Positions 1 through 60,348 of a stretch of 60,348 bases of DNA are shown one piece after another (positions within the stretch are counted from its first letter, which is position 1; every line of letters starts with the position of its first letter). Both the position numbers and the translations under genes were made by a program. Under the pieces are notes generated by a model. The model was not told where the DNA came from. It did not search any database and worked only from the letters and a program-made list of their open reading frames with translations. The stretch covers positions 1-60,348 of the IMG/VR virus record IMGVR_UViG_3300037755_000377; one strand, 5' to 3'. Source of the stretch: a virus. Its lineage: Duplodnaviria > Caudoviricetes.

Positions 1-311
1 CGACCTCTTCCTTTTCTGAACATGTCCTTATTGTTGTCGGCTCTAGTCCCGATAAATAGGTGATCAGGACGAACACATCTCGGATTATCACAATGATGAC
101 AGATCACAGAGCCGCCAACATCCTTACCTTTAGATATCCAATACGAAATTCGATGGGCTAAAAATACTCTTCGCTTAATGCCCATACGCCCATACCCACG
201 TATTAATGAAGAATGAAATATCCAACAACCGTCAGTCCTTTCGACCTTTGACCAAAATCTCTGGATTTCCGCCGGGCTGAGCGTCGGAATGTTCACTGAG
301 TCGTTTTGCAT
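1..311 (-). CDS. HNH homing endonuclease (HNH_3 type), 5' part; continues at the other window end (60121-60348)
   Basis: Not in ORF track. Manual translation from ATG 311 (RBS GAGG): MQNDSVNIPTLSPAEIQRFWSKVERTDGCWIF...GYGRM...LAHRISY...VICHHCDNPRCVRPDHLFIGTRADNNKDMFRKGRG; overlaps the integrase 3' end. Confidence 0.85.
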   Translation of the reverse strand, partial: MQNDSVNIPTLSPAEIQRFWSKVERTDGCWIFHSSLIRGYGRMGIKRRVFLAHRISYWISKGKDVGGSVICHHCDNPRCVRPDHLFIGTRADNNKDMFRKGRG

Positions 312-1329
312 TAACTGCCTCGTTTGGTGCCAAGTAGTTTAGGTAAATTTCTGTAGTTTTAATGCTTGAGTGCCCAAGGTGCTTTGAAAGCAAATAGATC
401 GACCGCCCCGCCCGCAGCCATTCGACGGCGTGCAGGTGCCGCAGATCGTGAAACCGGAAAGGTCGGAACTCCAGATTGTCCATGGATACTTCCCGTACGA
501 TCGCTGCAAACCGGCTTGAAACATTGCGGTATCGCTCGCCATTTTTGCCGTGCCAGAACAGGAAATGACTTCCGACGTGGGCCGGGAGATGACGAAGTAG
601 ATCATAGGCCCCTCCATAATTTAGGTTGATGACCCGGAGCTTGTTGCCCTTGCCAATCACCGTCAGTTCGCGGCGGTCGTGGTCCAAATTACGGCGCAGC
701 GCGGTGGCCAGCTCATTCTGCCGGCAGCCCGTGGCCCATGCCGCCCGGATCATGGCTGAGAACAGCCCAGGAGCCCGCCTGATGACCTTTTCAATATCCG
801 CCGGCTCGGGCAGCACGATCGGGTCGCGGCGCTCCCTGATCGACCTGAGCCGGTCCAGAGCTGGGTTCCCACGCATCCAGCCTTCCGCCCCGGCGTGGAT
901 CAGCACGGATGACAGGGCGGTCAGGTCGCGCCGGATGGTGGCGGGGGTCGCGCCGGCCATGCGGCGTTCCCTGGTAATGATGGAGATCAGGTCATCATCT
1001 ATCTCGTCGACGAAACGACCGCGAAGCCGTGACTCCAATTGCCGGAGCGAACTGGCATAGCGCTTGGCCGTGGCCGGACCGATGCCGCGTTCGGGGATGA
1101 AATTTTCCGCCCAGGATATCACCGCGTCCTCATAGCTCGTTCGTGCATCGCCATAGTGTGCCGCTGCGATCAGTCGTTTCCGGTCTGCATTGAACCGTGT
1201 TTGCGCAAGCTGCTGATCGTCCGTTCGTAGCGACCATCGGTGCTCTTGACCCTTGACCTTGATCCGCGCCCAGATGACCTTACCGTTCCAATAGAGGTTC
1301 TTCGGGAGCTTGCGGCGGCGCTTGGGCAT
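232..1329 (-). CDS. int: tyrosine recombinase / phage integrase
   Basis: TGCRQNEL (Arg), GKGNK (Lys), FHDLRH, LGHSSIKTTEIY motifs; start at MPKRRRK with RBS GAGGA (track ORF 232..1380). Confidence 0.95.
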   Translation of the reverse strand: MPKRRRKLPKNLYWNGKVIWARIKVKGQEHRWSLRTDDQQLAQTRFNADRKRLIAAAHYGDARTSYEDAVISWAENFIPERGIGPATAKRYASSLRQLESRLRGRFVDEIDDDLISIITRERRMAGATPATIRRDLTALSSVLIHAGAEGWMRGNPALDRLRSIRERRDPIVLPEPADIEKVIRRAPGLFSAMIRAAWATGCRQNELATALRRNLDHDRRELTVIGKGNKLRVINLNYGGAYDLLRHLPAHVGSHFLFWHGKNGERYRNVSSRFAAIVREVSMDNLEFRPFRFHDLRHLHAVEWLRAGRSIYLLSKHLGHSSIKTTEIYLNYLAPNEAVNAKRLSEHSDAQPGGNPEILVKGRKD

Positions 1330-1520
1330 CGTTCCAGTTCCTCGATCCATGCGCAGAGCTTGGCCACGTCGAATGTCCACTCGTGGCCGATCTTGGCGGC
1401 GCCCGGAATGACGCCGTCCTGGGCCATGTTGCGCAGTGCGCGGGCGCCTTTGCCGGTCGCGACCATGGCCTGAGCCATCTTGATCCGCTTGCGCACGATT
1501 GGAAGGGCGCTAAGCCGCAT
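1170..1520 (-). CDS. putative excisionase / recombination directionality factor (HTH)
   Basis: ALRNMAQDGVIPGAAKIGHEWTFD resembles Xis/MerR-like HTH; immediately upstream of and overlapping int. Confidence 0.7.
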   Translation of the reverse strand: MRLSALPIVRKRIKMAQAMVATGKGARALRNMAQDGVIPGAAKIGHEWTFDVAKLCAWIEELERCPSAAASSRRTSIGTVRSSGRGSRSRVKSTDGRYERTISSLRKHGSMQTGND

Positions 1521-1533
1521 TGTTCACAGGCCC

Positions 1534-1707
1534 CTATTCTGCCTCGGCCGCGTTCATGTGATCTACTATCCGCTGCACTTGCTCACGAATCCATTTCTCG
1601 TCAGCACCGCTCGCATATGGAAATGCGTCAACAATGCGAACTCCATCCCGATTGATCCGGAGATACCCGCCGCTTTTACCGTTTGTGTTGTCTTCAATCG
1701 TCCACAT
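1534..1707 (-). CDS. small hypothetical protein (57 aa)
   Basis: Manual ORF MWTIEDNTNGKSGGYLRINRDG...AAEAE filling the gap in the minus-strand operon. Confidence 0.55.
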   Translation of the reverse strand: MWTIEDNTNGKSGGYLRINRDGVRIVDAFPYASGADEKWIREQVQRIVDHMNAAEAE

Positions 1708-1733
1708 CTTTTATCATTCCTTTGCATGGGTGA

Positions 1734-2075
1734 TCATTCAGATATAGCCTCAAAGAGATTGTCTTCGGCTATTGTTTCAATGATATCAGAATGAAGTTCA
1801 CGAACACTAATTTTGCGCCGTCTTGCCTCACGAGCCCATGCTAGTTTAGTTTTTCCCTGCACGGGACATGCCATCTCACCACCGAAATCCTCGGATTTCC
1901 ACATACGCCAATATCTCTCAACGGTGTTTTTTTGAACACCGCATCGTGCCGCCGTAACGCGCACACTCAAGCTGGTCTCATAAGCCTCTTTCAGCATTTT
2001 TATTTTGTCTTCATGAAGCCTATTCACTGAACCCGCTCCCGGACGATTGGAAGCCGTGCAACGGACATTGTTCAC
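1734..2075 (-). CDS. HTH-containing DNA-binding protein
   Basis: LSVRVTAARCGVQKNTVERYW helix-turn-helix; GTG start with GGAG RBS. Confidence 0.6.
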   Translation of the reverse strand: MNNVRCTASNRPGAGSVNRLHEDKIKMLKEAYETSLSVRVTAARCGVQKNTVERYWRMWKSEDFGGEMACPVQGKTKLAWAREARRRKISVRELHSDIIETIAEDNLFEAISE

Positions 2076-2095
2076 AGGCTCCAGTGGTCGATGGG

Positions 2096-2440
2096 TTAGC
2101 AGGAGCACGAAAAATAGGTTGCGCGCGTGCCACTGATCGGGCGCCCGATTACAACCTCGATATGGTCCCAAAATTCCGGATCAAGTTTGTTCCTGAATTG
2201 AAGAAAGACGGCCGGGAAGACAGCCCGTTCATCGAAGTAGTGTTCTCCATTGTCATCAAGTTTGGCCTGCGCGCAGACCTTGGCCCATACGTTTTGCCCT
2301 GGCGTCAGGAAAGGCTCGAAGCTGCGACAATGATGTTTGATTGACCTAACATCGTGGCCTTTGATGGCAGCGGCCAATGCACGCTTTAGGTCGCAGTCAT
2401 TGCGCTTCGCGCATGGTCGGCAGGTTCGATAGATAGTCAT
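2096..2440 (-). CDS. Cys-rich hypothetical protein
   Basis: CxxC motif, tightly packed in operon. Confidence 0.55.
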   Translation of the reverse strand: MTIYRTCRPCAKRNDCDLKRALAAAIKGHDVRSIKHHCRSFEPFLTPGQNVWAKVCAQAKLDDNGEHYFDERAVFPAVFLQFRNKLDPEFWDHIEVVIGRPISGTRATYFSCSC

Positions 2441-2660
2441 GCGGCATCACCCTCCGCTTCCTTGATTGCGAATTTAGCTGTCTGACCGATATGCTGGATT
2501 TGTTGCGCTTGACGTAGAAATCTTTTGTCTTTCCGCTTTCGCCACCAAAGGCGATGATCATATCCTGCGTTTCGGATGGGTGTTTTAACAACGAGGTACC
2601 CGCTCGCATTGCCAACACCATATCCTCGCTATCGGCATCCAGTATGAGGCGGAGTCTCAT
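2397..2660 (-). CDS. hypothetical protein
   Basis: ATGA coupling with upstream gene. Confidence 0.55.
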   Translation of the reverse strand: MRLRLILDADSEDMVLAMRAGTSLLKHPSETQDMIIAFGGESGKTKDFYVKRNKSSISVRQLNSQSRKRRVMPHDYLSNLPTMREAQ

Positions 2661-2908
2661 TCTTCCGCTTCCTTGATTGCGGCGTCGATCATATGGCTAT
2701 ATACTTCTTCATATCGAAGGTTTGATCGGATCAGACGCCACGCCTCATTGATCATTTCGTCGTTTGGCTCCACCATCACCTTCAATACTGCGATGGCCTT
2801 GCGTATTGATGATGTGCGGCGGTTTTTGTATGCGAGGGTGTCGCCAGCACCAAGCGCGACCCACGCTTGCGGCTCAAGTATGTGCGCTATGCGTTCGACC
2901 ATCGTCAT
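2657..2908 (-). CDS. hypothetical protein
   Basis: Operon packing; AIAVLKVMVEPNDEMI...YSHMIDAAI pattern common in phage early small proteins. Confidence 0.6.
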   Translation of the reverse strand: MTMVERIAHILEPQAWVALGAGDTLAYKNRRTSSIRKAIAVLKVMVEPNDEMINEAWRLIRSNLRYEEVYSHMIDAAIKEAEE

Positions 2909-2911
2909 GTT

Positions 2912-3433
2912 TCATCCCACCACGCTCGGCTGTATTTGCCAGGCCTTGTAATCTGATAAGAGACGGCGCCAATCGTTGTTGGTGTGTGTCAGTTCTGATC
3001 TCGACCTCACACCGCATAGTTGGCAGACAACGCCGGCGGCGACGTGCTTGTCTGGCGTTTCTTCGGAATCGCCACCGCGCCAAAGATCGTCGTAGCTCTC
3101 AATCAGGAACGCCTGAAACTGCGGTAGTGTGCAGAGATACCCCGCCACTTGTGCGGCCGATTTCCTTGGCGCCCCCTGCGGCTCGGAAGCTACAGGGGGC
3201 GGGGTTGTAACATCACGGGTCTGTCCTTTGGTATTGGCACCACCCCCTTCCTGTTCCAATCGAGCAATGGCTACCCAACATTCACTTGCTGGATTTGGCA
3301 TCCCGCCAAGAACCTCCAAAGCCTGATTGGCTTGCTCCAGAGGAATCTCGAATATGAGTTGGATGCACATGCGCGTCTTAATCAGCTTAAAATCGCTGTA
3401 GCTTGCAGTGAGTGCCGCCCGGTTGTCGGTCAT
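2912..3433 (-). CDS. hypothetical phage protein (recombination module)
   Basis: 173 aa ORF directly after the SSB-like gene; CGVRSRSEL motif. Confidence 0.65.
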   Translation of the reverse strand: MTDNRAALTASYSDFKLIKTRMCIQLIFEIPLEQANQALEVLGGMPNPASECWVAIARLEQEGGGANTKGQTRDVTTPPPVASEPQGAPRKSAAQVAGYLCTLPQFQAFLIESYDDLWRGGDSEETPDKHVAAGVVCQLCGVRSRSELTHTNNDWRRLLSDYKAWQIQPSVVG

Positions 3434-3440
3434 AGATCAC

Positions 3441-3836
3441 CTAAAAAGGCACTTCGTCCGACATGTCATCACGTTGCTGCGCATGGACTTGCTGCGCAGG
3501 AACCTGTGGCGGCGGCGGTGCCTGATACGACACGCGGGCTGCCGTCTTAACCCGGATGGCGTCAACAGACCGGCCCTGAAAATCAACGATGGTCGGGTAG
3601 AGGATGATTTCTCTACCAATCCAATTGTCTGTTTCTTCGCCATAGGCGTGGCTTATGTTGTTCGCGTTGGTACGGTTGCAAACTAGACCGCGCTCTTTCC
3701 CACGAAAGTATATGACGGGCTTTTGGTCGCCGCCGATGTCTTCCAGCACAACCTTATCGATGATGACGGTTACATTTCTGTCCTGCAAATCCGCAGCTTT
3801 CAGATAAGCCGATGGGTACGCCGCCGATATTCTCAT
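3441..3836 (-). CDS. putative single-stranded DNA-binding protein
   Basis: YLKAADL N-terminus, Pro/Gln linker, acidic tail DDMSDEVPF typical of SSBs. Confidence 0.65.
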   Translation of the reverse strand: MRISAAYPSAYLKAADLQDRNVTVIIDKVVLEDIGGDQKPVIYFRGKERGLVCNRTNANNISHAYGEETDNWIGREIILYPTIVDFQGRSVDAIRVKTAARVSYQAPPPPQVPAQQVHAQQRDDMSDEVPF

Positions 3837-3845
3837 GATGCTCTC

Positions 3846-4340
3846 CTATTTGATGCGAATGGAAATTGTTGGTTCAGCGTTGCTCATGACAGCGCCTGGA
3901 ACGTCCAGCCCGCTTGCCAGCGCAGCCTTGATGCTGGTCTTGTCCGGCTCACGTTTGAGCCTGTAATAGCCGTCCGGGATAGCCGTTTCGTCGCTGATGA
4001 TGACCTTTGGCGTGCCGTTCCGGATTGATAGAGTGGCCTCAGGAAGTTCGGCCTTCTTGATGTTGGCCGCCTGCATGAGCTTGAATGCCAGCGTGCGGAA
4101 TGCCTCGATACGGCGGCCAAGTCGCGCCCTGCGCTCGGCAAGCTCTTTCATGTATTCCGCCGTTCCGGCTGCTGTTGCCTCGGTCTCGCCAATGCGCCGG
4201 ACCAGCATGGACAAGAATTCGAATGTGCTGGTCTGTCCTTCGACCATATCGGCGCGCAACTGTTCGTCGTCTTCCAATTCCGGATAGAGCAATATGAGAT
4301 TGGCGATCTCATGCTCGATTTGCTGCGGGTTGAAGTTCAT
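3846..4340 (-). CDS. Siphovirus Gp157-family protein
   Basis: Coiled coil then IPDGYYRLKREPDKTSIKAALASGLDVPGA...ISIR signature. Confidence 0.8.
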   Translation of the reverse strand: MNFNPQQIEHEIANLILLYPELEDDEQLRADMVEGQTSTFEFLSMLVRRIGETEATAAGTAEYMKELAERRARLGRRIEAFRTLAFKLMQAANIKKAELPEATLSIRNGTPKVIISDETAIPDGYYRLKREPDKTSIKAALASGLDVPGAVMSNAEPTISIRIK

Positions 4341-4876
4341 GATAGATTCCTCACGCGCTCCCACATGGCCTCTTTCTCGGCATTAGCCTTGTTGACCTGG
4401 GCTACCAACGATTTGACTTGATCCTCAAGATCAAGAATGCGCTCGTTGACAAGCAAATCGCGGTGCGCATCAACAATCTGCTTGCGCAGGGCGACCGCGC
4501 CTTGCTCAAATAATTCGCCGTGAATGACAGAATGCCACTCATGGTCTTCGCGCTTCCGGCCCGACGTATCCACATCGCTGCGGCCGGTCCACCCAATGTA
4601 TTTGCCGTCCTTGCCGCGTTTTTCACATGAAAGATACCGGCGCATCTGATCTTCATTTCCCGCCAGCATCATCTCAACGGCATGCTGCGCCATGTCGGCT
4701 GCATATGCGGCGAGGTTTGGAGCCAAGTCATCTTTAATCTGGTAGAGCAGCGTCGATTCCAGTTCTTCTGCGGCCGATATGAGTTTCTTGTGGACATGCT
4801 TAAAGGTTTCGTCTGTGATGCCCTCGTTAAGACTCTTGGCCAATGCATTGCGCATTTCAGCGTCAATTTTACTCAT
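4337..4876 (-). CDS. hypothetical protein
   Basis: 179 aa, ATGA-coupled on both sides. Confidence 0.65.
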   Translation of the reverse strand: MSKIDAEMRNALAKSLNEGITDETFKHVHKKLISAAEELESTLLYQIKDDLAPNLAAYAADMAQHAVEMMLAGNEDQMRRYLSCEKRGKDGKYIGWTGRSDVDTSGRKREDHEWHSVIHGELFEQGAVALRKQIVDAHRDLLVNERILDLEDQVKSLVAQVNKANAEKEAMWERVRNLS

Positions 4877-5145
4877 GCCGCACCTGCCAGCTCACGATCA
4901 GACTTCACCGGCAGCGATTTGTAATAAGTCAGCGCGGACCTGATATCGAGCAAGGCTTGTTCCAGCTCGATTTCAGCCTTGGCCAGTTCTGCCTCCGCAA
5001 CAGTTGGATATTGCCAGTCAGGCCGCGCCGGCAGATCGCGAATGTCGTTGTTGACCCACCCGGCCCATCTGGCAGCACTCGTGGCCTGCTCGCGAATGAG
5101 ACGTAGCTTGCCCCAATAGCGATTGTCGATTTCTGTGTTGGTCAT
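4873..5145 (-). CDS. hypothetical protein
   Basis: Operon packing. Confidence 0.55.
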   Translation of the reverse strand: MTNTEIDNRYWGKLRLIREQATSAARWAGWVNNDIRDLPARPDWQYPTVAEAELAKAEIELEQALLDIRSALTYYKSLPVKSDRELAGAA

Positions 5146-5273
5146 ATCGCACCTGCTATCACAAGGATGTCGGCAACCAGCCAAAGGCCAAAAAACACCG
5201 TCGCAACCGCTATGATAAGGATTGCAACGACGCCGATCATGTCGACCCAGTCAAACAGCGGTGAGTCGTTCAT
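5142..5273 (-). CDS. small membrane protein (43 aa)
   Basis: Manual ORF MNDSPLFDWVDMIGVVAILIIAVATVFFGLWLVADILVIAGAI, ATGA-coupled on both sides. Confidence 0.55.
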   Translation of the reverse strand: MNDSPLFDWVDMIGVVAILIIAVATVFFGLWLVADILVIAGAI

Positions 5274-5557
5274 GCTCCGACTCCGAACTGTGCGTTAACG
5301 CGCTCAAAAACATGGAACATCAGCCGGCGGCCACTCAGCGAAGCGGTTCCGAGATAGCGCCCCTCATTTCCCGGTGCTGGATGTCCTGTGCCAACAATGA
5401 ATATCGTGCGTTTTTCAACTGGTTTACTCGGGTCACAGCGAAACCAGACACAAATCTGTTCAAATTGCTCAAGCGCACAGAGAAATTCCGCGCCGGCCGG
5501 GACTTCAACTTCTTGCACATCTGTCGCGAGCAGGGCGACTTTCCAGACCGTGTTCAT
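5270..5557 (-). CDS. conserved phage hypothetical protein
   Basis: VGTGHP...YLGT...FHVFE pattern common in small phage proteins. Confidence 0.65.
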   Translation of the reverse strand: MNTVWKVALLATDVQEVEVPAGAEFLCALEQFEQICVWFRCDPSKPVEKRTIFIVGTGHPAPGNEGRYLGTASLSGRRLMFHVFERVNAQFGVGA

Positions 5558-5799
5558 TGCGCCGCCGCCTTCGGTTCCTCGCGCAGCGCCTCGTCAATCC
5601 AGTCCCGAATGGTGCGGAGGTCGTTAGCGCTCAAGTACCGGGTTGCCTCGAAATGGTCGTTGAACAGGCCTACAACAAATTCCGTATCGCGCGGCATGAT
5701 GTAGAAACTTTGCTTCTGTGCAAGATCAAAGCCGTTGCCGTACTTGTCGGCTTGAAATTCAAGGCGTTCGATCTTCGGCTTGGTCAGTGTCGTGGTCAT
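5554..5799 (-). CDS. hypothetical protein
   Basis: Coupled ORF, RBS GAGG. Confidence 0.55.
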   Translation of the reverse strand: MTTTLTKPKIERLEFQADKYGNGFDLAQKQSFYIMPRDTEFVVGLFNDHFEATRYLSANDLRTIRDWIDEALREEPKAAAQ

Positions 5800-5808
5800 T
5801 TGATCCCC

Positions 5809-6132
5809 CTAGATTGCCGCTGCCTTCGGATGATCGCGCAGCATTTCACGATCTTCAGCAACGCGGTTCGCGGCGTCCTCAAGCTGATACAAACAATTGT
5901 CGCACATCGTGTCGTGGACGCGGTTGGTCCAGTCGGCGGCGTGAACCTCGAAAGAGTGCTCAGCCGCGTGCTCGCCAATGGCCTGCAACACACGGTCAAA
6001 TATCCTGATCAGGTCTTCGGCGTCCTTGAGCAGCGCCAAAAATTCACCGTCACTCGGGTAGGTCGACAGCCGAGTGACTTTGATGTTTGCGAGCTTAATG
6101 GCGGCTTCAAGAACGGCTTTCTGTGGGGTCAT
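5809..6132 (-). CDS. hypothetical protein
   Basis: RBS GGAGG before MTPQKAV. Confidence 0.6.
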   Translation of the reverse strand: MTPQKAVLEAAIKLANIKVTRLSTYPSDGEFLALLKDAEDLIRIFDRVLQAIGEHAAEHSFEVHAADWTNRVHDTMCDNCLYQLEDAANRVAEDREMLRDHPKAAAI

Positions 6133-6220
6133 GACGACGCCTCCAATTCGGTTAGGCGCGCGCAAAATCGTCCGCGCGGCGCGGTATCCAGGTCAGATTG
6201 TGTGAATTTCCGGAGTGCGG

Positions 6221-6340
6221 TCAGGAGGCGGCGAGCAGCCAATCCATGAACCGGACCGCCAAGGCCACCATCCCGACAACAATGACCAGGACCGCGATCA
6301 GCTCCAGCGCGCGGCTCCAGGTGAGGTCGATGTAGCGCAT
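6221..6340 (-). CDS. small membrane protein (39 aa)
   Basis: Manual ORF MRYIDLTWSRALELIAVLVIVVGMVALAVRFMDWLLAAS, RBS AGGAGG. Confidence 0.5.
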   Translation of the reverse strand: MRYIDLTWSRALELIAVLVIVVGMVALAVRFMDWLLAAS

Positions 6341-6361
6341 GTGAACCTCCTGCGGAGGCTG

Positions 6362-6604
6362 TCAGCCCTTGGTTGTTGCCCGAAGCGCCTGAACTCTGAG
6401 ATACCGCACAAATGCAGTAGCCATATCGCGCGTGGAATCGCTGTTGTAGTGCGTTCGCTCCAATTGCATCGCGGCCGCCAGGACGATCGACGAATCGTGA
6501 TCGGTTGGCATTGCCATCACCCGCCGGACCGCCTCGACAATTCCGGCCGCTTCCTTCACTCCGGGTTCCGACAATTTCAAATAGATGCGCTGAACATCGT
6601 TCAT
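6362..6604 (-). CDS. hypothetical protein near the start of the leftward early operon
   Basis: MNDVQRIYLK..., RBS GGGGGA, downstream of PL. Confidence 0.55.
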   Translation of the reverse strand: MNDVQRIYLKLSEPGVKEAAGIVEAVRRVMAMPTDHDSSIVLAAAMQLERTHYNSDSTRDMATAFVRYLRVQALRATTKG

Positions 6605-6708
6605 GGAAAATCCCCCCGTGTAATCGGGCGATTGTTGCACAATTTCCCGCAGAAATTGAAGGGACTATGGTCGCATGCAACATAACGTCCTCCGTCTATG
6701 TGGAGAAC

Positions 6709-6759
6709 GTTGCGCCAAACGCAACCAAATGTCAAGCGTCGTGTTGCGTTAAAAGCAAC
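6709..6759 (-). promoter_or_regulatory. leftward early promoter with two 17-bp operators (OL)
   Basis: GTTGCGCCAAACGCAAC (6709-6725) and GTTGCGTTAAAAGCAAC (6743-6759) flank a minus-strand TTGACA (6730-6735). Confidence 0.8.
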
Positions 6760-6761
6760 CG

Positions 6762-7022
6762 TTATGCAGCGGGCAGTGTTTTAGACCTAAGTTCCCGTAT
6801 CTCCAATAGAATTTTGAATTCGTCGGGGTGGATGCAGAGGTCCGCCGGCTGTGGAGCGTTTAGAAAATCGGCCAATGGCTCAAGATATTTATCGCTGGGC
6901 ATGGCGCCCTTGTTGAACCAGCGCGAAACGGTCGATTTGTTGGCTCCTACGGCCTCTACAAGGTCCGCCTGGCGTTTCTCGGCACCGGCTGCCCATTCTT
7001 GGATGTAGTGTTTGCGCTTCAT
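6762..7022 (-). CDS. CI-like XRE repressor (short, no S24 peptidase domain)
   Basis: RQADLVEAVGANKSTVSRWFNKGAMPS HTH; divergent from cro, between operator sets; 86 aa. Confidence 0.85.
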   Translation of the reverse strand: MKRKHYIQEWAAGAEKRQADLVEAVGANKSTVSRWFNKGAMPSDKYLEPLADFLNAPQPADLCIHPDEFKILLEIRELRSKTLPAA

Positions 7023-7055
7023 GCGCAACTTTACCCGTGGGGCCGCCAACCTGTC

Positions 7056-7106
7056 GTTATCGCGGAACGCAACGACCACTTGACAAACGGTTGCGTTTGG
7101 CGCAAC
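7056..7106 (+). promoter_or_regulatory. rightward early promoter with operators (OR)
   Basis: TTGACA 7080-7085; GTTGCGTTTGGCGCAAC (7090-7106) is the exact reverse complement of the 6709 operator; degenerate copy at 7056-7073. Confidence 0.8.
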
Positions 7107-7107
7107 C

Positions 7108-7344
7108 ATGTTCGTCATGAGCGCACTCCGCAGATTCCGCTTCGCCAGCGAGCCGCATGTGACACTGGAACAGCTCGCCGACGCCTTCGGCGTGAACAAG
7201 AGTACGGTGCTGCGCTGGGAAGAGGGCAAAATCCCCGCCGAGCGGGTACTTGATGTCGAACGACAGACGGGCGTGTCGCGTTCGGAATTGCGACCTGACT
7301 TGTATCCTGTTGATTTGGTTGAAAGTTTAGAGGCGCGCCCATGA
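7108..7344 (+). CDS. cro: Cro-like repressor (YdaS-like HTH)
   Basis: TLEQLADAFGVNKSTVLRWEEGKIPAERV...ELRPDLY; alternative start 7117. Confidence 0.85.
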   Translation: MFVMSALRRFRFASEPHVTLEQLADAFGVNKSTVLRWEEGKIPAERVLDVERQTGVSRSELRPDLYPVDLVESLEARP

Positions 7345-7499
7345 CGACGCGCCGGGAAACGCAACACTGTTGCCATAGCGATTCCTCCCGGAGGGCGTCC
7401 CCCAGTAGGAACTCTGACACGTGGTCACAATTTGGTCATCATGTTTATGCCGCGTTAACCACACGTAGCCGTGAGCGCTACGAAATTACCACCTTAAGT

Positions 7500-7950
7500 G
7501 GTGCCGGTGGGGTGCGGGGCGGCGGTGTGCAACCCCACCAGCACCTGGGCGGCGACGGCGCCCAAGCTGACAAATTCTCGAATGGCGCTTCCTGGTCCTT
7601 GTCCTTGGGTGCGCCGGCTGTGGAGGGATTTCTCCCTGTGAAGCAGCCTTATCGGCAAGGTGCTGCTGCACTGCGTGGGGGTGCAGCTCAAGACAAACCA
7701 GGGCGCCTTATAAACTGCGACTTGGTTAGCCCACGCCAATTCAGATTGCCAGTGATCGCCCCCGATCGTCCTCCTCCTGGCAATAGCGGCCGATCCTGTA
7801 GGGCATCCCAGAACCAGGGTCGGCCGCTCGTTATTCTTAGTTTGTGCGGCGGCGCTGAAAGCAGAAGCGCATCCCTCAGAGTCCGGCGCTTTGCTGCAGC
7901 ACCGCGAGCAAGACCGGAAGCCGGCGTGGCGCCCGGCCCGCACAAAACCT
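7500..7950 (+). ncRNA. candidate structured leader RNA after cro
   Basis: Helices 7500-7512/7533-7545, 7584-7610/7686-7707 enclosing several hairpins, 7785-7798/7815-7828; no credible protein. Confidence 0.45.
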
Positions 7951-8130
7951 TTCGCCGTCGCAGTTGCCAGGCTCTCTTCCGCAGCGGAGAGGTCGGTCCC
8001 TTGGTGACATTGGACTGCCGCGACGGCGATACCTGTTCTCATCATCTAAAAAACCCATCTGTTGACGGCCAGCGCGCCAACGCCGTGCCGTCGCTCTCTC
8101 GTGTTCAACAAATCACGGGAGCCGTCCGGA

Positions 8131-8517
8131 ATGTCGGAAAAGCAGGACGCGGAACGTCGAATGTCGGTCGCGTGGCGTGAAAATATCGAGGTGATCGCCG
8201 GGCAGTACAGCCCGCGCGACACTAGGGAAAGCTGGCTCGCAAGAGCGGCCCGCAGGGCTGGCATCACCTATCGCCAAGCCAAGGGGCTCTATTACGGCGA
8301 GACGACTGATCCGAAGGTGAGCGTAGCAGACAGAGTCCGCAGCGCAGCGGGGAAAGCGCGAAGCGAGGCACTAGCCCTTGCGGGTGAATACGAGGCAATC
8401 GCAGGCCGGATCAATGCGCTTAGGCATACGGACGAGGATTTTCATTGCAACGAAATCGCTGCGCTTATCGCGACGGCTCGCGCGCTTCGCGATTTGGCTG
8501 GCACCGGAGATAGCTGA
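8131..8517 (+). CDS. CII-like transcriptional regulator
   Basis: WLARAARRAGITYRQAKGLYYGE HTH; first clear gene after cro; RBS GGGAG. Confidence 0.55.
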   Translation: MSEKQDAERRMSVAWRENIEVIAGQYSPRDTRESWLARAARRAGITYRQAKGLYYGETTDPKVSVADRVRSAAGKARSEALALAGEYEAIAGRINALRHTDEDFHCNEIAALIATARALRDLAGTGDS

Positions 8518-8538
8518 ACACAAATAGGCAGGGGAGCG

Positions 8539-8943
8539 GTGATGGAAATCCAAGAGCTGAGAGAAATCTTTGCTGATGAACTGGATATGGTTGGTAAGAA
8601 TCGTCTCGCCACAATGGTCCGGAGCGGTACCGACAATAGCAACGGCGGAACGGCGGCCATTGCTGCCATGCAACGAGCTTTGCGCCACGATGAGATCGGA
8701 AAGTTCAAGCCGATTATTTCAATCGGATTTGACAAAAACGGCGAGGCTGACTTTCGGGCCAGAATGGCGGTTGCATCGTTGGATCAGACGCAAATGGACG
8801 CTCTTTGCAGGATGATGCCTTGGGGCATAAAGACAGCCCTGGAGTTATGGCTTAACTACGGCCCGTCGTCGAAGGAAATGGAGCAGCAGGCCGCAACAGA
8901 ACAGGAAACGATTGAACACATACAAACCGTGAGACCTGTTTGA
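8539..8943 (+). CDS. hypothetical protein
   Basis: RBS GGGGAG, operon packing. Confidence 0.6.
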   Translation: MMEIQELREIFADELDMVGKNRLATMVRSGTDNSNGGTAAIAAMQRALRHDEIGKFKPIISIGFDKNGEADFRARMAVASLDQTQMDALCRMMPWGIKTALELWLNYGPSSKEMEQQAATEQETIEHIQTVRPV

Positions 8944-9278
8944 TGTTGAATCGCAAATTTTCCAATAACACGCTGTTCCTGAGCAAGGACGAACCTTTCA
9001 AGATCGCTCGTGTGGCGGTCGGTAAAAGCGCCGGAATGGCGGTTTGCACATATGCTTTTCCGGCATCTGAAATGGGTATTCCAACCGTTGGTTTTGGAAA
9101 TAACCTTGACGATTATCTGCATTATATGCGGCCGGACACAGCGCGTGCCGTGGCAGCCGCGCTGATCCAGGCTGCCGATGTTGCAGAGTTTGGAGAAAAA
9201 CAGCGCGGAGCGCCTCCCTCGCCGGAAGACTTCAACCCAGCGCGCGACCCGTGCAACCAGCCTGAAAACCTTCGGTAG
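8940..9278 (+). CDS. hypothetical protein
   Basis: Coupled to upstream ORF. Confidence 0.55.
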   Translation: MMLNRKFSNNTLFLSKDEPFKIARVAVGKSAGMAVCTYAFPASEMGIPTVGFGNNLDDYLHYMRPDTARAVAAALIQAADVAEFGEKQRGAPPSPEDFNPARDPCNQPENLR

Positions 9279-9294
9279 AAGGGAGCATAAACCG

Positions 9295-9594
9295 ATGACA
9301 ACTGATGAAAGAATTGAGACTAATGCAAACAAACTGTTGTGGTGTGTTCATGTCGCGGGACCTGACGATGTGTACGCAGAGCCGACGCATGCGGCTGCGG
9401 TCGCAAGTGCGGCCAAGTTGAACAAGGCCATATGGTCGAGACCAAGCGTGCCAGAAGATGTGCTGTGTTTCGCCTACGCCGATATCTGGCCGTGGACATC
9501 AGAACAACACGCAGCCTCTATGGTCGAGCAGTCCAAGAAGGAGGCTGAGCGGACAGCCGCTCGGGCCGCAGCGAAGACGGGTGAGACAAAATGA
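9295..9594 (+). CDS. hypothetical protein
   Basis: RBS GGGAG; LWCVHVAGPDD motif. Confidence 0.6.
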   Translation: MTTDERIETNANKLLWCVHVAGPDDVYAEPTHAAAVASAAKLNKAIWSRPSVPEDVLCFAYADIWPWTSEQHAASMVEQSKKEAERTAARAAAKTGETK

Positions 9595-9824
9595 CTCGTA
9601 AACAGCTTGCAGCCATCGCCTTCCTGGCCGGCGGTTTTCTACTGGCCTTTGTGTTGCTTGTCGGCTGCTACCTGATTGCCGGACTTGTTCTCATGGGCCT
9701 TGCGGGTTTGCTCGCACTGCCGGGGACTTTTTTTCTGTTGATGGTGATGGGGCTGGTTGGGTTCGGCTTGGTGGCCCTCTCGGTCAAGCTTGTGCCGGAA
9801 ACGGCTGATGCCGGTAAGCATTGA
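9591..9824 (+). CDS. small membrane protein
   Basis: Two hydrophobic segments, ATGA coupling. Confidence 0.6.
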   Translation: MTRKQLAAIAFLAGGFLLAFVLLVGCYLIAGLVLMGLAGLLALPGTFFLLMVMGLVGFGLVALSVKLVPETADAGKH

Positions 9825-10158
9825 CCTGCCATTCCCGCCATCAACAAACAATTTGTTTGTGAACAAGAAAAAGGGCGGCCGATACCGAAGCAAGGGTTAC
9901 GAGGCGTGGCGCGCGGAAGCGGGGTGGATTCTTAAATCCCAAAGACCGGAACACATAACGGGGGTGGTCAACGTGACGATCGAGCTAGGAAAACCTGACA
10001 ACCGCAGGCGCGACTTGGACAACCTCAACAAGCCCATCCTGGATTTGTTGGTCGACCACTGGGTGATTGACGATGACAGCATGATTCAGAAGCTCACGAC
10101 AAAGTGGGCGCCGGAATTGATTGGCTGCCGGGTGAGGGTGGAACAGTCAGATGCTTGA
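9808..10158 (+). CDS. rusA: RusA Holliday junction resolvase
   Basis: LPFPPSTNN, RRDLDNLNKPILDLL, IDDDS catalytic motifs. Confidence 0.9.
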   Translation: MPVSIDLPFPPSTNNLFVNKKKGGRYRSKGYEAWRAEAGWILKSQRPEHITGVVNVTIELGKPDNRRRDLDNLNKPILDLLVDHWVIDDDSMIQKLTTKWAPELIGCRVRVEQSDA

Positions 10159-10969
10159 TACCAACTTTTACCGCACGTCAAATAAGAGCTTTTTCTCGTT
10201 AACATGGTTGCCACAGCAGATAGCATTGTGCCGCGACTTCGTGGCCTTCGGCGTCCATGTGAACGGTATTGCGCGCTATTTCGGGTGTGATCCTCGGCGG
10301 GTGGATCGCCTTGCCTACCGCATAGGATGGAAAGTGGCCCGCCAGCGTCGTAGCTGGAACCCGGCCGCAAGAGAACGCTTTCAACGTGGGCTTGAAATAA
10401 TTGCAATGCAAGGCGCCAGCCTGCCGAGTCCACGGCCCCACCGAAAGACGTTCGAGCCCGTCAGCCGGTCCAAAATCAGCAATATCATCTCAAACGATGA
10501 AAGTGCTGATGAGATGGTTGAATTGGCAAAGCATGGATTCAGCCGCGCCGAGATTGCCAGCGTCCTGAACGAAAAGCACGGAACAAAGTTCACGCGAAAT
10601 TCTGTCTGCGGAAAACTACACAGGCTCGGATGGGTTGAAGGCCAGCAACTGACGCAATCTCAATTGGATGAAAAAAAGAGACAGGTTGCCGAGAGGGCAC
10701 GGCAAAAGCGCCGGTTAGCAAGACCGAAAGCCAAACGAGCCCGAACAAATCGCGAGGTGGTGCTTATGGATGCGATGCTGTGCGAGCCGATCGTGGAGAA
10801 TCCCAAGCTGCAATGGAGCAATGACATTACCTCTCTTGAGCATATCAAGCGCGGTCAATGCCGCTTTGTCATTGGCGAACCAAAAGCCGGGATGTTCTGC
10901 GGTGCCAAGTCAATCGTCGGACATTCGTGGTGTCCGCGTCATGCCCGTGCGGTTTATAGGGTGAGCTGA
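10151..10969 (+). CDS. GcrA-family cell-cycle regulator homologue with N-terminal extension
   Basis: GFSRAEIA...TRNSVCGKLHRLG and C-terminal CRFVIGEP...FCG...WCPRHARAVY. Confidence 0.8.
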   Translation: MLDTNFYRTSNKSFFSLTWLPQQIALCRDFVAFGVHVNGIARYFGCDPRRVDRLAYRIGWKVARQRRSWNPAARERFQRGLEIIAMQGASLPSPRPHRKTFEPVSRSKISNIISNDESADEMVELAKHGFSRAEIASVLNEKHGTKFTRNSVCGKLHRLGWVEGQQLTQSQLDEKKRQVAERARQKRRLARPKAKRARTNREVVLMDAMLCEPIVENPKLQWSNDITSLEHIKRGQCRFVIGEPKAGMFCGAKSIVGHSWCPRHARAVYRVS

Positions 10970-11202
10970 TGACACAAGCAGAACACATCCTAAGCCATCT
11001 GAAAAGCAAAGGGCCGATCTCACCTTTGATTGCGCTCAGAGAATACGGCTGCTTTCGCCTTGGCGCGCGTATCTGGGACCTTCGCCGGGATGGATGGCCC
11101 ATCGACCGCGACATGGTTTCAACGGAAACCGGCAAGCGCGTTGCCCTGTACAGGATAGGACCGAGAGAGAAGTGGCCGAGTCGGGGATTAAAAAATGTCT
11201 GA
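10969..11202 (+). CDS. small winged-HTH protein
   Basis: ILSHLKSKGPISPLIALREYGCFRLGARIWDLRRDGWPI. Confidence 0.75.
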   Translation: MTQAEHILSHLKSKGPISPLIALREYGCFRLGARIWDLRRDGWPIDRDMVSTETGKRVALYRIGPREKWPSRGLKNV

Positions 11203-11497
11203 TCATCTTACGGTTGTCGACCAGAAGCTAGAACATCAGATACGAGCGACGCAACCCGGAATGGCACACTGGGCCGGCAGCGGCCCACCCTTGAAGACGT
11301 GCCGAGAGTGCGTGTTCTTCGAGAACAATGGTTTCTATGCGCGCAACGGCAAACATAGGGGCGCTTTACAGCCGGGGCGGTGCAAGAAATACCAAGCGAT
11401 GATGCAAGGAAGAGCCGGCAACAAAATCGACCATTGGCTATCGTCCTGCAAATATTACAAAGCCAATGAAAACCCCCCGGCAATGTTTGATAAATGA
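11195..11497 (+). CDS. Cys-rich hypothetical protein
   Basis: TCRECVFF...CKKY...CKYY. Confidence 0.65.
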   Translation: MSDHLTVVDQKLEHQIRATQPGMAHWAGSGPPLKTCRECVFFENNGFYARNGKHRGALQPGRCKKYQAMMQGRAGNKIDHWLSSCKYYKANENPPAMFDK

Positions 11498-11526
11498 CCA
11501 GCGGTCGGTTCCTGTGATGACGGGGA

Positions 11527-11874
11527 ATGCCCATGAACAACGTCGTTGAGATAACACGTCAGGCGCCGGCCAAAGATTCTTTCGAGGAATTTTGGTGGCA
11601 TTATCCCGCCGTGCGCCGGCAGCAAAAAGCGCTCTGCAAGGTCAAGTGGGATGCCATCACCGGCCCCGGCATGCAAACGAAAATGTTTGACAAGGATTCC
11701 GATGCCTACGTTGAGATATTTTTGCAGGCAACCCCTGATGAGATCATATCCGGCGTGAAGCGCTACAGCGAGCGAATGAAAGACCCAAAGGGCCGGTACG
11801 GCTCATTTAAGGATGACGGCAGGTTTATCTGCTCAGCGGCTGTGTTCCTGAATCAAGGTCGTTGGTTAGACTAA
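11527..11874 (+). CDS. stand-alone C-terminal domain of a phage replication initiator/replisome organiser
   Basis: FEEFWWHYP...K...W and FICSAAVFLNQGRWLD motifs; no N-terminal HTH. Confidence 0.6.
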   Translation: MPMNNVVEITRQAPAKDSFEEFWWHYPAVRRQQKALCKVKWDAITGPGMQTKMFDKDSDAYVEIFLQATPDEIISGVKRYSERMKDPKGRYGSFKDDGRFICSAAVFLNQGRWLD

Positions 11875-11903
11875 CTGACACCAAAAATTGAGAGCACCAC
11901 TAG

Positions 11904-12698
11904 ATGTTGACAGAAACTAAAATTGAAAAGCCCACGAAGCCTCTCGGCATGAAAGCCTACGGCTCCATTGGCCATCTTCCATGCTCTCGCATCGGCTCCG
12001 GCGATCACTTTGTTCATGATGGCCAGCAGGCAATCTGCACTGTGAAACCGCGTAAGGGTGATCGCATCATCGTCTCCGAAAAATTGGACGGGGCGTGCAT
12101 GTCCGTTGCAAATATTGATGGTGAATTGGTGGCACTTAGCCGCGCCGGCTATCGTGCACGCGACGCGCTTTACGAACATTTGAAACTTTTCGATAGCTAT
12201 GTGGACGAGAACATTCACCAATTTGATGGGCTGCTTGTTCCCGGCGAACGTATTGTTGGGGAATGGCTGGGGATTGCGCACGGGACACTCTACAATAGAA
12301 CTAACCCGTTTTTCTCACCGTTCGTGGCCTTCGACATCTTCCGCGACGGCAAGCGTATCCTGATGGATGAATTTGATCACCGTGTAACGAAGGTCGGAAT
12401 CAGCCGCGCTTTCCATCTCCACGATGGGCCGGATGCGTGCACAGTAGACTATGCGCTCAGCAGCCTCGATATGCCAACACATGAAGGGCAATTACAATAC
12501 GGTTACCACGGCGCGTTGGAACCAGTTGAAGGGGCCGTCTGGCGTGTAGAGCGCGATGGTCTCGTCGACTTCCTTGCGAAGTTCGTTCGCCACGAAAAGA
12601 TTGATGGCAAGTACCTGCCAAATATCAGCAATGTGGAACCTATCTGGCATTGGCATGCCAAGCCGGTCAACAGCACAGCTATAACTGGAGAAACATGA
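11904..12698 (+). CDS. ATP-dependent RNA ligase family protein
   Basis: Motif I SEKLDG, GEW, AFDI, EGAVWR, terminal K motif; no OB domain. Confidence 0.8.
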   Translation: MLTETKIEKPTKPLGMKAYGSIGHLPCSRIGSGDHFVHDGQQAICTVKPRKGDRIIVSEKLDGACMSVANIDGELVALSRAGYRARDALYEHLKLFDSYVDENIHQFDGLLVPGERIVGEWLGIAHGTLYNRTNPFFSPFVAFDIFRDGKRILMDEFDHRVTKVGISRAFHLHDGPDACTVDYALSSLDMPTHEGQLQYGYHGALEPVEGAVWRVERDGLVDFLAKFVRHEKIDGKYLPNISNVEPIWHWHAKPVNSTAITGET

Positions 12699-12702
12699 GA
12701 TG

Positions 12703-12783
12703 AAATTGCCCGGCGCAGGTTGTGAGACCTGGCCGGGCTAACAAGGGCCAAGACTTGAAGGAACGAGCCCTGTTGAAGTAACT
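12703..12783 (-). ncRNA. putative ~80-nt counter-transcribed RNA with two stem-loops
   Basis: Minus-strand promoter TTGACA(12812-12817)-N17-TAGATA(12789-12794); stems 12740-12748/12767-12774 and 12708-12720/12727-12738. Confidence 0.55.
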
Positions 12784-12822
12784 CGCTATATCTATACGAA
12801 CATAGCGGTACTGTCAACTAAA

Positions 12823-13222
12823 TGTGGTTCCAGCCCGGTAGAAAAATGCCGATTGAGCGGTCTAAGTCGAAGAAAGCCGAAGGTTGGCCGCGAGCCTATC
12901 TATCGCGGAAAAGGCTGGCTCTGTCGCGCCCTGACAACCAGCGCCCATACGGGACGGGCAACCCCCGGACGGTACGAAGGCGGGCCAGTATGTCGGCCGA
13001 GTTGGCGACTTGGAACCATGCTAGTCTGTTGTGGCGCCGAAGAATGCCACTGGAGGAACTTGCGGGGACAACGCGAGGCCGGCCGAGAGGTCGGGGAGCA
13101 GGACTGAGTACTCGAACAACGTTCTATTGGTTGTTTCCTCTTAGCCAGAGGCTTCCGGCGGCAAACAGCCCATACCGGAGGGAGGAAAAGGGCGGAGCTA
13201 TGGGAATAGTTACAAACCATAG
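12823..13222 (+). ncRNA. large structured element (candidate ncRNA or origin)
   Basis: Long-range helix 12823-12832/13011-13020, multi-way junction 13023-13105, GNRA loops; overlapping ORFs look non-coding. Confidence 0.5.
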
Positions 13223-13286
13223 GGATTCATAGGATGACATTTGAAATATTTAACCAGTCGAGTCTCTCAAATAGAGGCTATCAGAA

Positions 13287-13523
13287 TTGGTAAAGTTCAC
13301 ACAAATGTATGAAGGTAGAGCTGGGTGGACGGAATGGATTCATCCATCGCCTGGATATCTCATGAAGTGCTGCGACTGTGGGCTAGTACACGAGGTTCAG
13401 TTCCGAGCTTTCGTTGAGACAAAACAGAACAAGCGCCGCAAGACATTCGAGGTTGTTGATCTGCCATGGCCGGTTAGGGTCAAATTCAGAGCGCGTCGGC
13501 TGCGCAAAAAGCGAGGCCGGTAG
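13287..13523 (+). CDS. small Zn-ribbon-like protein
   Basis: KCCDCGLVH motif. Confidence 0.65.
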   Translation: MVKFTQMYEGRAGWTEWIHPSPGYLMKCCDCGLVHEVQFRAFVETKQNKRRKTFEVVDLPWPVRVKFRARRLRKKRGR

Positions 13524-14117
13524 ATGGCAAAGACCCGTAGCAAATCAGGTCCTGTTACCGTCGCCTCGATCAATCGGACGCTGAGGCTTGCGGAAATGGA
13601 AGCCGCCGAGAAGGGCAATCCCGGAACCGGGGCAACCATTCTGCGGCTAAGGGGTGGTCAATCAAGCCCCATCGGCCGCATGGTGGATGCTGGCAAGATC
13701 GGCCCCGAGGGGCTATCGGCCGCTACCGAGATCGAAGAGGCGTTCAGTGCCATCACGAACGCGTTGTGGATCAGGCCAATTTCCATGGAGCGGCAGGATC
13801 GAAGCTATGGGTTCGGCGAGCCTGAGCGAATTGCCAACATCCTGGGAATATACCGAAAGTGGGCCGATTATTGGTCTGTTGCCAAAAAACAATATGGGTG
13901 TTTCGTGCTGCCCATGACCATTGGTGCTGTCATTGACTGGCGCTCGCCTCGCGATATGTGCGGGCAATACGGGGTGAGGTTCCACCGTTGCGAGCAGGCA
14001 ATCGTCACCGGGCTGATGGACTATGCCCGCCGCGCCGGCTGGTTGACGCGGGGCCAAGAGACCACATGGCTAGAGCGGGCAACGACGTTGACCACAACAG
14101 CTAGGGGGTTGACTTGA
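13524..14117 (+). CDS. putative late-gene regulator (Q-position protein)
   Basis: Last early-right gene, directly upstream of a strong promoter; C-terminal HTH-like segment. Confidence 0.5.
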   Translation: MAKTRSKSGPVTVASINRTLRLAEMEAAEKGNPGTGATILRLRGGQSSPIGRMVDAGKIGPEGLSAATEIEEAFSAITNALWIRPISMERQDRSYGFGEPERIANILGIYRKWADYWSVAKKQYGCFVLPMTIGAVIDWRSPRDMCGQYGVRFHRCEQAIVTGLMDYARRAGWLTRGQETTWLERATTLTTTARGLT

Positions 14118-14142
14118 CATATGAAACAGAAGTGCATAGTAA
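14114..14142 (+). promoter_or_regulatory. late promoter (PR'-like)
   Basis: TTGACA-N17-TAGTAA upstream of the tRNA. Confidence 0.65.
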
Positions 14143-14182
14143 TTACTAGTTACTCGTGTTGCGGGAAAATCCCAACAATTTC

Positions 14183-14258
14183 GCCGCTGTAGCTCAATGG
14201 CAGAGCAGCCGCCCTGTAAGCGGCAGGTTGGCGGTTCGAGCCCGGCCCAGCGGCTCCA
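14183..14258 (+). tRNA. tRNA-Thr(UGU), atypical
   Basis: GCCGCTG/CAGCGGC acceptor, GCTC/GAGC D-arm, GCCGC-CCTGTAA-GCGGC anticodon arm, TTCGAGC T-loop, encoded CCA; C at position 33 and a bulged G in the T-stem. Confidence 0.85.
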
Positions 14259-14397
14259 CCGACAATCTGTCGGTCAAGTAGCTTGATATTTTAATTGCGG
14301 CTCGTGGACTGGCCCTAGATAACCGGGAAAGCAGCTGCCCGAAACGGTCGGAGGTTTAGCAAACCCCGGCCGTTTCCACTTTGAGGGACGATCCCGT

Positions 14398-14670
14398 ATG
14401 ACCCGTGACGAACTCCAGAAGTTTCGCGACTGGGCTGATGCCAAACTGGCGGCTGGTCAAGAGCCTCCATGGGCTTGGTATCAATACATGAAACTCCGCG
14501 AGACCCTGGATGCCATCATTGGCGGGACCGATGCTGCTACGCCGCAAACGGGAAATTCACTGCAATCGGCAGCACATCAGGGAAGGCGTCTCCAACTAGT
14601 GGATGCCACGTATCAGCGAGATAGCGCTCAACACCATCAAGCTGATGCGCAGGTACAGCTGCCCATGTGA
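14398..14670 (+). CDS. hypothetical protein
   Basis: RBS GAGGGA; protein-like N-terminus GQEPPWAWYQYMKLRETLD. Confidence 0.6.
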   Translation: MTRDELQKFRDWADAKLAAGQEPPWAWYQYMKLRETLDAIIGGTDAATPQTGNSLQSAAHQGRRLQLVDATYQRDSAQHHQADAQVQLPM

Positions 14671-14877
14671 CGCGCAGAGTGCCATTTTTGCCGTAGGTAA
14701 GGCGGCTCAAAAGGATTCTAGGTAGGGACCTATATACAATTATGACCCAAAAGTCTGATAATATTCCTAAGACGTCATCGGTTGAGTTGATGTTATGGGA
14801 AGAAGTAAGCCAGCGGCTCCACCGGGATCACGATTTTGAGCACCGGATCAAATATCTGGAAAGCAATTTAGTGCCGC

Positions 14878-15087
14878 TTATCCTGGGAAGTTCGCAAATT
14901 GGTGAGCGAAACTCTTGGCTCGCCTCATGGCGCAATCTGATTGCTCGCTTTCGGTGCCATTATTGGGCACGAGAACAGAGATAGTCATTTGTTCAATGGG
15001 GCCGTCTAATTCGACCGATATATTGACCAAGACATTGGCGTCTGTCGGAATTGGCCCTTGGCCAACGATTTTGCTGCTAATTTTCAC
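14878..15087 (-). CDS. small hypothetical protein (moron)
   Basis: GTG start VKISSKIVGQGP...; protein-like composition. Confidence 0.5.
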   Translation of the reverse strand: MKISSKIVGQGPIPTDANVLVNISVELDGPIEQMTISVLVPNNGTESEQSDCAMRRAKSFAHQFANFPG

Positions 15088-15124
15088 CTGCGAGGTTTCC
15101 CCCGCAGGCGTAGCGTTCCGCGCT

Positions 15125-15211
15125 TTATCGGCGCGGAAGTGACCGCATATGGGCGCGCACCAATTCAATGCGCCCATAGCGGATGCGGTAGTACTCGCAA
15201 ACGAACACCAT
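15125..15211 (-). CDS. 28-aa Arg-rich micropeptide
   Basis: MVFVCEYYRIRYGRIELVRAHMRSLPRR with strong RBS AGAGGAG. Confidence 0.6.
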   Translation of the reverse strand: MVFVCEYYRIRYGRIELVRAHMRSLPRR

Positions 15212-15455
15212 CGCGGGTGCTCCTCTAGTGGAGCGGCCACGCGGTATCGAATTGTCCTGAAGTCGGCCTGTCAAAGCGGCAACGGGACAAGATCGAACCC
15301 ACGAGGTCGCAGGTTGTGATGATCTGTCACGCCGTTGCCGTGCGCTGTTCGCGCATTGGTGGCGGCGGTAAAGCGTGGGGTTCGGCTTAATACCGAATCT
15401 CACGCTTATTGCATTCTAGGCGGGAATCGGACCCATGACAAGAGCCACGTGGCGG

Positions 15456-15689
15456 TTAACCCCCGCCGACCGAGCGCGCATCCTTGAAAACCGCAGAAAC
15501 AACCCGCCTCGTGTCCTCAACGAGGCGCAACTGATCGCGCTCCGGAACGCCGTCAATGGGAGCATTTTCGATGCTCCGAACGATTCTGGATTCGAGTACA
15601 TCAAGACATTTGTGGAAGTCGCTTCCGGCGTATGCCCGAAGTTCTTTCGCTATTTCACCGAAGGCCTCGATCAGGGCTCCGGTGATCAT
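15456..15689 (-). CDS. small hypothetical protein (moron)
   Basis: Helical 77-aa ORF. Confidence 0.45.
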   Translation of the reverse strand: MITGALIEAFGEIAKELRAYAGSDFHKCLDVLESRIVRSIENAPIDGVPERDQLRLVEDTRRVVSAVFKDARSVGGG

Positions 15690-15943
15690 CCCTGAGATGC
15701 GGTCTCAGCTTGACCGTTCTATGGCCAGAGGGGATTATCTGCCGGTTCATGATAGGCTGACAATCATTGAGAATTATCTGTTAGCAATTGATTCCAGGTT
15801 AACGATACTTGAGATGAAACGGACTTATGTAGCTACCACACCTGCAAAAAACCGAATGTTTCCGACGCCGCAAGGCTCGGAATGACAGAGGACAAGTTTG
15901 CCTATCGACTCCTCACAACTAAGAGGCGTGATAGGTATTTGGC

Positions 15944-16132
15944 ATGGCCGTCAAGAAGCTCACAACGTTTGAATCGCTGTGGTCGCTCTGGATTCTCATT
16001 CGTGAGAACTGGCAGATCATTGCCGTTGCCGTCTTCGGGCAGGGCGGCATAATGTTTGGGTTCTGGAAATATATTCAGTTTACCGCCGACCTAGAAGGTT
16101 GGTGGGTCTATCCGTTTTCGGCGCGTTATTGA
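15944..16132 (+). CDS. small membrane protein, possibly truncated
   Basis: Hydrophobic, aromatic-rich ORF. Confidence 0.35.
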   Translation: MAVKKLTTFESLWSLWILIRENWQIIAVAVFGQGGIMFGFWKYIQFTADLEGWWVYPFSARY

Positions 16133-16463
16133 AGACCCGCATGGGAAAAATTCGGCAGAGACTCTGCCTATCCAAATGGCGGATGTTGCGGCCTATTTCC
16201 TTTTGCAGAGATACTCGCCAAACGCATATATCAGGAAACGAAGAGCCCACCTCTATTTCGATCGGCTACAACCCGTGCTCAACACGAGAGCCAGCAGATA
16301 CAATAATTTGGGCGTGGTTGTTTTATGATGAAGGCGGACGGTTTGTAAGACCGCCCGCCGGGGAAATCCTACTGCCAAGATGAGCTTGGGGTCAGATTAC
16401 AGTAGATATATAGCGTATTTTTCCTTTAGAATCAATGGGATGTAAGTGATTCACATCATTGAA

Positions 16464-16898
16464 CTATTTCATAATTTCCCACAGCATGTACTGTCCCGGC
16501 CCCTGTTCGCACCGGACCATGCCGTTGTCGCGCTGGCCTCTGAGGGCCACCCCGACCCGCTTTGACATCAGACGCAAGAGTCGTTGATCGCTCTTATCGA
16601 GCGCCCTTTCGACCAATAACTCCAAGGCAATATCACGGCTGGTCAGCGGTTCTGACGCTTGGCGGAGGATGCTGAGCACGATCCGGGACATCTGGCCCCG
16701 GTTGCTCCAATCCTTCGGCGGGCGGAAGGCTTTTGGCTTGATCGTCTCGACTTGGAAATCGGGGTCGAACTGGACGATCGTGGCGTCCAGGTTCTCTAGG
16801 TCCATGACCATCTTGCGAAGGGCCTCATGGGTCCTTTCGATGTCGCCCGCCAGTTCCGCCCGGCGCTTGACCAGCGCCCCGATTACGATGGATGTCAT
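16464..16898 (-). CDS. coiled-coil plus winged-helix hypothetical protein (moron)
   Basis: ALVKRRAELAGDI...LDATI...FDPD; C-terminal LSILRQASEPLTSRDIA wHTH; host-like codon usage. Confidence 0.75.
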   Translation of the reverse strand: MTSIVIGALVKRRAELAGDIERTHEALRKMVMDLENLDATIVQFDPDFQVETIKPKAFRPPKDWSNRGQMSRIVLSILRQASEPLTSRDIALELLVERALDKSDQRLLRLMSKRVGVALRGQRDNGMVRCEQGPGQYMLWEIMK

Positions 16899-17098
16899 CG
16901 GCTTGCCCCGGTTCGATGTTGCCAAGCCATTCCGCGATCTCGGCAAGATTCTCAGGGTCGCCTAAGAGCTTTTCGATTTCTTGGATGGTTTTGGGCTGTT
17001 TCACCGGGAAAACGTACCAATTCTGGGCGATTTCGTCATTATAGCGCAAGGTGTGCTAGCTACATAATACCGGATGAAAACGAGGTTTGTTTTTTGAA

Positions 17099-17638
17099 AT
17101 GCCAGCCGGTCGACCTTCAAAATATGACCCTACATTTGCCGTCGAGGCCGAAAAGCTATGCAAGCTCGGGGCAACCGATGCTGAAATAGTTGATTTCTTT
17201 GATTTAAAACCAAGCCATGACGAATGGCTCGCGGCCTGCCTGATGCTAATCCGGCAGGATCGGCTTGGGTTTTTGCAGGCCAGAAAAAAGGCACGGTCAA
17301 AACAGCGTAAGAGATGGTTCGCGAGAAACCCATCAATGCGCGTCAGAAATAGCATTTCGTCGCGGATGTGGGCAGCAATAAAGGGCAGCACAGATGGTCG
17401 GCTATTTTCTCGGCTCGGGTACTCCGCCGATCAATTGACGGACCACCTTGAGTGGCTGTTCGCGCCTGGGATGTCGTGGGAGAACTACGGCAAATGGCAT
17501 ATCGACCACATAAAGCCGTGTGCGGCCTTTGATCTGACCGACCAAGTGCAGTTTAGCGAGTGTTGGGCTCTGGAGAATTTACAGCCTCTGTGGGCCGGTG
17601 AAAATTGCAGGAAGGGCGCACGGTATGGCGCGGCCTGA
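17099..17638 (+). CDS. HNH endonuclease fused to a TerS-like N-terminus
   Basis: MPAGRPSKY...LCKLGATDAEIVDFF then GMSWENYGKWHIDHIKP...LENLQPLWAGENCRKG. Confidence 0.8.
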   Translation: MPAGRPSKYDPTFAVEAEKLCKLGATDAEIVDFFDLKPSHDEWLAACLMLIRQDRLGFLQARKKARSKQRKRWFARNPSMRVRNSISSRMWAAIKGSTDGRLFSRLGYSADQLTDHLEWLFAPGMSWENYGKWHIDHIKPCAAFDLTDQVQFSECWALENLQPLWAGENCRKGARYGAA

Positions 17639-18107
17639 AAAGTGGAAGGATGAATATATTCGCATTGCGGAGCACGCTTGTGAACTCGGTGCCACTGACG
17701 TTGATTTGGCTGGCATGCTCGATGTTTCCATCCGTACTATTTACCTTTGGCGAGCGACTAAGCCTGAATTTGCTGTGGCCCTAAAGGTAGGAAAATCAGA
17801 AGCTGATGAACGTGTTGAGCGCAGCCTCTATAATCGGGCCATTGGCTATACCTTCAATTCCGAGAAGGTTTTCCAGTTCCAGGGCCAGATCGTTCGCACA
17901 CCAACGATTGAGCATGTGCCGCCCGACACGGTGGCCATGATCTTTTGGCTCAAAAACCGCAGGCCTGAACAATGGCGAGAAAAGAATGAAACCGTCATCA
18001 CTCACCGCAGGGCCAATGAACTGACAGACGATGAACTTGCAGATATCGCCTCAAGAAGCAGCGACCGCGCTTCTGCAAAGGCGAACGATCCGTCAAAGCT
18101 ACACTGA
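17625..18107 (+). CDS. terS: terminase small subunit
   Basis: LGATDVDLA...TIYLW...PEF...KVGK...VERSLYNRAIGY...PPDTVAMIFWLKNRRPEQWR. Confidence 0.9.
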   Translation: MARPEKWKDEYIRIAEHACELGATDVDLAGMLDVSIRTIYLWRATKPEFAVALKVGKSEADERVERSLYNRAIGYTFNSEKVFQFQGQIVRTPTIEHVPPDTVAMIFWLKNRRPEQWREKNETVITHRRANELTDDELADIASRSSDRASAKANDPSKLH

Positions 18108-20337
18108 ATGGTGTCTTTATCGCGGCTTTGTTCCAGCACCACATCATCAGCTTATCATCGACAATATAGAGGAATTTCTAGACAGCGAGGATGATGTCCT
18201 GTTGCTGTTTGCGCCGCCTGGCAGTGCCAAGTCGACATATCTGAGCGTCCTGTTTCCGCCCTGGTATCTGGCCCGGTATCCCGGCCACGACATCCTAGCG
18301 GCCACCCATAGCGTGGAGTTTGCCGAGCGATGGGGCCGGCGCATCCGCAATGACATTGCCGAGCACTCGCATGTGCTTGGGATTGAACTGTCGGGGGACA
18401 ATAAGGCCGCAGCCCGCTGGGGCCTGACATCTGGGGCTGAATACTACGGGGTTGGTGCCGGAACCGGCATTTCCGGATTTCGTGCTGATTTGGGCCTGGG
18501 AGATGACTTTTTCGGCAACCGCGAGGACGCCTATTCCGAGACGGTCAGGGCCAAGCGGTGGGATTGGTATATTGATGACTTCTCGGCTCGGTTGAAGCCG
18601 GGGGCCAAGCGCATTCTGATTAATTGTCTTGCCGGTGATACTTTGATTGCCATGGCAGATGGTGCGCAAAAGCGATTTGATGAGGTAGTGCCTGGCGATC
18701 TCGTTCGGTCGTGGGATGGCCGGAAAACTGTGAGTGCAGAGGTCTCCGCAGTTGTAGACAATGGTATTGATCAAACCTATTTGATAAGAACGAATAGAGC
18801 GGCAGTCAGAGCGAATGCTAGGCACCCGTTTCTCATTCTAACGAATAAGGGTCTGCGATGGACGGCGACCAAAAACTTGCGGAATGGAATGCGTATCGTC
18901 GTGCACCGAACGGCTCGAATGCAGGAAAGACCTGTTCAGTCAGTGGCTGCGACGAACCTGCTAAATGCCGGGGCATGTGCTCGCGTCACTACAATAAGGC
19001 AATGTGGGCGTCTGGTCATCGCTCACCTTCTGTGGCAAGCGCACATCGCCTTTCAACGCGCCGCAGATGGCGCTATGGAATTGATCAGGCCGAGTTCGAT
19101 CAAATGTTGGCCGAGCAGAATGGCCTTTGTGCCATTTGCGGCACCGATGGCAGTGATGGCCGGCCCAGGCATTGGGTTACCAATCTCGTCCCAGATCATA
19201 ACCACGAGACGGGAGTGCTTCGCGGCTTGCTCTGCAATGACTGCAACCGGATTGCCGGACGAACCAGAGATACCACAATTCTGGAACGTGCCATCGAATA
19301 CGTCAGAACCAGATACTGACACGATTGTTGCAGTCGATCCTTACGGTCTTGAGCCTGTCTATGATCTTACCATCGAGGGCACACACAATTTTGTCGCCAA
19401 CGGTATGTGGACCCATAATACCCGTTGGCACGAAGAAGACGTCGCTGGCAGAATTCTGGAGCAGATTGACAAGGGTATTGTTAGCGGCCGGGTGATCTCG
19501 ATTCCGGCTGTTGCAGAGGAAAATGATGCGCTGGGCCGGAAGCCTGGCGAGTACCTCTGGGATAATCCGGACGGCTACAATTACGGGTCGTTTCTGAGAG
19601 CTCGGCAGCGCGAAACATCCCCGATGATGTGGTCCGCGCTGTACCAACAGCGGCCGGCGCCGGAAGAGGGAGATTATTTCAAGGCTGAATGGCTGCGGTC
19701 GTATGACAAAGCACCAGCCAAGGATATGTTGAAGGTCTACGGTGCGTCGGACTATGCCGTTACTGCGGACGGTGGCGACTACACAGTTCATGTTGTTGTT
19801 GGTGTTGATTCTGAACAGCGGATGTACTTGCTTGACGTGTGGCGCAAGCAGGCGGCATCCGATGAATGGGTAGAATCGTTTTGCGACTTGGTGCTTGAGT
19901 GGAGGCCGATGGAATGGGCCGAGGAACAGGGCCAGATCAAGTCCGGTGTCGGACCTTTCCTTGCAAAGCGCCAGCAGGAACGCAAGGCGTATGTCTATCG
20001 CCGGCAGTATCCGACTCGTGGGGACAAGGCGGTTAGGGCTCAATCGATCCGTGGCCGAATGGCGATGAATGGATTATATTGCCCCTCTTCCGCCCAGTGG
20101 GTAGCGCAAGTGCGGTCAGAGCTGTTAAGCTTTCCGGCTGGGAAATACGATGATATTTGTGATGCGATGGGCCTCATAGGCCAGTTGCTTGATCATATTC
20201 AAGGTGTTGGCAAGAAAGAACCAAAGCCAATTTCCCCTCACGTCTTTGCGGTTGCTGAGGACGGGCGCATGAAGTCCAACCTGAGCGTTCAGGAACTGAT
20301 CGAGCGGCAGCGCAAGCGGAGACAAGTGGATGATTAG
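18031..20337 (+). CDS. terL: terminase large subunit containing an intein
   Basis: Walker A APPGSAKST, Walker B LGLGDD, ILIN|TRWHEED split by intein, ALYQQRP, nuclease SDYA and FPAGKYDDICDA. Confidence 0.95.
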   Translation: MNLQISPQEAATALLQRRTIRQSYTEWCLYRGFVPAPHHQLIIDNIEEFLDSEDDVLLLFAPPGSAKSTYLSVLFPPWYLARYPGHDILAATHSVEFAERWGRRIRNDIAEHSHVLGIELSGDNKAAARWGLTSGAEYYGVGAGTGISGFRADLGLGDDFFGNREDAYSETVRAKRWDWYIDDFSARLKPGAKRILINCLAGDTLIAMADGAQKRFDEVVPGDLVRSWDGRKTVSAEVSAVVDNGIDQTYLIRTNRAAVRANARHPFLILTNKGLRWTATKNLRNGMRIVVHRTARMQERPVQSVAATNLLNAGACARVTTIRQCGRLVIAHLLWQAHIAFQRAADGAMELIRPSSIKCWPSRMAFVPFAAPMAVMAGPGIGLPISSQIITTRRECFAACSAMTATGLPDEPEIPQFWNVPSNTSEPDTDTIVAVDPYGLEPVYDLTIEGTHNFVANGMWTHNTRWHEEDVAGRILEQIDKGIVSGRVISIPAVAEENDALGRKPGEYLWDNPDGYNYGSFLRARQRETSPMMWSALYQQRPAPEEGDYFKAEWLRSYDKAPAKDMLKVYGASDYAVTADGGDYTVHVVVGVDSEQRMYLLDVWRKQAASDEWVESFCDLVLEWRPMEWAEEQGQIKSGVGPFLAKRQQERKAYVYRRQYPTRGDKAVRAQSIRGRMAMNGLYCPSSAQWVAQVRSELLSFPAGKYDDICDAMGLIGQLLDHIQGVGKKEPKPISPHVFAVAEDGRMKSNLSVQELIERQRKRRQVDD
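18625..19419 (+). mobile_element. intein (265 aa) in TerL
   Basis: Block A CLAGDTLI, block B ANARHPFL, block F VYDLTIEGTHNFVANG, block G THN followed by +1 Thr. Confidence 0.92.
18858..19319 (+). CDS. endonuclease VII-family homing endonuclease nested out of frame inside the intein
   Basis: YGI...QNGLCAICG...VPDHNHETGVLRGLLCNDCNR; N-terminal CSVSGC...RGMCSRHY; own RBS TAAGG; +2 frame relative to terL. Confidence 0.88.
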   Translation: MDGDQKLAEWNAYRRAPNGSNAGKTCSVSGCDEPAKCRGMCSRHYNKAMWASGHRSPSVASAHRLSTRRRWRYGIDQAEFDQMLAEQNGLCAICGTDGSDGRPRHWVTNLVPDHNHETGVLRGLLCNDCNRIAGRTRDTTILERAIEYVRTRY

Positions 20338-20530
20338 CTCCTACATCATTGTTTACCCTGATGGGAGGCAAATGGATAGGAAGCGCAGAAAGTTGGAACT
20401 TGAACTTAGGTTGGTTCAGGCTTGGCTTGATGCTAGCCCGACAGGTAAAAGTCATGAATTCATTCCTGCAACAGATTTGATGTTGCAAGATGCAACAGGC
20501 CATGCTAGACAGCAATTGCCTGTGGCGTAG
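20330..20530 (+). CDS. possible small hypothetical protein
   Basis: Overlaps the terL stop, but its 3' half covers the Y RNA promoter. Confidence 0.3.
   Translation: MISSYIIVYPDGRQMDRKRRKLELELRLVQAWLDASPTGKSHEFIPATDLMLQDATGHARQQLPVA
20467..20511 (+). promoter_or_regulatory. promoter and palindromic operator of the Yrl/Ro60 operon
   Basis: TTGCAA(20483-88)-N17-TAGACA(20506-11); TGTTGCA-AGA-TGCAACA (20481-97) plus a third half-site at 20467-73. Confidence 0.7.
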
Positions 20531-20577
20531 GGCGCGGTTACTTCTTGCAGAATGAAAGTCCGCATCCGCTTGTTCCC
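20522..20577 (+). ncRNA. short Y RNA-like RNA (no tRNA domain)
   Basis: Shares GTGGCGTAG..GCGGTTACTTC and CCGC..CGCYTGTTCCC ends with the adjacent YrlA-like RNA. Confidence 0.7.
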
Positions 20578-20600
20578 AGGCGCCCGATAGGGTGGAATTC

Positions 20601-20719
20601 GTGGCGTAGATAGCGGTTACTTCCTTCAGATGGATGAGGTCGTAGGTTCAAGTCCTACCGGGGCGTAAGCTCTGTAGCTCAGTTGGTAGAGCGCATTGTG
20701 TCCGCAATCGCCTGTTCCC
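20601..20719 (+). ncRNA. yrlA: YrlA-like Y RNA with circularly permuted tRNA-mimic domain
   Basis: Variable loop AGGTC, T-arm GTAGG-TTCAAGT-CCTAC, acceptor stem CGGGGC-GTAA-GCTCTG closed by a tetraloop, then D-arm GCTC-AGTTGGTA-GAGC; upstream of Ro60. Confidence 0.85.
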
Positions 20720-20768
20720 GGATTCCGCCCTATCGGGTGTCGCCACGGGCTTTCAATGGAGAAAGCCC

Positions 20769-22100
20769 ATGCGCTTGAATGTCAAGTCTGTTGCCCCTCA
20801 CGGATATACCCATGAGGGAGCACCTGCGGCACCGATCAACGCTGAGCAGGCGTTGCGCCGTTCGGTTATGTCATGCCTGCTTTGGGAATCGGAATTCTAT
20901 GAGGATGGCGAGGATATCGCCGCCCGCATTGTCAGGCTCGCCGGCACGCTTCCGGCTTCCAAGGTTTCCGCACTCGCAATCGAGGCGCGTGAGCGCGGCA
21001 ATCTACGTCATGTTCCGCTCTTGCTTTTGTCCGCGCTCGCCAAAATCGGCAAGGGCGACAAGATCGTCGCGGATACGATTGAGCGCGTTATCCAGCGCGC
21101 GGATGAACTTTCTGAATTGCTGGCGGTTCACGCCAAGGCAAACGGCGTCAAGCCTGGCGAGGTTAAAAAGAAGATTCCGGCTCAGATGAAAAAGGGCCTT
21201 GCTCGCGCGTTCACCAAGTTCAATGAATACGCACTCGGCAAATATGATCGGGACGGCGCTGTGCGGCTTCGCGATGTGCTGTTCATGGTGCACGCCAAGC
21301 CGAAGGATCACGAACAGGCGGCGCTCTGGAAGCGATTGGTGGCCAACGAATTGACCGTGCCCGATACGTGGGAGGTCCAGATTTCCGGCGGCGCCGACAA
21401 GAAGGAAACTTTCGAGCGGCTGATCCGCGAAGGCAAGCTCGGCTATCTCGCGTTGCTGCGCAATCTGCGCAACATGGCGGAAGCCGGGTGTGATCCTGAC
21501 CTTGTGAAATTGGCTATCGTCGCCCGCAAGGGCGGTGCGCAACGGGTGTTGCCGTTCCGCTACATCGCGGCGGCCCGCGCTGCACCGCAGTTTGAGCCCG
21601 CCATTGATCAGGCATTGTGCGAAGCCATCGGCGAACTGCCTATCTTGCCGGGCAAGACTGCGATCCTGATCGATGTGTCTGGATCAATGGATGAACGGCT
21701 GTCCGCCAAGTCGGACATGAAACGAATCGACGCGGCGGCTGGCCTTGGCGCTATCTGGCCTGGCGATGTGCGTATGTTCACGTTCTCGCAGAAGGTTGTG
21801 GAAGTTCCTCCCCGTCGCGGCATGGCAGGCGTTGATGCCATCGCACGTTTCCAGCCGCACGGCGGAACCTATCTTGGACAGGCGGTGCAAGCGTTAAACG
21901 CCCAAGTGCCGTACGATCGCCTTATCGTGATCACCGATGAGCAGTCGCATGACCGCGTGGCAGACCCGCTGCATGGCCGCGCTTACATGATAAACGTCGC
22001 GAGCGCACAGCGCGGTGTTGGCTACGGAAAATGGAACCATATCGACGGTTTCTCGGAAGGCATTCTGCGATTCATACATGAGTTTGAGAATGACCGCTGA
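20769..22100 (+). CDS. rsr: Ro60/Rsr TROVE-domain RNA-binding protein with vWA domain
   Basis: THEGAPA start, ALLRNLRNM, RVLPFRY, MIDAS DVSGSM, GGT, ITDEQ, IDGFSE. Confidence 0.93.
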   Translation: MRLNVKSVAPHGYTHEGAPAAPINAEQALRRSVMSCLLWESEFYEDGEDIAARIVRLAGTLPASKVSALAIEARERGNLRHVPLLLLSALAKIGKGDKIVADTIERVIQRADELSELLAVHAKANGVKPGEVKKKIPAQMKKGLARAFTKFNEYALGKYDRDGAVRLRDVLFMVHAKPKDHEQAALWKRLVANELTVPDTWEVQISGGADKKETFERLIREGKLGYLALLRNLRNMAEAGCDPDLVKLAIVARKGGAQRVLPFRYIAAARAAPQFEPAIDQALCEAIGELPILPGKTAILIDVSGSMDERLSAKSDMKRIDAAAGLGAIWPGDVRMFTFSQKVVEVPPRRGMAGVDAIARFQPHGGTYLGQAVQALNAQVPYDRLIVITDEQSHDRVADPLHGRAYMINVASAQRGVGYGKWNHIDGFSEGILRFIHEFENDR

Positions 22101-22299
22101 GCAATTCCGGCAACTCGCTATCAAACTATTCGGTCCCAATCGCGGCTGGCAGACACGTTGCGCAGAAGCCCTCGGGACCGACCGCGCCAGCGTGTCAAGA
22201 TGGATATCAGGTGCGGTTTCTACGGTTCCAGGTCCCGTTGCTGCGGCTATGGAGTGCTGGAATGACACGTTCGAGCGTACCGGCACGATGCCAAGATAG
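22090..22299 (+). CDS. small HTH regulator coupled to Ro60
   Basis: MTAEQFR...WQTRCAEALGTDRASVSRWISG...VPGPVA. Confidence 0.8.
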   Translation: MTAEQFRQLAIKLFGPNRGWQTRCAEALGTDRASVSRWISGAVSTVPGPVAAAMECWNDTFERTGTMPR

Positions 22300-22379
22300 T
22301 TGAAGGTATAGTTCCCCTAAATAGCAACTAGCCCAACCACGTAGCTTCTAGATCGTCCTTGATCTAGCCGTGGGCTCTC

Positions 22380-22405
22380 AAGGCCGTCCTTCGGGGCGGC
22401 CTTTT
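22380..22405 (+). terminator. intrinsic terminator
   Basis: AAGGCCGTCC-TTCG-GGGCGGCCTT followed by T run. Confidence 0.8.
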
Positions 22406-22423
22406 GCATTCAAGGAGATGGCA

Positions 22424-22732
22424 ATGACCGTCAGTCCATTCACGCCAAGAACGCCGACTGTCAAAGTCGTTGCTTCACCAACCAGTCAGGGCACGGCCCT
22501 GACAACGCCTGGCACGCGCGGCAGCTATGAGGTCCGCGTGTATGTCAAAGGCTCCGAGGCGGTCTACCTAGACTTCGGTGACGCGACTGCGACGGCATCT
22601 GTCGGTGTTTCAATGCCGGTCCCGGCAGGTGCAATCGAGACATTCTGTCTTGGTCCGAAGAACACGATTGTAAATGTCGTTTCCGCTTCGGCCACATCAA
22701 CAGCATTCTTCACAACTGGATTTGGCTTCTAG
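22424..22732 (+). CDS. putative virion structural protein
   Basis: Thr/Ser/Gly-rich beta protein ending FTTGFGF; RBS AGGAG. Confidence 0.6.
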   Translation: MTVSPFTPRTPTVKVVASPTSQGTALTTPGTRGSYEVRVYVKGSEAVYLDFGDATATASVGVSMPVPAGAIETFCLGPKNTIVNVVSASATSTAFFTTGFGF

Positions 22733-22737
22733 CAGTC

Positions 22738-23517
22738 ATGGCCGTTCGATTTCATTCTCCCACACGGCGTCCTTCCCTCTCCATGAGGGGGAGGGGAGGG
22801 GGAGGGGGAGGGGTTGTCTCCGCATGGCAGTCAATCCTCACGCTTGCTCAAACTGACGAATGGCTGGCGCTCTATGACCCGACAAACCCAAACACGCGGA
22901 CGCTGAGGGCGGATGGGGGAGACAATTATCTTGCAGAGATTGAGGATGCTCTCGGGAATTTGCCGGCGCTAGTGCAGGCATCGGAAGCGGCACAGCCGCT
23001 CCACGTGCCGGGTGCATTTGGCACGTTGGATGCGGGGAGAAGTGCGGCTGCTAATCGTAATATGAGCACTGGCACATTCGCCAGCCGTGCTCATCCGATA
23101 ACGTTTGTGCTTGTTGGTAAATTGTCGGCAGTGGCGCTCGTTGAGCGTAGGCTATTGAGCGGGTCTCTGGACGAGACCTCTGCCGCTGGGGTGTTATTTC
23201 GACTAGTCTCAACCGTCGCCCAATGGGATATTTTTTCTGGTGCTAGTCTATTAGACGGCGCAGGCGATACAGACGCGCACGTTTTTGTGGGTGCCTTCAA
23301 CAATACCAGTTCAATTCTACGAATTGATGGTGCCCAGGTTGCAGCGGGTAGTACGAGTAATAGGGCGCATGTCTCTATAGATTGGCTCGCCAAGGTAACG
23401 GGAGGAGTAGATAACTTGTGGATCGGGGATGGCGGTCTGATTGTTACACGCAATGACGTTGACCTTGCCCCAATCCAGGCTATGGAGACGGCAATTTTAG
23501 AGGCAATGGCATCATGA
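22738..23517 (+). CDS. LamG/concanavalin-like virion appendage protein
   Basis: AHVFVGAFNNTSSILRIDGAQV beta-sandwich pattern, Gly linker. Confidence 0.55.
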   Translation: MAVRFHSPTRRPSLSMRGRGGGGGGVVSAWQSILTLAQTDEWLALYDPTNPNTRTLRADGGDNYLAEIEDALGNLPALVQASEAAQPLHVPGAFGTLDAGRSAAANRNMSTGTFASRAHPITFVLVGKLSAVALVERRLLSGSLDETSAAGVLFRLVSTVAQWDIFSGASLLDGAGDTDAHVFVGAFNNTSSILRIDGAQVAAGSTSNRAHVSIDWLAKVTGGVDNLWIGDGGLIVTRNDVDLAPIQAMETAILEAMAS

Positions 23518-23843
23518 GCGCCGTGGCCATCCAGAACGGTAACGTGCTCGTTGGCTTGTTTGACAGCGAGGAACTTGCCGAGGCTGCGCAGCAGCGCACG
23601 TTCATCAATCGTACATGGAAGGCGGATGCAAAGGGCATCACGGTACGGTGGGATGTTCCCGTTCTGCTCACTGCCGGGCCACATAGCGGAAAATGGCGAA
23701 TTGCTGTCCCCGCCGATCAAAGCAGAAAATCTGAAAAGCACGTAGTTTCCAAGGTGGTCCTAAAAGAAGTGTCGGACGAATGGGCCGGCGTAACGGTCGT
23801 TGAGTTTGATCCCGCTTGGTTGCCATCTGAAAAAATTGAATAG
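23514..23843 (+). CDS. hypothetical protein
   Basis: ATGA-coupled. Confidence 0.6.
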   Translation: MSAVAIQNGNVLVGLFDSEELAEAAQQRTFINRTWKADAKGITVRWDVPVLLTAGPHSGKWRIAVPADQSRKSEKHVVSKVVLKEVSDEWAGVTVVEFDPAWLPSEKIE

Positions 23844-23944
23844 GGCAGGAACAAAGCAGGCTGCCCGTCCAAATACGTCAATCCAACCCCCACGAGGCCC
23901 CCATGCGACGCTTGCTCGCCGCACTATGTGTTGGCATGTGATGT

Positions 23945-24529
23945 ATGGCTGAGCCTCCTATTGCTGCATCGCCAGAAAGAATAAGGCTCAGGCGGTGGAT
24001 ATACGATAATTTTGGCACTTACGCGGACAGCAATGTTGCAACGGCCAGCGCCTTTGAATCTGGCGATGAATTTCTTGTCATCCGCAATGGTGAGTTGGTC
24101 AAGGCGACTTATGCCCAGTTTGGCGGTGCGGCGGCTGAGTTCCCATCCGGAACGGTGATGCTGTTTTCGCAGACCAGCGCACCAACTGGATGGACGAAAG
24201 ACACATCGAACTTCAACGCTCATGCCTTGAGGGTAACGACCGCAACAGCGAATAATGGCGGGGCGGACTCATGGTCAACAGTGTTTGGACAGACGGTGAC
24301 TGGCGGTACGGCAATAACACAGGCGCAATTGCCGAACAGCACAATCCCGCTGACGTACAGCACGGCGGGGTTTGGTGCCGGCGGGCAGACAGCAGTAACG
24401 GCAATCGCGGCCGGAACGGCATTGGCGAACGACATTGATCTGTCGCTTGGCGGATCAGGCAATACACACGATCACAGCTTGAGCATGGACCTGCAATTTG
24501 TCGAAGTCATCCGGGCGACAAAGGACTGA
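23945..24529 (+). CDS. fibre protein with collar-like domain (paralog of 44177-45001)
   Basis: FPSGTVMLFSQTSAPTGWTKDT...HDHS...VIRATKD. Confidence 0.7.
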   Translation: MAEPPIAASPERIRLRRWIYDNFGTYADSNVATASAFESGDEFLVIRNGELVKATYAQFGGAAAEFPSGTVMLFSQTSAPTGWTKDTSNFNAHALRVTTATANNGGADSWSTVFGQTVTGGTAITQAQLPNSTIPLTYSTAGFGAGGQTAVTAIAAGTALANDIDLSLGGSGNTHDHSLSMDLQFVEVIRATKD

Positions 24530-24846
24530 TGCCTAAGCCCATCGCGCCGCAGGGCAACTACTGCCCGCTCTGGCGCAAGGACGTGTCGAAGGTCTGCCAT
24601 ACCTGCGAATGGTATGAACGCATGGTTGGCACGCACCCGTCTACTGGCGAGCCCATGGACAAGTGGGGCTGCGCAATCCGCTGGATGCCGATTCTACAGA
24701 TCGAAGCCCGCAAGGGCATGGATGGCGTTCAGAAAGCCACCGAGTCCTTCCGCAATGAAATGGTGCAGATGAACCAGCCAAAGCCGGTGGTCATTCTCGC
24801 TCCGAAGCACGTTCGCGAGGTTGGCCATGATGACAGTAAGCGATAA
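24529..24846 (+). CDS. Cys-rich fibre-associated protein (paralog of 45004-45303)
   Basis: CPL..K..C..C...W.C.I...ESFRNEMV. Confidence 0.7.
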   Translation: MPKPIAPQGNYCPLWRKDVSKVCHTCEWYERMVGTHPSTGEPMDKWGCAIRWMPILQIEARKGMDGVQKATESFRNEMVQMNQPKPVVILAPKHVREVGHDDSKR

Positions 24847-27143
24847 TGGCTGACATCGATTCTGGCGCCGTCGCCTCTCGTGAGGAAAAACCGGAACCGC
24901 GCAACGATCCTGAATTCGTCCGCTCATGGCTGGAGGCTATCGAGGTCGCCAGCAAGGAGGAAAAGGATTGGCGTGAGACGGGAGACAAGGCTGTCAATGT
25001 GTTCCGCTCACGCTCCGACAAGGGCGACGGTCAAAAGCGCGAACGGACGTTCAATATCCTACATGCGAATGTCGAAACGATAGTACCAGCGCTTTACAAT
25101 TCCCTGCCGGTTCCGGACATCCGCCGTCGCTTTAATGATGACGATCCGGTAGGACGGGAAATCTCTGAACTAATCGAGCGGTGCATATCGTTCTCGATCG
25201 ATAACTATGACTTTGACTCGCATATGCGAGCCGCCGTCATGGACATGGAATTGCCGGGGCGCGGCTTGTCCCGTGTTCGCTATGTCCCGTATTTTGATGA
25301 GGCTAACGAAAATAAGGTCTACGAAGAAGTCATTTGCGAGCATGTGCCGTGGAAGCGGTTTCGTCGCGGCCCAGCACAGATGTGGACGGATGTGCCATGG
25401 GTTGCCTTTGAGCTGTTCCTGACCCGTGAGGAATTGCGCCGCTTGGCTCCTGACGTGGCGGACGATGTTGATCTTGACTGCAATGCGGACGGTTATGTTG
25501 AAAAAGGCGACGGTCAGAACGTCCCCGACATTTACAAGCGTGCTCATGCCTGGGAAATCTGGGACAAGGAATCGCGCAAGGTCATCTTTATTGCGCCATC
25601 CTACAATCTCAAGCCGATCTATATGGAGGATGACCCGCTTGGGCTGACAGGGTTCTTTCCGCTGCCGCGCCCGCTTTATGCCATTGAAACCAGCGATACG
25701 CTGGTTCCGGTCACGCCGTATGAAATCTATCGCGACCAGGCTGAGGAACTGGAACGTATCTCACGCCGCATTATGGTGCTGATCAACGCCCTGAAGGCCC
25801 GTGGCGTCTATGATGGCCGCATGGAGGAAATCGGCCGGTTGGCAAAGGCTGAGGACAATGAGCTGATTCCGATCGAATCAGCCATGGTCTATGCCGATGG
25901 CGGCGGATTGGAAAAGGGCATTCTGTGGTTCCCGGTCCAGGTCATCGCTGTGGTGGTGGAAAAGCTCTATATCCAACGCGAGCAGATCAAGCAGGCGATT
26001 TACGAAATCACTGGCATAGCAGACATTCTGCGCGGTTCGACCAATCCGAACGAAACGCTTGGCGCACAGCAGTTGAAGGCGCAATGGGGCAGCCTTCGTA
26101 TTCAGCGAAAGCAGGCCGAGGTCCAGCGATACGCTCGTGATTTGTTCCGGCTCAAGGCCGAGATCATCGCGACCAAGTTTTCGTTTGAAACCATCATGAT
26201 GATGACGGGCCAGAAATACCCGTCCATGCAAGAAAAGCAGATGGCCCAGCAGGCCATGGCTCAGATGCAACAGGCCGTGCAGGCGCAGCAGAGCCCGCCA
26301 CAGGGGCAACCTGGCCAAGGCCAGCCTCAAGGCCAGTCTGGGCCGCAGGGCGGGAATGTCGTGCCGATGAGGCCGCAGGCCCCGCCGCCTGATCCGACCA
26401 AGATGAAAGAGATTCAGGAAATCCTATCCAAGCCGTCACGCGAGGAAATTGAGAGGGTTTTACGTGACGACCTGATGCGCGCCTACCGGATTGATGTCGA
26501 GACGGACTCGACTGTGCGGGCCGATATGACCCGCAACGTGCAGATGATGACGCAATTTCTGCAAGGCACCGCGCAATACATGCAGGCCATGGGGCCGGCG
26601 GTCCAGGCCGGCTATATGGGTGCACCGGAAGCGGTCGCCATCTTTGCCTCGTTTGCTCGCAACTTCCGTCTCGGCAAGCAGGCCGAAGATGCCTTGGACA
26701 AGTTGAAAGAGAAGGCCGAGAGCTTCAAGCCGCCCAGCCCCGACGAAGGCAAGAAGGAAGCCATGCAGGCGGAAATGGAATTCCGCAAGCAAGAGACGGC
26801 GATGCGCCAGCAAGAGGCGCAAGGCAAATTTCAGATCGAGCAGCAGCGTCTTGGCATGGAACAGCAGGACAAGGCTGCGCGTCTGCAAATGGATGCCGCT
26901 GATTTGCAGGCTAGGCGCGATGCAGAAGCAGAACAGCGCGCTATCAACGAATCTTCTGAAATGACAAAGAATCGCATCGAGCAACGAAAGCTTGAACTCT
27001 TGGAAGCAGAGCACGAATTTAAGAAGGCTATTGAATTTGAAAGACTGGAAATTGAGCGTGGAAAACTCGCAATAACGGCTAAAGCGCAAGAGGAAAAGCA
27101 CGAAGAACGGAACAGCAAACAGGAAATGAAAGAGGCAGGCTGA
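24846..27143 (+). CDS. portal protein (P22-like, long C-terminal coiled coil)
   Basis: FNILHANVET, YEITGIADILRG, ETLGAQQLK, YRIDVETDS; position before scaffold and capsid. Confidence 0.88.
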   Translation: MADIDSGAVASREEKPEPRNDPEFVRSWLEAIEVASKEEKDWRETGDKAVNVFRSRSDKGDGQKRERTFNILHANVETIVPALYNSLPVPDIRRRFNDDDPVGREISELIERCISFSIDNYDFDSHMRAAVMDMELPGRGLSRVRYVPYFDEANENKVYEEVICEHVPWKRFRRGPAQMWTDVPWVAFELFLTREELRRLAPDVADDVDLDCNADGYVEKGDGQNVPDIYKRAHAWEIWDKESRKVIFIAPSYNLKPIYMEDDPLGLTGFFPLPRPLYAIETSDTLVPVTPYEIYRDQAEELERISRRIMVLINALKARGVYDGRMEEIGRLAKAEDNELIPIESAMVYADGGGLEKGILWFPVQVIAVVVEKLYIQREQIKQAIYEITGIADILRGSTNPNETLGAQQLKAQWGSLRIQRKQAEVQRYARDLFRLKAEIIATKFSFETIMMMTGQKYPSMQEKQMAQQAMAQMQQAVQAQQSPPQGQPGQGQPQGQSGPQGGNVVPMRPQAPPPDPTKMKEIQEILSKPSREEIERVLRDDLMRAYRIDVETDSTVRADMTRNVQMMTQFLQGTAQYMQAMGPAVQAGYMGAPEAVAIFASFARNFRLGKQAEDALDKLKEKAESFKPPSPDEGKKEAMQAEMEFRKQETAMRQQEAQGKFQIEQQRLGMEQQDKAARLQMDAADLQARRDAEAEQRAINESSEMTKNRIEQRKLELLEAEHEFKKAIEFERLEIERGKLAITAKAQEEKHEERNSKQEMKEAG

Positions 27144-27475
27144 TGCCGACATTTGTTCTCAGGCCAGGTCATCCTTTGGCCGACAAGGATGGGTTTGTTG
27201 ACAAGGACTTGGCCGGTGAAGTCAGCAGACCTAATGGCAATTCACTCTATATCATGCGGGATACGCCGGAATATCTCTCGCCGTTAGGGACGGGGTTGAT
27301 ATCCGGCCGTGTGGCGCGACGGGAAGACCTGAAGCGCGGGAATTGTCGCGAGGTCGATCCGAGCGAGAAGATGGGCCAAGCGCGATCAGAGAAGTGGGCA
27401 CGTCGCCTTGGCGTTGAACACAATCCGAATGCCGGGAATCGCCCCCGGCAGTGGGATGGCTTTCTAAAGGACTGA
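27143..27475 (+). CDS. conserved small protein downstream of portal
   Basis: YLSPLGTGLISGRVARREDLKR...EVDP. Confidence 0.65.
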   Translation: MPTFVLRPGHPLADKDGFVDKDLAGEVSRPNGNSLYIMRDTPEYLSPLGTGLISGRVARREDLKRGNCREVDPSEKMGQARSEKWARRLGVEHNPNAGNRPRQWDGFLKD

Positions 27476-27479
27476 CAAA

Positions 27480-27692
27480 TTGGCACTGGGGTCATGGTTC
27501 CCGGTCAAGCATCTACCGCCGCCTCGTGAGGTTACGCATGAATGGCAAATTGTCGTCAACTGGCTTTACCGCGAAGTCGATGAAGATCGTCTGGCAAAAA
27601 TGCCTGCACTAAAGCGCATCAAAGGTTGGCGCAATATCGAAGTCTACTACTACATCAAGTCCTATGATTGGACTGCGCGGATGTTCCAGTAG
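27480..27692 (+). CDS. hypothetical protein
   Basis: TTG-start ORF filling gap. Confidence 0.4.
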   Translation: MALGSWFPVKHLPPPREVTHEWQIVVNWLYREVDEDRLAKMPALKRIKGWRNIEVYYYIKSYDWTARMFQ

Positions 27693-27713
27693 GAACTAAG
27701 GAGCAATCATTAC

Positions 27714-28832
27714 ATGACTGATCTGGAAAACGGAGCGGGCCAGCCCGCTGCCGAGCCAACACCTGTTGCCGGTAACGAGCCGCAACCGGACCCGATCGAG
27801 GTAGCTCTGTCCGGCATGGACGCCATATACGACAAGATCAATCCGCCACGGACAGATGGTGGGCAGTTTGCATCGCAAAACAGCGACGAATCGTCCGCTG
27901 ATGAGAAAACCGAACCTGCCGGCGCTGAAGACAGCGACGCGGGTTCCCAAGAGCTTAAAAGTGACCAGAGCCCAGCGCCAAAGACCGAGGAACAGGCCAC
28001 GCCTGCCATCCCCGTTCCGGCGTCCTGGTCAGCCGAGATGAAGGCCAAATGGGAATCGCTCCCATCCGAAGCGCGCCAGTACATCGCGCAGCGGGAGAGC
28101 GAGGCTCACAAGCGCATTTCGGAAATGGGGCAGGCAGAGAAGCAACTGGAGCCAATGCGCGGCGTCCTGGAACACTTCCGGCCGGTGTACGAGGGCAAGG
28201 GGCTAAAGCCAGAGCAAGCCGTTGGCCTGCTTCTGCAAGCCCAAGCCAAACTCGACGCTGACCCGGCAAATGCCATCCAGGAAATTGCGAACGCTTACGG
28301 TGTTGATCTGGCACAGGTGTACGGAGGCAAGCAGCAACAGCCGGCACAGGCTCCCCAAGGTGAGCAAACGGATTACATCCGCACCTTGGAGAGCAAGATC
28401 GCCAATCTGGAGCGTGGCCTTGGTTATACCTATCAAACAGTTGAAGTGCAGCGGCAAGCTGAAGTGCAGCGCGCCAATGCGACCCTCGCAAAACTGGTTG
28501 AGGATTTCGCCAAGGACAAAACGGACTTTGCTGAGATTGAGGATGACGTAGCGCGTCAGGCAAGGGTGATCAAAGAAGAAAACCCGAATCTTGAACCGCA
28601 AGCCGTCCTTCAAAAGGCGTATGAGCAGGCACGCTGGAGCAATCCAGACTTGCGCGCCCGTCTTATTGCCGAGCAGGCAAAGCAGCAGCAGGAAGCGGAA
28701 GAGCAGAAACGCAAGACCGAGGCCGACAAGGCCAAGAAGGCCGGTGCAATCAATGTTCGCTCGCAACCGAATGCAACGCCCGTCAAGGGCAGGACTTGGG
28801 AAGAGACAATGGACGGATTTCGGTCCAACTAA
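27714..28832 (+). CDS. capsid scaffolding protein
   Basis: Acidic disordered N-terminus, PASWSAE..W..LP, coiled coil; directly before capsid. Confidence 0.8.
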   Translation: MTDLENGAGQPAAEPTPVAGNEPQPDPIEVALSGMDAIYDKINPPRTDGGQFASQNSDESSADEKTEPAGAEDSDAGSQELKSDQSPAPKTEEQATPAIPVPASWSAEMKAKWESLPSEARQYIAQRESEAHKRISEMGQAEKQLEPMRGVLEHFRPVYEGKGLKPEQAVGLLLQAQAKLDADPANAIQEIANAYGVDLAQVYGGKQQQPAQAPQGEQTDYIRTLESKIANLERGLGYTYQTVEVQRQAEVQRANATLAKLVEDFAKDKTDFAEIEDDVARQARVIKEENPNLEPQAVLQKAYEQARWSNPDLRARLIAEQAKQQQEAEEQKRKTEADKAKKAGAINVRSQPNATPVKGRTWEETMDGFRSN

Positions 28833-28880
28833 TCCAACCAGTAAACGCGAGGGGTCATCCATCTTTGAAAGGTTAAGAAG

Positions 28881-29846
28881 ATGGCATCACCCAACGCTAC
28901 GTTCACGGAGATTGTCACTACGACTCTCCGTGAACACCCCAATGTGATTGCGGACAATGTTTCGAATCACAATTCGCTTTATCGGCGCTTGAAGCAGAAG
29001 GGGCAGATTCAGAAAATTGACGGCGGCTATGAGTTGGTCGAGTCGCTCGACTATGCTGACAATGCCACATATCAGAGATACGCCGGTTTCGACGCGCTCG
29101 ATATCGGTGCCTCTGACGTTCTCACTGCGGCCAAGTACGACTGGGTTCAGGCGGCAATCAATGTCGTCGCTTCCGGTCGTGAATTGCGTATGAACTCGGG
29201 CAAGAACCAGATTGTCGATCTGGCGAAGGCCCGTCTGAAGAACGCAATGCGGACTGCGGCCAACAACATGAGTGTGGACCTTTATTCGTCCGGTTCCTTG
29301 TCGAACCAGATGGGCGGGCTCTCGCACGTCATCCAGACCAACGGTCAGGGCACGGTCGGTGGCATCGCTTCTGCCACTTATACGTTCTGGCGAAACCAGT
29401 TCAAGGAGGCTTCCGGTACCAACGCGGTCGCGAAGTCGAACATCAAGCAGGAGATGAATGCTCTCTGGCTTGCATGTGTCCGAGGAACTGACAAGCCCGA
29501 CTTGATTGTCTCCACGCACGACTTCTATGCGGTCTATGAAGAGGCCCTTCAGGACTTGCAGCGGTATGCGTCGGCGGACAGCGCCACGGCCGGGTTTCAA
29601 TCGCTGAAGTACAAGACGGCGGATGTCATCTTTGACTCCAACGACAACTTCAGCACCACGGGCGAGCGGATGTACTACATCAACTCCGACTTCTTGAAAT
29701 TGAAGGTTCATCGTGACGCCAACTGGACGCAGTTGGACGAAAAGATGTCCGTCAATCAGGATGCCGTTGTCATCCCGCTCATCTTCCAGGGTCAGCTGTG
29801 TTGCAGCAATCGTTCGCTGCAAGGCATTCTGATCGATGCGTCTTAA
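28881..29846 (+). CDS. major capsid protein
   Basis: TTTL...IADNV, 321 aa, highly biased codons, after scaffold. Confidence 0.88.
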   Translation: MASPNATFTEIVTTTLREHPNVIADNVSNHNSLYRRLKQKGQIQKIDGGYELVESLDYADNATYQRYAGFDALDIGASDVLTAAKYDWVQAAINVVASGRELRMNSGKNQIVDLAKARLKNAMRTAANNMSVDLYSSGSLSNQMGGLSHVIQTNGQGTVGGIASATYTFWRNQFKEASGTNAVAKSNIKQEMNALWLACVRGTDKPDLIVSTHDFYAVYEEALQDLQRYASADSATAGFQSLKYKTADVIFDSNDNFSTTGERMYYINSDFLKLKVHRDANWTQLDEKMSVNQDAVVIPLIFQGQLCCSNRSLQGILIDAS

Positions 29847-29861
29847 GGGAGGACATAGAAC

Positions 29862-30341
29862 ATGGCTCTCATCGGCGCAAAAACCACCAAACTGACTGCT
29901 GACCTCGACAAGGGAGACGGCGCCGCGCTTGGCGACCGTTCCGTGTCTCAGAGCAAAGACATGGTCTTTGTTCAGGCCAGCGCTGCCATCGTGCAGTACG
30001 ATGCGGTCTGGATCGAGCCGAACTTCACGGCCGCTCCGATCACGAGTACGCTTGCCGCCACGGCAGGCTTCATCGGCGTCGCGGAAGTGGCGTTCGCTTC
30101 GGCGGAATACGGTTGGATCACGGTTCGCGGCGTCACGCCTATTCGTGTCGCTTCGGGCTGCGCTCCATTCGTTCCGTTGTTCACAACCGGCGAAGCCGGC
30201 ATTCTGGACGACGGTACGGCGTCGGCCAGCGCGGCAATTGCCGTTCTTGGTGTGATTGCCGACTCGACAGCGACCTCGGGCGTCACGGGTATCACCTGTG
30301 CCGTTTCGTGGCCGGTGGTCAGGCGGCCGTCGAACCGCTAA
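29862..30341 (+). CDS. capsid decoration/cement protein
   Basis: Small Ala/Gly/Thr-rich, YGWITVRG motif, strong RBS GGGAGG, immediately after capsid gene. Confidence 0.7.
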   Translation: MALIGAKTTKLTADLDKGDGAALGDRSVSQSKDMVFVQASAAIVQYDAVWIEPNFTAAPITSTLAATAGFIGVAEVAFASAEYGWITVRGVTPIRVASGCAPFVPLFTTGEAGILDDGTASASAAIAVLGVIADSTATSGVTGITCAVSWPVVRRPSNR

Positions 30342-30348
30342 CGAGTGG

Positions 30349-30378
30349 ATAGGGCGGGGCCTTCGGGCTCCGCCCTAT
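30349..30378 (+). terminator. 13-bp hairpin with weak U-tract (partial terminator or processing site)
   Basis: ATAGGGCGGGGCC-TTCG-GGCTCCGCCCTAT. Confidence 0.6.
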
Positions 30379-30410
30379 TGCTGCAAATCAGGGTCATCCC
30401 AATCAGTAAA

Positions 30411-31397
30411 ATGAGATATCAGCCTTTATGGATTAACGGCAAACAGATTGATGGGGAATACCAGCGTGAATGCGCGGAACGCTACGAGCCAATCCGGGAG
30501 TTTCTGACACAGTTCAGGCGTCCGTTTTCAGTGTTCGATCTTGGTGCGAACATGGGGTACTTCACATTCCGGATTGCGCAGGACTTCCCGCACGCGACCG
30601 TGATTGCGGTCGATCACAGGTCGGAACTGGTCCATCTCGCCAAGGCCAACAATGCTGAGAATGTGATTGTCATTCCGCGCAGGATGACGGGCGATCAGTT
30701 GTTCAAGCTGGCTGAATGCGAAGAGTTCGACGTTGTTCTTGCGCTGAACGTCCTGCACCACATCAAGGACTGGCATCGCGGACTTGTCGGGGCGATCAAT
30801 CTCGGATGGCATCTGATTGCGGAAACGCCAGGGCCGGACGACAAAAACGCTCTCAATCCTGGCGCGCATCGCGGAATTTACGACACGTTGCGGATTGAGC
30901 CATCCAAAACGCTATTGACGACGAAAAGCCACGTTACGGCCGGCGCAAGCAGGGAGATGATCCACATCGAATCCAGCGGCTACAAGACGCTGGCAGCGCA
31001 AACGCTGGATTCCAGAGAGCGGCGTGCGCCGTGGATCACGCCGAACACCATCGTCCGCGACTTTGGAAAGTCTGAAATCTCGTTCGCGGATCGTGAGCGC
31101 CGATGGTTCGTCCCAGGCATGAACTTGTGGAATTGGGCTTTGCTTGGCGGCTGCTGGCCGAATGACATCGCGGCAAAGATTGATCGTGGAATGTCTGAAT
31201 TCGATTACGACGGCCGCTGGATGGATGACTTCAGGCCATGGAACTTCATTCTGACTGGCCGGGAGTGCGTGCCCATCGACATCGGCAACAAGAAGCGCAA
31301 GGAACCGGAGTCGAACGGTCGCGCACTGTGCCTTGAATTCATGCAATCTCCGGACAAGTGCCGCGAGATACTGGACCGTGTACAAAACGGAGGTTGA
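30411..31397 (+). CDS. class I SAM-dependent methyltransferase with C-terminal kinase-like segment
   Basis: VFDLGANMGYF, FDVVLALNVLHH; DFRPWNFIL...PID resembles a kinase catalytic loop. Confidence 0.75.
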   Translation: MRYQPLWINGKQIDGEYQRECAERYEPIREFLTQFRRPFSVFDLGANMGYFTFRIAQDFPHATVIAVDHRSELVHLAKANNAENVIVIPRRMTGDQLFKLAECEEFDVVLALNVLHHIKDWHRGLVGAINLGWHLIAETPGPDDKNALNPGAHRGIYDTLRIEPSKTLLTTKSHVTAGASREMIHIESSGYKTLAAQTLDSRERRAPWITPNTIVRDFGKSEISFADRERRWFVPGMNLWNWALLGGCWPNDIAAKIDRGMSEFDYDGRWMDDFRPWNFILTGRECVPIDIGNKKRKEPESNGRALCLEFMQSPDKCREILDRVQNGG

Positions 31398-31398
31398 A

Positions 31399-32088
31399 TT
31401 GAAAGTCGCTGCTGTCACGACATTTTCACCGAGAGGGTATGAAACCTACGGCAAGAGAATGATCCAATCCTTCATAGAATGGTGGCCGATCGATGTTCCG
31501 CTTTATGTTTTTTATGAAGGCGAAAAGCCGAAGGATGCAGACGAGCGTGTGCAATGGGTGTCCTTTCGTGACGACCTTGACCATGCCGCTTTCGGCGAGC
31601 GCAACGAAGATGTCGGGCGAGACTATCGCTATCAATGCGTTAGATTTTCCCACAAGGTTTTTGCCGCCACCAAGGCCCCACGAAATGCTGATTGGCTTAT
31701 CTGGCTCGACGGCGACACCGAAACAATCCGCGAGGTAAACCACGACTTTCTGAATGAGGTTCTTCCGGACGGTTATGTTGCCTCCTACCTGGGGCGGTCA
31801 TGGACGCATTCCGAGACTGGCTTTGTCGGCTATCGGCTGAATGAAACCGGCAAGCAGTTTCTGGATGAAATGCGCGAATATTACGTGACGGATCGGGTTT
31901 ACCACCTGTCGGAATGTCATGATTGCGCGGTGTTCGATGCTGTGCGCAAGAGCTTTGAATACAACGGCCATCGGTTTTTCAACCTGTGCCCGAACGCATC
32001 GACGCTGGATTGTTGGAAGCAGTCTCCGCTTCAGCGGGTAATGACGCACTTCAAAGGCCCGAAGGCCAAGCAGGCTGCTTACGCATGA
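31399..32088 (+). CDS. GT-A fold glycosyltransferase
   Basis: RFSHKVFA, WLIWLDGDT (DxD), SETGFVGY, HDCAVFD, HFKG. Confidence 0.75.
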   Translation: MKVAAVTTFSPRGYETYGKRMIQSFIEWWPIDVPLYVFYEGEKPKDADERVQWVSFRDDLDHAAFGERNEDVGRDYRYQCVRFSHKVFAATKAPRNADWLIWLDGDTETIREVNHDFLNEVLPDGYVASYLGRSWTHSETGFVGYRLNETGKQFLDEMREYYVTDRVYHLSECHDCAVFDAVRKSFEYNGHRFFNLCPNASTLDCWKQSPLQRVMTHFKGPKAKQAAYA

Positions 32089-33086
32089 AATCAGCTCTTG
32101 TGACCGGGGCAACCGGGCAGGACGGATTCTATCTCTGCGAATATCTGGTCGGCATTGGCTATAACGTTCATGCGCTGAGGCGGCCAACAACTGGCGACCG
32201 TGAGTGTATCATTGACGGCGTGGCTTGGCACGACGCCGACATGATAGACGATTCCGGCCTGATGCGAGTTCTGGAAAAAACCAAACCAGATGAGGTCTAC
32301 AATCTTGCCGCTCAAAGCCATGTCGGCCAATCCTTTGATTGCCCGCTTCTGACGGCCAACGTCAACGCTATGGGCGCACTGCGGCTTCTGGAGGGAATGC
32401 GCGTTCTTGGCATGGCCGATAGCGGACGGTTCTACCAGGCGTCCACGTCCGAACTGTACGGCAACATTCCTGAATGGCCACAGACCGAGCAGACAGAGTT
32501 TCGGCCGCGCTCCCCGTATGGCGTCGCCAAGCTGTTTGCCTATTGGGCCACTGTCAACTATCGCGAGTCCTATGGGATGCACGCAAGCAACGGCATCCTG
32601 TTCAATCACGAATCGGAAAGACGCGGGCCTGAATTCGTCACGCGCAAGATCGCGCGGGCGGCAGCCGAGTTTCGCAACGGGCGGACGCAACCATTGCGGC
32701 TCGGCAACCTGAACGCACGGCGCGATTGGGGCCATGCCAAGGACTATGTGAAGGCCATGCACAAGATCGTGCAACAGTCGTATCCGGACGATTACGTGAT
32801 TGCGACCGGCGAGACGCGATCCGTGCGGGATTTTGCTGAACTCGCCTTCGCGGCTGCTGGCGTTGATCTGACATTCGAGGGCTTTGGGCTGACTGAACGC
32901 GGTGTCGGCGCAGACGGTAAAACCCTGATTGAGATTGACCCGGAGTTCTTTCGGCCGGCGGACATCAACGTTCTGTGCGGCGACCCGTCACGGGCCGTCA
33001 GTCGGTTTGGGTTCCAGTGTGAATATTCATTCGATGACCTGGTGGCTGAAATGGTCTCATCTGAAATCGAAAGGCTTGAAGCGTGA
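32085..33086 (+). CDS. gmd: GDP-mannose 4,6-dehydratase
   Basis: ALVTGATGQDG, YNLAAQSHV, FYQASTSELYG, PRSPYGVAK, NGILFNHES, FVTRKI, RDWGHAKDYV. Confidence 0.95.
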   Translation: MKSALVTGATGQDGFYLCEYLVGIGYNVHALRRPTTGDRECIIDGVAWHDADMIDDSGLMRVLEKTKPDEVYNLAAQSHVGQSFDCPLLTANVNAMGALRLLEGMRVLGMADSGRFYQASTSELYGNIPEWPQTEQTEFRPRSPYGVAKLFAYWATVNYRESYGMHASNGILFNHESERRGPEFVTRKIARAAAEFRNGRTQPLRLGNLNARRDWGHAKDYVKAMHKIVQQSYPDDYVIATGETRSVRDFAELAFAAAGVDLTFEGFGLTERGVGADGKTLIEIDPEFFRPADINVLCGDPSRAVSRFGFQCEYSFDDLVAEMVSSEIERLEA

Positions 33087-34732
33087 GGCGATACGATCAA
33101 TTGCCAAAACTGGTTGCGTTCAACCGTCCGAAAACCATTGTCGAGGTTGGCGTATTCAACGGGGCAAGGGCAGGTCTGATGTGCCGCGAGGCACTAAAGC
33201 ACCGAGAGAAGGTACACTATACCGGATACGACTTATTCGACAGCGGTGAGCAAGCCGGTGACGAATTAAACAGCAAGGGTCGCGGATCGATAGAAAAGGC
33301 CATTGCAACCCTCGATAAGATCAAGTCGGAGTTCCCAGGATTTACTTACGAGCTGGTCAAGGGCAATACGCACAAGACATTGCATGGCCGTCAGGTTTGT
33401 GCCGACTTCGTATTCATCGATGGTGGGCATTCGGTCGAGACGATCAAGGGCGACTATGAGGCGCTTAAAACCTCGCGAATGATCGCGCTGGATGATTGGT
33501 ATTCAGAATCCAGCGGGCTTGATACCGAAAAATACGGCTGCAACAAGTTGCTGGAATCTGTCCCACATGAGGTTCTTCCTTGGGAGGATCGGCATGGCAT
33601 CAGAATTGCCGTTATCGGGTATGACTCAAGATGGCGCGATGCGCTCGATAAGGTTGTGCGTGAGGAAAATATTGATGACATAGCGTTCTGGCGCGGTGAG
33701 AACCTTCCACCAACAGGCATGGTTTCTGTTGTTGGATTGCTGGAACGGTTGATCGATCCGGAACCGGCAATCGCGCGGTTGCGGGAAATCACGAAACGAA
33801 AACTGTTCTTCGTACTCCAAGCGGATGCGCTGCGAAGCCTCGATAGCTGGAAGGCGCTATTTGAGAACTATTTCCAGATATTGGAATGGTTCCCGGTTTC
33901 GGACGGCATGGTTGTCGGTACCGCCAAGCCGCTATTGATGCTCGGAGAGTTGAACGTCAAGGGTGCGTTGACCGATGACGTGCGAATGGCGCAGGTCCGG
34001 GAGAACAGCGCAAAGATCGCAAAGCGCGTTGGCGGGGTTTTAGAACCGCACGACCGGATCGCAATTCTTGCCTGCTATGGCCCATCCCTGCGGGAGACAT
34101 GGCAGACGATCATCGCGGAAAAGAAATACATCAACTGCGATCTGGTTACGGTATCGGGTGCGCACGACTTTCTGATCAAGCGGGAAATTATCCCGGACTA
34201 TCACGTTGAATGCGATCCGCGACCGCACAAAGCCAAGCACATCAACCTGCAGCAGGACACGACAAAGTATCTGATTGCCTCATGCTGTCACCCGAACATG
34301 CTGGAGGTGCTGGACGGCAAGGACATGTCATTGTGGCATATGATGGATGGTCCGCATTCGTTCGAGATACTGGACCATATCGACCCTGATGGGTGGCTGG
34401 TAAACGGCGGCGGCAGCGTCGGACTTCGCGCCATCTCGCTAATGTATGCGCTTGGGTACCGGGCGTTTCGCATTCACGGAATGGACTGCTCGTTTGCATC
34501 TGGCGCGCAACACGCCGGCAAGCACGCCGGCAAGAGACAGAACGAAATTCAAGTCCGGTGCGGGTCGGAATGGTTCGAAACCTCTGGGGTTATGGTGACA
34601 TACGCGCAACAGTTTTTCGACATGGTTGAGCGAATGCCGGACGCCGAGTTTGATTTACACGGCCATGGCCTGCAACAGGCCATCGCCATAAAGAAGCACG
34701 AAACCAAACAGGAGACGATTAATGCAGCCTGA
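33083..34732 (+). CDS. methyltransferase fused to a MAF/DUF115-like (MptE-like) glycosyltransferase domain
   Basis: VEVGVFNG, FIDGGHSVET..D; C-terminal ACYGPSL, PDYHVECDPR, GGGSVGLRA...LGYR...GMDCSF. Confidence 0.8.
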   Translation: MRRYDQLPKLVAFNRPKTIVEVGVFNGARAGLMCREALKHREKVHYTGYDLFDSGEQAGDELNSKGRGSIEKAIATLDKIKSEFPGFTYELVKGNTHKTLHGRQVCADFVFIDGGHSVETIKGDYEALKTSRMIALDDWYSESSGLDTEKYGCNKLLESVPHEVLPWEDRHGIRIAVIGYDSRWRDALDKVVREENIDDIAFWRGENLPPTGMVSVVGLLERLIDPEPAIARLREITKRKLFFVLQADALRSLDSWKALFENYFQILEWFPVSDGMVVGTAKPLLMLGELNVKGALTDDVRMAQVRENSAKIAKRVGGVLEPHDRIAILACYGPSLRETWQTIIAEKKYINCDLVTVSGAHDFLIKREIIPDYHVECDPRPHKAKHINLQQDTTKYLIASCCHPNMLEVLDGKDMSLWHMMDGPHSFEILDHIDPDGWLVNGGGSVGLRAISLMYALGYRAFRIHGMDCSFASGAQHAGKHAGKRQNEIQVRCGSEWFETSGVMVTYAQQFFDMVERMPDAEFDLHGHGLQQAIAIKKHETKQETINAA

Positions 34733-35396
34733 TGATGGCACAAGCCGAGCACCGATGATCTACCCTCTTCGGTTTTGGGTTGACTACCGCAATATGCCGG
34801 ATGGTTCGACCAAGGAAATTGAAATGGTGGAATGGCAGCGGCGCGGCACGCAAAACCAGGAAACCAACCAAGAGAAGATTTCCCGGCTGATAAAACTTAG
34901 CCCGGCAGGAAATCCATGTCCTGAATGGCAGATTCTACAACCCTATTACGACAAGTGGAAAAAGGGTCAGGAAATGCCGGTGAACGGCACGCCGCTCGGG
35001 GCATGGCCGCACGCGACGCAGGACATGATTGCCGCTTTGGTGCGCTACAACATCAAGACCGTTGAAGACATTGCCGAGTTGGAAGACCAGGCAATTGCGC
35101 GGGTGTCGTTCCCTGGTTTCCGGCGTCATGTTGAGCTGGCGCGGGCGTTTCTCAAGAACAAAAACGACCGCGACGGCCTTGTGCATGAACTGACACAAAA
35201 GGATCAGGTTATCGGCGTACTGCAAACAGAGGTCGAGGATCAGGCCAAGGAAATCGCGCAAATGAAGGATATGCTGACGAACTTGCAGCGCGGTATTGAC
35301 ATGAAGCCGGCGGCCGATGTCGAGTCGTTCGTCGAGATCGGCAAGCGGCGCGGGCGCCCTCCCGGTTCAAAGAACAAGCCGCAGGACGCGGCCTAA
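34722..35396 (+). CDS. conserved phage head-region protein
   Basis: GTPLGAWP, NIKTVEDIAEL, KRRGRPPGSKNK tail. Confidence 0.7.
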   Translation: MQPDDGTSRAPMIYPLRFWVDYRNMPDGSTKEIEMVEWQRRGTQNQETNQEKISRLIKLSPAGNPCPEWQILQPYYDKWKKGQEMPVNGTPLGAWPHATQDMIAALVRYNIKTVEDIAELEDQAIARVSFPGFRRHVELARAFLKNKNDRDGLVHELTQKDQVIGVLQTEVEDQAKEIAQMKDMLTNLQRGIDMKPAADVESFVEIGKRRGRPPGSKNKPQDAA

Positions 35397-35411
35397 CAGG
35401 AGTCAAGCGAC

Positions 35412-35783
35412 ATGGACCTTGGAAAGATTGTCGGAGCATTGAGCGGCGACAGCGGCACAATGAACAAACTCAAGGCCATGAGTCCCGGCAACTTTGGTGC
35501 CAGCAACCCATTCGATTGGCAGGCTGCCATGAAAAAGTACACCGACGCCATGGGAGCTTTTGGTGGCGGCGACAGCAAAAACAAATACATGGCCAACTTT
35601 ACCGGCAACGGTCAGTATTCCATGCCTGGGCTGATGAAGCAGTACGGCATCGACATGAGCCAATACGACCTGCCGTCGCTGGTCAAGAAATGGCAGGACG
35701 AGGGCGGTGCGGGTCTGTTTGGTCTTGGCGGCAGTAATACGGCTGGTCCAGTCAATCTCGGCGGCTGGGGGAGTCTTTATTAA
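35412..35783 (+). CDS. Gly/Met-rich small protein (possible internal virion protein)
   Basis: RBS AGGAG; low-complexity composition. Confidence 0.55.
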   Translation: MDLGKIVGALSGDSGTMNKLKAMSPGNFGASNPFDWQAAMKKYTDAMGAFGGGDSKNKYMANFTGNGQYSMPGLMKQYGIDMSQYDLPSLVKKWQDEGGAGLFGLGGSNTAGPVNLGGWGSLY

Positions 35784-36484
35784 TGAGCCTCCTGACCATC
35801 ATTCAGGACGCTACTGATACGCTTGGCATCCCGCGACCGACTGCGGTTGTGTCGTCCACGGCGCAACAGACTCGGCAGTTGCTTGGCCTCGCCAATCGTG
35901 AAGGCAAGACCCTTGCGCGCCGTTACAAGTGGCAGGTTCTCACCAAGGAACAGACGTTTGCCGCTGTTGCAACAATCGAGCAGACGAACGCCATCCCGTC
36001 AGACTTCGACCGCTTTGTTGACGAGTCGTTCTTTAACCGCACGGAACAGCGTGAGGTTCGCGGGCCTTTGAATGCCCAGGACTGGCAACTTGAGATTTCC
36101 ACGGTCGCGAGCACGGTTGTTGAGGCATATCGGCAGCGCGGCAATGCAGTGCTGATTACGCCGGTCGCGACGGCTGGCGATACCTACGCATTTGAGTACG
36201 TGTCGAAGAACTGGTGCCAGTCAGAGGCAGAAGACGGGCAAGCGCGGTGGGCGGTCGATAGCGACACTGGAATACTTGACGAAGAGGTTATGACGCTCGG
36301 CATCGTGTGGCGCTTCAAGAAAATGAAGGGCTTCGATTACGCCGAGGAATTCCGCGATTATGAAATGATGGTTGCTGATTTGATGATGCGAGACGCCAGC
36401 AAGCCGAGGATCAACATGGGCACAACAGGCGATCTTGGCGCCTATCGTCCGTACATTGCGGACGGTAACTGGAACGTTTCGTAA
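35783..36484 (+). CDS. head-to-tail adaptor (tail tubular protein A / gp4-like)
   Basis: MSLLTIIQ, IPSDFDRFV, FEYVSKNW; synteny. Confidence 0.75.
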   Translation: MSLLTIIQDATDTLGIPRPTAVVSSTAQQTRQLLGLANREGKTLARRYKWQVLTKEQTFAAVATIEQTNAIPSDFDRFVDESFFNRTEQREVRGPLNAQDWQLEISTVASTVVEAYRQRGNAVLITPVATAGDTYAFEYVSKNWCQSEAEDGQARWAVDSDTGILDEEVMTLGIVWRFKKMKGFDYAEEFRDYEMMVADLMMRDASKPRINMGTTGDLGAYRPYIADGNWNVS

Positions 36485-37036
36485 ATGGCAATGGATGTTG
36501 TTGCTGCTCTGTCTGACGATCCATGGCAGCGCGCGGCGGATCGTGTCATGAGGTCGGTAAAGTCTGAGAGCAAGCGCGGGCCGTCTGCGGAGAAGCTTGG
36601 CAATGTTGCCTTGGCGCTTGTTGGTTCTCCGGTCAATGCAATAGATTCGTTGATGCAGTACGCCGCCACGTCAAGACCTGGCGAGAACGAGGCGCTTGCG
36701 GGACCGGCATTCAATACCGCGCTTGACACCATTGGGATGGGGACGTTTGGCGCCATGCGCGGGGCAGCGGGCGCGGCAGGCGGGAAGTTAATCCAACCCA
36801 GTGGCGTGGCGACGACAATTACCGAGCAGCTTAAGGGCGCGATGGCGGACAGGAGTGCCTATACCGGCATCTTGAGTGCGATTGGTTCTGAGAAAAGGGT
36901 AACAATTAATGATTTGCGTCAGGTTTTGACTCAACTTGGGATGTCGCCGGACCCGCGAGCTACGAGGGATAGGCTGTTGCGCGATATTGATATGGTTCAG
37001 TTCCGTCAATTGCGGTTTGAGAACAAGCTGAAATAA
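36485..37036 (+). CDS. hypothetical protein (possible internal virion protein)
   Basis: Inserted between tail tubular genes; Gly/Ala-rich middle. Confidence 0.55.
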   Translation: MAMDVVAALSDDPWQRAADRVMRSVKSESKRGPSAEKLGNVALALVGSPVNAIDSLMQYAATSRPGENEALAGPAFNTALDTIGMGTFGAMRGAAGAAGGKLIQPSGVATTITEQLKGAMADRSAYTGILSAIGSEKRVTINDLRQVLTQLGMSPDPRATRDRLLRDIDMVQFRQLRFENKLK

Positions 37037-37053
37037 GCGACGGGACTCAATAA

Positions 37054-38616
37054 ATGCTGCAAGCCCTTCGTCCCAACCCCTCTCGGCAGAGAACGTCGAA
37101 AGGGGCCAGCATTCCTGCGCCCGTTGAGGGATGGGATGCATCCTCGCCTATATCGGCCATGGATGCCAAGCGGGCTATTACGTTGGAGAACTTCTTTCCG
37201 GATCAGGGGTTTGTGCGACTCCGCAGGGGCTTTACCTCGCACGCAACGGGCGTTGGCAGTGGTACCGTCGATAGTCTGATGACCTATCACGGTGTCAGCA
37301 CAAGCAAGCTGTTCGCTGCCCAGGGCACCAACATCTATGACGCGACCAGCGCGGCCACGGCCACGGTAGCTGTGTCCTCGGTGACTTCCGACCGTTGGCA
37401 GCATGTGAATTTCACGACCAGCGGAGGTCACTTTCTGTTCATCGTGAATGGAGCGGACGACCCGCGCCACTATAACGGATCAACCTGGGCAACGCCTTCA
37501 ATCACCGGCATCACAGCGTCGAATGCCGTCAATGTCGCGGTCCACAAGAAGCGCATTTGGCTGGTTCAGAACGCCAGCACACAAGCGGCCTATCTTCCGC
37601 TCGATAGCGTAGCGGGGGCGGCCACAACCTTTGAACTTGGGTCCAATTTCGACCTTGGCGGCTATCTGGTGGCCATCGGCTCCTGGACGGTCGACAGCGG
37701 GACAGGCCCGGATGATCTGGCGGTGTTCGTCTCAAGCCGTGGTCAGGTCGCGGTCTATCAAGGTATTGACCCTGCCAGTTCCGACACATGGTCCCTGATT
37801 GGCGTGTTCAACATGGGTGCTCCGATTGGCAGGCGGTGTCTGACCAAGGTAGCGGGCGACCTGGCCTATATCTCGATTGACGGAGTTGTCCCGCTCTCCA
37901 AGGCATTGGCATTGGATCGCGGCGCGGTGCAGATTGCGGCCATCACAGCGAACATCCAGCGCGAGATGGCGTCGGCTGCGCGTGACGCCGCGTCTCATTT
38001 CGGCTGGCAGTTGATCGGTTATCCGAAGGGAACCGCTGCTATTATCAATGTTCCGATTACGGACGGTGTGACCTCGCACCAATACGTGATGAACACAATC
38101 TCCGGGGCATGGTGCCGCTATAAGGGGCAAAATGCTTTTTCATGGGAAATCATGGACGATGTGCTTTTTTTTGGCGGGAATAGCATCGTCTATATGGCCG
38201 ACAGCGGACAGGATGATGCTGGCGATCCAATCACGGCAGAGCTGAAAACGGCATTCAACTATTACGGCGACCGAGGCCGCAACAAGCACTTCAAGATGAT
38301 CCGTCCGATTATCACGACGGACGGCCGGGTTGAACCGTCAATCGGCATGGACGTTGACTATGAGGACAATATACCCGCCACGGTGATTTCCGCTCCTTCG
38401 GGAGGCGGTGCGAACTGGAACCAAGTCAACTGGAATCAATTCGATTGGGGCGGCTCAGGTGTGGACGTTCCACAGACAGAATGGCAGTCGATTTCCGGCA
38501 TCGGGCATTGTGCCGCTGTTCACATGACGGTTTCTGTCGCGCCAACGTCTGGCAACAGCGTCACGCTATTCGTCAACGGCTTCGATGTTATCTATGAAAC
38601 CGGCGACTTCGTTTAA
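37054..38616 (+). CDS. tail nozzle / DNA-stabilisation protein (gp10/TTPB-like)
   Basis: PAPVEGWD, LENFFP...LRRG, beta-propeller-like repeats; synteny. Confidence 0.8.
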   Translation: MLQALRPNPSRQRTSKGASIPAPVEGWDASSPISAMDAKRAITLENFFPDQGFVRLRRGFTSHATGVGSGTVDSLMTYHGVSTSKLFAAQGTNIYDATSAATATVAVSSVTSDRWQHVNFTTSGGHFLFIVNGADDPRHYNGSTWATPSITGITASNAVNVAVHKKRIWLVQNASTQAAYLPLDSVAGAATTFELGSNFDLGGYLVAIGSWTVDSGTGPDDLAVFVSSRGQVAVYQGIDPASSDTWSLIGVFNMGAPIGRRCLTKVAGDLAYISIDGVVPLSKALALDRGAVQIAAITANIQREMASAARDAASHFGWQLIGYPKGTAAIINVPITDGVTSHQYVMNTISGAWCRYKGQNAFSWEIMDDVLFFGGNSIVYMADSGQDDAGDPITAELKTAFNYYGDRGRNKHFKMIRPIITTDGRVEPSIGMDVDYEDNIPATVISAPSGGGANWNQVNWNQFDWGGSGVDVPQTEWQSISGIGHCAAVHMTVSVAPTSGNSVTLFVNGFDVIYETGDFV

Positions 38617-39011
38617 TGCAGGTCGTGGTCGATGAGTCCGTTATCGGATACGTCGAGAACAAATTGAAGGTGAAGATTTCACCGCCAAGCATCGCGATCG
38701 GGTTTGCCGCCAATGACGGCCGCGCTCTCTGCGCCTGCGTGTTCAATGGTTACAACCACTCAAATATCGATGTGACGATTGTTGCGGAACCCGGTGGCCT
38801 GACGCGCGGTGTTCTCCGCTACATTGCCGACTATGTGTTCAAACAACTCAACTGTCAGCGGATGACGGCTTACATCAAAAAGCGCAACAAGCGCGCATTG
38901 AAAATGGCTCCCCGCTTTGGCTTCCAATACGAGATGGTCGCGAAGAAATACTTTCGCGACGATGACGCGGTGATGTTCCGCATGACAAACGACGAATGCA
39001 GGTGGCTCTAA
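38616..39011 (+). CDS. GNAT-fold virion-associated protein
   Basis: YVFKQLNCQRMTA...N..AL...RFGFQYE; typical podovirus position. Confidence 0.75.
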   Translation: MQVVVDESVIGYVENKLKVKISPPSIAIGFAANDGRALCACVFNGYNHSNIDVTIVAEPGGLTRGVLRYIADYVFKQLNCQRMTAYIKKRNKRALKMAPRFGFQYEMVAKKYFRDDDAVMFRMTNDECRWL

Positions 39012-39982
39012 TGGTCAGTACCCCGGCACCCCCTCGACCTCCCGATCCTGAAAAAACAGCGCAGGCGCAGGCCGATCTGAATTCTCAGACCGCGATTACG
39101 CAATATGGCCTGAATGCCACCAATCAAAGTACGCCGTATGGAAATTTGACCTATAACCAGATCGGCACATGGGAAGACGGAACACCACGCTACGAGGCTG
39201 TTACCTCACTCACGCCTGAACAACAGGCCATCCTCGACCAGAACCAGCAATTCGCACTGTCGAGTGGACAGCTTGCCAATAGCCAAGTTCAGCGTCTGAC
39301 GGATCACCTTGGGCAACCCATCGATCTGTCCAACGATGCAGTGACCGGCTATCTAAACAACCTCTATAGCGAGTATTACCAACCACTGATGGATGAGCAG
39401 TGGAAGAAGAAAGAGGTGGACCTGCTCAATCGCGGAATTGGGCTCGGCACGGAAGCCTACGACCGCGAATATCGCAATTTCATGGACAATGCCGGGCGTC
39501 AGCAGACCAACTGGTTGCTCAATGCTCGCCAGCAGGGCGTTGGTGAAATGTTGCAGGCCCGCAATCAGCCGATCAATGAAATCACCGCGTTGATGAGTGG
39601 TTCGCAGGTGTCGAATCCGACATGGGCGCCGACTTCAAGCGCTGGCGTTGCTCCGGTCGATTATACCGGGCTGGTACAATCAAATTATGCCGGCCAACTG
39701 AACAATTACAACCAGCAGATCGGTGCGAACAATGCAATGCTGTCTGGACTGTTCGGCCTTGGCGGTGCGGCGCTTGGCGGGTGGGCGAAGTCCGACCGTC
39801 GCCTGAAAACCGACATCAAGCGCGTCGGAAGGCTCGATAGCGGCATTGGCGTCTATACCTACCGGCTGGAGGATGGTCCGATCCAGATGGGCGTCATGGC
39901 TGATGAAGTGGTGCAGGTTGCGCCGCACGCTGTTCGCCGCGACGCGGACGGGTTTGATTCCGTGAACTACGGGGGGCTGTAA
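39011..39982 (+). CDS. DNA ejection protein with C-terminal peptidase S74 domain
   Basis: NQSTPYGNLTY, Gln/Asn-rich body, SDRRLKTDI...GVMADEV...VNY. Confidence 0.75.
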   Translation: MVSTPAPPRPPDPEKTAQAQADLNSQTAITQYGLNATNQSTPYGNLTYNQIGTWEDGTPRYEAVTSLTPEQQAILDQNQQFALSSGQLANSQVQRLTDHLGQPIDLSNDAVTGYLNNLYSEYYQPLMDEQWKKKEVDLLNRGIGLGTEAYDREYRNFMDNAGRQQTNWLLNARQQGVGEMLQARNQPINEITALMSGSQVSNPTWAPTSSAGVAPVDYTGLVQSNYAGQLNNYNQQIGANNAMLSGLFGLGGAALGGWAKSDRRLKTDIKRVGRLDSGIGVYTYRLEDGPIQMGVMADEVVQVAPHAVRRDADGFDSVNYGGL

Positions 39983-39984
39983 GC

Positions 39985-42324
39985 ATGGCCAGTCCAGTCG
40001 ACAGTGGCACCACCCCGGAGGAAATCAAACTCCGCAGGGCGTATGCCAATGCCATGCTGATGAAGGCGCTCAAGGGGCGTCCGATTCAGCATTGGACGCA
40101 AGGTCTTGCCCAATTGGCTGAGGCCGGCATTGGCGGGCTGATGTCGCGGCAGGCGGCCGATGATGAAAAAAAGGCGTCCTATGGCGCAACGGCGGACGTG
40201 ATTGCCGCTTTGGGCGGCCCTCAGGCAAAAGATTCATGGATGGCGGCAAATCCAGCCCCGAAGGTCGCAAGTGACAATTTCCTAAGCAACCTGTTCGGTT
40301 CCGGCAAGTATAGCCTGCCGAACCTGTTGTCAGGTGCTGGCGCGCCGGATGCTGCGGCCACGCCTGCACCCGCTGTGCCGCCGTCTCCGGTTGCGGCGGC
40401 ACTGTCCGGTCCTAGTGCCGCTGTTGCACCGCCCAGTATGGTTTCGAATGCCTTGGCTGGCGGGCAGGACGGGCCGGGTGCGTCGCCCGGAATCCCGGCC
40501 GACATTACGTCCATGGCACAACGACAAGCTCCGGAGAATGTCCGCCCGGTCATTGCTGCGCTGGCGCAAAAATACAACGTTCATCCCGACGCGGTTTCCG
40601 CCGTGTTTGGCATGGAATCGAACTTTAACCCGCAGGCTATGTCACCTGGCGGCAAGTATCGCGGGATTTCACAAATCGGCCCTGACACGTTCAAGGAAGC
40701 CGGTGGTCGCCTTGCTGGCATGACGTGGGATGAGTTCGTTAACGCCCCGGCCGAGCGGCAGGCTTTGGCCTATGGCTCATATCTCGGTCACTACAAAATG
40801 CCGCAGAAATGGGCGGCGGCCGGGATTGACCCGTCAAAAATGACGCCTCCGCAGCAGGCGGCCCTATTGCAGGGCGCTCAATTCGCGCCGAACCGAACCA
40901 GTTGGCTCCGCAGCGTAGCGGGCGGACAAGGCGATGTTCCGGCGACAACCGCCCCGCAGGCGCGCGCGCTCGGCACCACGTCATTTAACGACATGGTGGC
41001 CGCGTTTGAAAAGCGCATGGGCCGCAGTCCAACGCCGCAGGAATCTGTTGCATTGCGTCAGGCGTCAGAGACTGAGCCTGAGATTTCCGCCGTTGCCAGG
41101 ACAGGCGTTCCAGCCCCGCCGGCCAATCCACAGGCCGCAGGCCAGCCTATGCCGCCCGTACCGCCTCCCGGTGGTCAGCCGCAATTGGCCCGTGGCCTGG
41201 CAGGCATTGGCGCACAGGGAATGCAGCCTCCACAGATGCCGGTTCCGCCGATGCCGCAGGCCCGCCCCCAACAGGCCCCACAAGCCCCTCAGGGCGGCAC
41301 TGAGGCGTTGTCCGCGCAAAGGCGCTTTGCCCAGGCGCAGCCGTCATATCCCTCCCAGCCCGGCCTACAGAATCTTGCACAGGGCATTCAGGGTGGACAG
41401 CCGGCGGCACCGGCCGCGCCCGTTGCCACGCCGGCTCCCGCTCAGACTGGGCCGGTCCCGCAGGCCGTGCCGCCACAAGCGACCCCGCCGCAGGCCGGCG
41501 CCCTTGGCGGCATTGATCCGCAGACTGGCAGGCTAATCGCGTTGTCATCCAAGCCACAGTTTGGGTTTGCCCCGTCTGCTTTGCAGGCCATTGTGAAGTC
41601 GAAAATTGCTCAGGGGCTAAAGCCGTCCGACTATGACATCCAGCACAGGCCGGACGGGGCTGTCATTGCAGTCAACAAGCGTAATCCAACCGATCGGATT
41701 GTGATCCCGGCGTCGCCGGAAGCCAGTCAGGGACTCATTGACTTTGAGGCGAAAAAGGCGACGGCGCTGGAGGCTGCGAAGAAAAATGTCGGTAGGGAAG
41801 AAAGAGACAGGTCGACGGTAAGAACTGCAAATATCATGATTGACGATATCAACCGCAGTCTTGATGTCGCGCGCGACAATCCAAAAGCCCTCGGTATTGG
41901 CAGTCTTGCAGCTGGCGTTCCCGGCACGGCCGCTCACAACTTGAGCAAATTGCTTGGTGGCATCAAAGCAAACATCGGTTTTGACCGGCTGCAAGAGATG
42001 CGAAACAACTCACCAACCGGCGGCGCTCTTGGTCAAGTCGCCATCGCTGAACTTGAAAGGTTGGAATCTGTTCGCGGCAGCATTGTCCAGTCGCAAACGA
42101 AGGAACAGTTTGAATACAACATGAAGCGTCTCAAGAATGAATATCTTGACGTTGTTCATGGCGTTGGAAAGAAAGACACTTCAACAAATAGGATTATTAC
42201 GCGAGACGACGTGATCCGTACAATGCCTGAACTGCGCGGTGAATACACTGATCTCAAGACTGATAATAACAGAACAAACGACGGGAAAAGAAAAACAAAA
42301 ACCGGCGTGGAGTGGAGCTTCTAA
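39985..42324 (+). CDS. ejection protein with lytic transglycosylase domain
   Basis: MESNFNPQA...RGISQI SLT motif; Pro/Gln-rich linkers; GGALGQV. Confidence 0.75.
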   Translation: MASPVDSGTTPEEIKLRRAYANAMLMKALKGRPIQHWTQGLAQLAEAGIGGLMSRQAADDEKKASYGATADVIAALGGPQAKDSWMAANPAPKVASDNFLSNLFGSGKYSLPNLLSGAGAPDAAATPAPAVPPSPVAAALSGPSAAVAPPSMVSNALAGGQDGPGASPGIPADITSMAQRQAPENVRPVIAALAQKYNVHPDAVSAVFGMESNFNPQAMSPGGKYRGISQIGPDTFKEAGGRLAGMTWDEFVNAPAERQALAYGSYLGHYKMPQKWAAAGIDPSKMTPPQQAALLQGAQFAPNRTSWLRSVAGGQGDVPATTAPQARALGTTSFNDMVAAFEKRMGRSPTPQESVALRQASETEPEISAVARTGVPAPPANPQAAGQPMPPVPPPGGQPQLARGLAGIGAQGMQPPQMPVPPMPQARPQQAPQAPQGGTEALSAQRRFAQAQPSYPSQPGLQNLAQGIQGGQPAAPAAPVATPAPAQTGPVPQAVPPQATPPQAGALGGIDPQTGRLIALSSKPQFGFAPSALQAIVKSKIAQGLKPSDYDIQHRPDGAVIAVNKRNPTDRIVIPASPEASQGLIDFEAKKATALEAAKKNVGREERDRSTVRTANIMIDDINRSLDVARDNPKALGIGSLAAGVPGTAAHNLSKLLGGIKANIGFDRLQEMRNNSPTGGALGQVAIAELERLESVRGSIVQSQTKEQFEYNMKRLKNEYLDVVHGVGKKDTSTNRIITRDDVIRTMPELRGEYTDLKTDNNRTNDGKRKTKTGVEWSF

Positions 42325-42326
42325 CA

Positions 42327-43952
42327 ATGGCTCAAATCACTGTTGGCGGACAAAAGGTGACAGTCGGGGATAACTTTTTCTCTCTGCCACCTGACCAGCA
42401 AGATGAAACCGTTGATGAAATCTCGCGGTCCCTGCAACCATCGTCAGCGCCCTCCGGGCCAGTCAATAGCACACTCGACGTGGCGAAGGGGCTTGGGTCT
42501 GGTGTTGTTCGGGGTGCGGCAATTTATGCCGGGCAGAGTGGCGACATTGGCGATGCAATGCTTTCTGGAATTCGGAAGTACAAAGAGGCTGGCGCGCCGG
42601 TTGATGAGTACCGAGCCAAAGCGTTGGAGGTGATGCCGGCTTGGCTGAGAAAATACCATGAAGGCGACCTTGGGCCGTCTCCGGTGAGCAGCCAGGCTAT
42701 TATGAGAAAAATTGACGAAACGACCGGCATTCCAATTACTGGATTCCAGCCAGAGACGTTGCCTGGGCGCGTTGCTCAAACCGCAAGTTCATTTGCAATT
42801 CCAGGAATGCTGACCGGGCAAGGCTTGGTGCGCGGAGCGCTTATGCCTGGTGCCGGCGCTGAACTGGCGCGGACGGCTGCTGAAGGAACTAGCTGGGAAA
42901 TGCCGGCGGCAATTGCCGGCGCTGTCATCGGCGGCGCAGCGTTGCCTCGGAAAAATTTCCCGTCTGCCGCAAACATGAAAGACGCATCGTCTGGTCTTTA
43001 TAATAGTCCTGTTGTTAAGGCCCTTCGTGTGGACCCGACAAGTCCGGCCGATCTGTCAAACATCATAATCCACGATGCATTCGCAGCCGGGGCAAGGCCA
43101 GGAAATGCCAAACGCGCCTTCAAGGCAATTACTGATGAGTTGTCGCGGCCGATGAAGGAAAGTCGCCCGGCCAGTGTCGCCGATCTTCAGTCTGCGAAGG
43201 ATGTTTTGCGAGAGGTTGTCGATAAAGGCACGGAAATAACCGGAAAAATGAATAAGAATGCCCGAGTTGCATCGCAGGCCATTAGAGACATTGACACCTA
43301 TGTCGAGAATATCCCGGCTGGCAAAGTTCTCGCCGGCAATATTTCTGAGGTTGCACCTATTTTGCGCGATGCAAGAGCAAACTGGGCAGCGGCTATGAGA
43401 ACAGGTGACGTTGACCGCCTTGTGAAGATGGCTGAAAACAGGGCGGCCAGCACGTATTCAGGTGGCAATGTCAACAATGCGACCAGGCAGAATCTACGGC
43501 GCCTTTTAGATAATCCAAAGCGAACTGCGGGCTATACAGCCGCAGAGCGTAAGGCTCTTGAGCGCTCTGTTTTAGGTACAAAAACCGGGAATGCGGCGAG
43601 ATATATTGGCAACAGTTTCGGCGGGACTGGTACACTTGGCATGGTGGGGCCTGGCGGGTCCGCGCTTGGCGTAGGTGGTCTATCTCTCGCGAGTGGACAA
43701 GACCCGCAAACGGCAGCGACGATAGGCATTTTGACGGCGCTTGGCGCACGTGGGCTTGGCCGGTCGGCGAGGGCTGTAGGAAATGCATCCCAAGCGCGGC
43801 AAACAAGACTATTCAGGGAACTGGTCGCCTCCAGATCGCCGCTCGCCCAAGACCCGCAAGCTCTTGCCGCTATCGGCATTAAGCCTACCACCCGGAACTT
43901 GGCCGTTATTCAAGCGCTTGTTGAAGCCCAAAATGTTCAGCGCAATCCTTAA
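42327..43952 (+). CDS. large ejection (internal virion) protein
   Basis: Ala/Gly-rich helical protein, third of the ejection trio. Confidence 0.7.
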   Translation: MAQITVGGQKVTVGDNFFSLPPDQQDETVDEISRSLQPSSAPSGPVNSTLDVAKGLGSGVVRGAAIYAGQSGDIGDAMLSGIRKYKEAGAPVDEYRAKALEVMPAWLRKYHEGDLGPSPVSSQAIMRKIDETTGIPITGFQPETLPGRVAQTASSFAIPGMLTGQGLVRGALMPGAGAELARTAAEGTSWEMPAAIAGAVIGGAALPRKNFPSAANMKDASSGLYNSPVVKALRVDPTSPADLSNIIIHDAFAAGARPGNAKRAFKAITDELSRPMKESRPASVADLQSAKDVLREVVDKGTEITGKMNKNARVASQAIRDIDTYVENIPAGKVLAGNISEVAPILRDARANWAAAMRTGDVDRLVKMAENRAASTYSGGNVNNATRQNLRRLLDNPKRTAGYTAAERKALERSVLGTKTGNAARYIGNSFGGTGTLGMVGPGGSALGVGGLSLASGQDPQTAATIGILTALGARGLGRSARAVGNASQARQTRLFRELVASRSPLAQDPQALAAIGIKPTTRNLAVIQALVEAQNVQRNP

Positions 43953-44135
43953 TCCGCTTCGGAGTGCTTGCACGGATTCAACGACAATGGTCACAAGTAC
44001 TGTGGCAAAAACGGCCATTACGACGCCAAATGTCGCGGCGACCATCGGGTTGTCAACAACACCAATGCGGTGGTTGATCCAAAACACGACACCGACAATG
44101 GATGCCTGAAACAACCGCCAGAAGAATTGTTTCAT
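43809..44135 (-). CDS. small two-TM membrane protein, candidate superinfection exclusion moron
   Basis: MKQFFWRLFQASIVGVVFW...AATFGVVMAVFATVLVTIVV; antisense, directly after the ejection genes. Confidence 0.55.
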   Translation of the reverse strand: MKQFFWRLFQASIVGVVFWINHRIGVVDNPMVAATFGVVMAVFATVLVTIVVESVQALRSGLRIALNILGFNKRLNNGQVPGGRLNADSGKSLRVLGERRSGGDQFPE

Positions 44136-44138
44136 AAG

Positions 44139-44168
44139 GCCCGCCCTCCATGGCGGGTTTTCTATTTT
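44139..44168 (+). terminator. intrinsic terminator
   Basis: GCCCGCC-loop-GGCGGGT then TTTCTATTTT. Confidence 0.55.
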
Positions 44169-44176
44169 AGCGGAGA

Positions 44177-45001
44177 ATGCCCATGGCCCGCAACGGCTCA
44201 GGCACAATGGCCCTGACACAATCCTTTGTCGCGGATACTGCTGCCTTGGCCGAGGATGTGAACGATGTCCTAGAAGACATCCGGGATGAAATCACAAATT
44301 CCTTGGCTGCCGATGGCCAGACCAGCATGACCGCAGCCATCAAAGGCTTTGGCGGCAATGTCACGGTTCCGGGGTATGGCTTTGGCGGTTCTTCGGATGC
44401 CAATACCGGGTTTTGGCGCAAGGCTGCCGACACCCCAGCCGTCACCGCCGGTGGAACCGAGGTTCAGAACTGGACGGCCGGGGCCTCGACCCTCACTGGA
44501 AATATGACGGTAACGGGGCTTGTAACCGGGGCAACCGGCAACATCACTGGCGATCTTGCGGTTGGTGGAAACCTGACCATTACCGGGACTGTTTCGTCAT
44601 TTCCGTCTGGAACAAAGGCGCTCTTTGTTCAAACGGCGGCGCCGACAGGCTGGACGAAGGACACAACGCACAACGATAAGGCGTTACGCATTGTCAGTGG
44701 TACTGCGAGCTCCGGCGGGACAAATGCCTTTTCGACGGTCATGGCGCAGACGGCTACGGGAAGTCATTCCATCACACAGGCAAATCTTCCGGCCACTGTC
44801 GCAATTCCACTGACCTATACGAACACCTCCGGAGCCTATGCCTCCGGCGCGGCGTTGAGTGCTGTCACGGCGATTGCATCCGGCACAAGTCTGAACACCG
44901 ATATCACGCTTACTTCCGTTGGTGGTAGCGGAACCGGCCACACGCACACATTCACCATGTCGATGGCCTTTGTCGACGTGATTATTGCCACCAAGGATTA
45001 G
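44177..45001 (+). CDS. tail fibre protein
   Basis: N-terminal MARNGSG...EITNSLAADGQT virion-attachment motif; FPSGT...APTGWTKDT collar; GHTHT. Confidence 0.8.
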   Translation: MPMARNGSGTMALTQSFVADTAALAEDVNDVLEDIRDEITNSLAADGQTSMTAAIKGFGGNVTVPGYGFGGSSDANTGFWRKAADTPAVTAGGTEVQNWTAGASTLTGNMTVTGLVTGATGNITGDLAVGGNLTITGTVSSFPSGTKALFVQTAAPTGWTKDTTHNDKALRIVSGTASSGGTNAFSTVMAQTATGSHSITQANLPATVAIPLTYTNTSGAYASGAALSAVTAIASGTSLNTDITLTSVGGSGTGHTHTFTMSMAFVDVIIATKD

Positions 45002-45003
45002 TT

Positions 45004-45303
45004 GTGACAATTCAAAAGCCGCGCGGCCCAAAAGACCTTGTGTGCCCGCTTCACAAAAAATCAATGTATGAGGTATGCGAAACGTGTCCTTTTTGGACGC
45101 TGATTCGTGGCAAGCATCCTCAGAGCGAGGAATATATAGACCGCTGGGATTGTTCTATCGCCGTGCTTCCACTTCTGATTCTTGAGGGTGCCCAGCAGAC
45201 CCGCCAAGCCGGCGCGGCCATTGAGTCATTCCGCAATGAAATGGTCGAGGCGAATCAAGCAACCATTGCTGTGATGAACGGCCAAAAGAGACTCACTCGA
45301 TAA
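45004..45303 (+). CDS. Cys-rich fibre-associated protein
   Basis: Paralog of 24529-24846. Confidence 0.7.
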   Translation: MTIQKPRGPKDLVCPLHKKSMYEVCETCPFWTLIRGKHPQSEEYIDRWDCSIAVLPLLILEGAQQTRQAGAAIESFRNEMVEANQATIAVMNGQKRLTR

Positions 45304-45326
45304 TTTCACAAATAACGAGGTGTTCA

Positions 45327-45971
45327 ATGCGACGTGCTATCGCCGCAATCGGCATTGCCATGGGTTGTTTTCTGCTCGCACCGGCGCCGGCCAAGGCCGA
45401 TCCGATCGCGAAGTTTCTGTTCGGCGGTCATGCCGGAATCGGAAAGTACACAGCCAAGCCTCCCCGCAAGGCCGTCAAGCACAAGAAGGCCAAAAAACGG
45501 AAGAAGACGGTCAAGCGGTCCCGCCATGTCGGCCGACAGCGAAATGCCAGGCGATCAGCAACGATTGCAGGATATCGACGGGCGGTGACAAACAGCGGTG
45601 GCGCTAGGTTTGATCATGGTATTCGAGCCGTGGCGCGGGCACCGATCGGAGGATTGCCGGGGCAGGTCAAATCAGCTCTGCGGAGGGTTCAGGATCGTTG
45701 TCGGGGCTTTGCGGTGGTTTCCACATTTAGACGCGGCGCGCGTGTGGCGGGCACGCGAAGGCGCAGCCTGCATGCTGACTTCAAGGCAGCCGATTTCAAG
45801 GTCGATAACTACGCCTGCGCCTACAAGGCCCTCGCCGGATGGCGTCACGGCATCTCAACCGATGCTTGGAACGTGAATCATATCCATATCAGTTATAGTC
45901 CTAGCCGGCGGGAAGGTCGGTTCGTCCATCGTGGCCGCAGGGCGCAATATGCGTCTTCGAGGCGCCGGTGA
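45327..45971 (+). CDS. secreted peptidase M15-like protein
   Basis: Signal peptide ending AKA, Lys/Arg-rich linker, SLH...AADF, HIHIS zinc motifs. Confidence 0.75.
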   Translation: MRRAIAAIGIAMGCFLLAPAPAKADPIAKFLFGGHAGIGKYTAKPPRKAVKHKKAKKRKKTVKRSRHVGRQRNARRSATIAGYRRAVTNSGGARFDHGIRAVARAPIGGLPGQVKSALRRVQDRCRGFAVVSTFRRGARVAGTRRRSLHADFKAADFKVDNYACAYKALAGWRHGISTDAWNVNHIHISYSPSRREGRFVHRGRRAQYASSRRR

Positions 45972-45984
45972 TGGTGGCGAGTCG

Positions 45985-46290
45985 CTAGACCGACTCCCCC
46001 GCCCATCCCATCGGATGCCCGGCTGTGGACAGAAGAGATAGCGCCCGCCTGACATTGGGATCGTCCATGCCACGACGGGACTCGTAGGGAGTTTTGCTGG
46101 GGACGTACCGCTTGGCGGTTTTGTCGTAGCGCATGGCGCCAGGGTGCACCCGCTCGAATGCGGCGATGTCAATCGACGCCTGCGGAGTCGAGACGCCAAA
46201 TACTCCGGAGATATCCGCACGCTGTACCTCACCACGAATGGCGAGGCACCAATCGATGAAATCGAGCCGGCGGTCAGAGGACCAGGTCAT
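45985..46290 (-). CDS. stand-alone wHTH resembling the N-terminal domain of CapW/BrxR WYL regulators
   Basis: RRLDFIDW...GEVQRADISGVFGVSTPQASIDI...YDKTAKRY; no WYL domain. Confidence 0.75.
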   Translation of the reverse strand: MTWSSDRRLDFIDWCLAIRGEVQRADISGVFGVSTPQASIDIAAFERVHPGAMRYDKTAKRYVPSKTPYESRRGMDDPNVRRALSLLSTAGHPMGWAGESV

Positions 46291-46613
46291 GATTGAGCCT
46301 CCGAATAGTCATCGTCGCCCCAATGCTCCAAGTAATCGGATTGTTGATGGATGGTATCACGCGCTAACAATTGATGCAGGCGGTCTAGTTCCTCTGCTGT
46401 CGGCATTCTATTACCCTTATCTCGGTTGCATCCCATGCACGCGAGCACGACGTTGGTTCTGATAGCCATCCCGCCGCGCGATCGAGGTACGACCTCATCA
46501 AACGTGTCCATGCGCAGCGGGTCGGCTGCCGTTGTCGACATCGGCTCGCCGCAATAAAAGCAGGCGCCACCCTGCAATCGCAACAACGCCGCGCGACGCT
46601 TGTAGCGTCTCAC
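46287..46613 (-). CDS. HNH-fold protein with catalytic His replaced by Glu
   Basis: CFYCG...TFDEVVPRSRGG...NVVLACMGCNRDKG; acidic tail. Confidence 0.75.
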   Translation of the reverse strand: MRRYKRRAALLRLQGGACFYCGEPMSTTAADPLRMDTFDEVVPRSRGGMAIRTNVVLACMGCNRDKGNRMPTAEELDRLHQLLARDTIHQQSDYLEHWGDDDYSEAQS

Positions 46614-46876
46614 CGCATGCGGCTTACGGTGGCGCCGAGCAGTGCGGCGTGTGACGCCACCTCGTCACCTGTTACGCGGTCGGATATTTCAAAGCTGCCC
46701 ATATCCGACTCGTGCACCGGGGTGCCGAAGCCGCCGACATACAGCCGACCGCGCGTTGGGATGTAGGTGTAGCGCGCGCCGCCAGCCTCAAACTCCACAT
46801 GCGATGTGCGCATTATAACATTGGTGACCATGGTCATGTCGGTGTCTCCCGTTGGGTATTGAATAGGGGTTATCAC
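46610..46876 (-). CDS. small hypothetical protein
   Basis: Coupled in the inverted operon; start may be at MTMVTN (RBS GGGAG). Confidence 0.6.
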   Translation of the reverse strand: MITPIQYPTGDTDMTMVTNVIMRTSHVEFEAGGARYTYIPTRGRLYVGGFGTPVHESDMGSFEISDRVTGDEVASHAALLGATVSRMR

Positions 46877-47175
46877 GCCTGCCCGCTGAAATAGGTGCCC
46901 CGCGCCTCGCCGAAATCCATCACGTATAGGTTACCGCGTGTGGCTCCCTTGCGAGTCTGTAACCCGTTCCAGACCAGCAGGTTACCGAAGCTGTAATTAT
47001 CTGTCTCGTGCGGCTGGCCACATTTGGTGACGAAATCGGCGATGGTGTCGCGGGTCTGTGCGACCTGATCGTCACGGCAACAGGCGTCGTCCAGGTCGGC
47101 GTCTTCTTCGTATCCGCCATTATTGTTGGCGGCTGTCGCGAGGCGGAAATATGTGATCTGGGCTTGGGTCAACAT
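46873..47175 (-). CDS. small acidic hypothetical protein, first gene of the inverted operon
   Basis: RBS GAGGAG, MLTQAQITY...YEEDADLDDACCRDD. Confidence 0.7.
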   Translation of the reverse strand: MLTQAQITYFRLATAANNNGGYEEDADLDDACCRDDQVAQTRDTIADFVTKCGQPHETDNYSFGNLLVWNGLQTRKGATRGNLYVMDFGEARGTYFSGQA

Positions 47176-47203
47176 GTCCGTCGTCTCCTCTGTCGATATG
47201 ATG

Positions 47204-47232
47204 ATAGTAATGAGACCCGTATAATTAGTCAA
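47204..47232 (-). promoter_or_regulatory. strong sigma70 promoter with imperfect inverted repeat in the spacer
   Basis: TTGACT-N17-TACTAT; ACTAATTATAC-GG-GTCTCATTACT (8/11 pairs). Confidence 0.75.
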
Positions 47233-47291
47233 CCCATATCACCACCTCCGCAATCACGAAATGTTACAGCCAATCAAGGAATGATATCCTA

Positions 47292-47666
47292 ATGATCCCA
47301 CGTGATCAAACGACGCTCGGAGGCCACATATCAGCAGGCATTGCATGGCTGATCGGATGCCTCATTTTGGCAGCTGTCATCACGCTCATCGCATCGATCA
47401 TTGGGACAGCGCGGGCGCACGACCACTGGATTTCCCAGGGCGGATACCGAGGCCCAATCAACAACGAGTGGTGTTGCGGGAAAGCGGACTGTTTTGAAAT
47501 TTCGGCCACCAATATCAAACCCGTCGATGGCGGCTATCTGCTGACGCACATCAAAGAGCTTGTGCCGCAAACGGAAACCATCCCGAGCGAGGATGGCAAG
47601 TACTGGCGCTGCCAGCGGCCGAACGGAACGCGACGGTGTTTCTTTGCACCGATCAATGGGTATTAG
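47292..47666 (+). CDS. Cys-rich exported protein
   Basis: TM/signal ARAHD, WCCGKADC, SEDGKYWRC...RCFFAP. Confidence 0.7.
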   Translation: MIPRDQTTLGGHISAGIAWLIGCLILAAVITLIASIIGTARAHDHWISQGGYRGPINNEWCCGKADCFEISATNIKPVDGGYLLTHIKELVPQTETIPSEDGKYWRCQRPNGTRRCFFAPINGY

Positions 47667-47674
47667 GAGGCATC

Positions 47675-47827
47675 ATGATAACACTAGGTGTAATCATGAT
47701 ACTTGTTGGGGCCTTAATAACAAATCGAGCGACTGATCCTCCAACAGCTATCCTTGGCATGTGGATTGCCGGTGCGGGTATTGCGATACTCGTTGGCACT
47801 TTGATCTGGAAACTTGGGATTCCTTGA
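47675..47827 (+). CDS. small two-TM protein (holin candidate)
   Basis: RBS AGGAGG, two hydrophobic helices upstream of the endolysin. Confidence 0.5.
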   Translation: MITLGVIMILVGALITNRATDPPTAILGMWIAGAGIAILVGTLIWKLGIP

Positions 47828-47829
47828 CA

Positions 47830-47946
47830 ATGGAAACACTTAAATCAATCGGTACCTGGATTTCTGATGTCTGGACGGCGACGCCGTACAAGGCTCATGT
47901 CATTGTGTTTGGTGTGGGATTCGTGCTCGGCGCCGTAGTGTTCTGA
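47830..47946 (+). CDS. small membrane protein
   Basis: METLKSIG...VFGVGFVLGAVVF, coupled to the endolysin. Confidence 0.5.
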   Translation: METLKSIGTWISDVWTATPYKAHVIVFGVGFVLGAVVF

Positions 47947-49064
47947 TGAGAAAGTGGCCGAAAGATAACCAAGCCGCACTGATCCGCTTTTATGGCAAGC
48001 CTCCGAGCGTGGTCGAAAAGCAGATGGTGTACATCGAGCCGCCGTTTCGCATGACCTATTCCGGCGCGCCGCTCACGCGGTTGAGGTTTCATAAAAAGGC
48101 CGCCCCGGCACTGGCGGCTGCGCTGCAAAAGATTTGGGATTTCTATGGCCACGACCAGGCCATGATCGACAAGCTCGGCGTCTCGCGAACGGCCGGGACA
48201 TTCAATCCGCGCAAGATTCGCGGCAGCAAGACAAAGTGGTCAAACCACGCCTATGGCGCTGCGATCGATATCAACTCGGAAGAAAACGGTCTTGGTGCGG
48301 TCAGGTCCACCATTCCGCTGCCTGTTATCGCGGCATTCAAAAGTGAGGGCGCGAAGTGGGGCGGGGACTACAAGGGCCGCAAAGACAACATGCATTTCGA
48401 GTTCGTTGATAGCGGCGAGCCGGAACGCACGTTTGACAAATGGCTTGAAGTTCTTGGCGTGACCAAAGAAATCAGCCAAGCGACAGTAGCGCTGCCGGCA
48501 CGCCATGCCGAATATGATGAGGATGTGTCCCGCGTTCAAACCGTGCTCAAGCGGATGAACTATAATCCAGGCGGCCTCGACGGCCGATGGGGCGGTATGA
48601 CCGCAGGCGCGATCTCGGCATTTCTGAACGATCGGGAATCGGATTTGTCGTCACCAACATCGCTTGATGAATTTGGCAAGGTGCTGACCGATCTCGATGC
48701 CGAAATTGAGGCTGCGCGCGGCGCTGGGTTTGTTCGGCCTGTCTCGCAGGCGCGCGCGTCCATGACAGCAGCCGGGCTTTCTGAAACCGCAACGGACGTG
48801 TCGGCGTCGCGAAGGGCTGAGAAGGTGAGTTTTTGGGGCGCTGTCGGCACCGCCACCACGGCAACAATAACAGGCATCGGGCAATTCTTTTCCGATGCCG
48901 TCGAATGGCTGTCTCCCGTCAAGCAATTCGTAACCGACCTGCCGTGGCCGGTATGGGCTTCGGCTGCTCTCGTGCTGTCCAGCGCGCTCTATTACATTTC
49001 CCGTCAGTCTGGAAATTCGCAGCGCGCGGCGGTCAAGGATTATCAGGAAGGGCTTCGGCAATGA
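47946..49064 (+). CDS. endolysin: M15 peptidase, peptidoglycan-binding domain, C-terminal TM segments
   Basis: SNHAYGAAIDIN, WGGDY...DNMHFE; VQTVLKRMNY.PGGLDGRWGGMTAGAISAF. Confidence 0.85.
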   Translation: MRKWPKDNQAALIRFYGKPPSVVEKQMVYIEPPFRMTYSGAPLTRLRFHKKAAPALAAALQKIWDFYGHDQAMIDKLGVSRTAGTFNPRKIRGSKTKWSNHAYGAAIDINSEENGLGAVRSTIPLPVIAAFKSEGAKWGGDYKGRKDNMHFEFVDSGEPERTFDKWLEVLGVTKEISQATVALPARHAEYDEDVSRVQTVLKRMNYNPGGLDGRWGGMTAGAISAFLNDRESDLSSPTSLDEFGKVLTDLDAEIEAARGAGFVRPVSQARASMTAAGLSETATDVSASRRAEKVSFWGAVGTATTATITGIGQFFSDAVEWLSPVKQFVTDLPWPVWASAALVLSSALYYISRQSGNSQRAAVKDYQEGLRQ

Positions 49065-49372
49065 TGGAATGGATCACGCTTAACATCATCAATGAGATCA
49101 ACGTCTGGATTGTCGTCGCTGTTGTTGTGGGCCTGGCCTGCATTGCGATCGCGATCTATGTACCTCCGATCCGTGGGCTGATGTTTGCAGTCGGCGGCGT
49201 TATCCTGGCGGCGGCGGCATTTTATGCAAAGGGCGTGCGCGATCAGCGTGAATTGGAGAAGAAGAAGCGCGACTCGGCAGTCAAAAAGGTCACGGACAAG
49301 TACGACAAGATCGACAAGCGGAAAACGAAACCGGGGGATGTAGAAAAGAGGTTGAAAGATGGCACCTTTTAA
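49061..49372 (+). CDS. i-spanin-like membrane protein
   Basis: N-terminal TM helices then charged coil; overlaps a lipoprotein gene. Confidence 0.6.
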   Translation: MMEWITLNIINEINVWIVVAVVVGLACIAIAIYVPPIRGLMFAVGGVILAAAAFYAKGVRDQRELEKKKRDSAVKKVTDKYDKIDKRKTKPGDVEKRLKDGTF

Positions 49373-49583
49373 AATTGCAGCCGTCACCTTGATGTGTGGG
49401 GTTCTTTCTACTTGCGTGACGTTCGATCCGCGCGCTTGTCCTACCGAGAAGGTTTACACAAGGTCCGAACAGCAGCAATTGGCTGCCGAATATAAGAAGC
49501 TCCCCCCGGCAACAAAACAGGCCATTGTCGATTATCTTGACCTGCGCGACAAGGCCCGCGCCTGTCGTGGTCGGAGCGTGTAG
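49359..49583 (+). CDS. o-spanin-like lipoprotein
   Basis: Lipobox-like LSTC, further Cys residues, Rz/Rz1-type arrangement. Confidence 0.6.
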   Translation: MAPFKIAAVTLMCGVLSTCVTFDPRACPTEKVYTRSEQQQLAAEYKKLPPATKQAIVDYLDLRDKARACRGRSV

Positions 49584-49617
49584 GCGATCGTTCGAATAAC
49601 CACTAGGAGTTACCGTC

Positions 49618-49848
49618 ATGCTTGAGGCCCTGATCCAGCTACTGATCTACATCTGCTTGGTAGCTATCGTCATCTACCTGTGCATTTGGGTTCTGCAAAC
49701 AGTCGTCGGCATCAGTTTGCCGGCCAAGGTTGTTCAAATTCTATGGGTCATCTTCGCGCTGATCGTCATCCTGTTGCTTGTAAGGTTGCTACTACCACAC
49801 ACGGGTAGGATTCTTGGGTTCATTGATCGGGTGCCTCTGTTGGCGTAG
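49618..49848 (+). CDS. small two-TM membrane protein
   Basis: RBS AGGAG, highly hydrophobic. Confidence 0.7.
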   Translation: MLEALIQLLIYICLVAIVIYLCIWVLQTVVGISLPAKVVQILWVIFALIVILLLVRLLLPHTGRILGFIDRVPLLA

Positions 49849-49925
49849 TCAAGAAATGTCCCGCGTTTTAACCACCGTACCGGAACCGCGCGCCTACACA
49901 ACCGTTAACGACGCGAGGAAACAAA

Positions 49926-50165
49926 ATGCAAGATGTGGAGGTGCCTCGGTCGGGTTTTGATGGCTCTCCACTGCGTCCCGATGAAAATCAATGGCTGCGA
50001 GAGTTTCGGCACGAACAAGCAGCGCGAGAGAAAAGGCGTGAAATAATTCGACGACGGATTTTGATTTATCTGTCTTGGTTAACAGGTAGTGGTACGGTCT
50101 TGCTCTTAGCTCAGAACACTGGAATTGTTGACTGGATAGCCAAGCTCTTCGTAAGAGGTCCGTGA
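49926..50165 (+). CDS. small membrane protein
   Basis: RBS GAGGA; C-terminal TM. Confidence 0.6.
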   Translation: MQDVEVPRSGFDGSPLRPDENQWLREFRHEQAAREKRREIIRRRILIYLSWLTGSGTVLLLAQNTGIVDWIAKLFVRGP

Positions 50166-50689
50166 CGATGTTCGTAGCTATCTGGCTGCGTAGGATATTG
50201 GTTCGAAACGTGATGCCGGCAATGCCGGCAATGACGGCTGTCCTGCTTCTCGTTTGTGGATTTCTTGTACAGGTCGATCGGTCTGAGCCGGTCGATCTAG
50301 TTGGCGGTTACGTTATTCCGGAAAGCATCAATCTGTCTCAGCCCCTGCCGGTTGGCGTGCTTCCGTCAGTTACTATTAGGTGGGAAGCGCGGTGGCAGCG
50401 ACGGTGTGAGGGGATTGTTTCGCGAGAGCTGGTTGGGGCTGACGGTGTTATTCGTTTTTATGTAAAAGAGGCACTACGCATTCCAGCACATTTAGGTCAG
50501 CAGGTCGAGTACGTAGGTGTTAAAGTTGACCGAAGTTTGCCTCCCGGTAAAACAAAATACCGGGAGGTGCTTCTGTTTTATCGGTGTGGTCTAACGAGCC
50601 GTATTTGGCCGTTGGAAATTGAAGTTCCTGAACTTGAATTTCAGGTTGTGAACGATAAGACCACGAAATCTCCGGCCCTCCCCCGGTGA
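50162..50689 (+). CDS. membrane-anchored hypothetical protein
   Basis: N-terminal TM, beta-rich exported domain with two Cys. Confidence 0.55.
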   Translation: MTMFVAIWLRRILVRNVMPAMPAMTAVLLLVCGFLVQVDRSEPVDLVGGYVIPESINLSQPLPVGVLPSVTIRWEARWQRRCEGIVSRELVGADGVIRFYVKEALRIPAHLGQQVEYVGVKVDRSLPPGKTKYREVLLFYRCGLTSRIWPLEIEVPELEFQVVNDKTTKSPALPR

Positions 50690-50744
50690 TAGCAGGCTAC
50701 CGGCCATATCCGGCCGCCGGTCTGTTTAACGTCCCCGTGACTTG

Positions 50745-50778
50745 GCCCCGCTTGGCTTCGGCCGGGCGGGGCTTTTTT
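50745..50778 (+). terminator. late-operon terminator
   Basis: GCCCCGCTTGGC-TTCG-GCCGGGCGGGGC-TTTTTT at the convergence with minus-strand genes. Confidence 0.9.
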
Positions 50779-50799
50779 CGTTGGAGCGGCGCGCATGGC

Positions 50800-51087
50800 C
50801 TATTTTGTTGAGCCGTGAAATCTAGGGTCAGGCGGGAATATAACCGGGGTTTGGACGGTCGCCATCGCGCCAATGGTTGCTGTAAGCTGCTTCAGCAACG
50901 GCTCTTGGGCGTCCGCGTAAATTTGCCGCACAAGAGAAAATAAAGAAAGTTCAAACTGAACCCGTTCAGAGCGATCCTCCGGTGCAAAGCGACGAAAGAA
51001 ATCTTCCACCTGCTGCTCAAAAATAGCGGTGTTCCGCTTTTTATCGTTCTCCGCGATATGCATAGCTGTCAGAGTTTTATCACTCAT
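50800..51087 (-). CDS. hypothetical protein
   Basis: RBS AGGA, protein-like. Confidence 0.6.
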   Translation of the reverse strand: MSDKTLTAMHIAENDKKRNTAIFEQQVEDFFRRFAPEDRSERVQFELSLFSLVRQIYADAQEPLLKQLTATIGAMATVQTPVIFPPDPRFHGSTK

Positions 51088-51258
51088 TGTCCTGCCCTTT
51101 CTGCCTCAAAGTTGGTTTATTCAAGTCTTTGCATACGTGAATCTACGAGTCGTGAAAAACCGCCTTGCAGCGCGGGCATCGCAGAATCGGATATGGCGGT
51201 CTTTCGTTCTCGTCCGTCAGCCATGTCGGATTTGGCTTTTCCGTCATCACTGCCCCTT

Positions 51259-51309
51259 TCCCTACTGTGGCAATGCGGGCGGGCTTTCCCCGCCCTGTTG
51301 CCATGTCCG
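51259..51309. repeat. 51-bp hairpin-containing repeat, copy 1
   Basis: TCCCTRCTGTGGCAATGCGGGCGGGCTTTCCCCGCCCTGTTGCCATGTCCG; one mismatch to 52640-52690. Confidence 0.9.
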
Positions 51310-51379
51310 ACTCATTTAAGCACTAACAGTAGATGGGCGAACAGAAAAATTGAGATCGCAACAAAAAGCATTTATTGTC

Positions 51380-51583
51380 CTATTCATCGTCAGTAATATG
51401 CCCGAGCAGCAGCGCTCTTTCCTGCAACAACGAATCAATCTCACTGATTATATCGCATGCTTCCTCGTATGAATCCGGTATTTTGCCTGACTGTCGAGAT
51501 AAGGCGCGCTCTAAGCTCTCGATAGTTTCTCCACAAATGTGTAATTCTGCTTTATTTCTTCGGTAGCGAGGATGGGGGATCAA
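51380..51583 (-). CDS. hypothetical protein
   Basis: Coupled ORF. Confidence 0.5.
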   Translation of the reverse strand: MIPHPRYRRNKAELHICGETIESLERALSRQSGKIPDSYEEACDIISEIDSLLQERALLLGHITDDE

Positions 51584-51858
51584 AGTGCCGATCCCTCTTC
51601 AGTTCCTGTAAATGCCAACTTGTTGCACACCCCGCACGGCATTCCGGCGCCACAGTCACAGGATGCCGCGTTCTTACTATCCCATGGCAAGTTCGGATGA
51701 TTCTCGCAGACCCATCCAGTGCCGTCGCAGTTCTCGCAATGAGTAGCGCGGCGCAGGCGCTCGATTTCGTCGGCAGCTTCTAAGCAAATAGAGTTGCTGG
51801 CCGCGCGCTCACGCCAATCTTTTGCATACTCTCGAAGACGGGCAACGATGTCGTCCAT
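51580..51858 (-). CDS. Cys-rich (Zn-finger-like) hypothetical protein
   Basis: MDDIVARLR..EAADEIERLR then CENCDGTGWVCENHP...CDCGAGMPC. Confidence 0.65.
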   Translation of the reverse strand: MDDIVARLREYAKDWRERAASNSICLEAADEIERLRRATHCENCDGTGWVCENHPNLPWDSKNAASCDCGAGMPCGVCNKLAFTGTEEGSAL

Positions 51859-51892
51859 ATTTCGGACCTTTCTGTGGTTGATTGGCTGGCGT

Positions 51893-52291
51893 CTATCCTG
51901 ATTTTGATCCAGCACTAACGAGGATGCCATTTGCGGCTATTCCAAGCCTAACTTTGGTCCTGTGCCGGCGCTGCCATTCCTCTTTTGGGATAGTTCGGAC
52001 CCGATCCCATTCCCGCCGCTCTTCCATCTGCGCGTCGAGCCCAATATTCTTGGCTAGGCAGTCCAGCGTCATGCGGGCTTGCCCGATTTCCTTATGTATC
52101 GGCCCTGGCTCTCGGGAGTACACCCGAGCCGTAATCGCATTGACGATCTCCATATCCAGACCCTCTGCCTGCGCAAGTTCTATCGCCTCTTCAAGGAACC
52201 GGCATGCTCGCTCGTTCCGGTCCCGTGCGATTGGCCCAAACATGCTGGCAGCCCAATCCAGGACTTTCTCGGCATCGACTTCATGTGGCAT
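51893..52291 (-). CDS. MazG-like nucleotide pyrophosphohydrolase-fold protein
   Basis: RFLEEAIELAQA...KEIGQ...helical ExxE pattern. Confidence 0.55.
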   Translation of the reverse strand: MPHEVDAEKVLDWAASMFGPIARDRNERACRFLEEAIELAQAEGLDMEIVNAITARVYSREPGPIHKEIGQARMTLDCLAKNIGLDAQMEERREWDRVRTIPKEEWQRRHRTKVRLGIAANGILVSAGSKSG

Positions 52292-52441
52292 CAATCCTGC
52301 CTTTCTTGCGGTCATCCAAAGATGTACCATCCGATGGTCCACCCAACAGCCAAGATGACGACGGAATAGGTGACAAACGTAAGCGCCGGTACTGACCAAT
52401 CATTGCGCTCCTGGTCGCCGCTCGTCATTTCCCGCCCCATT

Positions 52442-52627
52442 CTAGCTGTTGCGGATTGCACGCCAAATAGCAGATTCGCGCTCGGCGTCGGTTAGTCGCT
52501 GCCAATGGTCATACTGGGCGTTGTGAAGATCGAGTGAATGTTGATTTTCATTGTAGCAAGCAACGCAAACGCCTTCGGAAAATCCATCTTTCGGCGTCGG
52601 CTCGCCGCATTGCTGGCAGTTTTGCAT
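52442..52627 (-). CDS. small Zn-ribbon protein
   Basis: CQQCG...CVAC; RBS GGGAG. Confidence 0.6.
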   Translation of the reverse strand: MQNCQQCGEPTPKDGFSEGVCVACYNENQHSLDLHNAQYDHWQRLTDAERESAIWRAIRNS

Positions 52628-52639
52628 AATCCGACCATC

Positions 52640-52690
52640 TCCCTGCTGTGGCAATGCGGGCGGGCTTTCCCCGCCCTGTTGCCATGTCCG
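52640..52690. repeat. 51-bp hairpin-containing repeat, copy 2
   Basis: See 51259-51309. Confidence 0.9.
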
Positions 52691-52724
52691 CCTCCTATAT
52701 CTAACGAGACAGTTCAGCGCAGTC

Positions 52725-52785
52725 ATATTAACGCCTAGTATTTTCCCCGTCAAGGCTTGACGTGGCGAGCCATGGCATTTATAAA
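52725..52785. promoter_or_regulatory. back-to-back divergent promoters
   Basis: Minus TTGACG-N17-TAATAT (52753 to 52725) and plus TTGACG-N17-TATAAA (52757-52785); the -35 boxes form palindrome CGTCAA-GGC-TTGACG. Confidence 0.8.
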
Positions 52786-52792
52786 CGAATCC

Positions 52793-52951
52793 ATGGCAAA
52801 AGAAAAGGTATCCATGCGGCTTGATTCCGACCTGCTGGAGCGGCTTCGCGCTGCCAGTCAGATTGGACAGTACCCGCCAACCATGACTCAAATCGTGGAG
52901 CGCGGAATTGAATTGGCGTTGCGCGAACTGGAGAGGCAGAAGCGGAAGTGA
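52793..52951 (+). CDS. ribbon-helix-helix (Arc/Mnt/CopG-like) regulator, probably leaderless
   Basis: MAKEKVSMRLDSDLLERLRAA...TMTQIVERGIEL; ATG 7 nt after the -10 box. Confidence 0.75.
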   Translation: MAKEKVSMRLDSDLLERLRAASQIGQYPPTMTQIVERGIELALRELERQKRK

Positions 52952-52990
52952 GCAGTTGGCCGGCTGGCCGACAAGCGAAGGATTTGAGAT

Positions 52991-53218
52991 ATGGCTGAGC
53001 CGTCAACGGATATTGAACCTGATCGCGCATTTGTAAACGGCATGATTGAAGTGATGACCGCCGCTGACGTAAAGGCATGGCTGACTGAGCGGCTGGAGAA
53101 TTGTTATCGCCATGCGAGCACAAAGACCGGCGAGGACCGCGAGGGTTGGCTTGAGGATGCAGCATTCTTTGCCGGCGCAATCGGTTTGATTGACTGGACC
53201 GCCGACAATAGGAATTGA
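52991..53218 (+). CDS. small hypothetical cassette protein
   Basis: Between junction repeats. Confidence 0.6.
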
Positions 53219-53242
53219 CGAACTGGAGAGGCAGAAGCGGAA

Positions 53243-53419
53243 ATGAAAAAATTGAGCACGTCTGAAAAACTGAGCCTGATCCGAATGCACGGCAAGAGAC
53301 TCGCCAAAACAGGACGGGGAATCGGTATGCCGGTAAGAAGCGACACGCTCGCATCGGCGCAGCGTATTATTGATCTGGCCAAATCTATTCCAAAAACGGA
53401 ATGGGCGATCGAAGAATAA
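53243..53419 (+). CDS. small hypothetical cassette protein (58 aa)
   Basis: Manual ORF MKKLSTSEKLSLIRMHGK..., starts at a repeat end. Confidence 0.55.
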   Translation: MKKLSTSEKLSLIRMHGKRLAKTGRGIGMPVRSDTLASAQRIIDLAKSIPKTEWAIEE

Positions 53420-53456
53420 GGGAGGCCGGCAAGCGGCCAAAGTGAAGGAGGTGCTT

Positions 53457-53708
53457 ATGGCTGAGAAGAAAAAAGTAAAGCGGAAGCGGAAATGGACTTG
53501 GCTACGCTACCGTAAAGGCGATCACGCGCACAATCTGTTCTACGCGGCACAACACTGGATACACGAGAACGGCGGCACGGCTGTTGTCCTTAGCGGCATT
53601 AGCCTGATGGACCAGGGCGCCGGCCGTTACCAAGTCTGCATCGGCGCACTTGGAAAGATGCCAGAGAAAAAACAAAAGTCAGGTCCGGCAGGCAAGCGGC
53701 CAAAGTGA
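53457..53708 (+). CDS. small basic cassette protein
   Basis: RBS AAGGAGG from the repeat; stop codon supplied by the next repeat (GKRPK*). Confidence 0.65.
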   Translation: MAEKKKVKRKRKWTWLRYRKGDHAHNLFYAAQHWIHENGGTAVVLSGISLMDQGAGRYQVCIGALGKMPEKKQKSGPAGKRPK

Positions 53709-53723
53709 AGGAGGGGTTAGGCG

Positions 53724-53906
53724 ATGAAGTATCAGATAGGTGATTACGTCATCAAGGAAGCGGGAGACTATCGATTCGAGGGCAGAATCGTTTCCGCTTT
53801 TGAAAAATTGTCTGGCACGGAACGATACGTTGTCGAAAACAGCGACGGTATGCTGTTTATCTTCAGCGAAGGTCAACTTGCTCGGCACCAAGAGCGGATA
53901 GCCTAA
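53724..53906 (+). CDS. small SH3-like beta-barrel cassette protein
   Basis: MKYQIGDYVIKEAGDYRFEGRIV...RYVVE. Confidence 0.65.
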   Translation: MKYQIGDYVIKEAGDYRFEGRIVSAFEKLSGTERYVVENSDGMLFIFSEGQLARHQERIA

Positions 53907-53947
53907 TGCGTCCGGCCGGCAAGCGGCCGAAGTGAAGGAGCGGACTG

Positions 53948-54109
53948 ATGGATGAAAACGAGCTTAGGCAACATCTCTCTTGGCTGCGGACCTATGTCGA
54001 GGAAATGACGCCGGACAACTGGCGCGACATGAAGCTCCGCGCTGAGCGCCAGTTGGGTAAGATCGATGCTTTGGCTCGACATAGGTCCGTCGCGGTGGAA
54101 GGTAACTGA
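53948..54109 (+). CDS. small hypothetical cassette protein (53 aa)
   Basis: Manual ORF MDENELRQHLSWLRTYVEEM..., RBS from the repeat. Confidence 0.55.
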   Translation: MDENELRQHLSWLRTYVEEMTPDNWRDMKLRAERQLGKIDALARHRSVAVEGN

Positions 54110-54127
54110 GAAGCCGATGCCCCTCCG

Positions 54128-54601
54128 TCAGTTCGGTAGCTCTGACTGCCCAGGTAACAACGGCAGCATTTTGCCAGACTCGTAGGCCGCTGCGATCCGT
54201 GGCCTGATGTGCGTTGCGACCGTCTGCCCGTCCGGCATCACGATATGAGCCATAAACTCATCCTCGAACGTCGTGATTCCACTTTCGACGGCCTCAAGTT
54301 TGGCCTTGATGACCAAGGCGAGCGCGCGCCACCGTTGGCGACACGCTTGTTCCCATACCTCATATCGCTTCTGCGCCGTCCTGATCTTGCCGTTGCCGTC
54401 TTTCTCAAACTTCCTATCACCCGCCAACGGCAGAGGAACCTCGAACATGATACGGCGCTTCTTCGCCTCGAACAGGATAACAGCGCGGCCGGGTGCGTTC
54501 ATGAATGCCGTGGACGTGGCACCATATTTGATGATCAGTTTTTCGATCTCGGTGCGCGACTTCTCGACCGAGACGATGGTGTCCTTTGCGTAGATGCTCA
54601 T
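54128..54601 (-). CDS. conserved phage hypothetical protein
   Basis: KSRTEIEKLI..YGA, RQRWRAL.LVIKAKLEAVESGITTFEDEFMAH. Confidence 0.75.
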   Translation of the reverse strand: MSIYAKDTIVSVEKSRTEIEKLIIKYGATSTAFMNAPGRAVILFEAKKRRIMFEVPLPLAGDRKFEKDGNGKIRTAQKRYEVWEQACRQRWRALALVIKAKLEAVESGITTFEDEFMAHIVMPDGQTVATHIRPRIAAAYESGKMLPLLPGQSELPN

Positions 54602-54689
54602 TGTCCTTCCCCTATCCCATCGAACAGCGGTCCGTGCGAAAGCCTTTTTACTGCCGCCGCCCTCATGTATTGGAGCGCAGCGCGGGAGG

Positions 54690-55214
54690 TCATGGCGTCA
54701 CCTCGATCGCATGCGTGATGTGCCACTTTCCGTCGGCGCGCCGGTAACATTCAGTGATTGTTGGAACGATCACGTCAGTCCAACTTTTCAGCGAGCACCA
54801 TCCGCTGCCGTTGTTTATTGCGTTGATGTCGAAAACGCCGTAGGAAGATCGTCCGCCCTGACCTCCAACCCAATGGGTATATCGGTAGCGTGCTCGCATC
54901 GGCACGCCGGGTTTCATCCACGGACCCTCCCATTGGATGCGTGCGAGGCCGTAGCGGGGCCAACCAATAAAATCGTCCGGCGCCAGAGCGTAGCCGAGTG
55001 CCGTGGAGCGATATTTCGCGCCGATGCCTTTCAGCGCATCAAACATCATTGTCGGATTGACGTAGCGCTTTGCGTCAAACCCGGTCAGGTGCGGCCGCAC
55101 TTCGTCCAGCGTCATTTCCATGATGGCAGCGAGTGCGGCTGGACCACAGTTGCAGCCCCACTCGAAATAAGCGTTCTCCGCGTCTTCGGCTGTGAATTTT
55201 GGTAGGACACGCAT
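54690..55214 (-). CDS. putative papain-fold (C39-like) cysteine peptidase/amidase
   Basis: NCGPAALAAIM, THWVG, VFD consistent with a Cys-His-Asp triad. Confidence 0.5.
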   Translation of the reverse strand: MRVLPKFTAEDAENAYFEWGCNCGPAALAAIMEMTLDEVRPHLTGFDAKRYVNPTMMFDALKGIGAKYRSTALGYALAPDDFIGWPRYGLARIQWEGPWMKPGVPMRARYRYTHWVGGQGGRSSYGVFDINAINNGSGWCSLKSWTDVIVPTITECYRRADGKWHITHAIEVTP

Positions 55215-55273
55215 TTACCAACCTCCGTGAACGAGCGCAGCGCGGGCGATGAATTCGGAATAGGCGGGAGGAA

Positions 55274-55498
55274 TCACCTGCGCGATTTCCCATTTGTCGG
55301 CCACGTGGTTGCGTCATGCGGAGCTAGGCTGTCGGCGTAGAATTTTAGTGCAGTCTTAATCAGATCGATATCGTGCGCCTCCATCCATCCAGGCAGAGAC
55401 ACAATTAGCAACTTGCCTGAAATGTTTGATGTTGGCATTTCATAGAAACGGGCAATTAGCTTGTGACACCGCTCAGCAATTCCCTTGGCGTTGGTCAT
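55274..55498 (-). CDS. hypothetical protein
   Basis: Operon packing. Confidence 0.45.
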   Translation of the reverse strand: MTNAKGIAERCHKLIARFYEMPTSNISGKLLIVSLPGWMEAHDIDLIKTALKFYADSLAPHDATTWPTNGKSRR

Positions 55499-55564
55499 AG
55501 CCTTACATCCCCTTGCCCGCGCCATTCGCGGCGCTACAAGTTTGTTTGATGGTGGGGAGGTTGG

Positions 55565-55783
55565 TCATGAAATCTGCCCCGACGCATAGTCCGCCCAAAC
55601 GTTGTACGCCGCGCGGATCAAATCCTTGTCGGACATGCCCGGCAAATCTCGGGCAACGTCTTTATCACACTCTTCAAAACTTGGTGTGTCGGCAATGAGG
55701 AATCGGCGCTCAGCTTCGGACAAAACGCGGCGGCCCTCGATTACCTCGACAATCATGTCATCGGTAAAGTGATCGATCTTCAT
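55565..55783 (-). CDS. hypothetical protein
   Basis: RBS AGGAGGA. Confidence 0.65.
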   Translation of the reverse strand: MKIDHFTDDMIVEVIEGRRVLSEAERRFLIADTPSFEECDKDVARDLPGMSDKDLIRAAYNVWADYASGQIS

Positions 55784-55944
55784 CTTCTTATCCTCCTACT
55801 GGGAATTTGGGGAGTCTGCGCATTTACCAGCCCCGTGAACGAGGACGGAACGTGCGGGACAGGGCAGGGCGGTTGCTATGCCGCAAAACGTGCCGCCTCT
55901 GCCGGTCTTTCGATGCCGAATCGGGCTATCTGACTGCTCGGTCG

Positions 55945-56026
55945 TTGACCACGGAAGCGGAAAAATATAAGCAATCTCAACTAGGAGACGTGGCCGAGTG
56001 GCTGAAGGCGGCGGTTTGCTAAACCG
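55945..56026 (+). other. putative attP: promoter plus 5' half of tRNA-Ser(GCU)
   Basis: GGAGACGTGGCCGAGTGGCTGAAGGCGGCGGTTTGCTAAACCG (55984-56026) gives acceptor 5' strand, D-arm and anticodon arm, with no T-arm or 3' strand; TTGACC at 55945 with TATAAG/TAAGCA -10 candidates. Confidence 0.8.
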
Positions 56027-56147
56027 ATATATAGCGTTCCCGGCCTGTTCCATTTTCTCCAATAACCTCATGATCTTAAGCCCTTTTGGCGAGCTCCGCA
56101 CCTGACCAGCTATGCCGCAATTCGTGCCGCCTTGTGCCAGGTGACGT

Positions 56148-56420
56148 TCATGCACGGCCCTGGAGTTCCGGCTGTCCTTCAAAGCGGGCGATCATTTCCC
56201 GGAACAAAGTCACGATGTCTTTGCGGTCGGCACCGTTGGAAATGAAATTGCAGCGGCCATCCGTCGAGCCGAAGGGAAATTGTAGGAGGACAAATCCCAC
56301 CTTCCGATCCGACCCGCGCGCGTCGCCGTTGAACATTTCGTCCAGAAGTGCGGCAACCGCGTTCATTTTCTCGTGGTGTTCGGGGGAAATGGGACCGTCC
56401 CCGAGCCTGTGGCTACTCAT
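56148..56420 (-). CDS. conserved phage hypothetical protein
   Basis: GFVLLQFPFG...CNFISNGADRKD. Confidence 0.7.
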   Translation of the reverse strand: MSSHRLGDGPISPEHHEKMNAVAALLDEMFNGDARGSDRKVGFVLLQFPFGSTDGRCNFISNGADRKDIVTLFREMIARFEGQPELQGRA

Positions 56421-56664
56421 CAGGTGTCTCTCCTACGTCAACCATGATCGGCGGGTGTCCTGTTCCTATTATTCGGACGTGCACGGGCGCACCGGCATTC
56501 AAGGCGGCCAATTCCTTTGGAGTTGGAAACCACGCCGTCACCATCGCCGGCGTTTGCTCACCATTGACGGCGCAATTAATCATCTCATCGCGTAGCGGCA
56601 GGCCGAGATAACCCTGCGATTTTCCGATCACTCTCGTTGTACCTTTGATGCGCCCGATCTGCAT
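56413..56664 (-). CDS. conserved phage hypothetical protein
   Basis: TAWFPTPKELAALNAGAPV...HPPI. Confidence 0.7.
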   Translation of the reverse strand: MQIGRIKGTTRVIGKSQGYLGLPLRDEMINCAVNGEQTPAMVTAWFPTPKELAALNAGAPVHVRIIGTGHPPIMVDVGETPDE

Positions 56665-56725
56665 TTTTCGTCTCGCTACGTCTAGTAGGTTTTGGAACCG
56701 CGTGCATTAACCGGATAGGTATGCG

Positions 56726-57005
56726 CTATTTCAGAGCGCGGAAGGTGGAGGCAATTTGTTCGGAGATTTGCCATTCCAACTCACCAAGCAAGCTTTCTAC
56801 CGTGTCACCGTGCCCAGTGGCATAACTGTACGACATCATCCAGTCGGCAACCCGCTCCCGCTCTTCCGCTCTTCCGCTCTTCCGCTCTTGCGTCGGTTAA
56901 GAGCCTAGTGAGATTTTCACACTCAATACGTAATTTTTTATTTTCATTCCGTAGTTGGAAATTTTCACGAATGGCTCCAGGAAGTTCATCTAGTTGTCTT
57001 TCCAT
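56726..57005 (-). pseudogene. gene frameshifted by a 4x8-bp tandem repeat
   Basis: (AAGAGCGG)4 at 56858-56889; with 2 or 5 units it reads ...ARAEERERVADWMM...LEWQISEQIASTFRALK*. Confidence 0.7.
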
Positions 57006-57432
57006 CTGTCACCTCTGTTTCAGAGCGCGAATGTCTCTCTGCGTCCAGAATTTCTAACGTTGGCCGTCCGGCGTGCAGCCTGCGATTGTTTTCGTGAAAG
57101 ACACCGCTTTCGGTCCAAACGTCCATAATGACGCGACAAGAACTGCACTGGTCACGGTCGCCAAAATCGCGCGCACCATCAAACGGCGTGGCTTCAAGAC
57201 AGTGTGTGCAAACGGCAAATAACTTCATGGTCGCCCCATCGGTCTTTTCTGGTTGCTGTGCCGCTTTTTGATCGACCGGCGGGCACCATCCAAGGGATTT
57301 TGCAAGCGCAAGGCATTCCGCCGCCTTGCAGGCAAAGAAAAGTGCATGAACGTCATCGCCCTTCTCACGGGCGATTAATGCGGCATCGGCGAGCTTGATA
57401 GACAGCTCCCCGATCTTCTGCGCGCCGGTCAT
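56986..57432 (-). CDS. hypothetical protein(s) with CxxC motifs
   Basis: Possibly two fused cassettes (internal MKLFAVC start with GGGG RBS). Confidence 0.5.
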   Translation of the reverse strand: MTGAQKIGELSIKLADAALIAREKGDDVHALFFACKAAECLALAKSLGWCPPVDQKAAQQPEKTDGATMKLFAVCTHCLEATPFDGARDFGDRDQCSSCRVIMDVWTESGVFHENNRRLHAGRPTLEILDAERHSRSETEVTDGKTTR

Positions 57433-57668
57433 TTAGCCACCCTTGGCTTTTCGTCGTTCTCTTGGCAATAGAACGTAACTCTTCCAGTTCCCGTGTCAGA
57501 CACGATGTAGAGGGAACCGCACTGCATGCTGGCGCGGTCCTTGTCGAGCTGTGCAAGAGCAAAAGCCTCGGCGTCAGACAAATACTGAAATGCGGCGAGA
57601 AATTCCCCTTCACGACTCTTCCCGTAAATCCTGGTCACGACCGTACCGTTGCTAATTCTCACGTCCAT
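57429..57668 (-). CDS. hypothetical protein
   Basis: Starts at junction motif ATAGGACGACACAAATG. Confidence 0.6.
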   Translation of the reverse strand: MDVRISNGTVVTRIYGKSREGEFLAAFQYLSDAEAFALAQLDKDRASMQCGSLYIVSDTGTGRVTFYCQENDEKPRVAK

Positions 57669-57694
57669 TTGTGTCGTCCTATTTTTTGTGTTTG

Positions 57695-58033
57695 TCATCG
57701 ACTTACCAATGGGACCACCATAGGCACTCCGCTTTCTGTTTCGGCCAGCAACTTTCCACCTTCGGCGCGCAGGCCCGTGATTTTGCCAAGTTCCGTTGGA
57801 ACAACTATGGTCTGCGATATCTTTTCCCACGGCTTGGTCTTCATCTGGCGGCGATACCACTTCTTTGCGGCCTTCATGTTTTTGCAAATCTCCAAATCAC
57901 AGACCGTTACCTCTGCATCGCCGCGCTGCGGACTCCCCAGGCTAATGATCGCGAGAATCCCGCGACCTTTCGGGTTGTCGCCACAGGTCAAATAGTAGCT
58001 TCGCGTTTCCCTCTCGACGGATGTGACGCGCAT
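57695..58033 (-). CDS. hypothetical protein
   Basis: TGATG coupling. Confidence 0.5.
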   Translation of the reverse strand: MRVTSVERETRSYYLTCGDNPKGRGILAIISLGSPQRGDAEVTVCDLEICKNMKAAKKWYRRQMKTKPWEKISQTIVVPTELGKITGLRAEGGKLLAETESGVPMVVPLVSR

Positions 58034-58305
58034 CAGCGCCGCCTTCCGCGCTCTATTGCCTGCCATTCCAACTCCCCAAGCAAGCTTTCTACCGTGTCAC
58101 CGTGTCCAGTGGCATAGCTACGCTGCATCATCCAGTCGGCAACCCGCTCTTCAGCCGCACCCGCAGCGCGGGCTTCCGCACGGAATTTGGCGAGCTCATC
58201 CCTGTCTCTTTCAAACCGCGTGCGGTTACCCTCCTGTAAATAAAGATAAGACTCCCTCAGCCATACCTCTGCCTCCTTCCGGTCTTCCTCAGTTACGTCA
58301 GCCAT
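58033..58305 (-). CDS. modular small protein
   Basis: TEEDRKEAE head, ARAAGAAEE, ERVADWMM...LEWQ module duplicated at 56769-56857. Confidence 0.65.
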   Translation of the reverse strand: MADVTEEDRKEAEVWLRESYLYLQEGNRTRFERDRDELAKFRAEARAAGAAEERVADWMMQRSYATGHGDTVESLLGELEWQAIERGRRR

Positions 58306-58738
58306 TGTGTGTCGTCCTATTTGTGATTCTCGCGGCGATCCATTCTTTTGATGGCCTGCATTGGGTCTCGCTATGGAACCCTTCGCCGATCACATCAAAG
58401 TGCCATCTCCATCGGCCGACGATCTCGACCATATCGAACATCGGCTCGACGACAATTGGGGTCATGCCGGCAGATACAATGCCATCAATGAGACGGCTGA
58501 ACGCACCCTTGCCTTTCTGAATTGCGGTAATTGCGACAATACGAACATCGGGGTGCCGGACTGAAACGACAACGTTGGCGTGCCAATCGTTCGGGGAAAG
58601 CCATTCGACTCCGCCGGGATATACCGGCTGAAACCCTAGTGCGATTTCATCCTGCTTCATTGATTCAACGGGGCCAATGCGAAGGATTCGCTCCATCGCT
58701 TCGTCAAAGTCTCTGACAGACACTGCGGCTCTTTTCAT
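58298..58738 (-). CDS. hypothetical protein, possible GNAT-like fold
   Basis: IVAITAIQKGKGAFSRLI acetyl-CoA-loop-like motif. Confidence 0.55.
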   Translation of the reverse strand: MKRAAVSVRDFDEAMERILRIGPVESMKQDEIALGFQPVYPGGVEWLSPNDWHANVVVSVRHPDVRIVAITAIQKGKGAFSRLIDGIVSAGMTPIVVEPMFDMVEIVGRWRWHFDVIGEGFHSETQCRPSKEWIAARITNRTTHNG

Positions 58739-58747
58739 TGTATCGTC

Positions 58748-59047
58748 CTATTTCAGCGCGCGGATAGCAGCGGCTATTTCACTGGGCTCAGTAAATCCAC
58801 CCTGCCATTCGTCTTCTTTGTTCGCCTCATCACAGACATTGGCACACCGCTCTTTCATTTCAGCAGCGCCAGCAGAGCGGGCGTCAAGGGCCAAATTTAT
58901 TGTCAAGGCCATCGCCGCCCTCCATCCTGCACCAAAGTGCGTGTAGGCATCGATGGGGTATTCACAGTAAGCGCCGTAATGATTCTTGCGCCACAGTTCG
59001 AAGGCTTGGTCCATTTCTTGTACAGATTCAGCGAGCTTGTCAGCCAT
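58748..59047 (-). CDS. modular small protein
   Basis: ARSAGAAEMKERCA...AAAIRALK* tail. Confidence 0.65.
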   Translation of the reverse strand: MADKLAESVQEMDQAFELWRKNHYGAYCEYPIDAYTHFGAGWRAAMALTINLALDARSAGAAEMKERCANVCDEANKEDEWQGGFTEPSEIAAAIRALK

Positions 59048-59059
59048 TGTGTTTCGTCC

Positions 59060-59335
59060 TTATTTGAGAGCGCGAATCGCGGCAGCGGCGCGCGTCGTGT
59101 TGGCGGAGGCGAATGCGGCTTTCGCACAGCGCTCTTTCATTTCTTCCGCGCCAGCGGCGCGGGCGTCGGCGATGGCGGCCGAAACTGTGTCAACAGTATC
59201 CCCGCATAGCCCTACGCAACCGCGTGACTTGCGCGATTCATCGAAGCAGCTACACGGCACAACATGGCCGATAGGAACGCCTCGCCTGATTGATGCTTCT
59301 GCCGCCTTCCTGTCGTCATCTGTTGGCTCTATCAT
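59060..59335 (-). CDS. modular small protein
   Basis: TDDDRKAAE head, ARAAGAEEMKERCA...AAAIRALK* tail. Confidence 0.65.
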   Translation of the reverse strand: MIEPTDDDRKAAEASIRRGVPIGHVVPCSCFDESRKSRGCVGLCGDTVDTVSAAIADARAAGAEEMKERCAKAAFASANTTRAAAAIRALK

Positions 59336-59541
59336 TCGTCACCTGTTTGCTTTTCGAATCCTCCGCACCAATCGATGTCGTTGGTGAAAGGCCACACACC
59401 TTCGCCCGTAAACTTATGAAGTTTCGGCGGCTGAACGCGACAAGCCCCGGTCGTGTCAATCTGGGCCGATGAAAGCTGCATCGAGGAATCCCACCATCGG
59501 CAATTTTCGCAGCTCATTTCTTTCTCTGTCGGTTCCGTCAT
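59332..59541 (-). CDS. small Cys-rich protein
   Basis: CENCRWW...CRVQPP...WP...WCGGF; ends KQTGDE*. Confidence 0.65.
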   Translation of the reverse strand: MTEPTEKEMSCENCRWWDSSMQLSSAQIDTTGACRVQPPKLHKFTGEGVWPFTNDIDWCGGFEKQTGDE

Positions 59542-59852
59542 TCGTCACCTGTTTGCTTGGGAGGGGCGGGGAGCGGCATGCCGATAATTTTCATCAGGCG
59601 CCCGAGCGGATGATGGTAGCCGCTTGAGAAGCGCCCAAGCCATTGCACAAGCTCTGTACCATTGCATTGTGATAGATGGATGTGATCTACTGATGTCCTT
59701 CTTCGTCGAAAGCGCTTTACCGCAATATCGAGTTCTGATCGCGCAAGAGGGTGATCTTTCAGAATCTTTAAGTGGTCTAATTGGCCGTTCCAACCACTTG
59801 CCGCCTTAGCAAGGGCCTCATCATCTTTCGACGCCAGTGTCAGTTCCATCAT
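59538..59852 (-). CDS. hypothetical protein
   Basis: Ends MPLPAPPKQTGDE*. Confidence 0.55.
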   Translation of the reverse strand: MMELTLASKDDEALAKAASGWNGQLDHLKILKDHPLARSELDIAVKRFRRRRTSVDHIHLSQCNGTELVQWLGRFSSGYHHPLGRLMKIIGMPLPAPPKQTGDE

Positions 59853-60124
59853 GCTCCCCTCTCTGCTTTCGCCTCGCGCCGGTTATTGCAGCGCCTCACC
59901 CAATCGTATTGTTGCCAAGTAAGGTCTTCCGGCCCCGCAGTCCGCAAAATGCGCCCACACCATCCACACGAATCCACCAAAATCATAAAGGGGCGTCGGC
60001 GAGAGGTTGGACCAACGCGCATTCGGCGCCTGCTATGCTTGCACGGGTCGCTAGATATGCCGACCGGCGCACAATACCAACGCGAAAAGGCTATGTCCGG
60101 GTGGCTCATGCTATTTCCTTTCAA
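59849..60124 (-). CDS. hypothetical Cys-containing protein
   Basis: Coupled ORF. Confidence 0.45.
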   Translation of the reverse strand: MKGNSMSHPDIAFSRWYCAPVGISSDPCKHSRRRMRVGPTSRRRPFMILVDSCGWCGRILRTAGPEDLTWQQYDWVRRCNNRREAKAERGA

Positions 60125-60348
60125 CCTGTTCGTTCACGCTGGCCGAACTTGGCCGCGCGCTGCTGTTGGTCATGATTCAAGGGGACATGCTTCCAAGTCC
60201 TTCCCCCCAAAACATGTCCGATTGTTTGTACAGCGACGCTCATACGCCGTGCGATTTCAGTTCTCGGCACACCCTGATAACTCAATAATCTCGCCTCTTG
60301 AACGGACTCTGGTGTCAATTTTGAAAGTGGGTGATCAATACCCTTTGG
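60121..60348 (-). CDS. C-terminal HTH part of the HNH endonuclease begun at 311
   Basis: PKGIDHPLSKLTPESVQEAR...RTEIARRMSVAVQTIGHVLGGRTWKHV, the usual tail of HNH_3 homing endonucleases. Confidence 0.75.
   Translation of the reverse strand, partial: PKGIDHPLSKLTPESVQEARLLSYQGVPRTEIARRMSVAVQTIGHVLGGRTWKHVPLNHDQQQRAAKFGQRERTG

Follow-up and report, generated by a model that had tools for sequence, protein, structure and literature searches.

The 60,348-nt viral record IMGVR_UViG_3300037755_000377, the whole of which is referred to here as the window, contains a member of a previously uncatalogued family of folded RNAs that is very probably a genuine RNA family. A first-pass annotation had read the same region as a possible RNA-controlled replication origin. 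Judged from sequence comparison, control of the genes behind it is a likelier role for the RNA than the initiation of DNA replication, and the RNA is tentatively interpreted as a cis-acting leader or riboregulator on a transcript that leads from the early genes to the packaging side of the genome.

Twelve relatives of the window RNA were identified, 11 in IMG/VR contigs and one in a bacterial genome, giving a small family of 13 sequences with an effective number of 3.2. The window RNA matches contig locus L048 with an nhmmer E-value of 1.2e-13; the copy in the 3.3-Mb bacterial genome G373 was found with an E-value of 4.3e-10, and ten more IMG/VR loci with E-values of 2e-15 to 5e-47. In most members the RNA is approximately 460 nt long, while the window copy shares only the 3' 350 nt with the others, its 5' part being different. 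The covariance model R1, a sub-model of 120 positions, matches window positions 12941-13057 at 81.4 bits by construction. When a hairpin motif of the CCGGG-CAAC-CCCGG type was used as a search pattern against IMG/VR, 11 of 11 true members were recovered. A second pattern, CTTAGCCAGRRGCTN{4,25}CATACCG, returned two loci; L083, which came from this pattern, was confirmed neither by the profile nor by the covariance model and was not accepted as a member.

No match was found by blastn against the INPHARED phages or by a 40-mer search of IMG/VR, and no close IMG/VR relatives were found for the ORFs at 13524-14117 and 11527-11874 or for GcrA. A BLAST search of 401 genomes of one order gave G373 as the single match, and the hairpin motif pattern likewise matched G373 alone among 401 genomes of its class. 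Short BLAST matches at query positions 368-404 in bacterial genomes look like chance GC-rich matches. Among sequencing runs, 11 DNA runs and no RNA run were listed for the region. In four of the DNA runs, near-identical contigs of low depth were present, and the sole difference within the element was a T>C change at 12989, which gave neither useful variation nor transcript ends. The carriers of the RNA family are temperate phages or prophages, whose hosts are probably Alphaproteobacteria.

The search of Rfam that the first-pass annotation had proposed gave no family match for the element. At the gathering threshold, the only match of the window to Rfam 15 was a tRNA at 14183-14255. With 4227 models at E <= 10, the region 11400-14400 matched only a mir-BART1-like hairpin (26.5 bits, gathering score 70), and the main-group member L087 gave four chance matches to snoRNA and cis-regulatory models at 11-21 bits. 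A literature search, conducted mostly at the level of abstracts, found no description of the element. Elsewhere in the window, a candidate YrlA Y RNA was observed at 20613-20724 (RF02553, 47.2 bits, E = 1.8e-9, under the gathering score of 69); a TROVE+VWA (Ro60-type) gene on the same strand follows 45 nt downstream. A Ro60/Y RNA identity for the element itself was discarded, as 11400-14400 contains no YrlA-like match.

Positions 12823-13222 had been described as a folded element of about 400 nt. The folding energy of this region is unexceptional (z = -1.29 on the plus strand with 9 of 100 shuffles as good; z = +0.51 on the minus strand), and the junction fold at 13021-13110 has a z of -2.10 with 7 of 200 shuffles as good. 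While the energy is not above chance, comparison of the relatives does reveal a conserved structured RNA at 12856-13208. In an alignment of 11 sequences, 27 of 49 pairs have compensatory changes compared to 14.5 +/- 2.3 in shuffles, and 92.9% of cells are paired compared to 77.5 +/- 1.0; both values were reached by 0 of 500 shuffles. Slid controls of this alignment gave 9-13 compensatory pairs. Among the eight main-group sequences, 36 of 85 predicted pairs are compensatory. Covariation across the related phages is thus present and strong. Across all 13 sequences 35 columns are invariant, many of them unpaired or loop nucleotides. The hairpins first drawn at 13031-50, 13059-77 and 13079-94 are family hairpins in the alignment; the closing helix placed at 12823-32/13011-20 finds no support, since part of it falls beyond the conserved core and it is incompatible with a hairpin that covaries.

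The features of the region are collected in Table 1. For the two long-range closing helices, 93.9% of cells are paired in helix 3, with two compensatory pairs, and 95.5% in helix 5; the window copy has two mismatches in helix 3. The CGGU at 12970-12973 comes after the invariant hairpin at 12954-12968.

Table 1. Coordinates of the RNA, its helices and the neighboring features in the window.
Feature	Positions	Strand	Evidence or remarks
F0, stand-alone small protein, 115 aa	11527-11874	+	Matches replisome-organiser C-terminal module
RNA ligase-like nucleotidyltransferase gene	11904-12698	+	PF09414, E = 6.4e-13; phrog_38169, 3.4e-43
GC-rich hairpin just past the ligase stop codon	12708-12738		Fold of 12695-12830
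Second hairpin, with TTGACA-15 nt-TATAGA on the minus strand	12771-12816		This phage only; outside the profile match
Conserved RNA core, window member	12856-13208	+	13-sequence nhmmer profile, E = 8.6e-54; profile positions 108-457 of 458
Hairpin H2, 12914-23 with 12934-42	12914-12942	+	7/8 pairs compensatory; 92% of cells paired
Long-range closing helices, 12943-48/13178-83 and 12970-73/13174-77	12943-13183	+	Helices 3 and 5
Invariant hairpin, CCGGG-CAAC-CCCGG type	12954-12968	+	4/5 pairs unvarying in 11 sequences
Hairpin GUGGC...GCCAC	13031-13050	+	Family helix 8; 4/6 pairs compensatory (4/8 in alignment A9)
Hairpin 13114-19/13131-36, invariant G.U closing pair	13114-13136	+	Helix 10; 5/6 compensatory; 100% paired
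Hairpin 13137-40/13148-51, loop UAGCC	13137-13151	+	Helix 11; 3/4 compensatory; 100% paired
Segment C (CUUCCGG, 13152-58) paired with segment D (CCGGAGG, 13175-81)	13152-13181	+	Comparative pairing; duplex energies
SD-like tract GGAAAAGGG (13184-92), AUG (13200-02) and 10-codon ORF to 13232	13184-13232	+	SD-like tract and AUG conserved in the family

Among the 539 cells of the paired columns, 34 are G.U and 6 are A.C, and there is an invariant G.U pair besides. The large excess of G.U over A.C places the RNA on the gene-sense strand. It also bears on whether the region could instead be a DNA-level site, such as a cos or pac packaging site, a protein-binding array or a recombination site, with palindromes that mimic RNA helices. 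The element does lie upstream of terminase genes, and four of the IMG/VR contigs (L091, L092, L093 and L094) end within it or less than 100 nt from it. A DNA duplex or cruciform would, however, treat both strands alike, and the compensatory long-range helices join segments 230 nt apart. The contig ends differ in position, which is the pattern that broken assemblies would give at a sequence common to co-occurring phages. A DNA site is therefore very improbable.

An even fainter prospect is that the element is a protein-coding or decayed gene, represented by the 136-aa ORF at 12822-13232. At 136 codons, this ORF is somewhat long for 590 nt at 55% GC. It had no homologue among 5.8 billion clusters, no Pfam or PHROG match was found in eight frames of the element, and its codon score of -0.084 bits/codon is within the range of shadow ORFs (mean -0.117) and under that of all 18 confident genes. 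Its GC content by codon position (0.55/0.61/0.60) may be compared with about 0.6/0.45/0.65 in real genes. In the relatives, the same frame is interrupted by stops and indels. The 136-aa ORF is spurious, and the earlier expectation that 12822-13232 holds no conserved protein was borne out in terms of homologues, family matches and codon signal.

The 3' end of the RNA has the appearance of a translation start. Of the 12 members in which the 3' end is kept, 10 carry the motif GAAAAGGG...CUAUG; it is missing from L092, and the motif search passed over L082, which reads CUGUG in alignment A5. The ORF that begins at the conserved AUG has 2-25 codons in seven of the ten motif members, is longer in two and is cut by the end of the locus in one. 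Its frame is not conserved, and in several members it abuts or overlaps the next gene. For most members, the conserved AUG was rejected as the start of a gene. In L087, L089, L090 and L094 the next plus-strand ORF starts 6-15 nt past the element, while the short ORF of the window stops 55 nt ahead of the next gene; given this gap, the coupling that is conceivable for L090 or L087 cannot operate in the window.

One segment close to this 3' end has two potential partners. Segment D, which is purine-rich (CGUGAAGGC type), can pair with either of the pyrimidine-rich segments B and C. As measured on unrefined MAFFT alignments, from which both helices were taken, the C:D helix has 85.7% of cells paired and three compensatory pairs compared to 0.7 +/- 0.7 in shuffles (7 of 500), and the B:D pairing has 93.9% of cells paired and two compensatory pairs. 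The C:D helix and the long-range helices have the D segment in common and are mutually exclusive. In L048, L090 and L092, all three segments have changed in concert. Since both B:D and C:D have been kept by compensatory changes, two alternative folds are suggested. An alternative A:B pairing has almost no compensatory support. RNAalifold also predicts that the AGGG in the SD-like tract pairs with a CCCU close to the 5' end; this pairing is invariant and without covariation.

The position of the RNA in the genome plan is consistent among its carriers. It sits between an early module (RusA, GcrA-like, DNA methyltransferases and F0) and the terminase genes, in the same sense as the flanking genes, and starts directly after the stop codon of whichever gene is upstream. 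In L086 and L089 the upstream ORF ends 1 nt before the element, a spacing too tight for the element to have its own promoter there. The terminase large subunit is encoded 1.2-4.8 kb downstream of the RNA in seven loci, and in L082 a match to the terminase small subunit follows at 0.4 kb. Between members, the genes behind the element show no homology, which means that no single regulated gene is shared. As a leader, the RNA would be part of a transcript that runs from the early genes through the element into the packaging-side genes behind it. The choice of fold, with D paired to either B or C, would set access to the SD-like/AUG start site, and this access may in turn determine translation of, or read-through into, the genes behind the RNA.

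Several of these observations may be read differently. The RNA could be a large non-coding RNA that acts in trans, as part of an RNP, as a ribozyme or as a decoy against a host function, released by processing of the early-to-late transcript or transcribed from an internal promoter, like the orphan 'ornate' phage RNAs. With 85 predicted pairs in about 460 nt and multi-branched long-range helices, the fold is elaborate; its size and its conserved unpaired nucleotides suit an RNP or ribozyme at least as well as a leader, and the variable genes on both sides tie the RNA to no single regulated gene. By eye, a -10-like AU-rich hairpin (TAnnAT type) can be seen about 100 nt into the main-group element, at the point where homology to the window begins. 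Opposed to this, scans of L087, L089 and L048 called no promoter and no sense-strand intrinsic terminator, the 3' end resembles a ribosome-binding site with an AUG, and no conserved partner protein is encoded next to the RNA. The negative scans count against a leader too, as do the lack of a shared regulated gene, the 55-nt gap in the window, the invariant SD-like pairing and the nearly unsupported A:B alternative. A role in trans is considered only a little less likely than the leader, which is retained as the working interpretation.

The origin proposed initially was composed of a primer or scaffold RNA working with a 'headless' organiser domain under a short antisense check, in the manner of ColE1. 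The protein in question, F0, matches phrog_270, a 'replication initiation protein', over profile positions 171-248 of 383 (E = 1.1e-8), and a match to the C-terminal module of organisers is all that was found in it. It is not a truncation: 13 full-length relatives of 105-115 aa align at 97-98% coverage, and F0 is thus a conserved stand-alone family. Another 61 relatives are longer (204-361 aa), and F0 aligns over 86-100% of its length to their C-terminal part. In 22 of the 61, an N-terminal Pfam domain was detected (PF19808 in ten, PF13730 in five, PF07120 and PF09681 in three each, and PF14297 in one). F0 itself has no Pfam match and no PDB sequence match, and an AF2 model (pLDDT 90) had no Foldseek match in the PDB at E <= 0.001. 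In effect, F0 corresponds to the C-terminal module of an organiser with no N-terminal origin-binding domain in the same protein. Two genes ahead of F0, at 10969-11202, a winged-helix protein (HTH_39) is encoded that could provide the DNA-binding half of a split organiser, in which case an RNA substitute would be unnecessary.

The genome had also been described as free of a recognizable initiator, helicase, primase or polymerase, and the scans agree with this: among about 100 window ORFs compared with Pfam or PHROGs, F0 is the sole replication-type match. Many ORFs of the window belong to no protein family. For DnaB_C, Phage_rep_org_N (PF09681) and Prim-Pol, searches of five element-bearing records, three with a completeness of 95% or more, gave no match, and none was found in the window record.

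In this phage alone, F0 and the RNA are separated by an RNA ligase gene that had previously been overlooked. Its PF09414 score is 49.6 bits against a cut-off of 27, and its EKLDG motif, taken here to be the lysine nucleotidyltransferase motif KxDG, is invariant in five of five aligned sequences. A link between ligase and RNA was considered and rejected, because the element was present in none of 33 ligase loci (all scanned by profile, 23 of them also with covariance model R1) and the regions downstream of the ligase genes are not conserved.

Past the ligase gene, the first-pass annotation had placed a minus-strand promoter (12817-12789) and a short antisense RNA with two hairpins. The hairpins at 12708-12738 and 12771-12816 are real, with the fold of 12695-12830 scoring z = -4.12 on the plus strand and -6.75 on the minus strand. 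Read on the minus strand, the first hairpin is followed by AAUUUCAU and is terminator-like for antisense transcription. The promoter fared less well. While TTGACA is present at 12816-12811, the spacer to the -10 TATAGA is 15 nt, the arrangement falls outside the rules of a scan of 12699-13290 that called no promoter, and it is not conserved in the relatives. In L087 and L048, but not in L089, the element has at its 5' edge a terminator-like hairpin with a U-tail, oriented for antisense transcription; shuffles give about one such site per region.

With these data the origin reading can be weighed. It would have a phage transcript mark the place where the host replisome is loaded and an antisense RNA end at the 5'-edge hairpin, in phages with no recognizable initiator, helicase or primase. 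Such an arrangement would accord with the family of F0, a C-terminal module of proteins with organiser-type N-termini, with the genes missing from the five records, with the antisense-oriented hairpins of L087, L048 and the analogous one in the window, and with an RNA of a size like that of ColE1 RNA II. F0 and the RNA share a strand, with F0 upstream, in 8 of the 13 members; however, 38 of 39 F0 loci are without the RNA, and F0 is absent from 5 of the 13 RNA-bearing records (positive control 5/5), including a phage record that is 98% complete and the 3.3-Mb genome. Where both are present, F0 and the RNA are between about 80 and 1900 nt apart, and unrelated genes occupy the interval. Other features of an origin are also missing: GC content is 0.537-0.547 across 12-14 kb with no AT-rich stretch at the element, short two- or three-copy chance matches were the only repeats found, with no iterons, and the cumulative GC-skew minimum is at about 6-7 kb and not at 12.7-13.3 kb. 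Together with an antisense promoter that is neither called nor conserved, and an element that ends like a translation start and heads the packaging-gene side, these results weaken the origin or primer reading to the point where it is improbable.

A comparison with known systems can be made for each of these roles. In ColE1, RNA II is the pre-primer and RNA I its antisense. The present element is also a folded sense RNA, a few hundred nucleotides long, in a replicon with no recognizable initiator, possibly with a short antisense RNA over its 5' part, given the antisense terminator-like hairpin in two of three members scanned and in the window. It differs from ColE1 in that a promoter was called for neither RNA, origin features are absent, an SD-like tract and AUG close the element, the element also occurs without the initiator-domain gene, and there is no relation by sequence or in Rfam. 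F0 resembles the phage replisome organisers (with PF09681, PF07120 and PF13730 N-termini) in its aligned C-terminal part; unlike them, it has no N-terminal domain, is a protein of 105-115 aa and is modeled with a fold that has no PDB match. The annotation of this region is corrected by the addition of the missed RNA ligase gene, the recognition of a stand-alone organiser C-terminal family and the removal of the spurious 136-aa ORF.

Leader and antitermination RNAs of phage late operons include the lambda PR' leader, 6S RNA and the put RNAs of HK022, the latter being a pair of stem-loops of about 70 nt that directly follow a promoter. Like the lambda and HK022 leaders, the element lies between nin-like early genes (RusA) and late or packaging genes, on the sense strand and in cis on a presumed read-through transcript. 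Unlike the put RNAs, it is 350-460 nt long with long-range helices, no promoter or terminator was detected, and there is no homology.

ROOL and GOLLD are described as orphan large structured RNAs linked to phages (PMC12286853). The element is similarly large, intricately folded and borne by phages or prophages; it differs in having no Rfam match, in its hosts and contexts, and in that no tRNA genes lie beside the RNA in the loci of 10 of 10 relatives scanned. Only a few large RNAs (>300 nt) of bacteria and phages are known to have a well-supported structure, and new research has grown from each of them. The present RNA, with 13 members, evident compensatory changes, invariant loops, long-range helices and no entry in Rfam 15, occupies a constant position in the genome organization of a poorly known temperate phage group. 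If it is trans-acting or replicative, it would represent a new RNA function.

In comparison to riboswitches, the element has no known aptamer, is much larger than usual and precedes regulated genes that are not conserved. It does share with riboswitch platforms and translational operators a set of mutually exclusive helices that compete for one strand, and an SD-like tract with an upstream CCCU as a potential pairing partner. If the RNA is a leader, it would be a switch of uncommon complexity at the point where phage development passes from early to late.

The stretch of the window that follows the RNA ligase-like gene carries one copy of a structured RNA element (core 12856–13208, plus strand), a family of which the window copy and 12 others are known. 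The family was reached through F0, the 115-aa protein of the plus-strand ORF 11527–11874: an alignment of 13 F0-family members retrieved 39 IMG/VR loci, and in one of these, L048, nhmmer matched window positions 12937–13208 (E = 1.2e-13). The L048 copy lies directly 3' of the F0 homologue with no ligase gene between. A two-sequence profile identified a copy in the bacterial genome G373, and the motif CGGGCAAYCCCCGGA(N)CGGT occurred in 11 IMG/VR stretches, all 11 of which the profile confirms as true members; the L048 contig is among them. Among sampled bacterial genomes the element is rare (1 of 401 of one order; among 401 of the class of G373, only G373). This sole bacterial copy (locus L082) sits in a prophage-like stretch (G373:C3, 7992–12401). 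On one side of it is a 'DNA repair protein' gene on the minus strand (phrog_10276), and on the other are a 103-aa ORF, a gene resembling the terminase small subunit and one for a 790-aa protein. Four IMG/VR contigs (L091–L094) have a terminus inside the element or no more than about 100 nt away, at differing positions, which likely reflects assembly breaks at sequence common to co-occurring phages. The Rfam search proposed in the first-pass annotation placed the element in no known family, as neither the window copy nor a member of the main group had a match in Rfam 15, even at E ≤ 10.

Covariation, also proposed there as a check, bears the structure out. For the 11 full-length cores (truncated L092 and L094 were left out), RNAalifold predicted 49 pairs, 27 of them with compensatory changes against 14.5 ± 2.3 in shuffles. 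Paired cells amounted to 92.9% versus 77.5 ± 1.0 and the covariation score was 0.467 versus 0.168; none of 500 shuffles reached any of these values, a large margin even though a structure derived from the alignment it is tested on is somewhat favoured. Sliding the partner by 1–3 columns left 9–13 compensatory pairs and scores of 0.07–0.11. In the eight-sequence main group, which excludes the divergent window copy, L082 and L085 and the two truncated members, 36 of 85 pairs show compensatory changes; the family is small (effective sequence number 3.2) and the alignments were used without hand refinement. Since G.U exceeds A.C (34 to 6 of 539 cells) and one G.U pair is invariant, the structure belongs to RNA of the gene-sense strand and not to DNA.

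By folding energy, the 400-nt folded element of the first-pass annotation is unexceptional: 12823–13222 has z = -1.29 on the plus strand (9 of 100 shuffles equally good) and +0.51 on the minus strand, 12901–13200 (300 nt) has z of about 0, and the junction at 13021–13110 has z = -2.10 (7 of 200 shuffles equally good). The hairpins 3' of the ligase gene (12708–12738 and 12771–12816) are far stabler than shuffles (z = -4.12 on the plus and -6.75 on the minus strand). A conserved protein was also looked for in 12822–13232. The 136-aa ORF there has no homologue and the codon statistics of shadow ORFs, and no frame matched Pfam or PHROGs; by these comparisons the stretch is non-coding.

Most members are about 460 nt long and start with AGAAUAAGGG immediately behind the upstream gene's stop codon. 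Alignment of the window copy to the 458-position profile begins only at position 108, its 5' part being replaced by the two hairpins 3' of the ligase gene, which are specific to this phage. The hairpins noted earlier at 13031–50, 13059–77 and 13079–94 have counterparts in the family, while the proposed closing helix 12823–32/13011–20 is not conserved. A purine-rich segment, D (13175–81), can pair either long-range with segment B or locally with segment C (13152–58), and in L048, L090 and L092 the segments change in concert so that both pairings are preserved. The 3' end consists of GAAAAGGG, 6–7 nt and an AUG, a motif that 10 of the 12 members with a retained 3' end possess; in seven of the ten the frame so opened has 2–25 codons.

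Features of the window phage and of its copy of the element
Feature	Position	Strand	Basis or remark
Tyrosine integrase	232-1380	minus	ORF family scans
Mu Gam-like protein			ORF family scans
RusA	9757-10158		ORF family scans
GcrA-like protein	10151-10969		ORF family scans
Winged-helix HTH_39 protein	10969-11202		ORF family scans
RNA ligase-like enzyme	11904-12698		PF09414, phrog_38169; overlooked in the first-pass annotation
Supported helix	12914-23 with 12934-42
Long-range pairs	12943-48 with 13178-83; 12970-73 with 13174-77
Invariant hairpin	12954-68
Supported hairpin	13031-50
Supported helix	13114-19 with 13131-36
Supported helix	13137-40 with 13148-51
Terminase	17.1-20.3 kb		ORF family scans; then portal, capsid, tail genes

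The element lies on the strand of its neighbouring genes. RusA, GcrA-like proteins, DNA methyltransferases, a D5-like regulator and F0 are encoded upstream. The downstream side has variable small ORFs and a PHROG-15385 protein, with terminase genes at +0.4 to +4.8 kb. The best single guess, a tentative one, is that the element would act as a cis-acting leader or riboregulator, because it is a sense-strand site in a gene string with no room in front for its own promoter, because its location at the boundary from early to packaging genes is fixed and its 3' end is ribosome-binding-like, and because its two exclusive helices covary. A trans-acting RNA or RNP is nearly as likely as the cis-acting leader and would better explain the size of the element and its many invariant unpaired bases. 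The AT-richer stretch 13224–13270, which separates the RNA from the following gene, has two GANTC sites (GATTC, GAGTC) by eye; with a GcrA-like gene in the window phage and methyltransferase genes by the element in relatives, a methylation-dependent promoter is conceivable here. About 1 kb downstream of the element is a tRNA-Thr(UGU) gene (14183–14258, 54.3 bits); none of ten relatives' loci has a tRNA.

The description of F0 as the C-terminal domain of a replisome organiser was fair. F0 matches the replication-initiator profile phrog_270 (E = 1.1e-8, positions 171–248 of 383), and a search limited to longer proteins gave 61 relatives of 204–361 aa, matching up to 100% of its length. An N-terminal Pfam domain was present in 22 of these (PF19808 in ten, PF13730 in five, PF07120, or DUF1376, in three, PF09681, or Phage_rep_org_N, in three, PF14297 in one). 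A further 13 relatives are of F0 length (105–115 aa, covering 97–98% of it); therefore F0 is a conserved stand-alone protein rather than a truncated one. Pfam and PDB sequence searches with F0 gave no match, nor did its confident AlphaFold model (pLDDT = 90) match the PDB by Foldseek at E ≤ 0.001. The reported lack of a full initiator, helicase, primase or polymerase agrees with the scans: no other replication-type match occurred among about 100 window ORFs scanned, and searches of the window record for DnaB_C, Phage_rep_org_N and Prim-Pol gave nothing, with positive controls for all three detected. The DUF1376 search is uninterpretable, its positive control having been silent.

The proposal that the region is a replication origin, or that the element is a primer RNA, draws some support from its linkage to F0, from five element-bearing records in which known replication genes were not found, and possibly from an antisense-oriented hairpin that resembles a terminator and lies at the element's 5' edge. 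The linkage is, however, loose both ways. In 8 of 13 members F0 precedes the element on its strand, at distances that range from about 80 nt (L048, L090) up to about 1900 nt (L094), unrelated genes lying between. The five remaining whole records lack F0 (completeness 54, 98, 42 and 63%, and a 3.3-Mb genome), which the same search recovered from 5 of 5 positive controls; the flanks of 38 of the 39 F0 loci lack the element by profile and covariance model. No origin features were found, simple consensus scans, which supplied all promoter and terminator calls, detected no promoters, and DNA binding has an ordinary alternative in a distinct wHTH gene, located two genes ahead of F0. The proposed minus-strand promoter does have a perfect TTGACA, but with a 15-nt spacer and TATAGA it was not called. 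An origin is thus improbable, and a cis-acting leader is still preferred.

The ligase gene intervenes between F0 and the element in the window, and none of 33 loci fetched through the ligase contains the element. The ligase-like family is well conserved (51–71% identity) in phages and in the prophage-like regions of Alphaproteobacteria, Planctomycetes and other groups. Flavobacterium phages have it too, at 42% identity and under the annotation 'hypothetical'. In two ligase loci (L019, L023) tRNA genes flank the ligase. The window record, 60,348 bases from a sediment metagenome, is a complete virus (CheckV 100%) and a temperate phage. GcrA, together with ligase relatives in Methylorubrum, Bosea and Lichenihabitans records, points to an alphaproteobacterial host.

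Two other stretches of the window stand out. The first, 14985–15440 (456 nt), has no convincing ORF and folds into some ten successive hairpins (z = -5.43, equalled by none of 100 shuffles); it has no Rfam match, and nothing similar occurs among the fetched loci. This stretch may be a further RNA or a site that acts as DNA, and seems more origin-like than the region first reported. The second, 20500–20770 (z = -4.39), contains a candidate YrlA-like Y RNA (20613–20724; RF02553 at 47.2 bits and E = 1.8e-9, short of its gathering score, 69) that precedes a Ro60-like gene (20769–22100; TROVE, E = 1.1e-10, and VWA; phrog_850 'RNA-binding protein', E = 1.1e-51). The 'tRNA-Ser(aga)' called by ARAGORN at 20580–20667, which scores only 24.3 bits as an Rfam tRNA, probably represents the tRNA-like domain of the Y RNA, and by eye 20520–20580 resembles a second Y-like module. 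Y RNAs adjacent to Ro60 have been reported in 22 phages (PMC4201824).

Follow-up and report, generated by a model that had tools for sequence, protein, structure and literature searches.

The large terminase subunit gene (terL) studied here is interrupted by an intein, and inside the intein, in a second reading frame, lies a complete gene for an endonuclease VII-type nuclease. We consider it quite probable that the two together are a mobile parasite of a conserved terL site that consists of two genes, a splicing intein and a homing nuclease made separately and out of frame. The DNA belongs to a sediment-metagenome virus of the Caudoviricetes (IMG/VR record IMGVR_UViG_3300037755_000377), and the window is the whole stretch of 60,348 nucleotides that was analysed. 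How would such an arrangement work? Ribosomes would read terL straight through and give a single 768-residue precursor, in which intein residues 1-96 and 227-265 would fold as a HINT domain, while the roughly 130 residues between these splicing parts would be a meaningless, disordered read-through of the nuclease gene (the shadow). Class-1 protein splicing, using Cys1, the block-B His, His-Asn and Thr+1, would then excise the intein with its shadow and leave ...ILIN-TRWHEED... TerL. The 153-residue nuclease would be translated separately from its own Shine-Dalgarno-like site and the ATG at 18858. In mixed infections or phage-prophage encounters it would cut terL alleles that have no intein, and repair of the cut copies would bring in the intein plus the nuclease gene, which is homing.

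The interrupted terL gene and its two predicted products

The features of the locus are as follows.

18031..20337, + strand: terL precursor ORF made up of N-extein, intein and C-extein, 768 codons and a stop, open throughout
18031..18624, + strand: TerL N-extein, last residues ...AKRILIN (from the ORF reading and relatives without intein)
18625..19419, + strand: intein, 265 codons, Cys1 ... His-Asn, then Thr+1 (Pfam Intein_splicing, boundary residues)
18625..18912, + strand: N-terminal splicing subdomain, intein residues 1-96 (predicted fold, mini-intein alignment, pN/pS)
18846..18848, + strand: TAA, last stop of the nuclease frame, three codons before the nested ATG; the nuclease frame is open from 18849
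18847..18851, + strand: Shine-Dalgarno-like AAGGG, 6 nt before the nested ATG, weak in the window (sequence, motifs in relatives)
18858..19319, + strand: nested endonuclease VII-type gene (HNH, beta-beta-alpha-metal), 153 codons and a TGA stop, in terL's +2 (= -1) frame (PF02945, PHROG)
18913..19302, + strand: shadow segment, intein residues 97-226, the nuclease gene as read in the terL frame (stop-free, not conserved as protein)
19303..19419, + strand: C-terminal splicing subdomain, intein residues 227-265, blocks F and G, ...THNFVANGMWTHN (predicted fold, mini-intein alignment, pN/pS)
19420..20337, + strand: TerL C-extein, first residues TRWHEEDV (from the ORF reading and relatives without intein)

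The host gene is recognised from several sides. Its N-extein matches Pfam Terminase_6N with 24.2 bits (cut-off 22), the ORF shares 67% nucleotide identity over 328 nt with genes of Brucella phages labelled 'putative terminase large subunit', and JGI gives its relatives the name phage terminase large subunit-like. A second endonuclease VII/HNH-like ORF adjoins terS at 17087-17638. Relatives without the intein read ...ILMN|TRWHEED without interruption, and all 8 of them have ...[NHQ]TRWH... at this place, while in the window CLAGDT...THN sits directly between ILIN and TRWHEED. The Cys1 codon (18625-18627) follows ILIN at once and the C-terminal end reads ...WTHN|TRWHEED, that is His-Asn then Thr+1; Ser-Asn replaces His-Asn in 3 of 12 close relatives. 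The Intein_splicing profile (PF14890) matches with 41.3 bits against a cut-off of 35.8 (E 1.8e-10). In an alignment of 71 intein sequences C1, the block-B H67, D247 and N265 are invariant, and so are N64, R66, H67, P68 and F69 of block B, which reads NARHPF. The element has the marks of a class-1 intein, and from TerL's essential role and the intact blocks we infer that it splices.

The predicted structure of the intein follows the same division. The N-terminal splicing subdomain is modelled as beta strands with block-mean pLDDT of 91-97 over residues 1-90, and the C-terminal one has block-mean pLDDT of 94-97 from residue 231. Between them the shadow has pLDDT below 50 at residues 97-213 and 222-226; no secondary structure is modelled up to residue 217, and a single 4-residue helix at 218-221 is all that the segment contains. 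Searches of Pfam and PHROG with the terL-frame reading of 18913-19302 gave zero family matches. Mini-intein relatives at the same site align only to the two splicing parts (residues 1 to about 92, plus the C part) and have no shadow. Canonical bifunctional inteins, which carry an in-frame nuclease of the LAGLIDADG or HNH type, have the same splicing blocks and likewise take their insert between blocks B and F, but they hold the nuclease in the intein polypeptide, which the window does not. The canonical bifunctional form was rejected for this intein, since what its terL frame encodes matches no family and is predicted to be disordered, and the nuclease lies outside the intein polypeptide.

The nested ORF begins 827 nt after the terL start (18858 minus 18031), which is 2 modulo 3. 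It matches Pfam Endonuclease_7 (PF02945) with E 1.4e-19 and 70.2 bits (cut-off 23.6) over profile positions 2-81 of 82, and the PHROG family 'endonuclease VII' with E 1.4e-25; a profile of the nuclease family matches T4 endonuclease VII (1e7d) with E 1.5e-8. Among 70 nuclease sequences C91, C94, D113, H114, C126, C129 and N130 are invariant and H116 is nearly so. These eight residues align with C23, C26, D40, H41, H43, C58, C61 and N62 of the T4 enzyme, which we take to be its zinc-binding Cys and catalytic Asp, His and Asn. The window ORF is full length and carries every residue that is invariant in the family. Its model (pLDDT 81.8) has strands at 110-114 and 121-126 and a helix at 127-135. 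Foldseek places this model near T4 endonuclease VII with a probability of 0.99, but the likeness is modest (E 0.03-0.06, TM 0.34), and its best match, Hpy99I, has E 3.9e-3, the E-values being weak overall.

T4 endonuclease VII (gp49; PDB 1e7d and 1en7) is a free-standing structure-specific resolvase. The window nuclease resembles it in that the zinc-binding Cys4 and the D-H-x-H...N core align, and in being a dimer, in the window a predicted one; it differs by an extra N-terminal Cys/His module (C26, C31, C41, H44) and by a weak fold match outside the core. The homodimer prediction scored 0.52 against 0.00 for the best control, at a mark that 20 of 30 proteins with structures solved as pairs reach, against 1 of 23 solved as single chains, and the runs had at least 93% of contacts in common, with a partner pLDDT of at least 68. 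The nested nuclease thus probably acts as a homodimer like the T4 enzyme, though the prediction may reflect likeness only, because a similar dimer, T4 endonuclease VII, has already been solved.

Most of this anatomy had been proposed from the letters alone. The original prediction placed a canonical intein at ILIN|TRWHEED of TerL, a complete +2 endonuclease VII-type ORF with TAAGG-N7-ATG in front of it, and no recognisable domain in the terL frame between the splicing parts, and each of these was found where it had been put. Its view that standard annotation would miss the nested gene also agrees with the two carrier phage records that were checked, neither of which annotates one. Its overall reading, a mini-intein-type splicing domain with a separate +2 endonuclease VII-type gene whose shadow would be removed by splicing, is supported by the sequence comparisons given here.

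Frame relation, selection and the start of the nested gene

Is the out-of-frame layout a property of the element or an accident of one contig? Among close relatives the nuclease ORF lies one frame behind a long open terL frame in 11 of 11, with nucleases 66-75% identical to that of the window, and among further loci the same layout is found in 87 of 92, and in all 87 the intein occupies the TerL site that it has in the window. When the distinct related loci were sorted by a single uniform classifier, 135 of 138 had the canonical frame relation at that site, and in 0 of the 138 was the nuclease in frame on both sides. The related loci share descent, so that these counts are not of independent events, and the 138 were chosen as carrying intein plus nuclease, so that by construction they are silent on the nuclease occurring apart from the intein. 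A profile of the splicing part alone retrieved 276 cluster representatives at E <= 1e-30 and was far more informative than a word-based protein search with the intein N part, which gave 8 matches, all of 711-796 aa. The carrier contigs are filed under many bacterial phyla.

The original prediction expected purifying selection in the +2 frame and stop avoidance alone in the terL frame, and this is what the comparisons gave. The mean pairwise difference at terL codon positions 1, 2 and 3 is.29,.20 and.53 in the intein N part and.28,.25 and.60 in the C part, while in the overlap it is.18,.46 and.24. Over 55 pairs, the nuclease frame of the overlap has a pN/pS of 0.28 and the terL frame one of 1.19; outside the overlap the terL frame has 0.35 in the N part and 0.33 in the C part. 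For the N part, variation and pN/pS were measured on alignment columns 1-231/233. Read in its own frame, the nuclease varies by.32,.31 and.61 at its codon positions (70 sequences). These data show that selection in the overlap acts on the nuclease frame and that the terL frame is only kept free of stops.

The stops themselves tell the same about the open frame. Over the 153 codons of the window, the terL frame has 0 stops and the third frame 6, and in 12 of 12 loci the terL frame has 0 where the third frame has 5-13. Given the amino-acid sequence, stop avoidance per locus is not extreme: in synonymous shuffles the probability of 0 stops was 0.018-0.60 per locus, and 0.42 in the window. Free-standing-type endonuclease VII relatives served as a control, which was built from IMG/VR since a PF02945 search of 401 genomes gave too few strong free-standing genes. 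Of these relatives, 65 of 68 have stops in the corresponding frame, on average 4.7 per 100 codons, and the 3 stop-free members are nested in ORFs of 596-763 codons. That the terL frame stays open across the nested gene, as had been claimed, is therefore a feature that such genes seldom have when free-standing.

Where would translation of the nuclease start? In the window TAAGG (18846-18850) is followed by seven nucleotides and the ATG, and the TAA of this TAAGG is the last stop of the nuclease frame. By a loose criterion, a purine-rich motif of the GGAG, GAGG or AAGG type stands at the matching place in 65 of 85 distinct relatives and is missing in 20. In 85 of 85 distinct loci a candidate start codon precedes the first Cys of the zinc motif, at a similar distance in most of them (24-28 codons; long forms 58-64). 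In 12 close loci the start falls in one alignment column, with ATG in 9 and GTG in 3, the residue there being always Met or Val, although this conservation is partly forced by the terL frame, because the purines of ATG/GTG are third positions of Arg, Lys, Gln or Glu codons before a conserved intein Trp. Of 85 loci, 46 have a nuclease-frame stop at most 6 codons upstream of the start, and in 7 the stop immediately precedes it.

Distribution, decay and the rival explanations

The intein is patchily distributed. It is found in 0 of the 8 closest TerL relatives, which are 62-77% identical and likewise have no nested gene. The relatives that do bear it have exteins 33-63%, splicing parts 57-66% and nucleases 66-75% identical to those of the window. 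Judged by these identities, a patchy intein whose closest relatives sit in distant TerL hosts fits homing; the higher identity of the intein than of the exteins could partly come from different constraints instead of transfer. Decayed forms exist as well. The 130 parsed relatives include 7 mini-inteins and 5 intermediates in which the nuclease region is deleted, and one carrier (L039) has a broken nuclease with the terL frame intact. As for the direction of origin, the nuclease may have colonised a mini-intein, as the original prediction proposed, or mini-inteins may have arisen through deletion.

Could the layout be an artefact, an ordinary in-frame intein seen through a pair of indel errors that compensate each other, or through two recent frameshifts, with the terL frame open by luck? 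One contig alone would be insufficient to exclude indels, and in two loci, L035 and L116, the N part of the intein and the nuclease do share a frame. But the frame relation recurs in 135 of the 138 distinct loci, which come from many samples and genomes, with none in frame on both sides; contigs from other sequencing runs match 18400-19271, 19248-19398 and 19114-19373 with 0 differences and 0 gaps and so cover 18400-19398; and the indels among the 12 close inteins are of 3 and 6 nt only. L035 and L116 both have extra stops or frameshifts, the layout of L116 recurs only in L232 and L295 (100% identical sequence, neighbouring sample number), and with L116 as query all 60 other distinct complete relatives are canonical, so that these two loci are tentatively treated as decay or assembly error. 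We regard an artefact as hardly conceivable, and the claim that the nuclease is truly out of frame stands. A related possibility is that the nuclease is reached by programmed -1 ribosomal frameshifting, giving a fusion of TerL-N, intein-N and nuclease. The +2 frame is indeed the -1 frame, and a canonical X_XXY_YYZ heptamer of some kind occurs within the permitted stretch of 19 of 85 relatives. However, such a heptamer is missing in the window and in the 66 other relatives, and where present it varies in place and sequence; the stops close to the conserved start, in some loci immediately before it, and the constant Met or Val at the start position of the 12 close relatives also speak against a fusion, which we consider very improbable.

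Two other explanations concern what the nested protein does. It might be a packaging helper, either a resolvase of branched DNA such as T4 endonuclease VII or an HNH protein that partners the terminase, as HK97-like phages have, with the intein merely housing its gene. The T4 enzyme frees DNA of branches so that it can be packaged, and HNH proteins are helpers of some terminases; the location of the gene inside terL and the T4 resolvase as the nearest solved relative would suit such a role. Yet the 8 closest TerL relatives do without both intein and nested gene, so the protein is dispensable for that terminase type, and a separate endonuclease VII/HNH-like ORF already stands beside terS. Moreover, the gene keeps the same frame and place within the intein among the 138 intein-plus-nuclease loci, with TerLs down to 33% identical, and the broken nuclease of L039 together with the mini and intermediate inteins is the decay pattern of a selfish nuclease. 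This role seems unlikely. We give about the same small weight to a relic, in which the intein is fixed in this phage, the nested gene is out of use, and its intactness reflects recent descent. Homing elements decay after fixation and the intein family does contain decayed forms; but the window ORF is full length with every family-invariant residue, the low pN/pS of the nuclease frame holds across lineages that include the window, and the intein-less alleles of close TerL relatives in metagenomes mean that targets are available. The two-gene homing parasite is the reading that we go on with.

Known systems and the meaning of the layout

Several known systems share parts of this design. A 2025 survey restricted to the actinobacteriophages of PhagesDB gives the first account of a TerL intein with an ORF that resembles endonuclease VII and lies out of frame. 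There, as in the window, the ORF is described in 'reading frame 3' of the intein's endonuclease region and the terL-frame read-through has no recognisable fold; the survey grades its evidence for mobility as 'ambiguous', and the words metagenome and Proteobacteria are missing from its text. The window nuclease is 44-50% identical, over 82-92% of its length, to ORFs that lie inside the terL genes of Gordonia phages (Nordenberg, Vivi2, Angelicage, Affeca, Sedona, Keitabear) and Mycobacterium phages (Phlyer, Pipefish, Athena). In Nordenberg and Phlyer the nested ORF has the same +2 offset as in the window, and the same TerL site was checked in two IMG/VR contigs (L048 and L107) whose lengths and match coordinates equal those of two Gordonia phage records. 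Unlike these actinophage examples, the window comes from a sediment metagenome and its TerL is nearest to that of Brucella phages. It is an added case of a layout known since 2025, in a non-actinobacterial setting, and the family is much larger than reported.

Out-of-frame endonucleases are also known in other hosts. In a cyanobacterial dnaX intein a LAGLIDADG endonuclease lies in the +2 overlapping frame (Phillips, DeSimone and Gogarten, bioRxiv 10.64898/2026.09.14.751524); the endonuclease frame has a low dN/dS and the extein frame a raised one, and there are mini-intein relatives, all as here, but the nuclease type, the host gene and the location on a cellular chromosome differ from the window. 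The ShiLan element is a hidden out-of-frame HNH endonuclease within the DNA methylase of a phage (Arsenault, Gosselin and Gogarten, Genes 2025, PMC11855218). It resembles the window in having an out-of-frame HNH gene in a stop-free host ORF, its GTG start being just inside the insert, but it has no splicing domain, so that the read-through stays in the host protein, whereas the window has a complete intein to remove it. In the fractured genes, split inteins are reported to have a free-standing endonuclease gene between their two parts (Dassa et al., Nucleic Acids Res 2009, PMC2677866). Here too a free-standing-type endonuclease gene occupies the endonuclease insertion point of an intein, but the host gene is in two ORFs and trans-spliced, while the window has one continuous terL ORF of 768 codons.

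Then why should the nuclease lie out of frame at all? We tentatively suggest, at somewhat less than an even expectation, that the out-of-frame layout is old and stable, and perhaps even obligatory, in a very large family of TerL inteins in phages of many phyla, and that its cause is mechanical. The homodimer interface, formed by the catalytic core and the C-terminal helix, would prevent the nuclease from working as a loop tethered at both ends, so that only separately translated copies would be active, and the intein would tolerate the gene as a disordered, stop-free linker.

A splicing domain and a homing nuclease that coexist as two separately translated genes would be a lasting form of the 'splicing first, nuclease invades later' origin of inteins. 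Gene callers retain the long terL ORF and discard the nested one, and a nuclease gene predicted to be active is thus hidden in many phage and prophage records. The published basis is a few dozen actinobacteriophages; the family reached from the window is far larger and includes decayed and mini forms, and its size provides material for the life cycle of the element and for DNA shaped by one coding frame and one merely open frame. Cultivable carriers, the phages of Gordonia and Mycobacterium smegmatis, put the predictions within experimental reach.

The terL intein and its nested nuclease gene

Does the terL gene carry an intein with a second gene inside it? The original prediction was of a splicing intein whose endonuclease VII-type gene is translated separately from the +2 frame. 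The reading frames and the intein were found as described, with profile matches for each part:

18031-20337, + strand: large terminase (TerL) ORF of 768 codons, N-extein matching Pfam Terminase_6N
18625-19419, + strand: intein, first residue Cys, last residues His-Asn followed by Thr; Pfam Intein_splicing above threshold
18858-19319, + strand, +2 frame: nested nuclease ORF of 153 residues; Pfam Endonuclease_7 (E 1.4e-19), PHROG endonuclease VII (E 1.4e-25)

The 265 added codons (18625-19419) separate ILIN from TRWHEED; intein-less relatives have an unbroken ILMN-TRWHEED. The predicted TAAGG-N7-ATG is present at the start of the nested ORF, and after its TAA the nuclease frame has no further stop ahead of the ATG. 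The terL-frame reading of the nuclease DNA matched no family among the Pfam and PHROG profiles. The DNA nearest to the 60-kb viral window comes from sediment metagenomes, and part of terL is 67% identical in DNA to the Brucella phage terminase.

In an AlphaFold2 model of the intein (71-row alignment), residues 1-90 and 231-265 form beta strands with block-mean pLDDT of 91-97, and residues 97-213 have pLDDT below 50 and no secondary structure. The nuclease model (70 rows) has a beta-beta-alpha core and a mean pLDDT of 81.8. A profile of the nuclease family finds T4 endonuclease VII at E 1.5e-8, and the alignment brings together the zinc cysteines and the Asp/His/Asn core, which are invariant across the family. 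Foldseek matches of the model were weaker (Hpy99I, E 3.9e-3; T4 endonuclease VII, E 0.03-0.06, TM 0.34). The nuclease is predicted to be a homodimer, with a score of 0.52 versus 0.00 for the best control, at least 93% of contacts in common between runs and partner pLDDT of at least 68. In the benchmark, 20 of 30 solved pairs and 1 of 23 solved single chains reach the mark, counts that hold only roughly because our own alignment was used; the pass itself may just show likeness, because a similar dimer is already solved.

Other features were noticed in the window:

14183-14258, + strand: tRNA-Thr (tgt) gene
17087-17638, + strand: second nuclease-type ORF, just upstream of terS and overlapping it
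17598-18107: small terminase gene (terS); PHROG terminase small subunit, E 9e-47
20613-20724, + strand: YrlA-type Y RNA-like element, ahead of the next gene
20769-22100, + strand: Ro60/Rsr-like gene directly downstream of terL; Pfam TROVE (E 1.1e-10) and vWA

The second nuclease-type ORF matches PHROG 'endonuclease VII' over residues 35-180 (E 5e-13). Ahead of this, residues 1-40 and the N terminus of terS align with one and the same stretch of the small-terminase profile; a Pfam search with the ORF gave no match. The ORF may be a free-standing nuclease gene with a duplicated 5' terS piece, or an HNH packaging partner. The Y RNA-like element scores 47.2 bits with Rfam RF02553 (E 1.5e-9), short of the gathering score of 69, and ARAGORN calls a portion 'tRNA-Ser(aga)' (20580-20667). 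Together with the Ro60/Rsr-like gene it makes up a phage-borne Rsr/Y RNA module.

Frame relation, selection and initiation

Might the out-of-frame layout be a sequencing error? Nucleases 66-75% identical to that of the window are encoded on eleven IMG/VR contigs, and on every one of them terL reads as a long open frame with the nuclease ORF one frame behind it, and the third frame is closed. An alignment of the 12 inteins has only two indels, of 3 and 6 nt. Nuclease-profile scans gave 92 more loci (21 from genomes, 71 from viral contigs), 87 of them with the same frame relation, and in all 87 the intein occupies the same TerL site (...M/Q-CMTGDT...FIANGLVSHN-TRWHEDD, hyphens at the intein boundaries). 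A uniform motif classifier applied to all fetched sequence (310 sources) yielded 138 distinct intein-plus-nuclease loci: 135 canonical, one with a broken nuclease and two aberrant. In none of the 138 is the nuclease in frame with terL both before and after it. Logan contigs from other runs match 18400-19271, 19248-19398 and 19114-19373 without difference or gap, at low depth and possibly from a single campaign. With 135 of 138 loci canonical and these contigs gap-free, sequencing error is rejected.

Which frame is then under selection? In the splicing parts flanking the overlap (the DNA read in both frames), the third terL codon position varies most (.53 and.60); within the overlap the maximum (.46) falls on the second, which corresponds to the third position of the nuclease codons. 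Over 70 family members, nuclease codon positions 1, 2 and 3 vary.32,.31 and.61. For 55 pairs from 11 sequences (L011, a near-duplicate of L012, omitted), the N and C parts give pN/pS values of 0.35 and 0.33 in the terL frame; for the overlap core the figures are 1.19 when read in that frame and 0.28 in the nuclease frame. The position of the variation peak and this pN/pS contrast thus show that the overlap encodes the nuclease. Staying open is the sole constraint on the terL frame there. Across all 12 nested ORFs the terL frame is free of stops, against 5-13 per ORF in the third frame. The chance of zero stops is 0.018-0.60 per locus under synonymous shuffling (0.42 in the window) and 0.004-0.47 under back-translation with extein codon usage; such modest values imply that much of the adaptation already lies in the amino-acid sequence. 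The corresponding frame contains stops in 65 of 68 distinct relatives of a free-standing endonuclease VII gene (mean over the 68, 4.7 per 100 codons; 3.9 at 45-55% G+C), and the other three are themselves nested inside ORFs of 596-763 codons.

How is the nested gene expressed? Among 12 close relatives the start is ATG in nine and GTG in three, in a single alignment column, with GGAGG, GAAGG or GAGGG-type motifs 6-9 nt upstream. This conservation is partly imposed by a conserved intein Trp codon of the other frame. All 85 distinct family members have a start candidate, whose spacing from the first zinc-motif cysteine downstream is similar in most, and 65 have an SD-like motif by a loose criterion; a nuclease-frame stop lies within 6 codons upstream in 46 and immediately before the start in seven. 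Programmed -1 frameshifting would instead call for slippery heptamers. Only 19 of the 85 have a canonical one, its place differing among them, and none was found in the permitted stretch of the window, so frameshifting is disfavoured. Given the start candidates, SD-like motifs, upstream stops and scarce heptamers, separate initiation is the best reading, and on sequence comparison the predicted splicing intein with its own +2-frame nuclease is supported. Three loci with the GTG start (L017, L018, L020) also have a C-terminal Ser-Asn replacing His-Asn in the intein.

Probable mobility and reduced forms

The intein is absent from all eight closest TerL relatives (62-77% identical). Intein-bearing contigs compare with the window at 33-63% identity in the exteins, 57-66% in the splicing parts and 66-75% in the nuclease. 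At four related loci (L014, L015, L019, L020), judged by identity, the intein resembles that of the window far more closely than does the essential enzyme around it, a pattern that vertical descent would hardly explain.

Cluster representatives matching the N-terminal splicing-part profile number 8247 at E <= 1e-3, 1058 at E <= 1e-10 and 276 at E <= 1e-30. Among the best 150, a TerL-site intein could be parsed in 130, with a length of 251-280 aa in 109, a greater length in nine, 153-250 aa in five and 135-152 aa in seven. The seven shortest, mini-inteins at the same TerL site (P0010, P0014, P0027, P0055, P0073, P0074, P0083), align only with window intein residues ~1-92 and 225-265; intermediates of 168-205 aa are P0015, P0019, P0087, P0130 and P0141. 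In several TerL proteins of 950-1450 aa the intein sits far downstream and the profile matches a second stretch as well, which makes two inteins per protein probable. A subgroup with inteins of 297-305 aa (L040-L044, L066, L079, L094, L095, L109, L117, L118) has a nested nuclease with an additional N-terminal Cys-rich module, starting 58-64 codons ahead of the common zinc motif.

The broken nuclease (L039:2795-3289) has a stop within the nested ORF and a terL frame still open, and is thus a decaying nuclease within an intact intein. In the aberrant loci (L035:~2700-3500; L116, the same as L231:~1900-2800), the intein N part is in the nuclease frame and the C part one frame ahead, with additional stops or frameshifts close by. 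The L116 state recurs solely in 100%-identical contigs (L232, L295), and its other distinct complete relatives are canonical (60 of 60). Decay or assembly error may lie behind these two loci, or they may be of a split or fused type. A homing cycle predicts the existence of broken, partly deleted and mini forms such as those seen here, which do not decide whether the family arose by invasion of a mini-intein.

Relation to known systems

Is this architecture new? A 2025 preprint surveying PhagesDB actinobacteriophages describes an endonuclease VII-like ORF in frame 3 of a terL intein, previously unreported by its authors' statement, and names Affeca, Keitabear, Sedona and 'Angelicase' as carriers. 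By tblastn the window nuclease is 44-50% identical to sequence inside terL of the Gordonia phages named there, and likewise of Nordenberg-like and Phlyer/Pipefish-like phages; its frame offset equals that of the actinophage examples. Two further reports describe a dnaX intein with an out-of-frame LAGLIDADG gene and the same dN/dS contrast between frames as in the window (Phillips et al., bioRxiv 2026), and an out-of-frame HNH gene with no splicing domain at all (Arsenault et al., Genes 2025). All three come from one laboratory. These reports make the kind a known, recently described one, to which the window adds a new, homologous member.

Hundreds of viral contigs match, with at least 548 confirmed stretches. 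Carrier contigs are filed under Anaerolineae, Sulfuritalea, Oribacterium, Dysosmobacter, Clostridiaceae, Oleiphilaceae, Opitutaceae, Bradyrhizobium, Geobacteraceae, Saccharimonadales, Caulobacteraceae and others, by bin assignments that can be wrong for phage contigs. The advance over the preprint, which may list further carriers, is one of setting and scale: the carriers extend beyond actinobacteriophages.
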